Source: Bugula neritina
Lineage: Eukaryota; Animalia; Bryozoa
Direction: 5' to 3'
NCBI GenBank assembly: GCA_964035545.1
Contig: OZ037765.1
Coordinates: forward strand, 19,778,995-19,842,994
Length of the DNA: 64,000 nt
Numbering within the stretch: the stretch's first letter is position 1; each line of letters starts with the position of its first letter. Of the stretch, positions 1 through 64,000 are shown one piece after another. A model generated the notes under the pieces. It made no database searches, was not told the origin of the DNA, and was given only the letters and a program-made list of their open reading frames with translations. The translations under genes and the position numbers were made by a program.

Positions 1-1167
1 GATTGTACTGGGCCTGGTGGTGATACAACTACAAACAAGAACTACTACTATTAGTATTACTAATACTACTACTAGACCTAGTAAAAGTACTACTAGTACT
101 GCTAATATCTATATTACTGATGCTAGTAATACGGTATGAGTATCAATATGGGTATTAGCATAATCATTAACTTGGAAGTAATTAACATGAGATAAACATG
201 ATTATCTTTAAGCTTCTGAGTTATGATTATGACCATCAACTTCAAGGTCACAAATCATCACAGCTACTCAGCTAGGTGATAATTTTAATGTTTAGCAATA
301 AGTAAATAACATTAACTACACATGTAAGACAAAGTCCAAGTCTAATCACAGTGAATGAATGATTGATTTTATTACTAAGTCCCCACTAGTAATACTAATA
401 GTATTAGTAATATTAATTGCAAATTCAATTATGATCATATTATTATTATCATTTTTATTATCATAGTGATCACTAGCACTTGAAGTAAATGCCTGAAGCT
501 AATGTTCTAGAATCAACCAAGTCTGCAATCACAATGACATACGGAAATAATAAAAATAAATGGGCAATTTATTAAATCATTTACTTATGTAATGCATAAT
601 TAGCTAAGCTTCACACTGTTACAATTTGACTTATATTCACTTGATGCTAATTATGTAGTTATGTATGTATGTATCAGTTGTATGCATTTACATTTTAAGT
701 ATAGGTTTAGTAAATGGCCAGTTCATATAGCAAATAATCTGCTATCTTTAGACTTGGAATTTAGCTCTAGCTATTCATATTTCAAATTTATTATTTTTTC
801 TAATTTGACAAGTCATTTATAATGAATATATAATAAGACATACAATTAATAAATTGGTTGTGACTACCCAACTTATTATACCGGTAAACAACTGCCAAAT
901 TAAAATAATAATAGTAATAAAAATAATAGCTAATTGTATTTAAGAAATTTTAACTTCATTAAAATCTGATAAAATCAATAATATTATTAGTTATCATATT
1001 ATACTGAAATCATATCAGTAAATGTTACAAATGCTAATCTAAATATGAAATATTTATTCATTTAAAATCATCAAAATCATTGTAACTGAAATAAATACAC
1101 TTATTTGCAACTGTTAACAGTTTAAATTAAATTTCTTTATCCAAGTTTCACATTAGCAATACAGTTA

Positions 1168-1613
1168 GCATAGGGTCACACGACATGGGCTACCCATGCG
1201 GGCAACATGCAGGAATCGCGTTTAGCCCAAAAATGGGCTGTTGTGTGCGGGGTTTTCATGCGGTTAACATGCTGAGTTGGAAGTGCAGCAAGCTCATGCA
1301 GGTTTGATCTAATTGACTGATAACCATTTAGCGATTTTTTAATTTCAATTGGCGTTTTAATTTTTAGCGAACTGAATTAAAACAGTTTCATATAGTTTGC
1401 ATTTCCGCATTTATAATATTTAAGGTCACTTTGCCCATGACATAGATTTCAAAACAAACGTCTGTAGGCGAACAGTAAAGTTAAGCTCCAAGATCATTAG
1501 CTAATAAATTCCACACCCACAACCCACGCATTGTGTGTGGCATGTTGTTCCAGGAACGGGTTTTCAAAAATTTGGACCCGCATGCAGGAAACCCGCGTCT
1601 TGTGGCCCTACAC
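1168..1613. mobile_element. MITE, PIF/Harbinger (Tourist)-type
   Basis: Imperfect TIRs GCATAGGGTCACACGAC... / ...GTCTTGTGGCCCTACAC flanked by TTA at 1165-1167 and 1614-1616. The terminus resembles the MITE at 12494. Confidence 0.7.
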
Positions 1614-2097
1614 TTATGACTATCTAAGCCAAGGGTGTCTTTTCAGAGCAAGAACGACTGAAAGGGAATATTTTATTGTAAACTTTAGCTTGTGCATATA
1701 CATAATCAAACCAATCCTGAATTTGTTGCCTACGGATTTTTGTGCGTTTGCTGAAACAAATTTGCCTTCAGAATTTAATGTGAAAAACAAACTATAAAAT
1801 CCTTTATTTTTAAAATTCTTATAAGATTTGACATAAGATAATAACAATAGGCTTTTAATATAAATGCAGGCCAATTTCAGCAACATAAAACTGTGATGAA
1901 AAAGTGCAATTAAGTGCCCAGAAGAAACTATGTGAGGATCACTTTGATCTGTAAGATATGTATAGATGCATCCATTCAAGTATTATTGTCAAAAATTTAC
2001 TTGAATTGCGGTTTTTATTTAATTAGAATTATTTCCTGTTTTGTAAATATTTGCTATTGCTCTGTTATCTAGACATTGCTAGGCTAGGACTTACAAG

Positions 2098-5000
2098 ATG
2101 GCATCACAGCCATCAATATGTGAAGGATTCTGGGATCTGGTAAATATTTCTGATATAAAGGATGCAGAGTCGTTCACTCTTCGTCTCGGAGGTTCTCAGG
2201 TAAGGGCACTGTTTTATAGTTGATATCCAAATATAGAGACTAATAGCAGATATTTACTTGTACTGTTCCAATGAGGATTTGTCTTGAATTTACTTTGCTG
2301 GCTTGTTTGAAATATGCCCTCTTTTTATCTACTTACCCTATTAAGGTTACTCCATTCGAGTTTCGCAATCATAGTTTTGAGCCATGTTAAAATTTAAATT
2401 TCAGAAAGAGTTTGAAGAAATGATGTGCAAAATTCAGGAATCATGTGCCAAATCAAGTACTCCTCCTGCAGCTGTTTCTACTACTACTCCATTACTAGCT
2501 CAATTCAGTTTCGACAATGTATGGTATAGGGCTGAGGTAAAAGGTGCGTATCGGCTGTTAACATTTTTAAGCTTTCGATATTCATTTGCTGAGCCCAAAA
2601 TAGAAATGTAAATATATTTGTACACCTATTGCAACTTTGTAGTTTGTGATTTTTTTTGTTCTACTAGTATGCTAAAGCAAGTAGCAATGAATAAGATTTA
2701 TACTTGCATGTATTTGAAAAACTTTGTGCTACTAGACATTGGTGCTATTTGTCATAGATGTGAATTCTGATGGGTCCGTCCAAGTATCTTATGTTGACTA
2801 TGGTAATGGTGAATCAGTTCAGAAAAGAAACACTCGTCCTAACACAGCTTTCCTGAGCCTGCCCAGGCAAGGTGTGGAGTGCCGACTCCATCGCATTGAT
2901 TATTCCAGACCCCTTGGCTTAGAGCACCACAGTTCCTTCAAATCTCTGTGCTTGAACAAAACATTTAAAGCACTCTTTGTGAATAAGCAAATTCCATCTT
3001 GCTGGAATGTGGAGTTGTTTCATGAAACAGGTATGTGTCTCGGCTGGAATATGATTATGTGAATTACTAAGGTTTATGGTGCTCCATATATTCAACATGG
3101 ATGCAATGTATAAACCCGACTAAAGTGAACTTATTAGAAATAGAATTTGTTGGGAAGATACTGTTCGTTGAGGACAAGACGTTTCAGTGTAGCTCAGAGG
3201 GGAAGCATTGCTTTACTCTGCCACTTGTATTGATGATGACTTGCCATTATGTTAAGTTAGAGACTGTGTAGTGTAGTCTTTTGTAGTTCTGAGTGGTGGG
3301 TCTGACTCAAGGTTACCAGAAGGTGATGTGGTGGTTGCCACCTTAACAGCTACAGTTTTTACGAGTATTGTAGAAATGGTGTGCTGTATTATTGTAGGCA
3401 ATGTAAATGATTGGTTTGGTAAACAGACGGGCAAGTTGCTGGCTCCACTGGAGAAGCTCACGATTCCTTCTAAACTTCCCCATCCCCACAATGCCGGTCT
3501 GGAGCCTGCAAAGGAAGTGACTCAACCACCTCGGAAGGTTTAGTATAGTTCTATATTGTGAAAGTTGTGAAAAGTTGAAACAGGCCTTGAATTGACTTGT
3601 TATGACAATGCTTTATTGACGTTAATTCTAATTCGAATATCTATTATCTTTATTGATTTTAGTAAGTTGCATTACAATGATGATAATTAATCGGTTTTTG
3701 CTACATGTTATATGTGTATTGATTCTGTCAAAGTGGGAAAGAAAGTATCCAAAATTATCCAGCTATTACCTATTTCGTTGATTTCATTTACTGGTTAACG
3801 TTTTTTATTTAGAATGAGATTAACGGAGCTGCTTCTAATGCACATTTGCAAGCCAGGCCTGTGGCCAGCAAGTTCACTGGCACTGTGGTCTACATAAACA
3901 GTCCCACACAGTTCTGGTTACTCAACAGTGTGGATGACGACACTGTCATGGGTATCGGAGCTGAGCTCGCCGAGCATTGCAACAGCTCTTCCATGCAGAG
4001 GTTGAGGTCTCCCTCTGTTGGCCAGCTGTGTGCTGCTCTCTACGATGAAGATAACACGTGGTACAGGGGCGTGGTGACCAAACTCCTCGACGGTAATAAT
4101 GTGCAGGTGTGTACTTTTGTCTGTAAGCACGTTGTTTTTTCTTTATTTTTATATTACTTATGCTAGTTTCGTTGATCTTAGTCATTGTGGGTTGGAACGA
4201 AATGCATTATATTACCAACTAGCATCTTCATGTAAGTAAAGTAGAAATTCTGCTCCAAACCTTTGGTATATCAATTACTCTGACACAAACCTTTGGTATT
4301 TAGCTCTAATTGGTTGCAGTTAACACATTTGATATCCAAATCGCCCACTCATACTATATAATTGGTAAAGAAGTAAACACTGCCTCCTTGCCGCTCTTTA
4401 ATGTAATGCAGTACAAATCGAGTTCCTGCCTTTTAGTCCTATTTCATTAAAGTCAATGGTTTAGCAGTTACAAGTTTGATCACAAAGTTTGTACGTCAAA
4501 CAATATTTGTCTAAAAATGTGAAGCCTGGTGGTGCAGAATGCAGCTGAGTATATCTACATTAGATGTGTGTAGATACAACTTACTTGTCAATCTTTCAGC
4601 TCTACTGATAGGTTTTTAGAAGTGAAAATGGCTCCAGTATGCAATTAATTTGTTTAAAAAAATTCATAATTATTGTTTATTCAATTCAATAAATTATATA
4701 TTTAAAAATTTAACCCAATGTACAATAAATTTTATAAATTTCTTTTCATTGCTTTATTGCATTGTTCTTGGTTTTTAGATACAGTTTATTGACTATGGCA
4801 ATACAAGCATAGTGAGCTGCGACAATCTGGCTCAGGTGTCTGCTGACTCGCTGCCCGCACCAGGATACGCTGTAGAGGCATCGCTGCATCAGCTTTCACC
4901 CCCATCTGGTGATAGCTGGAGTGAAGAAGCTTTGCAGGCATTCTCTGATCTGGTGTTGGAGTCTCCGTGTGATGTGGAAATCATCAACAAAAGTAGCCAA

Positions 5001-8000
5001 TCAACTTACTCGGTTGACTTGAAGATACAAGGCACTTCTGTGGCACAGAAACTAGTAGAAGGTAGGTTGGCTGAGATGTAAGTTAGTGTAGATGAACCGG
5101 AATCAAACAAAAATTTGTATCTCTGTACATAACGGGGATATATGAGCAGCCATTTTGTCTTCACTCATTTTGCATACGTGGATGAGGATGTTATGTGAAA
5201 AGTAAATTATTCCTAATTCATTGTTGGAGAGCAATTGTGACATAAAAATAACCCTTGGGCACAGCACCAGTTTTTGTCATTATATAATGCAACTGTTATT
5301 CTTTAAACTAGCTAAACCTCATCTTGCACTCAGGTAGAATTAGCTAGTACAGGTCTTTCGTTGTTTAAAATTCTGTTAAAACAAATTAAATCATGTATTA
5401 TCTGTGGCCAAAGATGGTGTAGGCCGTAGGGGGTATTTAGTTAATGGAAAAATAGAAAATGTCGTGTGGTTTCATTGCTAGTAATTTGCAGCAGAGCTGT
5501 CAACTTTCAAGTGTAGTTTGGGTGGTCTATTGTGTTATGTGCTTACAAGAATGGAGCAATAATTAATAAAACTGTTGTTTTTATTTAAAAGTATAATTGA
5601 ATTATGCATTTAGTCAAGTAAACCAAAATATAACACAATACTTATAAGCCGATCTGATTTTTATAATTACTAGAATTCAATTGTCATTTCAATATGCAGG
5701 TTTGCACATATTCATCAAACTCTTTTATGGCAAGTAACATTTACGAACTGTAAAGTGTTGTAAGATTGCTTCTTAGTAGACTTGTGTTCTTTGATACTGT
5801 GGCATAATAAGGTTTTCAGAACTGGATTTGAATTTTGCTATAAAGATCAGTGCATAAAATTTTTAAAGAATACAATATGTTTGCTGTTTTTTCTTCACTA
5901 AAATGCAACTCCATGATGTCTAGTCATCTTGTCCATTGTGCTGAACTTTGTTTCAGAGGGTGTCGCTGTACGGCAGCAGCGCTCATCAGCTCCATCAACT
6001 CAACACACACCATCACCTGGCTCCTCCAAGCCTGCCTCCGTCTACCAAGGTAGTTTCTCTAGCCAGCTGGTAGATAGTCAGCAGAAAGAGTTCGTGTTCA
6101 TCAGTTGGGTGGTGAATCCTCAGGAGTTCTGGGTGCAGAAGGATGGCTGTGAAGGACAACTGGAAGCTCTGTTTACGTCTGCTAAAGAGGTAAACTGCTC
6201 TTGTTTCCTAAATTTGCAACTTTAGGTGTTCCATCTACTTCTTCTCGCTATATACTTTCAATATAAAGGTGTTCATAAGATAACATTCTGTAAACAAATA
6301 AATTCTTGTTTCCAAACACTTGTTTGAGTTTACAGATAATCTGAAAGAGTAACATTGTATTGCTGTTAAATCTCGTTGTTGGGTGTTCTATTCACGTAGC
6401 TTATGTCTGGCTCATTTTTTTTTATAAGAATGTGACTGGGTTAAAGGCATAATTCCGTCTAAAATAATTGCAATTTTCTAACTTTGATTTGTATGCGGAA
6501 CTGATAAGTTGGTATAAGTATTAGCAAACCTTGTAGAGTGCTACAGCTACTTTGTTTAAGCTGAACTGCTGATTTGTATGTTTAGTCGGCTGACAACACA
6601 CGACCTCTGAGTGACCCTACTGTCGGGATGCCATGTATAGCCAAGTACTCCGCTGACAATAACTACTACAGAGCAGAAGTGGTTTCGCTTGATGCCACTT
6701 CCTGTACGGTCACGTTTGTTGATTATGGTAACACAGAGAGCATTGCTGCTGGTGATATATACCCGTGTTGTCCGTCGTTGGCAGAGATCCCCTGTCAGGC
6801 GTTCAAGTGCTCCTTGCTGGGAATCAGTCCTGCCTCAGGTACTCTATATACACATATCCCCTCATTCTTCAGTACTAGTCTTCATTACTAAAACTTGAAT
6901 TTGCAGCAAAATATTTGAGCTGGTAATACTGTTAATGTTAGCTAATTCTGTTATATAGCGAAGTCCTCTTTCCCTTCTCACTCCTTCCCCGCAACCCGAA
7001 TAGGACAAAGCGGAGATAGGTGAGAGTAGGTGAAAAAAATTGAGTTGTTTTTATTGATAGGTTCGGAATGGAGTCCCGAGTCCGGAACAGTGATGGAGAG
7101 CTCAATGCAAGACGGTGCTACTTGCACGTTCCTAGCCAGACACGGTGACAAGTTCCTAGTGGAGATGTGTCAGAGTGAGGGACTTAGTCTAGTCGACGTG
7201 CTGGTGCAAAGCAACCTCGCCAAACCTAGTGCTAAGCGTAGTCAGGCTTCGGACAGATCTCAAGGTGTGTTGTGGCTCCTAGGTGTTATGAGGTGGCCAA
7301 CTGGCAAATCCTATTTGCTTTCGTTTTTCTTGACCAAGGAGTTAATGAAAACGATATATCTTATTGTAATGTCGAGCATTGTTGAAATTAGTGCATCTAA
7401 TTTTAATTTAAGTTATTTTCAGAAAGGGGTTCACTTTTTTGAGGCTCTGATTTTATTCCTATGTTATTAAGTACTGTTGTCAAAACATGAGGGTTCAGCT
7501 ACTGAATAAAGTATTGAAGAAAGTCTATGCAGATCTCGTTTACATCTGAGGTGTTATTTCTGCCACAGGTAGTCGCAAGTCTAGTTCCAGTGGAAGTTTT
7601 CCTCGTCACGTCAGTGTGCCCACCCCAAGCAGACTAGCTGGTGGTGCAGGTGATGTGGCTAGCTTGAAGGTGTCCTATAATATTCTCCCAGCAGCGCTAA
7701 CCAATCTAGGTACTTTTTAAAATGCAAATGTCAATTTTTCTAGTTATTTTTGAGATTTTGATGGTCTTTTCCTCTATTCAACTCCTAAGAATTTGAGTCT
7801 ACAATGTGATGTCTCTGCATTTAATGAACATTGTAACACTTCAGGTTTGAAGATTGGAGACACTATTGATGGGTTCATTGCGCATTGTGAAAATACTGAT
7901 GCTATATACATCCATCTCACCAAAAACAAAGACGAGATTGACACCATGTATGAAAGCATCGCCACCCATTATAAAAGTGGCAAGGGAGTCAACGTAGCGG

Positions 8001-9444
8001 AAGTAATACAAGATGGCTGCTATGTCACCAAATTCTCCGAGGATGGCGAGTGGTACCGTAGCAAAGTGATAAACATTGACAACAGTGATGTCAAGGTAAG
8101 CTCTTACTATTAACAGCATAGACACTGTGTATATATAAGTATATGCAGGGCTCCTCCAGCAAGTGCATTATGGGATGAGATGCTTGTTGGGGTGAAATGG
8201 TAGCTGGGTACCAGCTTTTCTGAACTGATGGGAAATTAATATCTGGTACAAAAGGAACTTTTGTGGCAGATATATCAAAGCTAGTGTTGATTTCAATTAG
8301 GGCACCATTTTGTCACTTTTCTTAACTGTCCTTGCTTGAAATGCTGCAAAACTGAAAAATAAAATCCAAGTTTGACATTGATGGATGCAACATTCATGGA
8401 ATTCTGAGGCTGATTTTGTTTTCTTTTGTTGACAGTTTAATTTTGCTGTGTTGTCATTTTTAATTCGCCCTTAACCTGACAAATGGGTAATCTTTTATAC
8501 AAATCATAATTTGCTTGTGCATAAACTTGGTCATTTTGTTACGTCTTGGATTCTAGATTTTTACTAAGCAGCAAGCTAAAGTGTATACTGTCATTTGGTG
8601 AAATATTATCAAACTGGTGTAGTAGCTAAGACATGGTGACTATGTTTTTAGGTGTTCTTCTGTGACTATGGAAACACTGAGACCACCACTGTTGGCTGTT
8701 TAAGACAGCTGGTTCCTGCATTTTCCAAAATGCCTGCCCAAGCTCTGCGTTGCTCCCTCTTCGAGTGTAATGACCGTCTAAGTGGCAAAAGTTTGAAGCA
8801 GTTTCTAGCTAAATACTTGTATGCGTACATATCAGGTGAGTTGGAACCATACTTTTTTCCTGCTTTCTATAAAAAGTGGAAAACTGCTATATTAGTTTCA
8901 CCATTGCAGCACCAATATCTTGTAAAGATATTTTGAAAACATGGCACTTTATTTTCATTTGTTTTCAATTGTGGAGAATACATCTGATCGATAACCTATA
9001 ATGTCTGATGAATTTATTGCTAGAGTGTGTAAAGTGGTTAAAGCATTATAAGTTAGTCAAATTTCTGTGCTAATAGTTAATAATTTTTCTTCACTGGTTG
9101 TTTATGTAATGGACGTGGGGCATGTATGCTTCCCCTCGTCCATTAAGCACATAAACACTTACATGCGAAGCGTAACTGTATTATAGTCGTAGAAGTATTA
9201 TAACATTCCATTAGTCACGCTCGGGCTAACATTGTGAGACACCGCACTCTCTGCGGCAGTGGTGCAAGATGCTGCGCCACTGCTGTTGCGGTCCCCATCG
9301 CTGGAACACATTAGCCAATCTGAAGATAGCCTCCGGGCGCCCAAACTCATTCCATGCTTAGATGCCTTTCAAAGCTAACTACTGTGTAACTCTATATTGT
9401 GTGCTTTCCTACACTGATGTAACTTCTTGTAATTAGTGTTGTAA

Positions 9445-9475
<31 letters not shown>

Positions 9476-12400
9476 TGATCTTAAAACTACTCGGTTCTCT
9501 CTTATAACTTTGTAGAGAGGGAATGTTCTAACAGTGCAAACACACAACATAACCCACATTGGTCGTAGTCCTACAAACTACAATAGTTTACAATTAAACT
9601 GATCTAATTTAACGCGGGTGTCAATATTTCATTGAATTCAGTCGGTAGGCGTCAGACTAAATGCCATCAATTGACTGTTTTAGGTGAGATAAAGCACAGC
9701 AGTGCAGATTGCACTATTATGGAGATGTTTCACGAAGGCAAACTTCTCAGCTCTTCTGTTAAAGAGTTGTTACTGGCATGTCCACCATCCCTCAGGTTCA
9801 CCAGCAAGGAGCTGAGTCTAGGGGAGCTCCAAGGCTATCTGGTGTATGAAGTGAGTCAGAAGGAGTTTTACATACAACTTGAGTCAGATACTGACCTGTT
9901 GGCAGAAGTGAGTGAAAAGGTGTCAGCCCTGTCGACTAGCAGTAAGCAGTTGGTGAAGCCTGCAGTGGGTGAGGCATGTATTGCTAGATTCAGTGAGGAT
10001 GAGGTCTGGTACAGGGCAGAAATTACTCAGTGCTCATCTGACTCTTTAGATGTGAAGTTTGTAGACTTTGGTAACAGTAGCTGTGTAGTTGCTAGTGATG
10101 TGCTGGAGATATCGAAGGAGCTAGCTGATATCCCTACTCTGGCTATACGATGCTCTCTTATGTGTGAAGACAACTCCCGAAACCTCACTGACTGGGCCAC
10201 AGGTATGTTAAGTCAATATAGAGTCAAGTATTTTAGACTGTTTTTTTTGCTTAAAAGGAGGTTCCCCCTAGACACACTTTGCCGCACCGAAAGCCATAAC
10301 GTAAAATGTCGGCCATTTTTAATGTGTACGGGCTAAATTTCTATTGGGTACGATTTGTGACACCTCATTGGACATCTATGTCCAATGAATTGATGCGAAC
10401 GTCTTCCTGTCTAATAGGAGCCTGCCGCAACTTGCCTAAATCAAGCAGTGTTTGATCCTAACATACGCCAGCGCCGTACGGGAAGCTCGGACATTTGTAA
10501 AAATTGCTACTATTTTACGTTACAGCCTACGGTGCGGCAAAGTGTGTCTAGGGTGGTTAGCTTTACATCTAGCCTGTTGTTGTCAGGATATGATAACTTT
10601 AGAGAATAAATATTTTTGGAAATGTTAAATTGTAACATGCAATGGAAATAGAAATGCACTTAAATTTTTTTTGTTATTGTTTTCAGTTGGGTTGCTTTAA
10701 TCTAAAATCATTAAAAACGTTATTTTAGGCAATCTAAAATCTTATTCTATTTGTTTTGTAAAAGAGTCTGAAAGCCCCCAGTCTTCACTGGCAACGAGGA
10801 TGTGGAACAATTTATTCAAGAATTCAGTGACGTGGCAGAAGTCACTCAGTGGCCACCTCGTGTGGCCCTGTTGAAGTTGCGGATGTCATTGGCAGAGAAG
10901 GCCAAACCCTACGGGTTAGGACCCGATGTCAATGGCATCTTTGCAGCTTTGAGGACTCAGTTTGGCATCTCTCCCATAGATGCGCGAGTCTGCGTACAGG
11001 GGTTGCGGCGCGATCCGCGCACCTCCCTACAGGAGCATGCCGTCACGGCCAAGAAGTTGGCACAGATCGCATACAGCGACTTGTCACCTGCAACCGTGAG
11101 CGGTACACTTTTGACGCTTTTGTGCAGTCGGTAAATGACCTCGGTTTCCATCACCAGTTTCTGGCGAGGGAGTCGCGGCGGCCGAGGACACACTGCGCAA
11201 AGGTGAGGCCCACCTGTTGGCCACCCAACTACACAGGAGTCACGTGGGGTCCCGCCAGGTTGAAGCAGAGCTGGCAACAGCTCACAGCGAAGCCAAGGGG
11301 GCGACCCGCGTAGCTGCCGCCACCACCCAGTTGTCGACTGCCTCCAAGGTCGCGCATGTGACCGACATGGTGACGAAACTGGTGGAGGCGCTCACTCGGG
11401 CTCCAGCGGTTTAGCCCACTCACAGACCCTTGCGGTCACGAGCGAGACTGTCAAGGGAGCCGGCTGCCACATGTTGGGAGTGTGGTAGCCGCGGGCACCG
11501 CCGCAAGGAGTGCCCCTCAGTACGAAGGGAGTTAAACTCTCATGGCTCGCAGGAACTTCAGCCAGCTGCGGGTCGGAGATAAGACTTCCCTGCGGGGGAG
11601 CCGTCAGCAGTCCGTACGGTTGCAACGGACAACCCCGCAGGAGTGGCAGGTGCCACGACGGACAGGCAAGCCGTACGGCCAGCCTGCTACCTTCACCTTG
11701 CCACTCCAGAATAGCTTCGGCGAGTTGTGCGAGCCAGAGTCTGAGGGGGAACAGGACCTAGCGTCTGGTGGAATGCTTCCTCCCCCTCGAAGACCTGTCC
11801 GCAACCAACGAACACAACCCCAGCCTAAGCTCAAAGCGAGAGAGGTGTCCTCTGCAATGACCGAGCGCAATAGGAGAGTGTGGGTACAACTTTATGGTGT
11901 CAGCTACTTCTTACCAGGCAAGGTAGCCGGTATAGCTGTCACCTTCCTTCTGGATTCAGGGTGTACCACTAACCTTCTAAGCCGCCAGCTCTTTGACACC
12001 CTAAGCGCTAGAGACAAAGCTGGTCTGGAGCCATACGATGGGAAACACGGCTCGTTGGCGAACGGGTCGTGTATTCCCTTCTATGGTATAGTTGAGCTGG
12101 CAGGACGTGTCTGGGATCAAGTGATTCAGAAGACATTCATCATCAGCCAACTCACGGAGGATGCTATCCTTGGGATGCTATTCTTGAAGAGACACGAATG
12201 CCATATTGACTTTAGTAAGTCTGCGCTGGTTTTGGCTGACGGAAGCTCACCTGCGTCGACAAGTTTGGTCATCCATTTGTAGGGGGCGTACAGGTAGCAT
12301 GGGGCTGTACGATATCTGGACGTTCCCGCGCCACCATTCACTCCAGGGTGAACAGTAGTTGCTGTTGGTCTGGTCGGCCCCATGCCCCCAACACCCTGAG

Positions 12401-15400
12401 GCAACAGCTGGATTTTGGTGCTCACGGACCACTTAACTCGGTGGGCTGACGCCCTGGCAATCCCAGACGCGTCAGCTCCAATGTAATCATTAAGCCTAGG
12501 GCCACACGGTGCGTATTTTCGCATGCGAAAATTGAAATCACAAGTAGCAAAGGTGTCCACTGTGCGCGTTGAGAAAACCTTCGCACTTGTCGCTCTGCAT
12601 TTTCAACGCAAGTGCGAATCGTCTCTGTCGTCGTCACCTAATTGGCTGGTAGCTATTCAGCGAGCCCAATTTCTTTATTTAGTGCTATATTCCAGTAAAT
12701 TGCGTTTTATTGAAAGCGAGTGCGATTTAAAAATGAAAGCTTTATTTATCACGCATCACTGACGCTACAGTGGACACCTTTGCTACCCGTGATTTTAATT
12801 TTCGCATGCGAAAATACGCACAGTGTGGCCCTAGGCTAACTGTTGTGAATCTTTCTTACTTATGTATCACATTTCTTACTTGTGTATAATTATCTAAATA
12901 TAATTCTATCTTTCTATGACCAACTTGCTTGGTTTCTCATGCAACCACGCAGTGTAAATTCAGTAGCCGATATCATGCAATAACACCGATCTAGTAGTGC
13001 ACAAAACTACAACAATAATTCATTCATGCTGAGCTATAATAAAGTAATATGACAAGTCACTGGACACTCAATACACACAGGTGACATGAAATTCAAATTG
13101 CAATAATAATTTTAAATACTTCGAATCACTACAGTCACTGTGGCAGTTCTTGTCTTTATTTTTAATCACTTTGATGGTTAACCATAATTATTATCATAAT
13201 GCAAATATAGAACTAAAACCTGATGGCCTCAATTTTAATTCAAATTTATTTCAATTTCAGAACTCAAGATGATTAGTGGGAATATTCATATTGAAATTAT
13301 GATTATTTTATTTTCTAAATGTTTAGTCAAGATGTGAAACTAATATTAGATAATATTTATAATGACTAAAATATCAAAACGAAGTGCCGTTGATATTGGT
13401 ATTGCTTGACAATAAATTATTGTTACAATATGCACTAATTATTAATTTACTACAAACCGTCAAAAAAAACTAACAACTATGATTGCTCTGGTGATAATTC
13501 TTATAATCAATTGTTCATAAAGTAAGCTATTCTATGTATATCCTAACGTCCAATAGAAACATGAGAAAGGGCTTCTATAAGTAACCCCAAGCAATAAAAA
13601 CCCAAAGAACCAAAGCTATATTTGCTGAAAATTCTCGATAATTCTAAATATCGAATATCTTATCAGCAATAGTTTTTACTCCTTATTTTCTTCACTTCCA
13701 CTGGGCCACAACTACACACTCCAAGCTTGAATAGACCATGTAAAACTCAGCCAATCACCCAAGTGTACCAATTGAATTTCTCACCATGATAACATATAAA
13801 ATTTCTCAAGTTCAATTGCAAAATGCATGCTTCCAGAGAAGACATTTCTCTGGTGTACATTTGTTGGTGCAATACTAGGTCTGGTACTGTTGGCTTACCC
13901 CATATACTATGCTTTTCCTTGTAGATTTGCTGACAGTGACTGTAGAAAAAGTAGTCAATACTAAAGCCGTTGTTTCTCTTCTGATGGGCAGTTTGCCTTT
14001 CATTTCTCCATCTCAAGATACAATCAGTTCCACTTCTGTGACTGCCACTTCAAACGCAGACAGTGTTGGACCATCTCCTTCCACCACCCGACCTTCTCTC
14101 AAGTTCACCAGCAAGGAGCTGAGTCTAGGGGAACTCCAAGGCTATCTGGTGTATGAAGTGAGTCAGAAGGAGTTTTACATACAACTTGAGTCAGATACTG
14201 ACCTGTTGGCAGATGTCAGTGAAAAGGTGTCAGCCCTGTCAGCTAGCAGTAAGCAGTTGGTGAATCCTGCTGTGGGTGAGGCATGTATTGCTAGATTCAG
14301 TGAGGATGAGGTCTGGTACAGGGCAGAGGTCACTCAGTGCTCATCTGACTCTTATGATGTGAAGTTTGTAGACTTTGGTAACAGTAGCTGTGTAGTTGCT
14401 AGTGATGTGCTGGAGATATCAAAGGAGCTATCTGATATCCCTACTCTGGCTATACGATGCTCTCTTGTGTGTGAAGACAACTCCCAAAACCTCACTGACT
14501 GGGCCACAGGTATGTTGAATTAATAAGAGTCAAGTATCTTGGGTGGTTTATTACATAAAAAGAGGTTAGCTTTACATCTAGCCTGTTGTCAGGAAAGGAT
14601 AATTTTAAATGATGACTATTTTTGGTAATGAGAAATTTTAAATTGTAACATACAATGGAAATTTAGAAATACACTTAAATGTTTTGTTATTGTTTTTAGT
14701 TGGGCTGCTTTAATCTAAAATCATTAACAACGTTATTTTAGGCAGTCTAAAATCTTATTCTAGTTGTTTTATAAAAGAGAGATTTTCTCAGGATAGATGG
14801 GCATATAATGCTTATAGGCACATTACATCTATCATTTTGACATTAGCAGAGCTGACTAATTACATTTATATAATGTTGCGATAAAAAATATCTTAAGCTA
14901 TCAATGCTTTTTGGAGTTGTGTGCCCATGCAAATTAATTATGACTTATGCACACAGCGTCTTCATTGTAGTTTGACTGACCTGTTAATGAAATTGTAGTC
15001 TAGCTCGGTGATTCTAGCATTAGAGAAATAATACTAATGGCTGGTAACTTTTATTAGGAGTTATTCTTACCTTGAAGCATAGGCTACTAACATAAAAAAT
15101 TAATAATATAACAAGTCACTGATCGCTTGAATAAACACAGGTAATATCAAATTCAAATTGATTAGATGATTATCAAAATCGTCATTACTGTCGCTATGGC
15201 AACTATTGTGTTTATTTCTGATCACTTTGATAGTCAAACATAATCATTATCATAATGCAAATAAAAAAACTCACAGCTTTGGTTTCAATTTTAATTTAAC
15301 ATTATTTCAAGTTCAAAACTCAAGATGATTAGTCTGAATATTCATGTTACAAAATTTTATGATTATTTTATTTTCTAAATTTTTAATTAGTCAGGATAAG

Positions 15401-18400
15401 AAACTAATGGATAATAATTATAATGGTTAAAATATCAAAGCAGAATGACATCGATATTAATGTTGCTTTAACAAATTATTACAATATATACTGTTTAATA
15501 ATTTACTACAAGGCGCTAAAAATAATTAATAAATACAATTGCCCCGAAGATAATCATTGTAATTGTTTATGGGTAAACTATTCTATATATAACCTAACAT
15601 CCTATGAAAACATGAGAAAGGGCTTCTAACAGTGACCCGAGCAACAAAAACCCAAACGAACCCAAGCTATCTTTACTTTAGCTGCTTCCAAATTATTAAT
15701 GAATGTCTCATCAGCAATGGTCTTTACTCATCATCATCTCCATTTTCACTGGGCCACAATTACATGCTCAATCTGATGCATTGAAAGCATACAATGTGAA
15801 AATGTGCTATAACATCAATGTAGTTGGATATATAACTCTACAGTTGTGTTTGAGTTGTAGCTAATATAATGTTGTAGATACATCATGAGTGTAACTTAAC
15901 GGTTCTGCTTTAAATTGGAATATTTGGGTAACGGCTGCGAAATCGTGTTAATAGGAGCTAGCTCTCTTTTCTTGTATAGATAATACAGTACTTCCTCCAC
16001 ATCTCACTAAACTGTGAGTCCGAAACCTCAATAGTAGAATACCAGGTTTAACTCGGACATCCGTTAAATTTGGCCATGGGTTCACGCCCTTTTCGTTACC
16101 TATGAAACTTTGCGGGAAAGGGATCCGTGAGCTACTGAGGGAACACTGTATGTTTCTGGTTGCCGTGATCATCAGAGGAATTTCTTTAGTGTAATGATGG
16201 TCTTGTACTTTTTTTAATATATCCTGTTTGCTCAATCAGATGCTATGCTTTTCCTTGCAGATTTGCTGACAGTGACTGTAGAACAAGTAGTCAATACTCA
16301 AGCCGTCGTTTCTCTTCTAATGGGCAGTTTGCCTTTCATTTCTCCATCTCAAGATACAATCAGTTCCACTTCTGTGACTGCCACTTCAAACGCAGACAGT
16401 GTTGGGCCATCTCCTTCCACCACCCGACCTTCTCTCAAGTTCACCAGCAAGGAGCTGAGTCTAGGGGAACTCCAAGGCTATCTGGTGTATGAAGTGAGTC
16501 AGAAGGAGTTTTACATACAACTTGAGTCAGATACTGACCTGTTGGCAGAAGTGAGTGAAAAGGTGTCAGCCCTGTCGACTAGCAGTAAGCAGTTGGTGAA
16601 GCCTGCAGTGGGTGAGGCATGTATTGCTAGATTCAGTGAGGATGAGGTCTGGTACAGGGCAGAGGTCACTCAGTGCTCATCTGACTCTTTAGATGTGAAG
16701 TTTGTAGACTTTGGTAACAGTAGCTGTGTAGTTGCTAGTGATGTGCTGGAGATATCAAAGGAACTAGCTGATATCCCTACTCTGGCTATACGATGCTCTC
16801 TTGTGTGTGAGGACAATTCCCAAAACCTCACTGACTGGGCTACAGGTATGCATATACTGTCTCTAAGCTGCCTGGTGTTTTGTAGCTTGTGTTGTCTCAA
16901 TTTGCCGACTTTCATATCAAATGTATTCTTACAGACATGATAACTATTGCTGTGGAAGAAGTTCAACAGAACACTATCTGTGTAACCCTGAGGGACCCCG
17001 ACGGAGCCCCCTTTTTGGCATCATCTCAAGACGTGAACCCGGTAACCCCTGAGCACTCCCATTCGTCACTCTCTTGTGTTTCCTCCAATTCCGTGCCAAC
17101 CCTTTCCAGCACCTCCAGTCCAGCCCGCAGCCAGCTTGTTTCTCTGCCTAAAAATAATATTCCACCAGGTATGTATACCTTCCTCCTGTACAGATGTGTG
17201 CGTTTAGCATAATGTAACTATCATTGGTAAAAATCGCATTCCTGTATCAGTACTAAGATTTTATAAAGGGTCTTCCTTCATGTGCACTGTGCAGCATTTG
17301 AGTTTCCGATTGCCTTAGCCTAGTGTGTGTGCATATTAAGTGCTGTCTGCTGTTCAGGTACGTACAAGGCCTACATCTCCCACATTGATGGTGCTGACAA
17401 CACTCTCTACGTGCAACTCAGTCAGAACAGTGAACTGCTGGACAACATAACTTCCTCTCTGGCTACCCTGGCACTGAATGCCGAGCCAGAGGTGTACAGT
17501 CCTGTTGGACAAGCCTGCGTCTGCAAATACTCAGCCGACAACTGCTTCTACAGGTACTGTTTCCTGTTGGTTTTCACGTCTCATCATTTCTGAATTAATT
17601 CCTTTATGCGAGAATAAAAATTTTTCATTGGTTTTTATAGAGCCATGGTCTCTGAGTTGCACAGTGAAAGGGGAACTAGCACTCTAGTCTATGTAGACTA
17701 TGGGACACGGGAAGAAGTGGTTAATAGCAGCGTTAAGGTGTTACCAGCTTCACTACGTCAGTACCCACCCGTGGCAATCAAATGTACAACAAGGCAGCCA
17801 TGTTTGACTGGTGTGTCAGCCGAACGCCTCGTTCAGCTCTTCAGCGGCAAAGAGTTGTCTGTTCAAATAGATGGTGCCGATGAGCCGTATAGCTTGACCG
17901 TCCTTGACCTTGATGCTGACGATCTCAAAGCTGCAGGTGATTAAACTCACCACCTATGCTTGTATACTCTCTATACCTGGTGGCTTGCATCCACTAACCA
18001 ACATTGCCACCAGAGTTTATGAATGCCAAAGATGTTTTTATGTTTCCTTTTCTTGCCTCCGTCATTCCCCATTTCCATAGTAATGTTGATTTTCTTTGTA
18101 CAAAACTTTGTGTTTTTCTGAGTATCTTTGGAAGGAGTTCCAATACTTGCATCATGCTGTTTATATGTTACCTGTGGACAAGAGTCTTCCTGAAACAATT
18201 AGAATAAAAGTATTTACAACCGTCACACATCTTTGCTCTTCCTATGTTGTCAGCCACTAAATATATACCTCGGATGGGGGCTTAACTAGATTTAGGTTCT
18301 TGACACTGTTATTCTTTTTCTTTTCTTTACAAAAACCCCTGTCTGCTCTGAATTCTTGTTAGTATAAACGATATTGTTTGCATGGCTGTGATATTCCTTT

Positions 18401-21400
18401 ACCCACGGTGTCTGCTGGGCTCGTCATACCTTGTATACATGCAGCAGACTTTACTGCAGTAAAAGTCGCTGGCTTTGAAGGGGTCACTGCTAAGCTTTTT
18501 CCTATTTTCATCATTGAAAAGGATATTTGGTGACGTTTTACATAATCTTTGTTGAGAAAAAAAATTTACTTTACCTTCTGTCTTACCTGTTAGCTAATTA
18601 GGACATATATTAATCACAAGGGCAGCTATTTTATTTTTACCTAAGAATTTTTAATTTAAAACGCTACTTTGCACTCAGCTTTCTTGTTGATGACAAGTGA
18701 TAGACTTCACAGCCTTGCAATAGAAAGCTAGTGATGATAGCCAACTGTAGTATTATAAGCTGCATTTAAGGCTTTACAGTAGGTTAACTGCTGACTAAGC
18801 GCTGTCAGTAGTAGAATGTAGCTTCATTTCTTCTCTAGGCGTGGCAGATGTTGGTGAAATGTCCAGTTCATCCACTTTTGTAAATTTGACTTCGTTCAAG
18901 TAAGTTCACAATATTGCATAGTCCAAACATTTCCTTGTTTATAGTTTATAGTTGATTGCCATACTAAACAAGTATGGCAATCAACTAACTATATCTTTTA
19001 CCTATTTCTGTGCACATTTTACGAGTTTTATTTCACGTTTTAGTTTCATTAAGTATTTTTATTTTTCTATTTTGTTCTTTGTAGATACTCGCAGCCTGCA
19101 TTGGATATATGCAACAACGATGTCCAAGTCGATATTGGCCATATTGTTAGTCCAGGAAAGTTTTATTGTCAGTTTTTTCCTGAAGATTTACAATCTCTAG
19201 ATTCACAGATGCAATCAGTATATTCTAACGAACGCCATCGAGTCCTTTTACCTCCAGATGAAGCATCTGAAGGTAAGTCCTTCATCTCTAGTATCACTCA
19301 GAAACTGTATATATGATAGAAAAAACATAGCATGGAGGGAGCTACTAATACCGATAAGCGCCATGTGTATTATCTATATTCTCATACATAAATTTACTCA
19401 TCAATGATGACTGGTCTCACTCAGACCAATGCAAGAAATAAATGTATCTATTTAAACCATCAAGTCAGTTGTTTGCTGTTCAAACTCACAAGTTTAAAGT
19501 TTAAGTGCAGGTCTGTTTATAAATTTATTCTGCTCCAGCTACTTTTTACTTATTATAGGAGTTGCCTGTGTGGCCAAACTTCAGGAAGGAACATACGTCA
19601 GGGCAGTTTATATTTGTGGTGTTATCTATCCTTCCAAGCACTGTCAGGTGAAGCTGATTTTGTCATTTCCTGTTTCTACTAGTGTTACTTGTTTACTTGC
19701 GCTGGAATTTGTTTCATTTCAACAATAGACCCTTTTCAGAGGTTTTCCTCCCATACCCCTTTACAATTAAGAGTTGTATTCTCCCAAAGTGAATAGGTTG
19801 AACCTTTGTATAAAGAGCAAACTCATTAAAAATTTAAAGTTTGGCTGCTACTTAAAATTCTTATTATTTTATAGAATTGTTCTTTTAGCAGATAGATATT
19901 TTGGTATAAGCACACATATTAGCAGTTGGCTTTGTGGCTTTAGTTACTGAACAATGCTGAAGTGGCACTTCAGCATTGTTCAGTAACCAAAGCCACGAAA
20001 ATCTGCTCAAGTTTATTTTCTTCAAGGTTTTTCATGTTGGGAAGACACAACTCTTAGTTGTAAGGGGGATATTAGGGACCTCTGAGAAAGGTCTGTTGTA
20101 AATTTTGCCACATCATGAAGACAGGTATATTTGTTTAAACTTCACCTATTAGACTACATTAGTAGCATTGGTGTTTGTGCGGTGAAACATTTGTCTTTAA
20201 TTGTTATGTTTGTCTTTGCAGGCGTTTTTAGTAGATTTAGGTATAATTATTACCATTTTGATGACGGATCTGTACCAACTGCATGTTGAATGTTCAACAT
20301 TTCCCGTCCAAGCAGTTGAGTGTAGTTTAGCTGGAGTCTACCCCATTCTCGGACATGAGTGGGAAGAGGACTGCATCACGCAGTTCTATGAGATCAACAG
20401 GCTAAATGCAGCCCCTACAGCTCATATTGTCAAGGTAGGAAGGGAATGGGGTAGGTGCAGTAATAGAGAAATTGAAAAAAGCCTGTGTTCTAGGTTAGAA
20501 ATGTAGCATAAGAAGTTATGTTCTCTGGAGAATTTTAACCCGCACCCAGAGCCAAAATTTAATAATAAAATTAAAGAACTAAGGCTATCTCAATTTCTCC
20601 ACTACTGCTCCTAAATGCAGTGAATATCACTAGATATATAAGAGTTGAATATCTAATGCATGTGAATCAATGTGTTTCATTCGGGTTAAACTCCTAGTCT
20701 AGCTGTTGTAAGGTTATAAAAGAAAGACTGTTGCAGGTTATAAAGAAAGACGTTGGTGATAGAGTCACAGTGCTGCTCACACTAAGTTATGGTGGGGAGT
20801 CGCTAGCAGAAACTCTTATTCACTCCGGATTATGTAACAGTATTCCAGCTTCAGGTAATTGTTTTACACCTAAAATATTTAAAAATAGGTCCCTAAAATT
20901 CCATATTTTTCGAGTTTTTGTTGTATTGTAATCGCGTCTTCAAGTTGCTGGCGGAAAGCTTCTTGAGCTGCAGAAGTATAGCTTATTGGGTCTCATATTT
21001 ACATACTACCTGATGAGGTTAAATTAATTTCATATTTTAGGGAATTATTTCACCTATTTTAGTACAAATTGAGAAAGTATAACTAAACAAAGATATTTCA
21101 TAAAAATCTTGTAGGCAATTTATTTAAGATATTGAATTTACCGATTTCAAAAATGTTGTGGTAAATTTGGTCAACTATGATATTTTTCTTGTGAGTGCCA
21201 TTCAAAACTTTTTGGCTGCAATAAAACTGATAGTTAATCAACTCTATTAAACCTATAGCACCTTATATTGCATGGTTTCATGCGATGAAATGTTTCCACT
21301 GAGTAGTTTATTTACAGAGACGCCTGTGAAAGACTACTGTGTCACTCTGTGTGGTGAAATAAAATCTGAGTTGTTATCTTCTCCCGAAAGTAAAGCTACA

Positions 21401-24400
21401 TACTTGTCAGATAAGGTATTCGCAGCTGATCAATTTCATCTTCAGTGTTTCATAGTTTATATAATTCACTATGCACCAAATTAAACCATAACCCTTGTGT
21501 TTTTAATATTTAAAGTATGTTTTTCCCTAATTCGTGGCTAAATGTAACTCGTAGTTATGTCTTAGTGGTTTTTGTGGTTTTAAAGGTGTCAGATATTTAT
21601 TTCATTTAGTCTAGATTGCATATCGCATCATTCAATTGAAGGTTATATAATACAGTCAGCACTCTTTCTGATTCATGCTAAAGGTTAGCGAGTTTGTACA
21701 GCGAGTATCTCCAGCCCTCCACCAACAAGTAGAGAGTATGGGCGACGATGGTGAAGAACTCTGCACGGCACAGGATGTTGTTGGCTATGTGTCTCAACTG
21801 ATACTCTCTGAGATCTCTCATAAACCTCCCCCTCTACCCCTGGTAGCTCGGGTGGTAGACAAGACCGTCATGTTGGCAGAGGTTTGTACTCACCAGTTTT
21901 TCAATGTCAGCCATATTCATCGGGTAGTAAATAGGTTAATAACTGTTGCGATTGACAGTAGCTAAGAAACTCATCTTCTGTTGTAGAAGATTTAGTTATT
22001 TATTTTTTATTATATTTATTTATTACAAGTATAATATTTACTAATAATATTTAATAATAATAAGTACAATAATTACTAATTTGCTATAAGTATAATATTT
22101 ACTAAATATAAATCTTTTGATAAATATACGTATTTATTATAATAAAATTTGTATTTAGTAAATTAGAAAATTTAGAAGTTTTAATTCTTTCACAAGTTTT
22201 CATTTTCTTGTTTTAAAGTTGTTTAGTGAAACCAGCCTAGCTGAATATGCATTTCAAACGGTTTTGTAACTGATTTAATAACAGCATTTACCTTCTAGCT
22301 TGAATTTTATTTACAGGCGCAGAATATTTTGGGATGTCTACTGGAGGAAGTTATGCGTATGAACTCGGAGATTGTGGAGAATATGTGTGAAGATGGTCTG
22401 GTAGCAATGGACAGTCTGATGAGGTCATACTCTGATGATGAGGTCATGCCGTCTGCTACTGTAAAACAAGTGGCTGCAGCTGTTGGTGATGAGGTGGTGC
22501 GTTTCGATTCGTCAGCCATTAATACAACTTGTGAGTCGGGCACTTCCATGGAGAGTTCACAACCAGAACGATCTTCTGTAGATGACACTTCATCTTTAGA
22601 ACTTACACCGGAAAAGCATCCTTCTGCAGGAAATACGCCTATGAAGCTGCCTACAGCAGAAACTAGTTCTTTATCCATAGAAACAAGAAGCTCTCTGTCC
22701 ACCACCAGCTCACTGCCAGATCCGGCAGTATTGGAACATGTGTCACGCAATTCACCATCATCTGTTGATGCATCTAAATCTGGTTCTTCTTTGTCAGATG
22801 CAATAGCCTTATCTGCGGAAATATCTGCACCGGATGGCTCGTGTACTGAACTGTTTGCTGATGACAAAGATGGAAACTGTGATAAGTTGTTGATTAGAAG
22901 AATTGAGCCGGAAGATCCAAGCGACGGGACCCAAAACACACAGCCTGGGGATGAGGTGCTGCCTGGAGTAGCGGCTATTAGGTTATCCGACAGTGAAGAT
23001 GACAAGGCTGAGATCTCTGGTACTCTTTCCGGCATGTCTCTTTCGGGTTTGTTTCTCTTCTCTCTTATATTGGAATAGTGTTGCCTAATTTATATTTGAT
23101 GTATACTTTTGGGGGAGAGGGAGCAGCCGTGGTCTAGGGGTTAGAGTGTTTGCCTAGTAAGCACGGAGTCATGGGTTCTAACCCCAGTAAAGGCCAGTGG
23201 TAATGGTAGGAAGAGCATCCAGTCATACTTGCTCCTGTGCCCCATCTGAATAAGTCCTCAGCCTGCTTTAAAAACCCTTTCCATCAAGGGTTTTCTCACT
23301 AGGATGGCGACTATAAACTTGCGCGAGTGAGTGAGTATACTTTTGGGGGAGGAATTGCTGGATTTATTGTAAGAGCAGAAGTGTCTGTAGTCACTCTCAG
23401 GAGCTGAACTAGCAGACCTGTACGTTGGAGAGTTGGCAATGGCTATCTGTAGTTCAGCTTCTGGTTGTAAATTGTGACCCTGTTGAATAAAATTATCTAC
23501 TTTTTTGTCAACTCTTGTGGGTTTATAGTGGACATTCCTGTGAGAACTCCTGATGTAAAGGGTTTTTTAATAGGGCTAAGGACCTTTTCACTATTGAAAT
23601 TACGACTGGATGCTCTTCCTAACATCACTAATGGCCTTTATTGAGAATCGAACCACTGACCTTCTATTTATTATGTCTGCTAATAGGAAATTCTAAATTT
23701 TCGTCGTATAAGTGTCAAATTCATTGCTTGCACATGTTTGCATTGTAGAAGTGGTGGGCTCAGCATAATCATATACTATTGTGTCTAATATGTACGTGTG
23801 TCTCATTTACCTGGACATCTCTTCATGTATTATTGTATTTGTTTATACTCTTATTTGTTAGCAAATGGTGATGATGTTAGTGTACTGTGCAATAATGACA
23901 CGGCAGAAGAACTGGTGACTGAGGGGGAAGGTGATAACATAACGGAGGTAGAGTCAGCTGTGTCTGCTGACTCTACAGAGGGTAAACTGGAGGGTATGGA
24001 GAAGACCGACTCGGTCAGCATGGATGTTGCTGCCGAGGTTTCGGCTGAAGAATGTGAAGGAGACCCTGATGGAGACAAGGAGGACACTGTTGAGGAATTT
24101 CCCGCTAATAGTGAATCTGAGACTGGTGTAGCAGGAGAACCTGGGGCTCAGGTTTGTGCATGTCATGTTACAGTTTAATAACTATTTCTATTAGGACAAC
24201 ATTGCTATAGCTCAGGGTTTCCAGTCTAATATACTTATAAGTACCCCTAGTGAGTATAGAGGTACGTTAGACAAATTGTATGTTACTTTAGTTTACATTA
24301 CCTTGGGCAACAGTTTGTACCAATATTTTTTCTGCTTTTATTTTATAGACTTTTTTCTAGTTCAAACAGTATTAAATAAAACCTGCAGAAAATTCTGGGC

Positions 24401-26100
24401 TAATAGCTTATTCACACACGACGTTTTTTAGTTCGTTGGGTCCGACGAATGCCCAACTAACAATCATCGCACATCTTTGTCGCGCCAGCTGCAATAGTAG
24501 TGTATAGTTGCTTAGCAGCAGTGCTTTTACTAGTAAAGTTGTGACTAGTTAAATTTAGCGATAACTAAGTAAAAATTTTGCGTTAATAAAATAATTATTA
24601 TCAAATATGAAACATTTAAATTATGACAAATTTATTAGCTAAACAAAAGCTAAAGATTTAGTAGATTTATGTTTAACAACAGTTGGACTGTGAAAAGGAA
24701 ATGAAAATGACACGTAAAACTGCAATGCCCTGGTCGTGCTTTTATATCAAACTCAAACTGATTACTTATTTTTTTCGTAGCCTTTCATTACTCATTCTAC
24801 TTATATTTTTTATTGTTGCAAAATAAAAAATTAAAATGACCTGTTTTATAGCAGTTTTTCTATGAAAGAACTATAGCTAAGATGTTTCAGCTGAAACAAT
24901 TATAAAATAAAATAGAAGTTGGTAGTGTCTACTTTAGGTGAAATGATTCAGTTGCATCAGTTTCAATTTAACTACATTTTAACTTTTTTTCAAGTCACTA
25001 CTACTCATTGTGCACATCGACTCAGTTGCTTACGCGCATCTTTGTATTCAGGATCACAAAGCATGCAGCTGGTCAAGCTATGATAATTTCTATAAAAACG
25101 TACTTCCGTCATGAAAACTGCTTGAAATAATTTTAAGATGCTGCTGACTAGCAAAATAATATGCTTCCTACAAATTTGCTTATTTTAATTAATTAACATT
25201 TATTATTATTAATATTACTAAAATATTGATTATTTAATTTAGTTACAATGCCGCAATGTTTGCCATGTGAATTATGCCCGCGCTTTTTGCTTTTTGAAAC
25301 AAGCCAATGGAGTGCAATCAGAAAAAATTCGTCAGCTGAAACCTAGCTGGGTCAGGTTCCAACGAAACTGTGAAAAGTCGATCACGTGATCCAAAACAAA
25401 CAAACTTTTCTGCTGTCAGACCAATCAAAGAACGCTAGTTTGGCGCAATTGACGCAACTGTCCGATCACGTGATCCAAAACTAACAAAATTTGTATTCGT
25501 CGTGCCATTTTGGTCCGCTATTCGTCCAATTCGTTGATCGTGTGAATAAGCTATAAGGCTTAAACATGGCATTAGAGTTGTACACCTAAACAAATTGATT
25601 TTAGAATGTTTTCTAAAATGAATTTGCCTCCAGAAATAGCCTTGAAATTGTATTGAGCTGGTAGCCAGATTATTCCTGGGCATTTCAATGGCATATGAAT
25701 GTACCTAGTCAGCCCTCTCTAAGTACATTGAGCAGAGAAAAAGTTTTCTCACAATACTAACAGAATTGTTCTATAAGCAGCTCCAAGTTGGGGGTGACGG
25801 AATGCAGTAGTCTAGGTTCTCAAGTTTGGAGTTAGGGGTTCCAACTTAGGCCTCCAAACTCGCGAACCCCCAAACTGCTGCACTCAATCACTCCAACTTT
25901 TAGAACAATTCTTAGTAACAAGTTTTAGGTGTCTATTCAGCTTTCCTAGTTTTACAGTATCTATACCAATACCATCCTGCAGTCACTGCATTCAGTTTAG
26001 TGTCACTTCAGCATAACTTTTACTTAGCTAAATTAATAATAATTAATTCATTGATTTGCAGGTCTTGAACTCCACTGGTAAACCTACAGAAGTGGAATAG
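2098..26100 (+). CDS. Multi-Tudor domain protein (9 extended Tudor domains plus acidic/Ser-rich C-terminal tail), TDRD6/TDRD15/Tudor-like; 28 coding exons, ~2311 aa
   Basis: Exons: 2098-2199, 2405-2543, 2758-3030, 3398-3537, 3813-4106, 4779-5061, 5957-6189, 6586-6838, 7061-7264, 7569-7709, 7845-8095, 8652-8835, 9684-10202, 13925-14509, 16261-16845, 16935-17168, 17358-17553, 17641-17936, 18839-18899, 19085-19272, 19559-19647, 20222-20434, 20737-20854, 21318-21415, 21684-21881, 22317-23046, 23862-24151, 26062-26100. All introns are GT-AG and phases are consistent (6936 nt). An in-frame TAG at 2080-2082 precedes the ATG. Repeated Tudor motifs A-x-[FY]-x-x-D-x-x-WYR[AGS]...[FY]-x-D[YF]GN, with SN-like flanks (e.g. 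SPTQFW, P-x-QA-x-x-C-x-L). Exact orthology cannot be assigned without a phylogeny. Confidence 0.9.
9105..9592. mobile_element. Probable solo LTR
   Basis: ~490-bp GC-richer island in an AT-rich intron bounded by TGTAA...TTACA. Flanks TTTA/ATTA are a near-match 4-bp TSD. It contains an internal hairpin (~9253-9288) and a (TA)n run. Confidence 0.4.
9445..9470. repeat. (TA)n microsatellite
   Basis: Direct read: atatatatatatatatatatatatat. Confidence 0.9.
10264..10555. mobile_element. MITE with long TIRs
   Basis: TIR CCCTAGACACACTTTGCCGCACCG / CGGTGCGGCAAAGTGTGTCTAGGG, extending imperfectly to ~45 bp. GTT is duplicated at 10261-10263 and 10556-10558. The paralogous intron carries the empty site GAGGTTAGCTTTACATC at ~14562. 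Confidence 0.85.
10767..12482 (+). mobile_element. Degenerate, internally deleted Ty3/Gypsy LTR-retrotransposon fragment (gag, CCHC knuckle, aspartic protease, integrase fragment)
   Basis: Gag-like EDVEQFIQEFSDVAEVTQWP...; zinc knuckle CWECGSRGHRRKEC (11472-11513, CX2CX4HX4C); protease FLLDSGCTTNLLS...DAILGM; integrase-core-like VVAVGLVGPMPPTP*GNSWILVLTDHLTRWADALAIPDASAP (~12355-12480). Several frameshifts and stops; GC-rich versus host. Homology to the paralogous intron breaks at 10766. Confidence 0.88.
12494..12836. mobile_element. MITE, PIF/Harbinger (Tourist)-type
   Basis: ~70-bp TIRs GCCTAGGGCCACAC(G/T)GTGCGTATTTTCGCATGCGAAAATT...GGTGTCCACTGT; TAA TSD at 12491-12493 and 12837-12839. Confidence 0.92.
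19723..20098. mobile_element. Non-autonomous TIR element (MITE) with an internal perfect palindrome
   Basis: ~60-bp imperfect TIRs CAATAGACCCTTTTCAGAGG...TTACAATTAAGAGTTGT / ACAACTCTTAGTTGTAA...CCTCTGAGAAAGGTCTGTTG; internal hairpin at 19934-19996. Superfamily not assigned. Confidence 0.75.
23118..23334 (+). mobile_element. Full-length tRNA-derived SINE with 17-bp TSD
   Basis: A-box-like TGGTCTAGGGG, B-box-like GGTTCTAACCC, central AGGAAGAGCATCCAGTC, (GAGT)n tail. TSD GTATACTTTTGGGGGAG at 23101-23117 and 23335-23351. Confidence 0.9.
23510..23662 (-). mobile_element. Older, truncated copy of the same SINE family
   Basis: The reverse complement matches the B box, GGAAGAGCATCCAGTC and ...ACTATAAAC of the 23118 copy. 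Confidence 0.8.
24404..25553. mobile_element. Non-autonomous PIF/Harbinger-type DNA transposon (~1.15 kb)
   Basis: TIR TAGCTTATTCACAC / GTGTGAATAAGCTA; TAA TSD at 24401-24403 and 25554-25556; subterminal direct repeat CGATCACGTGATCCAAAAC at ~25379 and ~25463. Confidence 0.85.
25755..25917. mobile_element. Small foldback element / MITE
   Basis: TACTAA(CA)GAATTGTTCTA ... TAGAACAATTCTTAGTA, with inner complementary segments (AAGTTGG/CCAACTT, AGTTTGGAG/CTCCAAACT). Confidence 0.6.
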
Positions 26101-27000
26101 TTCTCATCTTGTATCCCAGTAATATCTCATCAGAGTGGGGAATTTTATGTAGCATAATATGGCAACGCTCATCGTGTGTTGGTGCTGCCAACTGTTTGCT
26201 CAACATTGAACTTTGTACACACATTCTATGTAATATAAAACTATTCAGATTTTACTAACATTTCTTTTCTTGATACACTGGTTTGCGTATCTACTATTTT
26301 GGTTTGTTGCACTTACTACACACTGTCCTAGTCCTAAGATTCTGTTAATATATCAACGATTTGTTCTGAACTCAAATACATTAATTTTAATTTGTTAATC
26401 TGCTTTGTTTCTATTTACATAACTTCTGCTTGTATTGTTGAATATTGAGATAAAATTATATTGAAAAGTGAGAAATAGAAAGAAAAGCCGGCTCACACAG
26501 CACATCATGAGTATAATGTCTTTCTGCAGTAGAATTTGTGGAAATTTTGAAATCAAAGAGTTCATGAATGCCAACAATTAATTCTGAAATAATCACAATG
26601 CAAAACTAAAATAGCCACACGGCTCTAAGTTTTTGTTATCTTCGAAGAAACATCCAGGTTTTAGGCTTTACTCTTGAGTAACACTAATAATTGTGTCTTT
26701 ACAAAGTTGTATGAAGTGAGTTAGTAGAATTTGGATTTTAGACTGGTGTAGAGAAATGTATGAGTACAGATCATATTTCTAGGGCTTGATTTGTTGTAGC
26801 AAATATGTTCAGCTTTAATGGTGACAATTCTTATCAAAATAGCAGTCTGAAGAACTTTCCAATTTTAATCTAAATGCTATTTGCATATGTCAAAGCTATG
26901 ATATGTACAGCTTATAAAACATAAGTAAAACAACAAAAAATACATATTTTTGTGGTGAAAAGCTTCAAAACTTGTGATGATAAAGTTTTGTAATGACAAC

Positions 27001-27149
27001 TTTTCAAATCATAAGATAAATAAGAATGATGGCCAAGTTTTGGAGCTGTAAAATTATATTTTGCATATGTCAAAGCTATAACATTATAAAATATAATATT
27101 ACAGCTCCAAAACTTGGCCATCATTCTTATTTATCTTATGATTTGAAAA
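27001..27149. repeat. Perfect 51-bp inverted repeat (47-nt spacer) upstream of the P450
   Basis: 27001-27051 is the exact reverse complement of 27099-27149. Confidence 0.95.
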
Positions 27150-27368
27150 ATGATTATTACAAAAATTGTTCCATGTTTTATAAAATTGCTGTGGATTATG
27201 ATGGTAGCATAGCATTGTTTTGCATCTGCTATAGTTGGATAAACTTTCCATTTGCCCTAAAGACATATTACTGTACAATGTTTTGCTGCTAGTAATTTAT
27301 ACACCCGTGTGTATAAATGTGAATACATAAGCTGTGCACTTCAGTTACTTTAATGAACATCATTCAGT

Positions 27369-30300
27369 ATGGATTGGTTTTTAGGTGATTTCACTTCATA
27401 TATCACACTTATAAGCTGTCTATTTGCAGTGTATTGTATCTATAAATGGAAGAAATATCAAGGTAATCCTCTTTATTCCTTACCAGGTGAGTGTATATTT
27501 TATTTTACTAAACAGGGTTTTTTTTAGTAAACGCTTGTCCACTAATATATTATAATGTACATAAACATATCTATGTTCGTTTATATGTAAGTTCTCCGCC
27601 TTTATTTAAGGGCCGGGTTTTTCACTGCCCATATTTGGACACATTCACTTGCTGAGAGGCAAACCTCACTTGGCCCTGTCAAACTTGCAAGAGAAGTATG
27701 GGGATGTGTTCAAGCTGCAGCTCGGTCCTCACACTGCTGTAGTAGTCGCTGGCAAAGACACAATTAAAGAGTTTTGTTCTCTTGCTACAGTGGCCGGCAG
27801 ACCCCACAGGTTTTTTAACAGCTGGACTAAACATGAGCGGTTTGTGTGTATTCTTATATATAGATTGTAGAGTACAATTTGTGTACTATGTTGTGTGTAT
27901 GGCCGTTTATATTTTTGCCAAAAATATTCTATATTCTTATTAATGACAGGCTGTAATTTTAAATGTGCCTTGCAATTAATAATGCTTCTTTCTATGGTTC
28001 GTTTTGCTTTATATAATATTTTCAACACATTAATGTCAGCTAATGTAAGATAATAATATTGAGTAAATTACTAACCTTTTTACAGAACTTGGGCTATAGA
28101 GCCGCTAGTGCAAATGTCTATTTTATTAGGTTTCTTTCAAACTAAACTCTAACATGCATATCAACCTACTTCAACATTTAGTCGGTCAGATTTTCACTAG
28201 CAGCAGTTGCAGTGATGAAGGTTATACTTTAATAAAAACAATCATGATGTGCAGTTATACACCTGAAAAATTAAAATTAGGAGCAGACAACATTTGCCGG
28301 TCAGCACAGCTAACATCTGTTCTACCAAAAGTTACATGTCAGAAAATGTGAAATATAGATAAAGCATGATGTAAATTAATGTTCATACAATTTGTCTGCA
28401 AATATTAAGGCAATATATTATTTTTCAAAACTATGGTGAGTTGTTAGTCTCCTTGAAAACCTTTATTACCAGTTTTTCTCACAGGATTCAAACTTTAAGC
28501 CACACTCTGTTTCACTAAAACTCCTATATTTTTTCTGCCGATAGTCTGATAGTTTTATGCAGTGAGATGAGCCAAGTACTTTCCATGATTACAGGTATTT
28601 TGCGTTTGGCCACAGCAAGGCTTGCCTCAAATACCGAAAAGCAGCTGTGAAGTCAATAGCTTCTCTCTCCAGCTCCAAAGTAGCAGAAGTCTGTCAGGAA
28701 GCTGTAGAGGACCTGGTAGAGAATTTCTGTATGTATAGCAGTACTATACTGCATCTGTTATTACTAAGTTTTAGCTGCTGTTGTTTTATAGTATGTTTGA
28801 TCATGAGGTAAATAGTACCAGTACAATGTTTGACATTCGCTTTGAATCCATCAGAAGAGTTGAATATGTGAAGTATGCTAGAACAAAACAAGAGTAGTTA
28901 TGTGTGAGTTCTTCAGAATTGTCAAAATTATTATCTGTGTTAGTAATATGGGCAGTTTTAGTAAATTATCAATAAGTTGGAATTCAAGTTTGTAATAGTT
29001 TGTTGAGGAAAATGTAGAATCCTTCACTTCGATGTTATTGGTGGATGGAAGTTACTATTTTCATATTGATAATTCAGAAATGATTTCCCAACATAATTTA
29101 GTGCAGAGTTATGGCTATTTAATAAGGTAGTTGTGTCATTGAATTGCTATTGGCAATCATTTCAAAATTTGTATTTGTATCCATACTATGCAATGTATTT
29201 ATTTTCAACTGTTTTTTGCAATTTTGTTCCTCCAACCTGTTTTTTATCATCACAAGTTTTGAAGCGTTTCACCACAAAAATATGTATTTTTTTTGTTTCA
29301 CCTATGTTCTATAAGCTGTACATATCATTTTTTATAAAAAAAAAAGACTGTAGTTCTATAAAAGTTCCATTGTCTATATGCTTTGTATGATACTTATTTG
29401 CTTTGACATAATATGCTGTTATTTATTTCTCTGCCTAGTTTGTTGTACTTTTAGGTTCATATTTAAGTATGTTACTATTGTGACCTGCTTTAATATTAAT
29501 ATTGATTAGGTAAAACAGAAAATGGTACACTTCAAATAGAGCAAGCCAGATCCAGTGTGGCCGACATTTCCTACTATTTATGTTTTGGAGAAAAGAAAAA
29601 AGCGAGGAACGGTTCCGAGTTTCAAAAGGTCATAGACAGCCTGAAGAACGTTCTGTCGTTTGCTTCAGTAGCCGGAGTTGCTGATTTATTCCCCTGGGTT
29701 CTATACTTGCCCAGTTTCCGACAAAGATACAGCAAGTAAGCGGTAGTCTGTTGACATTTCTTCTTCTCCAGTAAAGGTTGCCCCTTCTCTTGGCTTATTA
29801 AACATTTAGGCTATCTTTGCTGTTGAGTCTTTAAATTTTTTATGAAGCGAAACAGAAAGTAATGTGTCACTGTAAACAAGTAAATTCATAAATGTATTAA
29901 TAGTGTTCTGGTCATTAGTAAACTTGTAAACATGTTATAACCACCAGGTGCTTGCTTGTGAGTAACACACTCATACTAAGAGTAGTTGATTCAACAATTG
30001 TCACATGTATCGCAAAATGAGTATGTATGCTAGTGTATAGCGTATGCTACCTTCAGCAGATTGCAGGCATGAAATGTATTGCTTTCTAAATAATTATACT
30101 CTATAATATAAAGTATATATATTATGGCTGTGACATCTAAATACAGTTTCTAATTTGGCCTCATCAATATATCATTGAGAATAATTTCAACTGCTAAGAC
30201 ATTAAAACTTTTTGCATGTACATAATATAGATTATGCTGATATGGCAATATAATAATATTTTTTAATCTGGTAGGTAATATAGCAATATAATATATATTG

Positions 30301-32746
30301 TATTATGGTAACATAGTGATGTATTATAACTTACAATAGCAATATATCATATTATTTTTAATAGTAATGTAGTAATATAGTATTTTGTATTGTAGTAATA
30401 TAGTAATATAATATATATAGTATAATGGTAACATATTATATACAGGGATGGTGACTATAAACTTGCGTGAGTTTTTTTATAGTAATGTATTATATAGTAT
30501 TATGGTTATATAGATTATTGTTTTTAAAATTCAAAGGTTTTCTCAAGCCCAGGATGATCTGGTACAATTGGTTAAAAACCAGGAGTTGCGACATCATAAA
30601 CTTGATGGACAAACACTGGATGGGAAAGAATTTGAAGACTTGTGTGACTTACTAAAGCGGAGTATTTCAGAAGATGAAGTTAAGGTTAGTCATATGTGAC
30701 TATGTGACAATACATGCATATAGTCAACCATGTGATCATAACTGCTATGAGTTTATTGATCTTGCTTGCTATTTTTAATTGAAGTCTGTAAATATGACTA
30801 GCAGAGTTTTTCATTGCCACAATTAAATTACATATACATATAAGTATTACATAGCTCCACACTCTTGCATAAGCTTCATGTTTCTAAATGATGTGAACAT
30901 TTTTATTTTTTCCAAATTCTCAATTATTGTGATTTGGTCATGTATCTCGTGTTTAGAAATTGATGGAAGATGACCAAAACATCGGCACTCCTTCTGAGCA
31001 GACTGGAATGCTGTTATTTGCTGGGTAAGGGTTACGTTTTGTATACCTTTACTTTAACTTTACTTTAACTACATACTAATATGCCTGTTACATTATTGTA
31101 TTCAACTAAATTTCTTTTTTGTAAGAAAATAAGCTAGCCGTTAAAGTCTAAATAATATTTAAATAGGTTTTTTTAGGCAGTTTTCTACATCATTATCATA
31201 GAACCTCTTGACAATGCAATACAACCTGGTGTTGAGTAGTTAGAGTAAATACCAATTTTTTTCACAATACAAACTTTTTAAAGGTTGAAGCCCTTTTCTT
31301 TAGACCTTAAAATCAGTTATTCACACTATGGCACTTAGTTGTGCTAGTACTCGTTCATATATATGTCTGGTATAAGGCTACATATAACAGCATGATGCTC
31401 ACAATGATACATTTTCAAACATGTTATAATTTCATTTCAATAGATGGGCACAAAGCATGTTTTACTGTTGAATATTATTTATCAACTAGTACAGGGGCAG
31501 CAAGTAAATTTATGAATTTCTACTTGTAGGTATGAGACAGTAGCAGTGTCGCTTTCCTGGGCTATACTACTGCTGGCTGAACATACAGATGCTCAGGAAA
31601 AAATATATGTTAGTCTGAGTACTGGGTCTAGTGAACTGTTAGAGGCTTTTATTCTGGAAACACTCAGGTACTTCAGTTTCAGAATTTTGGCATACAAGTT
31701 GGTCCTCGGAGTTCTTTTCTGAGGACAATTATAAGTATTGAATGTTGACTACTTCATCATCACAACATAAAAACTGACGCAAGTTTATCGTCACTATCCC
31801 TGTTAATAACTCCTGATGGAAATTTTTTTTAAAGCAAGCTAAGGACTTTTTTTAAATGAGTCACAGGAGCAATTATGACTGGATGCTCTTCCTAAAATCA
31901 CCAATGACCTTTGCTGGGGATCAAACCCACAACCTTGGCATCACCACCACAGATTTTAGTCTAATATAGCAAGAAGATTCTGATAGTTATCACAGTTTGA
32001 TTTACTCAAACCTAAAGAGACCAAGATATTTATGTGGCAGATTCAGTATGGCGTCACCCCTCTCCATGCCTCACATGACTACAGAGTCGTGCACAGTCAA
32101 CGGTTACTTGATACCAGCAGAGACACTAGTTTTGGTGAACCTGTGGTCTGGCAGCAGAGACAGCAGGATCTGGGGACCTGATGCTGACACTTTTCAGCCA
32201 TTTCGATTTCTATCTGGCTCTGACAGCAACCAAGTGAGTGCACATCACGGTTTTACTGACTACTAGTAGCACATGCAAGAAAGCTGACTTTTGGTAAAAC
32301 CAAAGCTTTGACAATCAATATAACAACTAACAAATGACCGAGAAATCCCATATGTTTACACCTTTGTAATATACCAAATAATTAATAGCATCCCAAATAA
32401 TTATTTTGCATTTAATATATTTTAGTTGTACAGTCGTACCAAATATAATAATATGTTATCTTCAATGACAGTAACCGCTTGTTACTAATATAGATTTGTT
32501 ACTGTAATTTTCTTACAGATAGATACTGCAATGGCGGATCAGTTGATAGCATTTGGAAGTGGTAGAAGACGGTGTGTTGGTGAACAATTGGCTAAGAATG
32601 AGTTACGTCTGCTACTGAGTGGACTAATTATGCGATGTCAAATATTATTAGCCAATAAAAATGAAGCAGTTGATTATTGGCCACTAAGTCAAGGCAGTAG
32701 AAATGTCCCACCAACTGTTGACTTGAAGTTTAAAAGGAGAGAATAG
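27369..32746 (+). CDS. Microsomal cytochrome P450, clan 2, CYP1-like; 9 exons, ~493 aa
   Basis: Exons: 27369-27486, 27611-27839, 28595-28728, 29510-29735, 30537-30684, 30957-31024, 31530-31667, 32041-32233, 32519-32746 (1482 nt, phases consistent). N-terminal anchor, KWKK, PGPGFSLP hinge; I-helix FAGYET; K-helix ETLR; PFRF; heme motif FGSGRRRCVGE. Confidence 0.92.
29243..29328. repeat. Dispersed repeat: inverted copy of 26898-26984
   Basis: TTTATCATCACAAGTTTTGAAGC...ATAAGCTGTACATATCAT matches the reverse complement of 26898-26984 with few changes. Confidence 0.85.
30442..30472 (+). mobile_element. 3'-end fragment of the tRNA-SINE family
   Basis: ACAGGGATGGTGACTATAAACTTGCGTGAGT matches the 3' end of the 23118 SINE. 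Confidence 0.7.
31772..31940 (-). mobile_element. tRNA-SINE family copy in P450 intron 7
   Basis: The reverse complement contains the B-box region, AGGAAGAGCATCCAGTCATAATTGCTCCTGTG, and GTGACGATAAACTTGCGTC. Confidence 0.8.
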
Positions 32747-33839
32747 AGTTAAATAACAGTTTATATTAGTATCTTATGTTTGTCCTTCATATGTTTGAAT
32801 ATTTAAATTGTTTGTCATTTCTGTAGAGTCCCAATATAATGGGTTTCAGATATATTTCTACTTTAACTGCTTCTTTAATGGCAAGAAAATATTTAATAGA
32901 GTTGTGAATTGCTGAACCAAAAGTTCACTTTTACAATGCGATATAATTTCCTGTAATGCCTATTTGTGTTGAACAATGATATAAGCAACTGGTTCCATGT
33001 TATGTTAGCAGCTTTATTTATCAACATTAATTTTAATTACCTGAATATCATAATGTCTAAAACTCTATCGTTACAATACAACTTATATTGCTAAATATTT
33101 AAAAAAATCATAACAGAATATAAACAGTGATTCTCATAGACGACATTCTCAGAGATTGGGATACAAAGAATAACCACACCGCTAGAAGACTAAAATATTG
33201 CCAAGTGGGCGTGACTAGACTGGAATATTTCAATTGATAATAAAAATCTTGTCAGGGTAATAAATATATAATAAAACTTAAAACTTCAAAGAAAATAAAT
33301 TAAAATATTATATATAAACTTTTAGAAATTTTACATAGCGCTGAAGGCTGAGATTCTCTAAAGTTACATTCAACAAAAATAATAAATTTCAAATCATGTT
33401 ACACTTGATCATAAAAATAGGACACGACAATCCAGTCAATTAAAAGTCTTTTTAAAAGTAAACCAAAATCTTTACCACAAAAAACATCCATAACTTGAAT
33501 ATCTGAAATGTTCACCTTTCGGCCCAAGGATTTCATATAACACATTTTGCAATATAAATTACTGATAAACACAAAATAATAATTAAAGATGTTTTGCGCC
33601 ACTTAGTACAACTACATTAGCAAGTTTGAGACCCTTTTATAGAGATATTTGCATCAGAAAAATAAGTTCAATGATATAGGAAAGTGAAGGTGTCTTATGT
33701 AGGAATAACTGAGACTTTAAAGATATCACATGACACCAAACATCATGTTTGCCAAAGCCTGTGAGCCTCAGACATACTAATGGAGCAATCAGTGCTGGGT
33801 GGAAAGTGCAGTAACAACTCCTCGGGCTAATTTCAATAT

Positions 33840-36800
33840 TTATGTGACTTCTTTGATATTGCAGTTCTGATCAGTTCCAGCAGCCACATATGAAAAAACA
33901 CACAGCTGTGCATAACATATATCCTTAGCCTGAAAAAGAGAACATGAATGGTAAATTACAACATGTTAGCGAGTGCAGAAAACAAGTTAAACTTCACTAT
34001 GGTTGTAATAAAATAGTTGGGATAGCAACATTTGCAATATTCCTAAGTATACATGTATGTATGAATTCATGGTGCATACATTCTATCTGCCTGAGGTTAG
34101 GTGAAGTATTTTACCTCTATTTGCTAAAAAACAGGAAAATGACTTACATGACTAAAATTATGGAAGGAATAATCTTACCATTGAAATAGATGGGATAAAG
34201 CCCTATATAAGCTCAGTTTCCTTTGATTTTAAACATTAATCATAACCCAATCACTCAGTAATAAGTAAAATCAACTTCACTAAAAACATGCTAGAAATCT
34301 CTGTTAACAAATTGTACTATGATGACCATACTTACCACTTGTGTGTGAAACTTTCTTTGCTTTAGAACCCCAGTTTCTTCTAAAATTAGTAATATTTCTC
34401 ATAATAGATAAAATACTAAACATTTAATTTGCATTACAGACATATCAACATAAACCAAGCGTGAAACTACAAATCTGAGTGCCATATACAAATAATTTTA
34501 GTTCAGAAAAATAATTTACAACTAGTTTTAAGCAACAGACAACACAAGGGCATGTTGTGAATTTGTTAACTGTTTGGTAATGCAACTAAAGGAGACCTTC
34601 ATATACTATAATTTCATCAAGACCTGTGAAGGTTAAATCAACAAACAGGTAATTGGTTAAAGAGAGAAAAAGCATGCTTGGTGTTATGCAAGCAAGAGCA
34701 TCATTACACGTGTTAACCAAATATTATGAGTCACAAACAAGAGCAGTGGTGAAACTACTACAAGGTAGGCTAAGGCAATATCACAGCAAATCATAGCAAG
34801 TTAGCTAAGCCAAAATCAAGCATGTTTCAGAAGCCACTATCACAGTACAGAGTAACACAACTCGTGTTAAAGTCTTTCTACAGGGATTAATAAAGCAAAG
34901 CTCAAATTTATCTCTTGGATTTTCAAGTATTGACAAAACATTTATCAACCTAAACAATTCAATTTTGTTCTTTGATGCAACAAATTTTGTTCCAGCTGTG
35001 CCCTGGTATTGCCTGCAGTACACTTATTCAATTGGCTGATCAGAAGTCAAATCCTTACCAAGTTCTTCAATGACAAAAATGCCTCCTGTCAGTGTGAAAC
35101 ATTTCTTGATACGACTTAGCTCAACAAAGAACTAAAATGTAAGAATGAGAGTGAGTGCAGATGGTGAGAGCGCCAAGTGCACATATAATTATGTTAATTG
35201 CTCTAGACTCATCTATAAATGAAATTCCTGTAAATTGTTGTTTTCATCAATCATGTACCTTTACGTTAAGAGATTTTCATATATTTAACATAAATCTTAA
35301 TGCTGTTGAAATGTTTTACATACTAACATACAAACCAAAGAAAACTTCAATAATAATATGAATTCATTAGATTTGGTCAGTCATAACTTCCAACACAAGA
35401 TCAAATTATATTTAAAGTTTTATGAATGACATGCTATTAATTTCCTGCATGAGCAAGCAGTTAAAGGTCGACAAAAGAGGCTAGGAAAGGATGAGACACG
35501 TGTAGTGTATAGGTACTGGGTTAATCTACCAACAACAATTTACAGTTAAATTTAACTAAAATTTGAAAGAATAATATTTTAATAAAAAGAATTGTCAATC
35601 AAAAGGCAAAATTAACAGAAAAAAATAAATCGCAATCACAAAAAGTGAATTAAATGAGAAGTTTGAATGTGAGTTGAGATAATGAAGCATGCTCTACACT
35701 CTACAGAGATACAACATAATGCAGGCGGCAAATGCAGATGACACACACCACAATATTCACACGATTCAAATGAACAAATGAATTTACCTCCAGGCTCTGT
35801 TAATAATAATAATAAAAAGTATTTATAAATATAGCATACAGTAGGTTTACATAGAATATCATTAATATGAATATAACTCTGGAGAGTATGCATTTGACAT
35901 ATCTACACTTCTGTAGGTGAGCTCATTAGATTATGACATAGACTTTGGCAGACCAACAGGAAATTAATATTAGTAAAGCTACTTCCACTGATTATTAAAG
36001 CAGTGATTGTCAACTTGTATAATGAACATTGTTGAATGTATATATAATGTGGTTGTTGTAACTTGTCCCTAACAGCACATCTACTTCGACATCTTTAGTA
36101 GCAATTGTTACTAGATGAAAGTTAAGCCAAATGAAGATAGCTAACTTTTTTTAATATTTTGAATAGCTAATAATTTGATTTGATTCTATTTCTGTGACGT
36201 TATTTAAAATGATAGGGTAATATTAAAAAAAATTTTAAATAAAAAAAAATGGAGGTGCAAGTTTGACCTGAAATCAAATGTGGTAAAAACGTTCAATATA
36301 TACTTAGCATCTGGCAATGTCTCGGTAAACTGTTTTTCATATAAAGTCGAATTTATCTCAATATTTCAAAGCATGTATTTCTGATAAATCCATGAAGACG
36401 ATACAGATGCTAGCAATATACATCAGTGTTGCATTATTACAAATTTGTGATCATTGTTTCAAAGGTAATTTAGATATTAAATACTTATTCAACAACACCA
36501 CTAGGTTGTCTACATTAACCTATTCACTGAGTATTAAACTACACAGTCACCATCTTTCCACGCACTGAAACCACTGCAATGGCTGCAAAGCCAATCGCAA
36601 TCGTCAATTGACTGTACTACTCAAAGACATGAAGATTGACTTCACACCTGCTGTGATGCATGGAAAGGGAGCTGTGAATACCAGACCAAGCATCGACCAC
36701 CAATGAAAGAGCAGTTAGTGGAGTTGTTTGCACCTGTGTATTACAGCAAGATTACCGCAATGCCAGATTAGCAGAACATGAAAGATTAGGTTAACATGAT

Positions 36801-39800
36801 TGAATCAACTTTATAAATGTGAACTCTTTCAACACTAGTACCCTGTTTACTTAGACCTGATCTCACTCTAGACTTAAACACAACCTTTAGGGAACTGTAA
36901 AGTGATTCAAAGAATAGAGAATCTAAAATACTCTCAACTACACACGTAAAGCATCCTCAACGCTGAACAAGTGACTCTTACTTTGGTTTTGTCAAGCAGC
37001 AGACTGATTCCGTCCATGCAGACCTGCAACACCCCCGACTTATCCGTCTCCAGGTCCCTCACAGGGAACTCTACACTTAGATCCGCCCCTGCGTCACGAC
37101 ACAGATACATGAAAACAGCAAAACATACGTCATTGCAATACCTCCCAGACACTATTTTAAAACAACTCAACATATTTACAAAATATAAAAACTCACAGAG
37201 TTTATGAGAACTATTTATATAGAACTTGATTAAATAATTAATTTTAAATTTCAAATTCAGAAAAGAAATGGTGAAAAAATACTAAATTATCATTTTACAG
37301 AATACAAGTTATCAATAAGAATAAAAGCCTAACTATAATATACAAGGATTACACTGTAGTACTGAGTGAATAAAAAGTAGTACTGAGTGGCTACACTGTA
37401 GTACTAAATGACTAGGTACACACTTACCTGGAACAGGTTGGTTGCTCCTGGAAGCGGACTTCTCCATTGCCTCTTTGATAGCGTTGTACAAATCTTTACA
37501 CTGTAAACAGTTAGGAAAATATGTGATCAGGTTGATGGTAGACATTGAAGTAAACACACGACATTATATAAAGTTATAACCAACTGAATGTGACTATTAC
37601 AAGGGAACTAAGTTTACAATCATGTTGGTCTAATTCCTCACAAACAATTAGTGCTGAGTCATTTGTATTGTCTGAAGACGTTCATGTAGCCACATCTAGA
37701 CTACCTGTCATGTGACCTGTACCATGTGACCCATGTCATGTGACCTGTGTGTTGCATACCTTCTTTGTGTGAAACTTGTTCAACTGAGTTTTATCTCCAT
37801 CTTTCCTCCAAAGACAGAGAACTTTAGTCTTGGGGCAGCAAGTCATGTTCACCAGCCTCTCGTACCACCACCTGTTGATGATGACTCCATTGACTCCTCT
37901 CAGTAGTATGCAGTCATCACACACCTCCATAAACAGCATGTCTCCTGTGTTGTCACTCCCCCAGTGTACAGAGAAAGACAACTTCTGTATAGTTCTACTC
38001 GGCACAGGTCTTATGTTAACATCATTTATGTCCTGTAATTAGGTCAAGCAAATCATTGGAACTGAGCATTTAAAATTAGATCTCCGTTATATATTGTATG
38101 TCATAATGTGACAGACTGACAGTTTCTAAAAGACTGATTAGTTCACAGGTAGAATATAGCTAAATGTGAAAGTTTCTAGAAGGTTCTATTGTGACAATAC
38201 AGACAGAGACAAAACTAGCAGCGAGTATATGAGATGTGAGACTTCCGTAATCTTTTCCCAAGTACAAAGAATTGATATCAAAATCTGCAAATAGTGACGG
38301 CAAGCTCCACATAGGTTATACACCCTGCACGACTATTTGAATCAATACCATAACACTAACAAAGACACACTGCGCATATGCATTCCCATTTATTTAGAAT
38401 ACAGACTTACAATTTTCTCAACATTATCGAGTAGTGTGTTGATGGCATAACTGCACTGCAAGCCGATATGCGACTTTCCCAAGAGTCGTCTGTTCTTTCT
38501 CCTGATCTCTGCTTTAGACGTGCCTATCATGATCATGAAGACGGTGAGGTTGTAGAGCATCGTGCTGAGCAGCTTGTCTTCTTCCAGCTCCAGGTGCTTC
38601 TTCTCAGGGTCTCCTAAAAGCCTGTACCTAAAAGTGCAAAGAACACGACTTCGGATTTAATAAATAACAATTACATACTGCATCCTGAGTTTATACTACA
38701 ATATCTGCATGCTGTATTTGTTATTATATAACCATTTTAATGCAAGAAACTATAATAATACCAAATTATCATTTTACAGAATACAAGCTATCAATAAGAA
38801 TGAAAACCTAACTATAATATATAATGACTACACTATAGCACTGAGTGACTACACAGTAGTACTGAGTGTAGTGACTGTAGTACTGAGTGACTGTAGTACT
38901 GAGTGACTGTAGTACTGAGTGACTACACTGTAGTCACCCAGCCAAACTGTGAAAAATGGCTAAAGGCTAGAGATATATAGTGTGTACTAAATTAAGTGAA
39001 ATGACCCAAGTGCAAACACATGACATAGTAAAGCCAACACACCTGTCCATCAAGGCAGCCGGCTCCTGGTCCAGACCAATGATGTCTCTCTCCTGGGCCA
39101 CGCCGTCCAGAAACATATCCTCCCAGAACTGCATCTGGTCCCACAGCTGAGAGCGAGACTTGCCTGCAACATTGTAGTGAGTTAGACATTGGTAGCAGCA
39201 ACAGTATTGCCGGCTAAACAATATTAGTGGATCTATTTAGAGCTACAGATATCGCTCACCTAGCAATCCTTCAAACACGTATATCCTGGCAGCAGAATGC
39301 TCTGAGCTAGTGCTACTGTGAGACAGGCTGGCTTTACCGTCTGATCCCAGGCTACGCACGGGAGTGCTGGCTGCGGATTTCCTTGTTGCATCATTCTGGG
39401 TGACAGTCAAAGAGTAGTTGTTGATAGCCTGAAAGAGAGTGCAGCAGGTAAACATTCCGTATCCATAGAGAACATAATATTTGTATCTCTCAACATTTAA
39501 GAAGTGGTATAATGATCACGTGTAGAGTTGCGATTTCAACTTTCTTCAAGTTAAAATTGTATTAATCATAATATATATTCATCGGATTGAAACACAAACT
39601 GGCTGTAAAGCTGATGTTACTGGCAAATGCGTGTGGAAATTAATGTGAGAAAACTCTAAAGCTTTAATAGAAATAGCGGACAAGGATTAGCAGTGTGTCG
39701 GGACACGAAACTAAGCATGGCACACGAAATCCATCAAAATAGCAAGATATCAACACACTGGCAAACTGATCAACAAGGAGGCTTCTAGGAAAGAGGAGAA

Positions 39801-42800
39801 AATTTCAACTAACTAAAACCAACACAGAAATTAATACATCAGGTGTGCGTAGATTGGAAACAAAGTGACTGATTTTACAGCAACAGTGGAGGTGTAGAAC
39901 ACAAGCTGAGTAAACTTGAAATCATAAACATACAGCAACAAACGGCATGAAAAGAGGTGCATCAGGCCTTAAGCTGCTTGTTGTACTGCAAAACCACAAC
40001 ATTTAGAATATAGTCAGAGTAAGCCACTCTGTGATTGATTCATACTAACATCACTCAGCTGGTTCAGCCAATCAACTTGTGAGGAACTCTGCACAATTAA
40101 CAATACACGAAGGTAACATTCAATTACTATAATATGGAAAGTCTTGTACCAAAGAAAAAACATAAAACAAACTTTATTTCGTATAAAAAAAATTCCTGTA
40201 TTATATTATGAAATTGAAACTAGAATAAAATAGAATATGGTTAAAGAAAATAAGAGTACGTTAGCTATTAACTATAAGCCACAGTTAGACCGCAGTCATA
40301 ACATGTATAAATCTCAACATCAGTAAGAGAGTTCTAATAAGACAGGATGTAGGGAGAGTGGAGACATACCTCTGAGTTGGTAGGAGAACTCTTTCCAGAG
40401 CTGGAAGTAGTAGCCACTACTTTGAGAGACTGGTGAGATATAGGCAGCCTTGCGCCCTGCCTTCTGTCACCCTCGGCAGAGGTGTCTGGATATGAGAGAT
40501 AATATAGTAGTGTAATATAAAGGGGGCAACAGGAGTGTAACTAGAATAAGCATTTACTGTGAAGCTTAAGAATTGAAAAGCTTACAATCACACTTCTAAC
40601 ATCTACAAGTTTACAGTCAGGGGTGTTCAAAACCATCACATGGTATATGCTCCAAAGTAAAGAAGCCAGGCTACTTAATTTGATGATAGTTAGAATTTAT
40701 TAGCAACAACACTTGAACATGTAAGAATGACCAACAATATTAATAATATGACCGAAAACATGGTTGGTTAACAGCAGCACACAGCTGCTTGCCTAAGGGT
40801 CATAGTTCGTACTATCATAACTACCTTGTACTGCGTACTGCCTATCTGCTATCAGAGATTTGTTGGTTACTAGCTGGTGCATTATGTCTTCATCCACATC
40901 ATTGTTCAATTCTGCAGAGTTGTGTGACCCTGAAATATCACTATATTGAGAACATAACTCCCAAACAAAGGTAACGGTTTACAAAATTGGGCAAGAAAAT
41001 AATTAGGTCTAGAAATACATTCAGTTGTGACTAGTGTCAACATACAAACTTATGGAAGTATTTAAAATATAAAAAATGGTTATAATGCCCATTCACTGCA
41101 GTGTTTCATGCCTATATAAATACATTAAAAGCTTCAAGAGGTTTTTTATATATGAGTCTCAAAAAGTTTGCAGAATGTTGTTTTACTGGTAAATTTTTCA
41201 ACTACAATTTTATTGAGTTTAATTGATAAACAGGGTCTTTAGTGAACTAGACTATTCAGTGCCACATACATGACACGAAGCTGCAAGTGCCCACAGTATA
41301 TATTGCTACACGCTCTCACGCATGACACAAACTACACATACCGCTAGCTGTTTGACTGGCCCCAGTATCCGAATGCTTATGCTGAGTCGGCGTACTGCGA
41401 CCTTCTTTACCCGCAGAAACCAAACTTTCTCGACTCCCAAAAGGCGAGCTGCCCCGCGAGGAGTTGTTGCTCTTTGCATCTTTGACATAGAAATGAGTAG
41501 ACGCTACTTCAAGAACCATGAGGGCGCTAGCTACTCCACCGCATCCATTTGTTTTGAATGTGTGCTCCAGTCCCTGGGTTATTAGAATCAGCAGAGCCAC
41601 AATACCCTTGTAGACGGAGCGCGACACTTGCTGCAAGAATATAGCATTCGAGTTACAGTATCACTCTAGACATCATAGCAGTTGCATTATTGTAGATATC
41701 ATAGTAACCACATTATTGAAGACATCAGTGAATGCATTAGTGTAGACGTTATAGTCAACACACAAAATTTCCTTTTCAAGCCAACTTATATATTTTTGAT
41801 TTGCAGCAGAAACCTTCAACCATAAAAAATGCATAACATTTAGCTGCAGCTTGATTCTAAGAATCAGTGTTGTCTTCTAAGTAAATAACTTGCAATCCAT
41901 TTTATAATTCTTTGCGATTGAAACTGTGTCTATCTAAATCAAACTGAAGGGTTGGAAAGAAAAAATAGTAAACTCTACAAAACCATGACCTGTCTCAGCA
42001 AAATGACACAACTCTCATCTATTATAACTCCAATGACTCACCACATGGCCAATAACTTGGTCCTCATCAGAAAGCTTATTGTCCAGCTGAGTGTTCAGTC
42101 GACTCATAACAAAATTTCTGTAATTCTCATCTTCCATCAGCCTCTTGATGCGGCCCGTCTTGAGCCACCCGACTCCATGACCTTCCAGAACTTGGGCTAC
42201 GGTATCTTTCAGAAACACCTGGTTTTCTCTGCAGCAGAAGAAACATTATAACTTAATTATTTGGTATTTTCTAGTGGCCATTACTATTTAATCTAAAGGT
42301 ATTTTATAATAGCCAATCATAGCAAAAGTGAATGGTGTTTCTCAGATGAAGCAAGACACTGTTTGTCTACTACTATGGCACTGAAATAGTAACTTAGCTA
42401 ACGAAAATTCACAGATGAGTAGAACAGCTGTTTTGCTTGGCACCATGCTACTCTGTGCTGTACAGGTACTGTTGTAGCTTAAATTCACACACTCACCTGA
42501 CTCTGTCAGACAAAGGGGCTAAAAAGAGCACCCTAATTACACATGAGAATACCAGAACTGTTGATTTTAGACACACCATTGAAACAGATCAAACAACTTA
42601 TACACTGATTTCCATTACTTCCAATGTATGCTTGCATGGATGAATTTGCGGTAGCGGTTTGCAATAACTTATGATATTGGTTTAATTCCATGCAACTGTT
42701 TCCAAACATCAAATGAAAAATCCCTTCTGAGAAACTTGAAAACGTAGTGATAGTGTTCAGAGCTGCCCATGCCTGTGTTTAGATCACTAGACTCACCCAT

Positions 42801-45800
42801 GTACCGCATTCCTCGCCTCATTCTGGGTCTTCTCTTTGTGTGGGTGGCTGACGGGACTGCTCATGCTGACAGTAGATGTCTTGTGGTAGTCTAGGCCAGT
42901 GTTATACTGATGTCCCAAGTCTTTACTGTAGGAGGTAGTTCTCGACATCTTAGATCGGGCAGGAGACGACTTCGACTGGGAGGAGCCAAATTTTCCACCA
43001 ACAGAGTCTACCAATGAATATATAAAAGTTGTCACACTGTAGATGAGTCAACAAAGCAATATCTATGTGAAATTTTATTACAAAAGGTTTTAAATTTTAC
43101 TCCATAACACCTCGTTGTCAAAGAAATATCCATATAGGCCAACTTTCATAAAACCTTATGTCCAGAAATCTACTGGAAATTATATTCTGTTTTAAAAAAA
43201 AATTCTGATACAGCTGCACACATAAAGTATGAACTACAAAAACACTATTAAAAGAAAAAATTATATATTAATACATATGTGACTCTTAATATTAAGTTGA
43301 ATAACTTTTTATACAATTTTATGCACTTACTTGAAATTAATTAGTAAATTTGAATTTTGTAATAATTTATTATCACTGTCTATGCATGATTCCTTATGCC
43401 ACAAAACAATTAAGTAATACAAAAATTCAACACCATTGAAAATTTTGTATTAGTTTAACCAACTTCTCAGTTCCTTTATGTCATTTTCTTTTAAAACCTG
43501 TCAACTTATATTATTTCTGACAGCAAAAAGACAGCTGTATAAAGGCGACCTATTTCCTTAACATAATTAATCATCAGACTATTAGAAAAGCATTAGCCTA
43601 GCTGCCTTGTCCTTCATCGCTACAATTTCCTTACCAAACAACTCAGATAATTTAGAGCTTGCTGACTGGGCCACTCCTTCCAGATCAGAGGAGAGATTTG
43701 ATATGAGTCCAGCTGAGGACGTGGACTGCTGGCCCTCACTCTATAAATGAGTTAAATTATAATCTCAGTCTACACACAGACAAGAAGTCGTGTCAGAGAA
43801 CTAGACAAGTTGCAGTCACACTTAGTAAGGGCGTGACTTCAGCAATGCAAAATGATATAAATGCAAGAAAACCTGCTTGTCTGTAATAAAGGTTTATAGA
43901 ATGAAACCATCTAAAAGTTAATAAAATTAAAAGCTTGCTAGGATAATTTCGCACAGACTAAAGACATGAACCATATTACAGTAACTACTAAGCCACAGCA
44001 GCCTATATATCAGAGTTTGTCTTTCCAAGTTTTCATATTTATAATGTCCGGCCTTCATTTAATTATATTTCCTGTCATGAGAATATGTTATATAGAATAT
44101 TTAGGTACAGATTAGATTGACGGAGTTGATTTCAGCTAAATTAAAATAGCAACAACACAGAATGTATGGGAGTCACATGTTTCATATAACTGAGTACAAG
44201 TATATAACTTGTACAATATAGCACCTACCGAAGTTTTCCCCTTTGCATTCTTTGGAGGTGGTGGGTTTCTCCTTGGAGCTGGCTTAGGTGGGACTTCTTT
44301 CTCAACTTGGCTGTTTTCCTATTATATAGAAACATATTAAAACTACATTGAAATACATATATACTAATAAATCCTAAAGAAGAGACAGTCTTACAACAAA
44401 GCTTAAGCCCTAAACAGAACTTGACGGCTGAGAACCACAGGTTGTCATAAGCTAGTTGATTTCTTTTATTAAGTAAAATGGTTCAAATGAGTTCAGTATT
44501 TTTTGCAATCCATGCATTTCTTAACACAAAACCAAAGTATAAAAAGTTCCATATTTTAGTGTACGTTGAATATTTAAACCAAGCACCACAACGAATACCA
44601 ATTTTATTGCAAAAATTCATCACAGCATAGCATAACACCCACATATACAACCAAAATCTGCATGAATGGGAAGTTCTACATATGATAATGCAATGGCTGC
44701 AGAATGTTGATAGCAGGGCTTAGAATAACTCACTGGACTGCGAGCTGGGGCTGCCCGATGACTTGCAGTATTATTGTAGGTTAGGAGCTGGTTAGGGTCA
44801 TTTTCCTCAGTGGAGCTGTTACATTCATCACTACTGTCACTTTCACTGCTAGATGAAGGGGCCACTAGGGTGTCTGTCTGTAACAGAAGTATATGTAGCA
44901 TTAACTAGGCAGTAAAGGAACATGTCTGTCAAAGTATGAGAGCTGCTTGCTAGTACATCAGGAGATTGATAGTATGTGCGATGCATAATCCTACTATATA
45001 GTGTACTGCTAGTTATATCACACGGTAACCATTATACAAGTAAACCACAGACTGGTAGCTAGAATTCTTCATAAGAAACTTATACCATAAACATAACAAC
45101 ATAACATGATATATACATAATACAAACAACCACATAGTTGTATTAATATACTGGTATGTAGACGAAGCACTCATAAAATCATCTCTAAAGTTAAAGATTT
45201 AAGATTTATATTTTTTGGGAGAAAATAAAGAGTCCAACATTTGATCACTAAGTTATTCACAATTTGAATAAAAAGGCTAATCCTAGAGAAAAACTGTAGC
45301 CTGTAAGTAAATTATGGTATACTCTATGAAGTTCAGTGGGTGGTCTGTAAATATCATCTACAGCTATTGTGATTGGCTGTCCAGCTGTGTTGGCATCATG
45401 TGATTGGTCAACATCTGAATCGCTTGTTGCCGGATAGAAATGTTCATCATCACTCTCACCACTCTCATCTGTGGAAAAAATATTGCAAGCAATCATATAA
45501 ATTATGGTCTGCGTTTATATTTTTACCTCCAAAATTTAAATAAATGCATCAAAACTTTACAAACCCATGTAGGATCTAGTGAAAACAAAATCTAGTTAGA
45601 TGACCTTCGCTTTTTTTAAGTAACTAAGTAACTTGTACTAGTATGATTTTCGGTTACCATGCACACAACAAATAGAAATTCATATTGACGGAGAGAAGAT
45701 AACCGCTAACCAGTAGGCGCATCTGTACTTTTTTCTGCCAGGTGGAATATAGAATTGTCAATGTTATTGCAGGCTGAATATGACATCTTGTGCTGATTAG

Positions 45801-48800
45801 TCGCGTACCATCGAGGTTTATCCCCGACTTGCCTTGGATCATAAATACCAGTCTGCACTCTCATGAAGGCAAGGTTGGAGGGGCTCAGAGACCACTCGGT
45901 GTAGAATTCCACAGCCTGCCAAGTGTAGCTCATAAGGTAGTGGTTGACAAATAGCGGGCAACTATGCTAACTTTACAAGAACACACATCCTGCTTAGCTA
46001 CATATTTTAAATGTTTTTCGCAAGAAAAGTACAAAACATCAATATAATTCTCTCCAACGCTATGGATTATACTCAGCAGGGACAATCCTTGGCCCAGGAA
46101 GACCCTATTCAATCATATTACTCCGCAGTTAATGTGTTTATGAAGATAATAATATAACGTCAATATTTCTATCAAGTATTATAAGATAAAACTGCTAGTT
46201 GCATGGGTAGAGTTTTGAAATCAATAAGAATAAGAAAAATCAATGATTGAAATGAAGTATAATGAACTGACATATTGATAATACAGACAGCTAGCCCGTT
46301 GTATCTAATCACCGTTAGTGTATTACGTTCATCTGAATGCAAGGTGTATTAAATGCACAACAATCTATCCAGAGTAAAATGGCCATATATCATCAGTGTA
46401 GGCCGTAATTTTCAACACCTTAGTGTAATATAACATAAAATGCACTTTGACTAAAAAGCACCTTAAGATATACAAAGAGTTCTTTTCAGTTTTATTATCT
46501 TGGTTTTTGTCTGCTTTTACTTCACTTCAATTACATCGCAGCTATAAAAGTTTTTTGACTTTATGACTCAGCAATAGTGAAACATGGTGAATTTTAAAGG
46601 CGCTGTTCTGTTTTTAAATTCCCAATAGAATAGCTTAGTTCTTGAAAATGATATATCAGTGTGAAGTCAATTACCGCATACAAATGTATTCACGTTCGAA
46701 AGTTCTTAGAACTTTTTTCAGTATCAATTAAACTGTATAAACTATGACTAAATAGTGTCAGCAAATGTTGGCAGTGCCAGAAAAAGATAGCTTGTAGTAG
46801 CTATGACCAACTTTCTATTTGATACTGGAGTAAGTTACAACACTTGGCCTACCAATATTACCGGATATTACTATTGAGTTCTGCACCGCATTGAGCTCTA
46901 GCGCAACAGTTAAGGAGAACAGCTGCTTCTCTATAGACATCTGTGTGAGCTCACCTGTGTGCTGGCCAGCCTGCAGATGAAAAGCGTCTTAGTGGGTCGA
47001 GATTTGATGAAACTGGCGAGTTGAAAGCCAACAACGGGTCTAGGATAAAGCCTGAGTATCCTAGTGTGCTCCTGAATATTACCCAGTATATTGGGGGAGG
47101 CGAAGAACCGAACCTACATAGGAAATATGCACAAGTGCTGGTGAAATATGCTTTCATGAGTCAATGAAACTGTCTTTCATGTCACATGATTACTAGTAGT
47201 TGACAGGACAGCCATGCTTGAGCTAGTTTAGATAAGGCATGAATAGAGCATCTCATATATAACAATACTTCAACATGCTCAAAAGGTTAAAAGTGTGTAT
47301 ATAAGTAATGGCCAGGAGTAGAATATATTCATATGCAAAACACACCAAACAACAATTGTGTATTGTTCTGAATTAAAACAAAATGTAGATAAAAATCAAA
47401 TTTTATGACGTGCCATTCATTCCGAAGCGCCAAAACTTATTATGTACGACTGTACGAATAAAATAGAGGTATGAAACAAAGTAGTAAAAAGTCAAATGAA
47501 AAACATTCTAGGAAAAAGTACAACTTCTTAGCCTTTGTTATTGGCTTTCTAACTCGAGGGTTATAGATTTTAACAAAATATTATAAAGATTTAAGAATGA
47601 TCTTTTCATTCAAACCATTAAGTATTATATCAAGTGGGACTGTAGAAGGTGGTAGTATTAGCAGTATAATCTGCTATTACTAGCTGATTAACACATCTTC
47701 TTGTAGACACACAGACAGCCTATGATATCATAAACCAACAGAATGAAGTATATATAGCAGCTTCAATAAAATCAAACAGCTTATATTCTTGCAGCAAATA
47801 TACAAAAATTTGCTTTTAACAAAACTCAAGTAAATACTAAAACAAGACATGTGAAACATTTCTACAGCTTTAGCTAGATACAGCTGTTACAAGATGAGTG
47901 TGTAGTAGACTATACCGTACCATAGCTACTCTAGTGGCAACATCTACGCTGTCTATATCATTCCCATAGATGAATGGATTGAAGGAGCGGCCCTGCTGTT
48001 GAGCTGCTAAGTTTTCAGCCTGTTTATTTCCTTTCTGCTGCTTAACTACCAGCTCATCCAGATTCTTGACTGGCTGAGAGGAGCCACTCATACTGGCAAG
48101 TGACTGAAATTATATAAAAACAATTTCTAGGAGAACAAACAAGAGACAAGTTTTATACATTTATAAACTTTTACCGAACTGCCTAACAAACTAGTACTCC
48201 TCCCCTCCAAGCACACGATAAGCCCATTTTATTGTAATTTGCAGAATAGTGTTTCACGGCTGATAATATAAGAACAAGTTTTATGATTTAGCAAATTTCA
48301 ACTAGTAACAAAAATCTGCTTGTCTAGAAAGCTAACACCTGAAGATGTTGAGAAAAAATTTTTATTTACTGATTTAGCTTTTGAAAATTACATAGAAATT
48401 AGTGTTGTGTGCACCAGTCTTACCTGTTTAAAATGAGTTCTCAACATAGTTCCTTCAGGCTCAGGGAGGGGTGGCAATTGGCCCGCCAAGCCTGGGGGAA
48501 CAGTGACAGAATCTGAGTCTAAGTCAAATAGCCATACGTCATTGGGAAGGCAAGTTTTTCTTGTTTGTCCAAAGCATGCAGGAATACCAATTATGTATGG
48601 AGTAGGCGCATATAAGAGCTGCAGAAAATCAATAAAGTAATTACGGCATATGAGTACGTGGTACAGAGTTGGCTAATGGGTTTTAGGATACTGGCCTAGC
48701 ATCATATGTGTAGATAAAAGGCTGTAACAACTACGTCAAGTTTCACAGTATTTATTATAAAATATGAAACTGGGTTATACAAATCTATAGAGGCAAGTTC

Positions 48801-51800
48801 AAGGACAGTTATACCATCTACCTTTAAAAAAACAATAAAAGCTATATTATCAAAGAATGAAATGGGATATAAAAATGGTCAAGCTCGACAATATACAGTA
48901 TAGTAAGATAAGTAAGTGTTGATAATTTTAAAATATCTAGATGAAAATAAGGAGCTAGAAAATCCCGGTTGCAACAAGAAATATGTGATATGATGGTTGG
49001 GTGATGGATAGAGATGCTGGTAGTATTGGTCTAGTTTTCATTCATACAGTCACATGCACTTTGCAAGCCTCGGGTATTCTCATAATTAGCGTTGGAGTTG
49101 AGAAAGAAATTGCTGGGTTTTAATTAACTGATAAATGACAAGATAAGTGATATGTAAAACATTTTCATCGCATTATGTTGAAGTGTTAAGCATTATGCGT
49201 CTCTGAGGAAGTAGATTAAATTGTGTAGGCAATAGTTGAAACATAATGGATCCTAGTAAAAGTTGAATAGAAAGAACTAGAAACTCTTGTGTGATCTGTG
49301 TAATATAGCAGCAGTAAGAAACTATCATTGAATGGGAACTATCTATTCAAATATTGAATATCAGAACCAAGTGTATCTAAATGGTCAGATAAAACACAAA
49401 CAGCTTCTCAACGTTGCATCACCTCAAAACGTCACCAGTTTACAGAGAAAGAAATCCTATCATTTACCAAAACTAACATTCAGCTTATATCTTTGTATTC
49501 AGAAATACAAAATCTACAAGTTTCACAACTAAAACTCTCTCTCTCTAGTAAAGTGTAGTACAAAGGTGATAACAAACATAATAGGAATTGCAAAGGCAAG
49601 TGAATGCTACATTATAAATGACACTACATTAGAGATGACACTACATTATATGGAGTAGGATGCGAATCAGGTTCAACAAAAAAAAGGTCATCCCTTTTAA
49701 TATCAATTACTTTTCGTATTGATGAATAATTAAATTGCATATCACAAAATAAATGTTCCAGTCAATACACTTTATCTATACACATATATTTCATCTGATA
49801 ATTGCTCATATAAGAAAAGTCACGTAGTCATTATATATACATATAAAGAGGCAAGGCACCTGAGATTGTAAACTGGGGAAAATATACACAATTTCTCAAA
49901 CTATGAAACAATCAAAACATGTGAGCAAACCAGCAAAAATGCGGAACAAATCCAATTGCTATTACTATATAGACTAAGACCTGACTTAGGTGATAAATGG
50001 TTAGTCTAAATGGAAGTAGCACATCTAGTAGTTACATTTTTGCTCTAATTCAGGTTAAACTTATCAATTCCAATCACCTGCACAAAATAGACTCTAAATT
50101 GAGTGTAAATTTTAAATTTTTGAAGAGTTGGATTTCTCCTGCAATTGCAATTTTTCTTCTTCTAATCTTTCCAGCCATAACCAACTAATTTTATCTTTCA
50201 TATACTATCATTTCTAAGCTATTAAAATAACTATTCATATATTGTAAAAATATACACCCTTGATGAAATTCTGTTCAACATCAACATATCCTTATAGCTA
50301 CTTTAATTCAAGCTTTCAACGGAAACTCACCTGTTCAGAGTTAACTAGACTGGCAGGTAGGAGTGGAATGACAGGAAACATATACTCAAGTGGGTAGATG
50401 AGTGCCACCAGGGCCAGCACTGTCATAGACAGCACATTGTAGTCCCTTGACATCAGCAATACCTACAGTAATGTATACTGAAGTTCACCACCGGCAAACC
50501 AGTAATTTTAATTCATACTTTGACTAAGTTATATTTCCCAGAAACTGGGTGGCTAACAACTGACTGTCCTGACAGCCTACTAAACAGTGTCAGAGTATTA
50601 CACTGTGTGTAGCCCACACTAAGAGTATGCCATGGTCAGAAGGGTTAGCAGGTATATGATGTCATTACAGTTTTCATGATATATAGAGTTGACAGTTAGA
50701 CGGTATATAAAATGCAACACAAGTAACACACCTTGTGCTCCAGTATGATGCATTCTAACACTTGTATGCACTTCTCTACGCCAAGTAGATCCAGAGGTAA
50801 ATGAAGTGGGAAATCCACCAAAGAGAATCTTGTTTGGTCGGGTAATGCCAAGATATGAGGCTGGCCGACAGATTCTGGCACTATGTGCAGCTGAAATATT
50901 AACCTTATGAACATATTTAAATGAACAACAAAAATCGTATTAATGATAAATGTTATATAAAACATTAATTATTATCCATCGACAGTCTATGTGATAATAC
51001 AAATGTTAAGACCTGCATGATAACATCAGGGAATTGAAATAAGTAAGGAAACGATACAATACACATGAATGAGTGTATACTGTGCACAAGGTATATACGT
51101 GTGTGCACCTGGAGATAGCATTTGCCTGGTACAGGAACTGGAGAACTAAGAAGTCTGTATATCCACGTCTCAATCTGCTTGACCCAGTGGAGGACTGTCG
51201 GGTCAGCTGACTCTGTGACACTGCTCAGCATGTACTTCCATATCAGGTTTCTTTAAAAACAAGTAAAATGAAAATATGAAGAGCCTAAAATAAATCCCCA
51301 GTCTGAAACCGTTCCACATCATCATGCAAGGAACTAAACAACACACCATGCAGTTTAAATGCAAGACTTATAGCTAGCTCCATGATGCATACCTCACTCT
51401 GCGCTTGTCGCATTTCTTTTTATATGCAGCGGCATTGCACACATCTATCAGTTTAATTAGCACATTCAGACATTCACGGAACGTGTCAAACAAAGCGTGG
51501 TGACTGATGAGGCAGAGAGAGGTCAAGGTATGTGACCTCAAGGCCTTCACTCGCATGCTATGAACACTCCTGGCACCTCCCTCATTAGAGCTCGTACTCT
51601 CCAAGCTGGTTTGTTGTGGCAACGATTTGTACTTTCTTTTGAACGGTCTATAGAAATTCAAACAAGTACCATATCGCCTCCTGCCGGAGTCTTTGTCAGT
51701 TAGAGCGAATATGAAGGATTGCCTGTCACGCTGGGACATGTGTTTAGCACCAATAGTTGAACATCCTTCTGGCTGGCAGAAGAAGGCAGTGTCTGGTGGT

Positions 51801-51946
51801 AGAATGAAGTCTTCATGGTCGTTTGGTGGGTATCGGCGGAGGATTTCCGGTTGCTGCGCTGTTTCACTGTCTATAGATGGATTGGCATTGCCAACAATTG
51901 CAACATAGTCAACAAGTCTGGGACAGAAGTATTTCAGTGGCTCCAT
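33840..51946 (-). CDS. MADD: MAP kinase-activating death domain protein / Rab3-Rab27 GEF (DENN domain; AEX-3 / Rab3-GEF ortholog); 26 coding exons, ~1429 aa
   Basis: Exons 5'->3': 51946-51393, 51250-51109, 50890-50732, 50462-50331, 48618-48424, 48103-47921, 47113-46955, 45915-45711, 45468-45323, 44877-44734, 44318-44229, 43740-43635, 43007-42797, 42228-42042, 41630-41342, 40929-40825, 40485-40370, 39428-39260, 39163-39043, 38627-38411, 38032-37760, 37500-37428, 37088-36982, 35131-35059, 34379-34336, 33929-33840 (4290 nt, phases consistent). Diagnostic motifs: [20 protein letters not shown]...[108 protein letters not shown]. Exons in the low-complexity middle are less certain. Confidence 0.95.
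37280..37410. repeat. Dispersed repeat with ACTGTAGTACTGAGTG minisatellite (copy 1)
   Basis: AAATTATCATTTTACAGAATACAAG...CCTAACTATAATAT followed by GTAGTACTGAGTG units; homologous to 38760-38935. Confidence 0.8.
38760..38935. repeat. Dispersed repeat with ACTGTAGTACTGAGTG minisatellite (copy 2)
   Basis: Same ~60-bp leader followed by about six 16-21-bp tandem units. Confidence 0.85.
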
Positions 51947-53719
51947 CAACGCCGTATTTTTACAGTTCTGAAAAGAAATAGACTGCTCACATAAAACGGT
52001 ACACATTTTCTATTAACAGTATTTTCTTAAACATGCACTTGAAGAGTAAAATAAACAGGTTGAAGACCCAAACAGTGTACAAGCTTACACTGATAAAAAA
52101 TCAATTTTCCTAAAATGAGCAACTTTAAAAACGTGTTTTCTAAAATTGATATTAATCATTTCAATAGAAAGCTCACACGCTATAAGTTTTAAGCATGATA
52201 GCCAGAGCTAGAAAAAAATTGATGCAGTTTATAAATTTCCATTTCCATTAATTAGACATTTCAGATATGAAAAAGTATTATTATAATATTGACTATAATA
52301 GTAATCTGCCTTATGTTGATCATTGTTATTATCAATAGTTGAAATAGCACTAGCTGTGTTGCCGGGTAGCTGTGAGTAGTAGTAGTAGTACTGAGTTAGT
52401 TTACTATCATTTATTCAGTATGAGACCACCAACAATTGCCAACCTTAAAGTATTAAGCAGGTGTCCATGATGTTTAATCTACAAATAGAACCTTAATAAT
52501 TCTTACAACTTTGAGTGATAATTTTACATATGATTATGAGTCTCATAATGATGATTTTACAATAATCTTTATTGCTTTCATGTAAACAAATATTGCATTT
52601 GTATTTTTTATTCCATCACTAGAAATTAATTGTATATTATGCTAATTCAAATAATTTTCAACAAAAATTGTGATTATGCTAATACAACTACATAATAAAA
52701 TTTATTAAAAAAAATATATTTAGCAATCAATGAGGAAAAATTAAAAGCTGTAAGTTTTGTGATAAAAACAAAGCTACTATTAATCTCAGTAAATCCTAGC
52801 TCCTGAACTTTATGTACAAAGAATATATGAAAAAATTAGACCTGCTAGAAGAATGCATAAGGCCCTTAATCAAAAGTGTTTCAATTCAAATTGATCATTA
52901 ATAAATATTTATAACAAAAAAGACAGTATGGTTATGATTGCGCATAGCAATATTATAATATAACAACTAACAAAGCAATTACCATGATCACAATCATAAG
53001 CAGCAAATATAACGCAAGTTTAAATCCTAAGTTTAATTATAGTAGTACTGTTATAAGCCTATTAAAATTGGTAATACTATTGGTCAGACATACTTATAGT
53101 AATATATATAATATATTGATGCTTACATCTAAATCTACTTTATTAGTTTATAGCATAATCTAGAGGCAAATCAGATTTGCACTTGGAAATTCGAAGAGAA
53201 CCAATGATAATGAACAGTCATGATCATGATTAGATAATCACGGGAATATCAATACAAATTTAGTAATGCTAAATCTAATCCTACACCAGTGATCATTGCA
53301 ACTGTGATTCGCTGATTATTAATAAGATTTCCATTGTAAGTGTATTACGTATGCACGTAATACTTGTGATTGAGTCTAATTCTATCAATGTTGCTACTGG
53401 TATGAGCAGTAGAAATCATCTTTGTTAATATTATTATCAATTTTTTTATTTACATTATTTCAATTTAAATTTGTAATAAACTATTATTTATTAATCATTA
53501 TGATTATAATTATTTCAATTCATGGTTAATTCTAATCTAATTCCCTACAGTTACTGCTAGAGTAAGAGTTACCTTTAACTTTAAGTTTATACTAGGTCTA
53601 TAAGTATAATAAATGACAAGTTTTTAAGCTATAAGTTATAAATATATGAATCTTCATAATGATAATGATAATCTGTTAATCACTAGTCAGTTTTATCAAA
53701 TTTAATATAAGTTACAGTG

Positions 53720-53910
53720 CAGTGATACTCATACTGATACTCATAGTCACACTCAGAGTCATAGTGAGTAATAGTATCATAGTCATAGTGATACTGATAG
53801 TCATACTCTGATATTCAATCATACTGATAGTAATACTAATACTAATAGTAATACTAATACTAATAGTTATACTAAATGTAATAGTTAAACTTAATGTTAT
53901 ACTAATACTT
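53720..53910. repeat. Degenerate hexamer tandem repeats (GATACT/CATAGT/AATACT)
   Basis: Direct read, e.g. tagtaatactaatactaatagtaatactaatactaatag. Confidence 0.7.
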
Positions 53911-54439
53911 ATTTTCTTATTCAGTTATACTTATTCAGTTATTGTAGTTATTGAACATGAATACAAAAGTAAACTGATATTTTATTACAGATTACACAGC
54001 TTAAGTTACAGTGTAACAGTGCAACACCAAAGAATAAAGAAGCGAAATGTGAGTGGGTTTCAGAAAGTCAAAGTGAAAGTGATCCAAAAAATTACAGCTA
54101 GTCGTAAGAATACCCCAATCAAACCTCATCGAGTTATAAGATGAGCTTCAATAAGTTTTTGCTGCGCAAATCAATAATATTGAATAAGCCTCCAAGTTAC
54201 ACAATCCTGTTAGTTTCCGGGGAGCTTTCTCATCTAATGTATATTGTAGAGTTACCTCCTTTCTGTAATCAATCGATGACAACTACATTATTTTCTCAAT
54301 TATAATGTTATATCTTAGAGTTACCCTACCTACAATTATAGGTAGGATAACTACTTATCGTGTATACATTACTTTACATACTTGATCTTTCACAACACAA
54401 TAAAATCACTAATAAAATGCAGCTCAGTCAAGAAGCATT

Positions 54440-55120
54440 CTGTTACACGCTGTATAGAAGCACAGAAGCAGTCAATAGTAGCACCATTGGCTGAAATATT
54501 ATGGATAAAACATTGCAGAATAGGAGGTTGAAAAGTGTTGAGAAAAATGAAATATGGCCAAGAAGCACATAAGGATGCATGGTATCAAAACAGAAACCAT
54601 CAAGATAGGCTAAATAACTTGTTACTCAAATTGAACTGACCAAAAAAATTATGAACTGTTTGCAAGATCAACGAAAATTATTCCTTTTTACATCAAAAAT
54701 ATTTATATGTTCTGGAAAGCAAAGGCAAAGGCCAGACTTAAAGAACTGCAAATAAATACATGCACTTACTTTTAGATCTCTACAGATTATGTGCAACTCT
54801 GATAAAATTTAAGGCTAGAAAAACTCTAGATGTGATACAACTTTAGAACTAACAATATTCAGAAGCCAGTGTTTCGTCGTTATAATCACATTCACAAACT
54901 TTCAGGAATACAACACCAATGTTGCACGTGCATGTGCATTAGTAATTATAAGAAAATTGATCATTAGCATTTGGTTCAGCGGGATTTCCCAAAGTATAAA
55001 AAAACTAGGAGATATGTAAGGCATGCAGTAAAAAAAATTTTTCACAAACATTATTACAGCTACAGAGCAGATAAAATACAAAAAAAAAGAGTGAAGCAGG
55101 AAAATACAATATCATTCAAC
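54440..55120 (+). pseudogene. Possible heavily decayed DNA-transposase relic (RAG1/Transib/Chapaev-like C-terminal motifs)
   Basis: Purine-rich + strand with broken frames giving TTPMLHVHVH...GSLA/WFSG..SIKKLGD...FTN, loosely recalling the T-P-x-x-H-x(3-4)-H...F-S-x-x-G-x-E-K pattern. Motif recall only. Confidence 0.22.
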
Positions 55121-58100
55121 TTTTTGTGCTGTCAGAGAACATGATGAGGAAAGTAGACTGGCTGGCTAGCGGTGTCATGAGAATAAAGATATTTCACCAT
55201 TTGGTTTGCAGAGGCAGAACTTGGCTGACAAAATAAAAGTAATAAGATTGCATGAGGAGAATTACAACGTAATGGGAAAAATGTCTTGAACAAAATTGAA
55301 CCATGCAGGAGCAGGTGAAAATAACATTAACAGCTAAGCAGTAGCTGAATGAACAGCATTTAGTTTATAAAATATAATCCATGAGGAAGAAATAAAAAAA
55401 GTGACATACTGATATAATATTTAAAAAGAAAATGATCCTTATTAAGAGTTAATGCATCTTATCAGCAAAGTTATATAGAACAAATACAAAAATGTTGACA
55501 AAAATTGCACAAAAAATAAATAACTTAATTGGTAAAAAATTTGAGAGAAAGGGGTGCATTAATTCACATTATATAATACATGCAATGATAAGAAAGCAAA
55601 ATATAGATGAGTTTAGAAAAAACAGGAGAGCTGGGTCGTGGAAATGTTTATTAAACAGCAAACAGTACATTGGCCAAGAAATCACAGATGGATGTCAAGC
55701 TGTTATGTGAAGAGCAGAAGATGAAAGCTAATAAGCTAAACCAATTTGAGAAACTGCAAAAAACAAATCCAACTGGACTTTAATGGAAGAAGCATGCTGA
55801 GGCCCCTGTCCCTATGAAACACAAATATAAAATAAAAATACGATGATAATTATTACTTATAATGAATAATGTTGGTTTGATATATGCTGTATATGCTTTA
55901 TATCAAGGCTTCAATAGCAATAATGATAAATATTGCTTAAAATATGAGGTGATAGAGTCCAGCACTCAGGCATTTTTTATCAGAGAGCATAACTCTATCA
56001 AGTAAAATAAAAATGCAATTTGTTAAAGAGCAGACAATTTTCAAACAGTAACTGTGTTATTATAGCTCACTTGTATAATGCATAGTTGACAGAGATAACA
56101 ATAACTTTATGCAGTTGGCATCTAGTAAGCCACCATTTTTATCTATATGCTGCTCCTGTTGATTTTGAGTCGCTTATTTTATTGACCTGGAAGCAGCGAT
56201 TACAGGCTCTCAGAGCAGCTATAAAATATTCGTACAAAACTCGTAAAGGTGTGCATACAAGACTACACGCAAAAAGTTTTAAAACGTTAAATCAAACTAT
56301 AAAACTATGATGCAGCAGTATTATTCAGTGAAGATGTTTTTAGTTTTCACACTGTTGGCCTTTAGCAAAATGGAGTTGCTTACTCATTAAATGCCAGTTT
56401 CCTTATATTGTTCACTTCTCATTAGAAACTACAAGGTGACTATAATACAATAACAAGGCAGCAAAAGGTGTTAGATGTGCAGTGCAACGAATAAAATTAA
56501 CACGCATATATACTGAGTAAATTTGAGAAGCTGGCACAGTGCAAGAAAGTAAACAGAATATAAGAGATTGATGGTCACTAGGAATTGTATTGAATATATA
56601 AATTATTTATGTTGAATCAGTAATAAAAAAAGACACAAAATGATATTATAAGATACTAGCAGACACTGGCCAGGATCATTAAATCCAAGAGGCCAGATAT
56701 TAAAACTTCTGCTTCAGAAGCAATAGTAATCAATAAAAAAGTTTTTCGCAAAAGTAAAAATTTAGAGATTTGAACCAAAGGACTAGAAATCCCTTTCATT
56801 TAGAAAACTTCAGTAATTAGAGCTTATGGGCTACATCAGGATTGGCTGGAACTGCTTGGAACAGCTGAGCAAAATTGCATGTTGATTCAACAGACAGTCT
56901 TACTAGCATTAATTAGCATTTTGAGAAAAGTCCTACTTATTAGCAAAACCAGTTTGATGTAGGGAATCAGTCCAGCAACAGCTGCAGCACAACAAGTAAG
57001 AATATTAATGGCACATAAAATCATTGTCTTGCAAAACAGTTTAAACATTATGCAAAGTATGAAAACATTTAATGCAGAATAGAGATCGCTTCATTATCTT
57101 AAATTTGATTTTAGCACATGCATGTTGTAGTCATTTAGACATACTATATTTCTATATATTAAGTATATTGCACTCTAAAATCAATAATATGTAACTTATA
57201 GTTTGGTTTTCTGTCCATCGATCTGGCCATTTTGTTTATTTCAAAACCTGAAACTCAATACAAGGCTATTATAGTGACTCAATTAGTAATTTTAGTACAT
57301 GTTTAATTCAACTGTATGTTGTATCAGCATGTATCAGCATGTATCAGCTACAGTTTGGGTGTCAAGGTGTCTGTTAGGTGCTTGCATGTAGTCATTAGCA
57401 TATTCTGAGAGTATAGCTGCCATCTATAGTGATATAAATGCCTACACCCTGTGCAATGAACAAATCAGTATGGAAAGCTTTAAATAATTTCGAATCTATG
57501 AAATGAAACATGGTATATTTATTTCAACCAACTCCTTGTGTGGTTTACACATGTATTACCAGCCTATAATGAAAGTATGACAATTTGTTTAAACCTCTAC
57601 ATCTATTTTTGATTTGCTAAGAATAATAATTTGACAGATCGTTCAATATATGATAGCTATCGGAAATAATTTAAACAGAAGATAAAGCTGACCATCTATC
57701 AATGAGCAAATTAAACATGCATGGCTGTCATATTTTATTCAACTATCAAAGGTGTTTAATAGATGTGTGCACAAGAATAGAATATCATTTTGATGTCAAT
57801 TTTAAAAACATATTGTGTAGAGTATTGCCTGCTCAGGAAAACGTTTTTTAGCATAGGGTTAAGAAAATTTTTAGTTAATTCATAATTATTTCCATGTTTT
57901 ATGCTGTTAGTCTTTATCAACATAATTCATAATGTAATATGTTCCTTCTATTCTAAACTAAAACCAATAATTATTTTGCTATCTACAGCCAGTAAATGGC
58001 AAATTATATTTTTATAAATAAAAAAGGCGTATTTTGTGCATCATATGTAAAAAAATTATGTAATATTTTGCACGAAATTTAGGCAGCACGAAAATCTTGA

Positions 58101-58407
58101 TGATTTAAACATTATGTAAATTATATACAAAATTAATTGCTTATTAGTTGAAATATATGTTACATATTATGCAAATTATAAATGCTAAAACATGATGCCA
58201 GCCTTTATTAGTTGTCAGCTATTCAATCATATGATGATTACATAATTTGCATTTTTATTGATAAAATCATTAGTTTCATCCAAACTGTAAAAGTGTGGGT
58301 GGGTCACGATACTTAATTGCTCTGTGCAAACTCTAAAACAGCTGTTGTACACAATATATTCAGTTGTATAAAAATATACGCTAATTCACACTGTCTGCAC
58401 ACTGTAT

Positions 58408-58520
58408 ACACACACACAACACACACAACACACACAACACACACAACACACACAACACACACACAACACACACAACACACACAACACACACAACACACAC
58501 AACACACACAACACATACAC
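58408..58520. repeat. (CAACACACA)n 9-bp CA-rich microsatellite
   Basis: Direct read; it generates the spurious CV/CCV/HTQ ORFs. Confidence 0.95.
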
Positions 58521-61500
58521 TTCTTCAACTTTTATCATGAAACCTACCAAATAATTAAATAAGCTAGTCATTTATAGAGACAAACATTAATCATTCACTG
58601 ATGTACTAAAAGCGCTTTATTCCCAGTTGCATCTAAACAAAATAAATACTGCTTGTCTAGCATTCACTCATAGATCATGATTTAACAGAGACTACTAGCT
58701 GTGAGATAAACACTTGTTATATTTGCAACAAGGACATTTCTTACAATAATTATTCTGTATATAATAATTATTATGTTTAGGATTGATTATATTTCTACAT
58801 AATATATAGTACATGAGAATCTTGAGTGTGAAAAGGCTATTTCCTCAAGTGATTGCATTTCTCATTTCAAGATGTATATATTGTATTTATTATAAAACAT
58901 GTTGATTAATACACATGCATGGTACTGATATGTGGGATCAACGTTTTGATTACCATCTATACTTAGATCACTTACATACACAGGCTGCTACATGCCAAAG
59001 TACACTTATCCCTTGAGAGGATATCTTTTTGTTTGAAAAGACTGGACCAGTTCTCATGACATCCGAATGCATGTTTCTATAATTGTGCAAAATTGTCCAC
59101 AATTGCTTATAATAGTATTTGCACACACACTGTAACAGGACCAAATAATTTGTTTTATGAAAACACAATCACACAGTGAATGGAAGTGAGCTAAAAATAA
59201 CTTATAATGTTTGTTTTAATTTCCTGATACTTGTTCCCCTAGTTAAAACATTTACAATAATAATAGCAGTGCATTTTATTACAAAGAAGAAGACAACTCT
59301 CAGCTTTTACTAAAGTTTGTCCGCAGTCTACACCTACTTGGGATCTACATTCTATAATAGTAATTTCACCCATTGCATCATTGCATATGAAATTGGGTGA
59401 ATGGTAGCTTACAGCTACATGCAAGCTTCAAGTAGACTGTGGCACTGGAGATGAACATTCTAAAAGTTATAGATTCTTGTGCCTTGTTTCACTTTTCTCT
59501 TACTTATCAATAATTTTAAAATCACCTCCTCCATCACTCAAAGCTGTCATAGTGGTTCCACCTCCCACAGATAGGGTGTTTCTAAAAATAGATTAATACT
59601 TAACAAGTGTTATTATGTGCATAGATTAAGCTGCATGATGAAGAAAATAATATTTTGTCTCTGATATTTGAATCTTCACAGCCAAGTGTAAAGTGTAAGT
59701 ATATATTCATTGCACTATTAAATAAATTTTTAAAAAGAAAGGCTAAACAAAGGGCTTACCGAAAAGTCATTTCACCCTAAAAATGGGAGGGGAGAAGACT
59801 CTAAGCTTACAGGGCGCTAGAATAATCAGTTATTGTGGCAGAGTATTTTTATGACATTTTTATGAGTTATTTCAAATAAGAGTAATATTTCAATTGTTTT
59901 ATATACCAAATATTATATTGCAGTATGCTGTGTGTATCTGGTTATTATTGTACAGGGTGCATACACACATGTGGAATGTGGATTATATTGCACATTGCAA
60001 TATGCATGTCAGTGTCACACCCATGATGGGTATAATCTATGAAATTTAAAATTAATTCATCTATATTTATGGGCTATTTCTATACCACATGAACATCCGC
60101 CTCCCTCATAAGATTATGAAAAACATATAGCTAGTTAGTCTAGCATTTTCCACCTAATGGAAGCTGCATTAGTCGATGCACTTGAAGCTTGAATAGAAAA
60201 TTATAAGTCGACCAAAATAACCCTTGCAAAAGGAAGAGTGGCTCTTAGCAATGCTAATAGCCATTTTCCACCTGTCAATCACTGACCACAAATATATACA
60301 TGACACTTACCCACAATGCATTGCCAGTATGCTAATTTGTATTGCACTGTATACAAAGCCATTATAATAGCTAACAACACGGGATACTATTACTAGTGTT
60401 AGTATAACGTAGCATGCAGATAGGAAAAGTAGTGTCTTTCAATAGCAGATCTAGTGGAGAAGATTGCAGAAGATATTATAAACCAGCATCATCGTGAGAC
60501 GTCTGCTGTTATACCTAGACTCTTCTGTTTACAATCTGTGACTATTGATTTGCTTGTTAGAGCAATTAGCGAGGAATACCTGTAGGACTAGATTGCTGGG
60601 CCAGGGCACACTTACACTCGGCTTGTTTGAGGATAAACACTGCTGCCTGTTGGAAGCTTGGCGATGAACATACAGACTTGCTGTGGCAGCAAACTTTTGT
60701 TTTGGAAGTTGTATTTGTTAGCCTAACAAATTAGAGAATAAAGGTAAGCTCTTTCACCATTTACAGATCTTTGGCTTTACTGACAGTAGCTAATAATAAT
60801 TGAATATTAATTCATTATAGTTTTGAAAGTTCTGGTATTCTTGATATTTTAAACAAAATTTGAAAATGTTACGACAATAAGTATGATTACACCTATGGTG
60901 ATAATCAATCGTAGTAGTATAAGTATGATAAAATGGATTTTCTTAGGTTTCAAAAAGTTAAACTTTTCTATCTTACACTTGCACTTACACTTACAGTTCG
61001 GGATTATAGTAATTATAGTCAATTTACTAATTATAATTACAATACAGTAATAATGGACCTGTAGCTTGCGAGTCTGACACCTTCTAATTTAATATATGAT
61101 GTATTGTATACTTAGCCTTATTGTTATACTATATATTATGTTGCATAACCAAGAGATATGCAACTTGTTCTGACAGCTTTAATATGTGCAGCACTGCAGC
61201 TACAATAACATGTCATGGCTATCATTCCAAACCATATGGTGGCTGAAAAGCTGAAAGATATAATAATAATTGATAATGATAATAACTTTTATTAACCTAA
61301 TACAACTATGTAAGTATATATTGGTAAATGGCACCCCAATGAGACTGAGTGGAGATATGTGCAGATAGGTTAGGAGACGTATACTTATAGTAGTAAGTGA
61401 CAGCGGCTGTGTTGTAATTATAGCTTTTACTTCTAAAAATACATTAGGCAATTTGTCCAGTATATCCAGTCAAAAGCGAAGACGTGTTCTGTTATATATT

Positions 61501-61699
61501 ATATGCATGAGGCAAATAGTTGAAATGGTGAAAATACAAGACAGAGGTCTATTGGCACTTAAAGTTACTTGATTCTGCAGTTATTGACTTAGTTAAGAAT
61601 AAACAGTTTTAAAGTTGTATGACTGCAAGGCTATGCACTCAGTACACAAATCTGTCCCTCTATACAAACTGCAACAATTAAGTTGTGGATTAGGATCTT

Positions 61700-63750
61700 A
61701 GGACAATATTTCACGATTCAGAAAGACACAATAGGATAATCTAGATTCTAGCTTTAGTGTATCACCTGCAGTCAAATATCCTGTCCAAATGCCTGGTTGG
61801 TAATGTTACACCTCATTCACTTACGGTAATACATGCATGTCACTTGTGATTAGCTCTCAATCTTAGGGGCTTTAAAGCTTATATTTGTACCTTCCTTATT
61901 GTGGTGTGGGTGAGAATTTAGTATTAAAAAGTACTATAAATGTATAAATTGCAAGAATAAAACAGAACTTTCTCTTTTAGATGTATTAATGTCAGAAACA
62001 GCAGCTAGAACGTAGCATAGTATAGCTAAGATAGCACTAAAAGAGAATGCTATCAACACTCATAGCAGTAGGTTATGATGGTAAAAATGATCTAAAAAGT
62101 TGCCTGAAGAAAAACTTTGTATAACAAGTTATTCAACAGCAATTCCTATAGTTGAGAAGGTATTATTTTTTCAAACTATTCAAAGTCTCCTAACATGCAA
62201 CTTTAAGAAGTGTCAATAATTTGGCAAGGCAAAAAACAAGCACCTGCACCTGTAACCTTAAAAATAGCTGACAGTTGCATTCTTAATGCCATTTACTTCA
62301 GTTATTGAATATTGTTATGGCATTTGATTCTAAATGAATATTCATGAAGCTCCCTGATACTGTCTCCTCGGCTGAATACAACTGTTGCTCAACACATTGC
62401 CATTGTTTAAAACCAGGACTACAACACCAATATTTCAGATGGGTGGTTTTTGCTATCATATTAATATGCCATTATGCTTTAGTTAGAGTGCATGCCAACT
62501 TACGAAATATTAATTTATGGTAAACAGAAAGAAAATTCTATGAGAGCTTTATTTAAATGTCAGATGTCAGGATTGTCAGTTGGAACTGTTGTTGTGATGA
62601 ATTGTTATATAAATGGCAAGCTGAATTATGTCTTTCTTACTATATTTCTGCACAAATGTTCATTGTCTGATAGTAGCAATAATCGGACAAATGCTATTTA
62701 AATTGTAACGCAATATATTTCCTACAAGTTTTAAAATATAATTAATTACCCCCATTTCCTTTCATTTATTGGAATTTGAACATGTTGCTGTATAATAATT
62801 AGCAATGCAAACACGATACTGACAAAAAGATATGCTGTTGAGGGGAGATATAACAGTTGTAATTGTACACCTGTGAGATTAACACAAATGTTACTGCTAG
62901 ACTATCTTATTACAGGTCATGCACACAGTTCTAGTTTTCATAGCAATTGTTAAATTAATATTTACATGTATTTTGTTCAGTAATTAGGTATGCTGTATGT
63001 ATCCTATGCCCGTTGATAGAACTTCTATTTCAGTAGCTAGTATTACATTTATCAGTCTTATGCGTGTGTTTACTCTGGTAAATATCAGTCCTCTTGAGTA
63101 ATGGATAAACTTTCTCATGCAGTTAGGCATCTTTTCCAAAAGCAATGCCATATTATTTGTCTCATGACTCTCCGTAATTATCAAACTATTTAAGATATCC
63201 AAAGGGAGTTGGTATATAGCTGTAGTTGTGACAATACCTGATTATAATGCAGAAACAAAATACTTATTGGTTGACAACGCAGCCGAGGGAATATTGATTG
63301 CCATTCAATTCTATACCTCATTTTCTTCCCATTTTAACTTATTCATAATTGTACTTGGATTGAGACCAGGAGCGTGACAAAACTCTAAAACTCAGGCTGA
63401 GTAGCTGTTGCATAAGATTCTTCTTCACCATTTGGTCATGACCATACCAGGCAGGCATCACCTGCATAGAGACTTGCGGCTTTGGCTATTCCATTTTTTG
63501 TGAATAATTTATGATAAAACATATAACCTACATGTCAAGCAGTGCATCCTCAATGCTCAAAAGGGTTTATACTTCCTTTCAGCTGGTAAAGGCATCATCA
63601 ACTTAGCTGTTTATGATATTACAGACCGACAAGCATTACTAATGCACCAATACTAGATTCTATACTAGAAAGATAGTGTCGTGATAAACCTTGTGGTTCA
63701 CCAAAACATATTTTCTGCATACTTTCAGGCTGCCAGTCATCATAAGGGAG
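61700..63750 (-). pseudogene. Possible heavily decayed DDE transposase relic (Sola-like)
   Basis: Broken frames give ...SLIITESHETNNMALLLEKMPNCMRKFIHY../TDIYQSKHTHKT and downstream RLSYCVF, loosely recalling IHY-x-[ST]D-x-x-x-SQY-x-N and R-x-LSC-x-C. Motif recall only. Confidence 0.22.
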
Positions 63751-64000
63751 GAAAAAGATAAGATGCTATTCAAAGCTAATACACAGATCATAGTATATAG
63801 AACTCTACTGTCTTTTTGCCTTCTCTCAATCACAGGTCAGTAGACATTAGATCAGCTATTTTAGAGACTAAAGGAAAGAGTGAGCTGGTCACTAGCTGTA
63901 TTATCAGCCAGTCACTAACTGGAATGTCACACTGTGAGACTGAATGTTTGTAGTTGCCGTTAGGCTTGAGCTTATATAAACATATAAGTGATGCAGATCT

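Follow-up and report, generated by a model that had tools for sequence, protein, structure and literature searches.

Tudor domains 5, 6 and 7 of a nine-domain scaffold gene in the bryozoan Bugula neritina are probably the product of an ordinary tandem exon duplication that has been homogenised by gene conversion, with all nine domains carried by one protein. The gene lies in a window of contig OZ037765.1 (the whole stretch of DNA analysed, 64,000 nucleotides in length) and, as read from its sequence, can be classed as a Tudor/TDRD6-like scaffold of the germ-granule type. A profile search located nine Tudor domains in the window, all of them on the + strand and spanning positions 2402 to 20398, an arrangement typical of multi-Tudor scaffolds, with many extended Tudor (eTud) domains in tandem and no further catalytic domain. 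A Pfam search of the 259-residue C-terminal exon matched no family. In the databases, its nearest relatives bear the names tudor-like, TDRD6 and TDRD15, and the best solved relatives by sequence are the eTud domains of Drosophila Tudor and TDRD1. An exhaustive protein search returned 2931 matches, none of them above 38% identity, and no bryozoan orthologue was found in either of the two protein libraries searched.

The original prediction had singled out exons 13 to 16 (Table 1) for their lengths, all divisible by 3, and for their phase 1-1, and a reading of the sequence bears out both features: all four exons begin with the last two bases of a codon and end with the first base of another, and thus have the form of a cassette exon (length divisible by 3, equal phases). 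Their acceptor and donor borders are ttttag/G and CAG/gtatgt (exon 13), ccttgtag/A and CAG/gtatgt (exon 14), ccttgcag/A and CAG/gtatgc (exon 15), and cttacag/A and CAG/gtatgt (exon 16), and the exon 12 donor (8835) and the exon 17 acceptor (17358) are likewise in phase 1. The likeness noticed between the peptide that opens exons 14 and 15 (DLLTVTVE[KQ]VVNT[KQ]...) and the opening of exon 16 was recovered as well (12/32 identities, 18/32 positives, E = 0.007 for a single comparison); the split-codon Asp is common to the openings of the three exons, and the exon 16 hairpin shares 38% identity with the hairpin of exons 14/15. What does not follow is the further suggestion that phase symmetry hints at regulated splicing. 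Units duplicated in tandem take over one and the same intron phase, hence the equal phases on both sides, and symmetry becomes an automatic by-product of tandem duplication; since exons 13 to 15 are mutual copies, the phase and length common to them amount to one event, not three. Many constitutive exons are symmetric as well, the symmetric share of human exon sets being 39-56% (PMC2592719).

Table 1. Exons and introns in and around the tandem Tudor cassettes, with positions counted from the first nucleotide of the window.
Feature	Position	Strand	Length (nt)	Phase	Content
Exon 12	8652..8835	+			Second half of Tudor core 4 and following helix; profile positions 98-149
Exon 13	9684..10202	+	519	1-1	Terminal hairpin of domain 4, short linker, Tudor core 5
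Intron 13	10203..13924	+	3722		Inserted mobile-element remnants
Exon 14	13925..14509	+	585	1-1	Hairpin (codons 1-20), disordered linker (~codons 23-46), Tudor core 6
Intron 14	14510..16260	+	1751		14564-14779 and 15104-15764 are partners of intron 13 segments
Exon 15	16261..16845	+	585	1-1	Layout of exon 14, Tudor core 7
Intron 15	16846..16934	+	89		No homology to intron 13 or to intron 14
Exon 16	16935..17168	+	234	1-1	Diverged hairpin, Ser/Pro-rich linker, first residues of domain 8
Exons 17 + 18	17358-17553 + 17641-17936	+			Tudor domain 8; own helix and terminal hairpin within exon 18

Each of exons 13, 14 and 15 gives one match to the Pfam TUDOR family (PF00567; E 4e-25 to 9e-25), and the aromatic cage is intact in the three cores, with residues F124, Y131, F147, F150 and N152 in exons 14/15 and F102, Y109, F125, F128 and N130 in exon 13. 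These F, Y, F, F and N residues fall in the alignment columns occupied by the eTud11 cage in structure 3NTH, the fly cage being numbered after Liu et al. 2010. The cores of exons 13 to 15 can be regarded as three nearly identical predicted readers of symmetric dimethylarginine, the ligand suggested by this cage.

Only three copies of the cassette were found in the genome, all of them at this locus. Exons 13 to 15 are mutually 95.5-96.9% identical over 419 nt, and their cores differ by 3-4.5%; the homology of exon 13 to exons 14/15 is limited to positions 9784-10202, its 5′ part being different. Along their 585 nt, exons 14 and 15 show 18 differences. The hairpins of these two exons differ in two residues, and the cores of exons 13 and 15 differ in only four residues, all of them conservative. 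Among the bases that tell the copies apart, 10179 in exon 13 is G where 14486 and 16822 have A, 16841 in exon 15 is T where 10198 and 14505 have C, and 13948 in exon 14 is A where 16284 in exon 15 has C. Divergence among the copies is 0.072-0.107 at synonymous and 0.012-0.031 at non-synonymous sites, and the coding sequence of the cassettes is under purifying selection. In the case of the introns, segment 13045-13716 of intron 13 is homologous to 15104-15764 of intron 14 with 23.6% substitutions (its portion 13126-13716 having a single partner, in intron 14), and segment 10555-10766 to 14564-14779 with 8.7% substitutions. Intron substitutions (154/652) clearly exceed those at synonymous positions (10/139, or 7.2%; Fisher p = 3e-6), and the differences that mark single copies lie in clusters (runs test p = 0.035). 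The divergence of the co-duplicated upstream intron indicates that the duplication is old, and the fact that the exons are far more alike than this intron suggests that the old duplication has been homogenised by gene conversion. The locus shows the features of concerted evolution, namely adjacent homologous exons, a co-duplicated intron, and exons more alike than their neutral flanks. Conversion is read here from three copies in one assembly, without an outgroup, and selection on synonymous sites could be a partial source of the contrast between exons and intron.

As for the structure encoded by the cassette, AF2 and Pfam largely bear out the layout put forward originally (last strands of the preceding domain, Ser/Thr linker, next Tudor core): each cassette is made up of a beta-hairpin followed by a disordered Ser/Thr/Pro linker, after which come an SN-like N-terminal part and the Tudor barrel. 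The AF2 model of exon 14 alone, obtained with a 141-row alignment, reached a pLDDT of 84 and a pTM of 0.78 (single-sequence AF2 gave a pLDDT of 31 only), with values of 85-90 for the hairpin (residues 1-20), below 50 for the linker (23-46), above 90 for the core, above 95 for the barrel strands, and 50-59 for the tail (181-194). The SN-like strands and the helix ahead of the barrel are present, as residues 66-111 of the model can be superposed on the N-terminal portions of eTud11 and TDRD1 TD3 (Z 14.0-14.6). In total, the match of residues 66-194 to eTud11 covers just its initial ~125 residues (chain 2346-2470; Z 14, rmsd 1.2-1.9), and the ~45 C-terminal residues of the solved eTud11 fold have no counterpart in exon 14. 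The SN-like strands that follow the barrel lie outside the exon of their own core: this exon stops 14 residues past the Cys-x-Leu strand, and the next one starts with a hairpin. At the two ends of the array, exon 12 finishes in phase 1 ahead of the terminal hairpin of domain 4, which is missing from that exon, and the hairpin of domain 8 lies inside exon 18. As the nine cores pair with nine hairpins only if the exon-opening hairpins serve the preceding core, the exon frame appears to be shifted with respect to the structural domain. The claim that these hairpins form the last strands of the preceding domain would be largely supported by this counting, to which the missing ~45 residues add, and by the confidence values of the one-exon model, where the hairpin is able to dock only in cis. 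Compared with the profiles, the opening peptides on their own fall in the expected register, with scores not above those of shuffled peptides (shuffle p 0.07-0.17).

The mechanism most consistent with these data would start from a phase-1 intron located just ahead of the beta-hairpin that closes the extended Tudor fold. The exon behind such an intron would open with the hairpin belonging to the domain before it, and a flexible linker would lead from there to the SN-like strands at the N-terminus of the following domain, its helix and its barrel. Tandem duplication of one unit of this size would have produced domains 5, 6 and 7; only in-frame lengths would survive, and the symmetry of the exons would have been inherited rather than selected for splicing. 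Gene conversion would then keep the exons, together with ~200-500 nt of downstream intron, 91-97% alike. Finally, the most likely product, if constitutive inclusion of the exons is assumed, would be a single protein of nine domains, whose three near-identical readers would offer more binding sites for methylated PIWI-type partners.

Each cassette exon might instead encode a self-contained, circularly permuted eTudor domain, whose hairpin would pack on the following core with no offset between exon and domain. The confident hairpin of the one-exon model, obtained though only its own core was present, would fit such a fold, and so would the link between each core and the next hairpin, which falls short of the family consensus by ~10 residues. 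However, such a fold would leave domain 4 with no hairpin and give domain 8 two of them, and the hairpin comes after the barrel in all solved eTudor domains, so we consider this permutation very unlikely. The shifted frame remains the preferred reading. Near-identical units of 585 nt are prone to mishandling by assemblers, and haplotype copies, or a collapsed or expanded repeat, could have been laid wrongly in tandem. An error of this sort is extremely improbable, given that the units lie in different introns (3722, 1751 and 89 nt), among which the mobile-element insertions differ too, that the homologous intron segments are 23.6% diverged, and that the 5′ part of exon 13 differs from exons 14/15.

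A different question is whether the number of Tudor domains varies, either through splicing or at the level of DNA. The original prediction proposed that exon 14 and/or 15 could be skipped in a splice-tunable way, yielding proteins with 7, 8 or 9 Tudor domains. Its arithmetic is right, since nine domains were counted in the window, and skipping of exon 14 and/or 15 preserves the frame in every combination of junctions. It would almost surely keep the fold too, because the core of exon 13 is nearly that of exon 15, the native partner of the exon 16 hairpin; with four conservative differences between cores and two between hairpins, chimeric core-hairpin pairs would be nearly native. Regulated skipping nevertheless seems improbable: the donors are all CAG/GTATG and the acceptors have good pyrimidine tracts, the borders being consensus and not weak, intron 15 is just 89 nt long, and the symmetry is accounted for by descent. 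Amphioxus isoforms X1 and X3 (P0151, P0152), considered as a precedent for a variable number of Tudor domains, differ by a 357-residue linker and by no domain. The introns bracketing exon 14 or 15 show no convincing complementarity to each other, the only stretch across exon 14 being AT-rich, 23 nt long and 83% complementary. A word search of proteins with exon 14 found no match of 107-340 residues, and hence no fragment derived from transcripts in which the junctions might be read. On the side of DNA, unequal crossing-over could make the number of cassettes polymorphic among individuals or among sibling species of the B. neritina complex. A change in copy number at this level is plausible because past recombination between the copies is evident, from the 3-4.5% divergence of the exons against 23.6% of the intron and from the clustered copy-specific differences, and direct repeats of 419-585 nt, spaced 2.3-4.3 kb, are at hand. 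Gene conversion is possible without crossing-over, however, and we hold such a polymorphism to be rather doubtful. In any case, there is little likelihood that B. neritina tunes the number of methylarginine sites of its scaffold by skipping exons 14/15, or that individuals differ in cassette number; if it were so, the valency of a single protein would tune the assembly of granules.

Germ granules are built by multi-Tudor scaffolds through the simultaneous binding of many methylated partners, and to our knowledge, little has been documented on how the number of Tudor domains is set and how it evolves, except in flies and vertebrates. Searches of the literature for Tudor genes with tandemly duplicated exons, and for Tudor valency, found nothing. 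The Bugula locus would offer a clean snapshot of this process, with a shifted exon-sized unit that still folds in any copy number, its tandem multiplication, and a uniformity kept by conversion. Three nearly identical readers in one chain also make a natural test case for redundancy versus valency. The mechanism is an ordinary one of repeat expansion, and is not evidence for a new regulatory principle.

Among known systems, Drosophila Tudor (11 Tud domains; eTud9-11 in 3NTH/3NTI/3NTK, 4Q5W and 4Q5Y) is, like the Bugula gene, an array of eTud domains without any other enzymatic domain. Of the solved structures, its eTud domains rank first by sequence (E 1.8e-20) and are among the top structural matches (Z 14), and the spacing of the F/Y/F/F/N cage is identical. 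Sequence identity is only ~26-27%, and the helix between the barrel and the terminal hairpin is shortened in the Bugula cassettes. We know of no near-identical internal triplication described in fly Tudor. Nearly all the fly domains tested are non-redundant (PMC12261137). The TDRD6, TDRD15 and tudor-like invertebrate proteins (P0001 from Tubulanus, P0002 from Branchiostoma, P0154 from Lamellibrachia) share the architecture of the Bugula gene, but are at most 38% identical to it and carry more domains, up to 16-18 matched stretches. With respect to the mode of expansion, the kringle IV-2 repeats of LPA and the triplicate region of nebulin are also formed by in-frame, phase-symmetric exon units that repeat whole or shifted domains. 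Their copies are kept alike by recombination, and their copy number can change at the DNA level. Such copy-number variation is documented for both of these systems and not for Bugula, and they are extracellular or sarcomeric, whereas the Bugula cassettes are predicted methylarginine readers. Finally, a sequence repeat out of register with the structural repeat is known from the 'velcro' closure of WD40 proteins and from spectrin repeats, where, as in the Bugula cassettes, the coding unit begins in one structural unit and finishes in the next. In the case of Bugula, the shift would come from the position of an intron within a discrete domain of 180 residues, and not from a closed solenoid or propeller.

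The locus is a Tudor/TDRD6-like scaffold gene in which an internal exon unit has been triplicated in tandem, the copies evolving in concert. A profile built from 600 extended Tudor (eTudor) domains of database relatives recovers nine Tudor domains in the window (2402-20398), and Pfam TUDOR gives one match in each of exons 13-15 (E ~1e-25, profile positions 11-119 of 121), each of these cassettes comprising a hairpin, a linker and one core (5, 6 and 7, respectively). The closest database proteins are named tudor-like, TDRD6 and TDRD15, none of the database relatives being more than 38% identical, and no bryozoan orthologue was found in either protein library searched. A Pfam search with the C-terminal long exon (22299-23075) returned no family. 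Among the domains of the window, only 5-7 have their N-terminal strands and entire barrel within a single exon; the matches of domains 1, 2, 4 and 8 are interrupted at profile positions 84-99, within the barrel, which implies an intron at this point, and those of domains 3 and 9 are broken at other places or incomplete. The cassette ancestor may have lost such a barrel-interrupting intron.

The original prediction described exons 13-16 as phase 1-1 units, and both direct reading and a scripted verification of borders, lengths and frames bear this out. Each exon has AG directly before it and GTATG directly after it, its opening two bases end a codon and its final base begins another. Phase 1 is also found at the exon 12 donor (8835) and the exon 17 acceptor (17358), so that five consecutive introns share the same phase. 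The peptide quoted in that prediction is the start of exons 14 and 15, and its likeness to the opening of exon 16 holds as well, with 12 of 32 residues identical (E = 0.007 in a single comparison). Every gene discussed lies on the + strand.

Exons of the cassette region and other elements of the window
Feature	Position	Strand	Remarks
Exon 13	9684-10202	+	519 nt; sequence read directly
Small insertion, intron 13	10266-10553		Between 56-nt inverted repeats (84% complementary); missing from intron 14; looks like a miniature inverted-repeat element
Retroelement remnant, intron 13	10772-12600	+	GC-rich (0.51); missing from homologous intron 14; weak aspartyl-protease match PF13650 (24.2 bits vs Pfam cut-off of 24.3, E 5.6e-05)
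Inverted repeat	12488-12842		76 nt, 92% complementary
Dispersed repeat, intron 13	13728-13834		~105 nt; at least 40 copies across all chromosomes, 84-89% identity
Exon 14	13925-14509	+	585 nt; sequence read directly
Exon 15	16261-16845	+	585 nt; sequence read directly
Exon 16	16935-17168	+	234 nt; sequence read directly
Cytochrome P450 gene	27610-32743	+	Downstream of Tudor gene; Pfam PF00067 in two exons (E 1.5e-15 and 1.5e-08)

The frame of these exons appears to be offset from that of the structural domain, a well-supported reading that draws on modelling. All solved eTudors have a helix and additional strands after the barrel, whereas the cassette exon stops 14 residues past the Cys-x-Leu strand. 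When exon 14 was modelled by itself in AlphaFold2, with 140 corresponding hairpin-to-core stretches of relatives in the alignment, the resulting model (pLDDT 84, pTM 0.78) placed a hairpin at residues 1-20 (pLDDT 85-90), followed by a low-confidence stretch at 23-46 (<50), a core above 90 and a final 14 residues at 50-59. Residues 66-194 of this model align to no more than the first ~125 residues of the eleventh domain of Drosophila Tudor (eTud11, chain 2346-2470; Z 14, rmsd 1.2-1.9), and exon 14 lacks an equivalent for ~45 residues at the C-terminal end of this solved fold. The direction of the offset follows from a count: exon 12 ends ahead of the hairpin of domain 4 and exon 18 holds domain 8's own helix and hairpin, and nine cores match nine hairpins one-to-one only if the hairpin that opens an exon is assigned to the core before it. 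Scored by themselves against the profile, the opening peptides take the expected register, with scores that are not significant. The predicted composition of each cassette (last strands of the preceding domain, linker and next Tudor core) agrees with the model, the structure comparison and the hairpin count, while docking of the hairpin is deduced from confidence values in a one-exon construct, where it can bind only in cis. The link from the Cys-x-Leu strand to the next hairpin spans ~15 residues in exons 13-15 (14467-14509 and equivalents) vs ~26, with a helix, in the consensus of 600 relatives, so that the helix of the cassettes is shortened.

This locus accounts for all three cassette copies of the genome (searched assembly, 216,009,554 bases; published Bugula neritina genome, 216.00 Mb in nine chromosomes, PMC11480708). 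Their cores show 13-19 differences over 419 positions, with synonymous divergence of 0.072-0.107 and non-synonymous divergence of 0.012-0.031, and the ratios of 0.12-0.32 indicate purifying selection on the copies. Homology of exon 13 to exons 14 and 15 starts abruptly at 9784, within the exon. In the intron 5' of exon 14, the segment 13045-13716 matches just one other place in the genome, 15104-15764, which lies 5' of exon 15; the two segments are separated by 154 substitutions over 652 aligned sites (23.6%), vs 10 synonymous differences over 139 sites for exons 14 and 15 (Fisher p = 3e-6). The intron directly 3' of exons 13 and 14 is 8.7% diverged, similarity 5' of the acceptors ends ~24 nt from the exon, and copy-specific differences are clustered (11 runs, p = 0.035); intron 15 (89 nt) has nothing in common with introns 13 and 14. 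The simplest reading of these sequences would be an old tandem duplication, with later homogenisation of exons and adjacent downstream intron by gene conversion. The introns differ in length and in their mobile-element insertions and exon 13 has a 5' part of its own, which excludes a haplotype or assembly duplicate.

Regulated skipping of exons 14 and/or 15, hypothesised to give proteins of 7, 8 or 9 Tudor domains, seems improbable, even though its physical premise is sound: splicing exon 13, 14 or 15 to exon 15 or 16 always preserves the frame, the cores of exons 13 and 15 differ by four conservative residues, and the latter natively pairs with the exon 16 hairpin. Phase symmetry is uninformative on splicing, since tandem copying of a unit flanked by same-type introns would necessarily give equal end phases, only in-frame copies surviving, and symmetric exons are common (39-56% of human exon sets, PMC2592719). 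Against skipping, the cassettes have consensus splice sites, intron 15 is very short, a complementarity search of the introns gave no paired segments flanking exon 14 or 15, and the only pair of named isoforms compared, from a relative, has the same number of Tudor domains and diverges in a linker. Copy-number polymorphism of the cassettes at the DNA level, itself unlikely, would be somewhat more likely than skipping; the offset between exon and domain means that copies can be gained or lost without harm.

The solved structures closest in sequence are eTudors of Drosophila Tudor (4Q5Y, 3NTH) and TDRD1, and all three cassettes have F, Y, F, F, N at the five cage positions, spaced exactly as in the aligned fly domain. 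Domain 8 (exon 18, 17690-17715) has Asp-Tyr-Gly-Thr vs the family Asp-Tyr-Gly-Asn and, judging from this cage replacement, may depart from the usual mode of dimethylarginine binding. According to a 2025 paper (PMC12261137), no protein is known to have more of these domains than fly Tudor, with 11; the invertebrate database proteins P0003, P0002 (Branchiostoma) and P0151 (an amphioxus isoform) carry 16-18 Tudor stretches, with 16 full eTudor matches counted in P0151.
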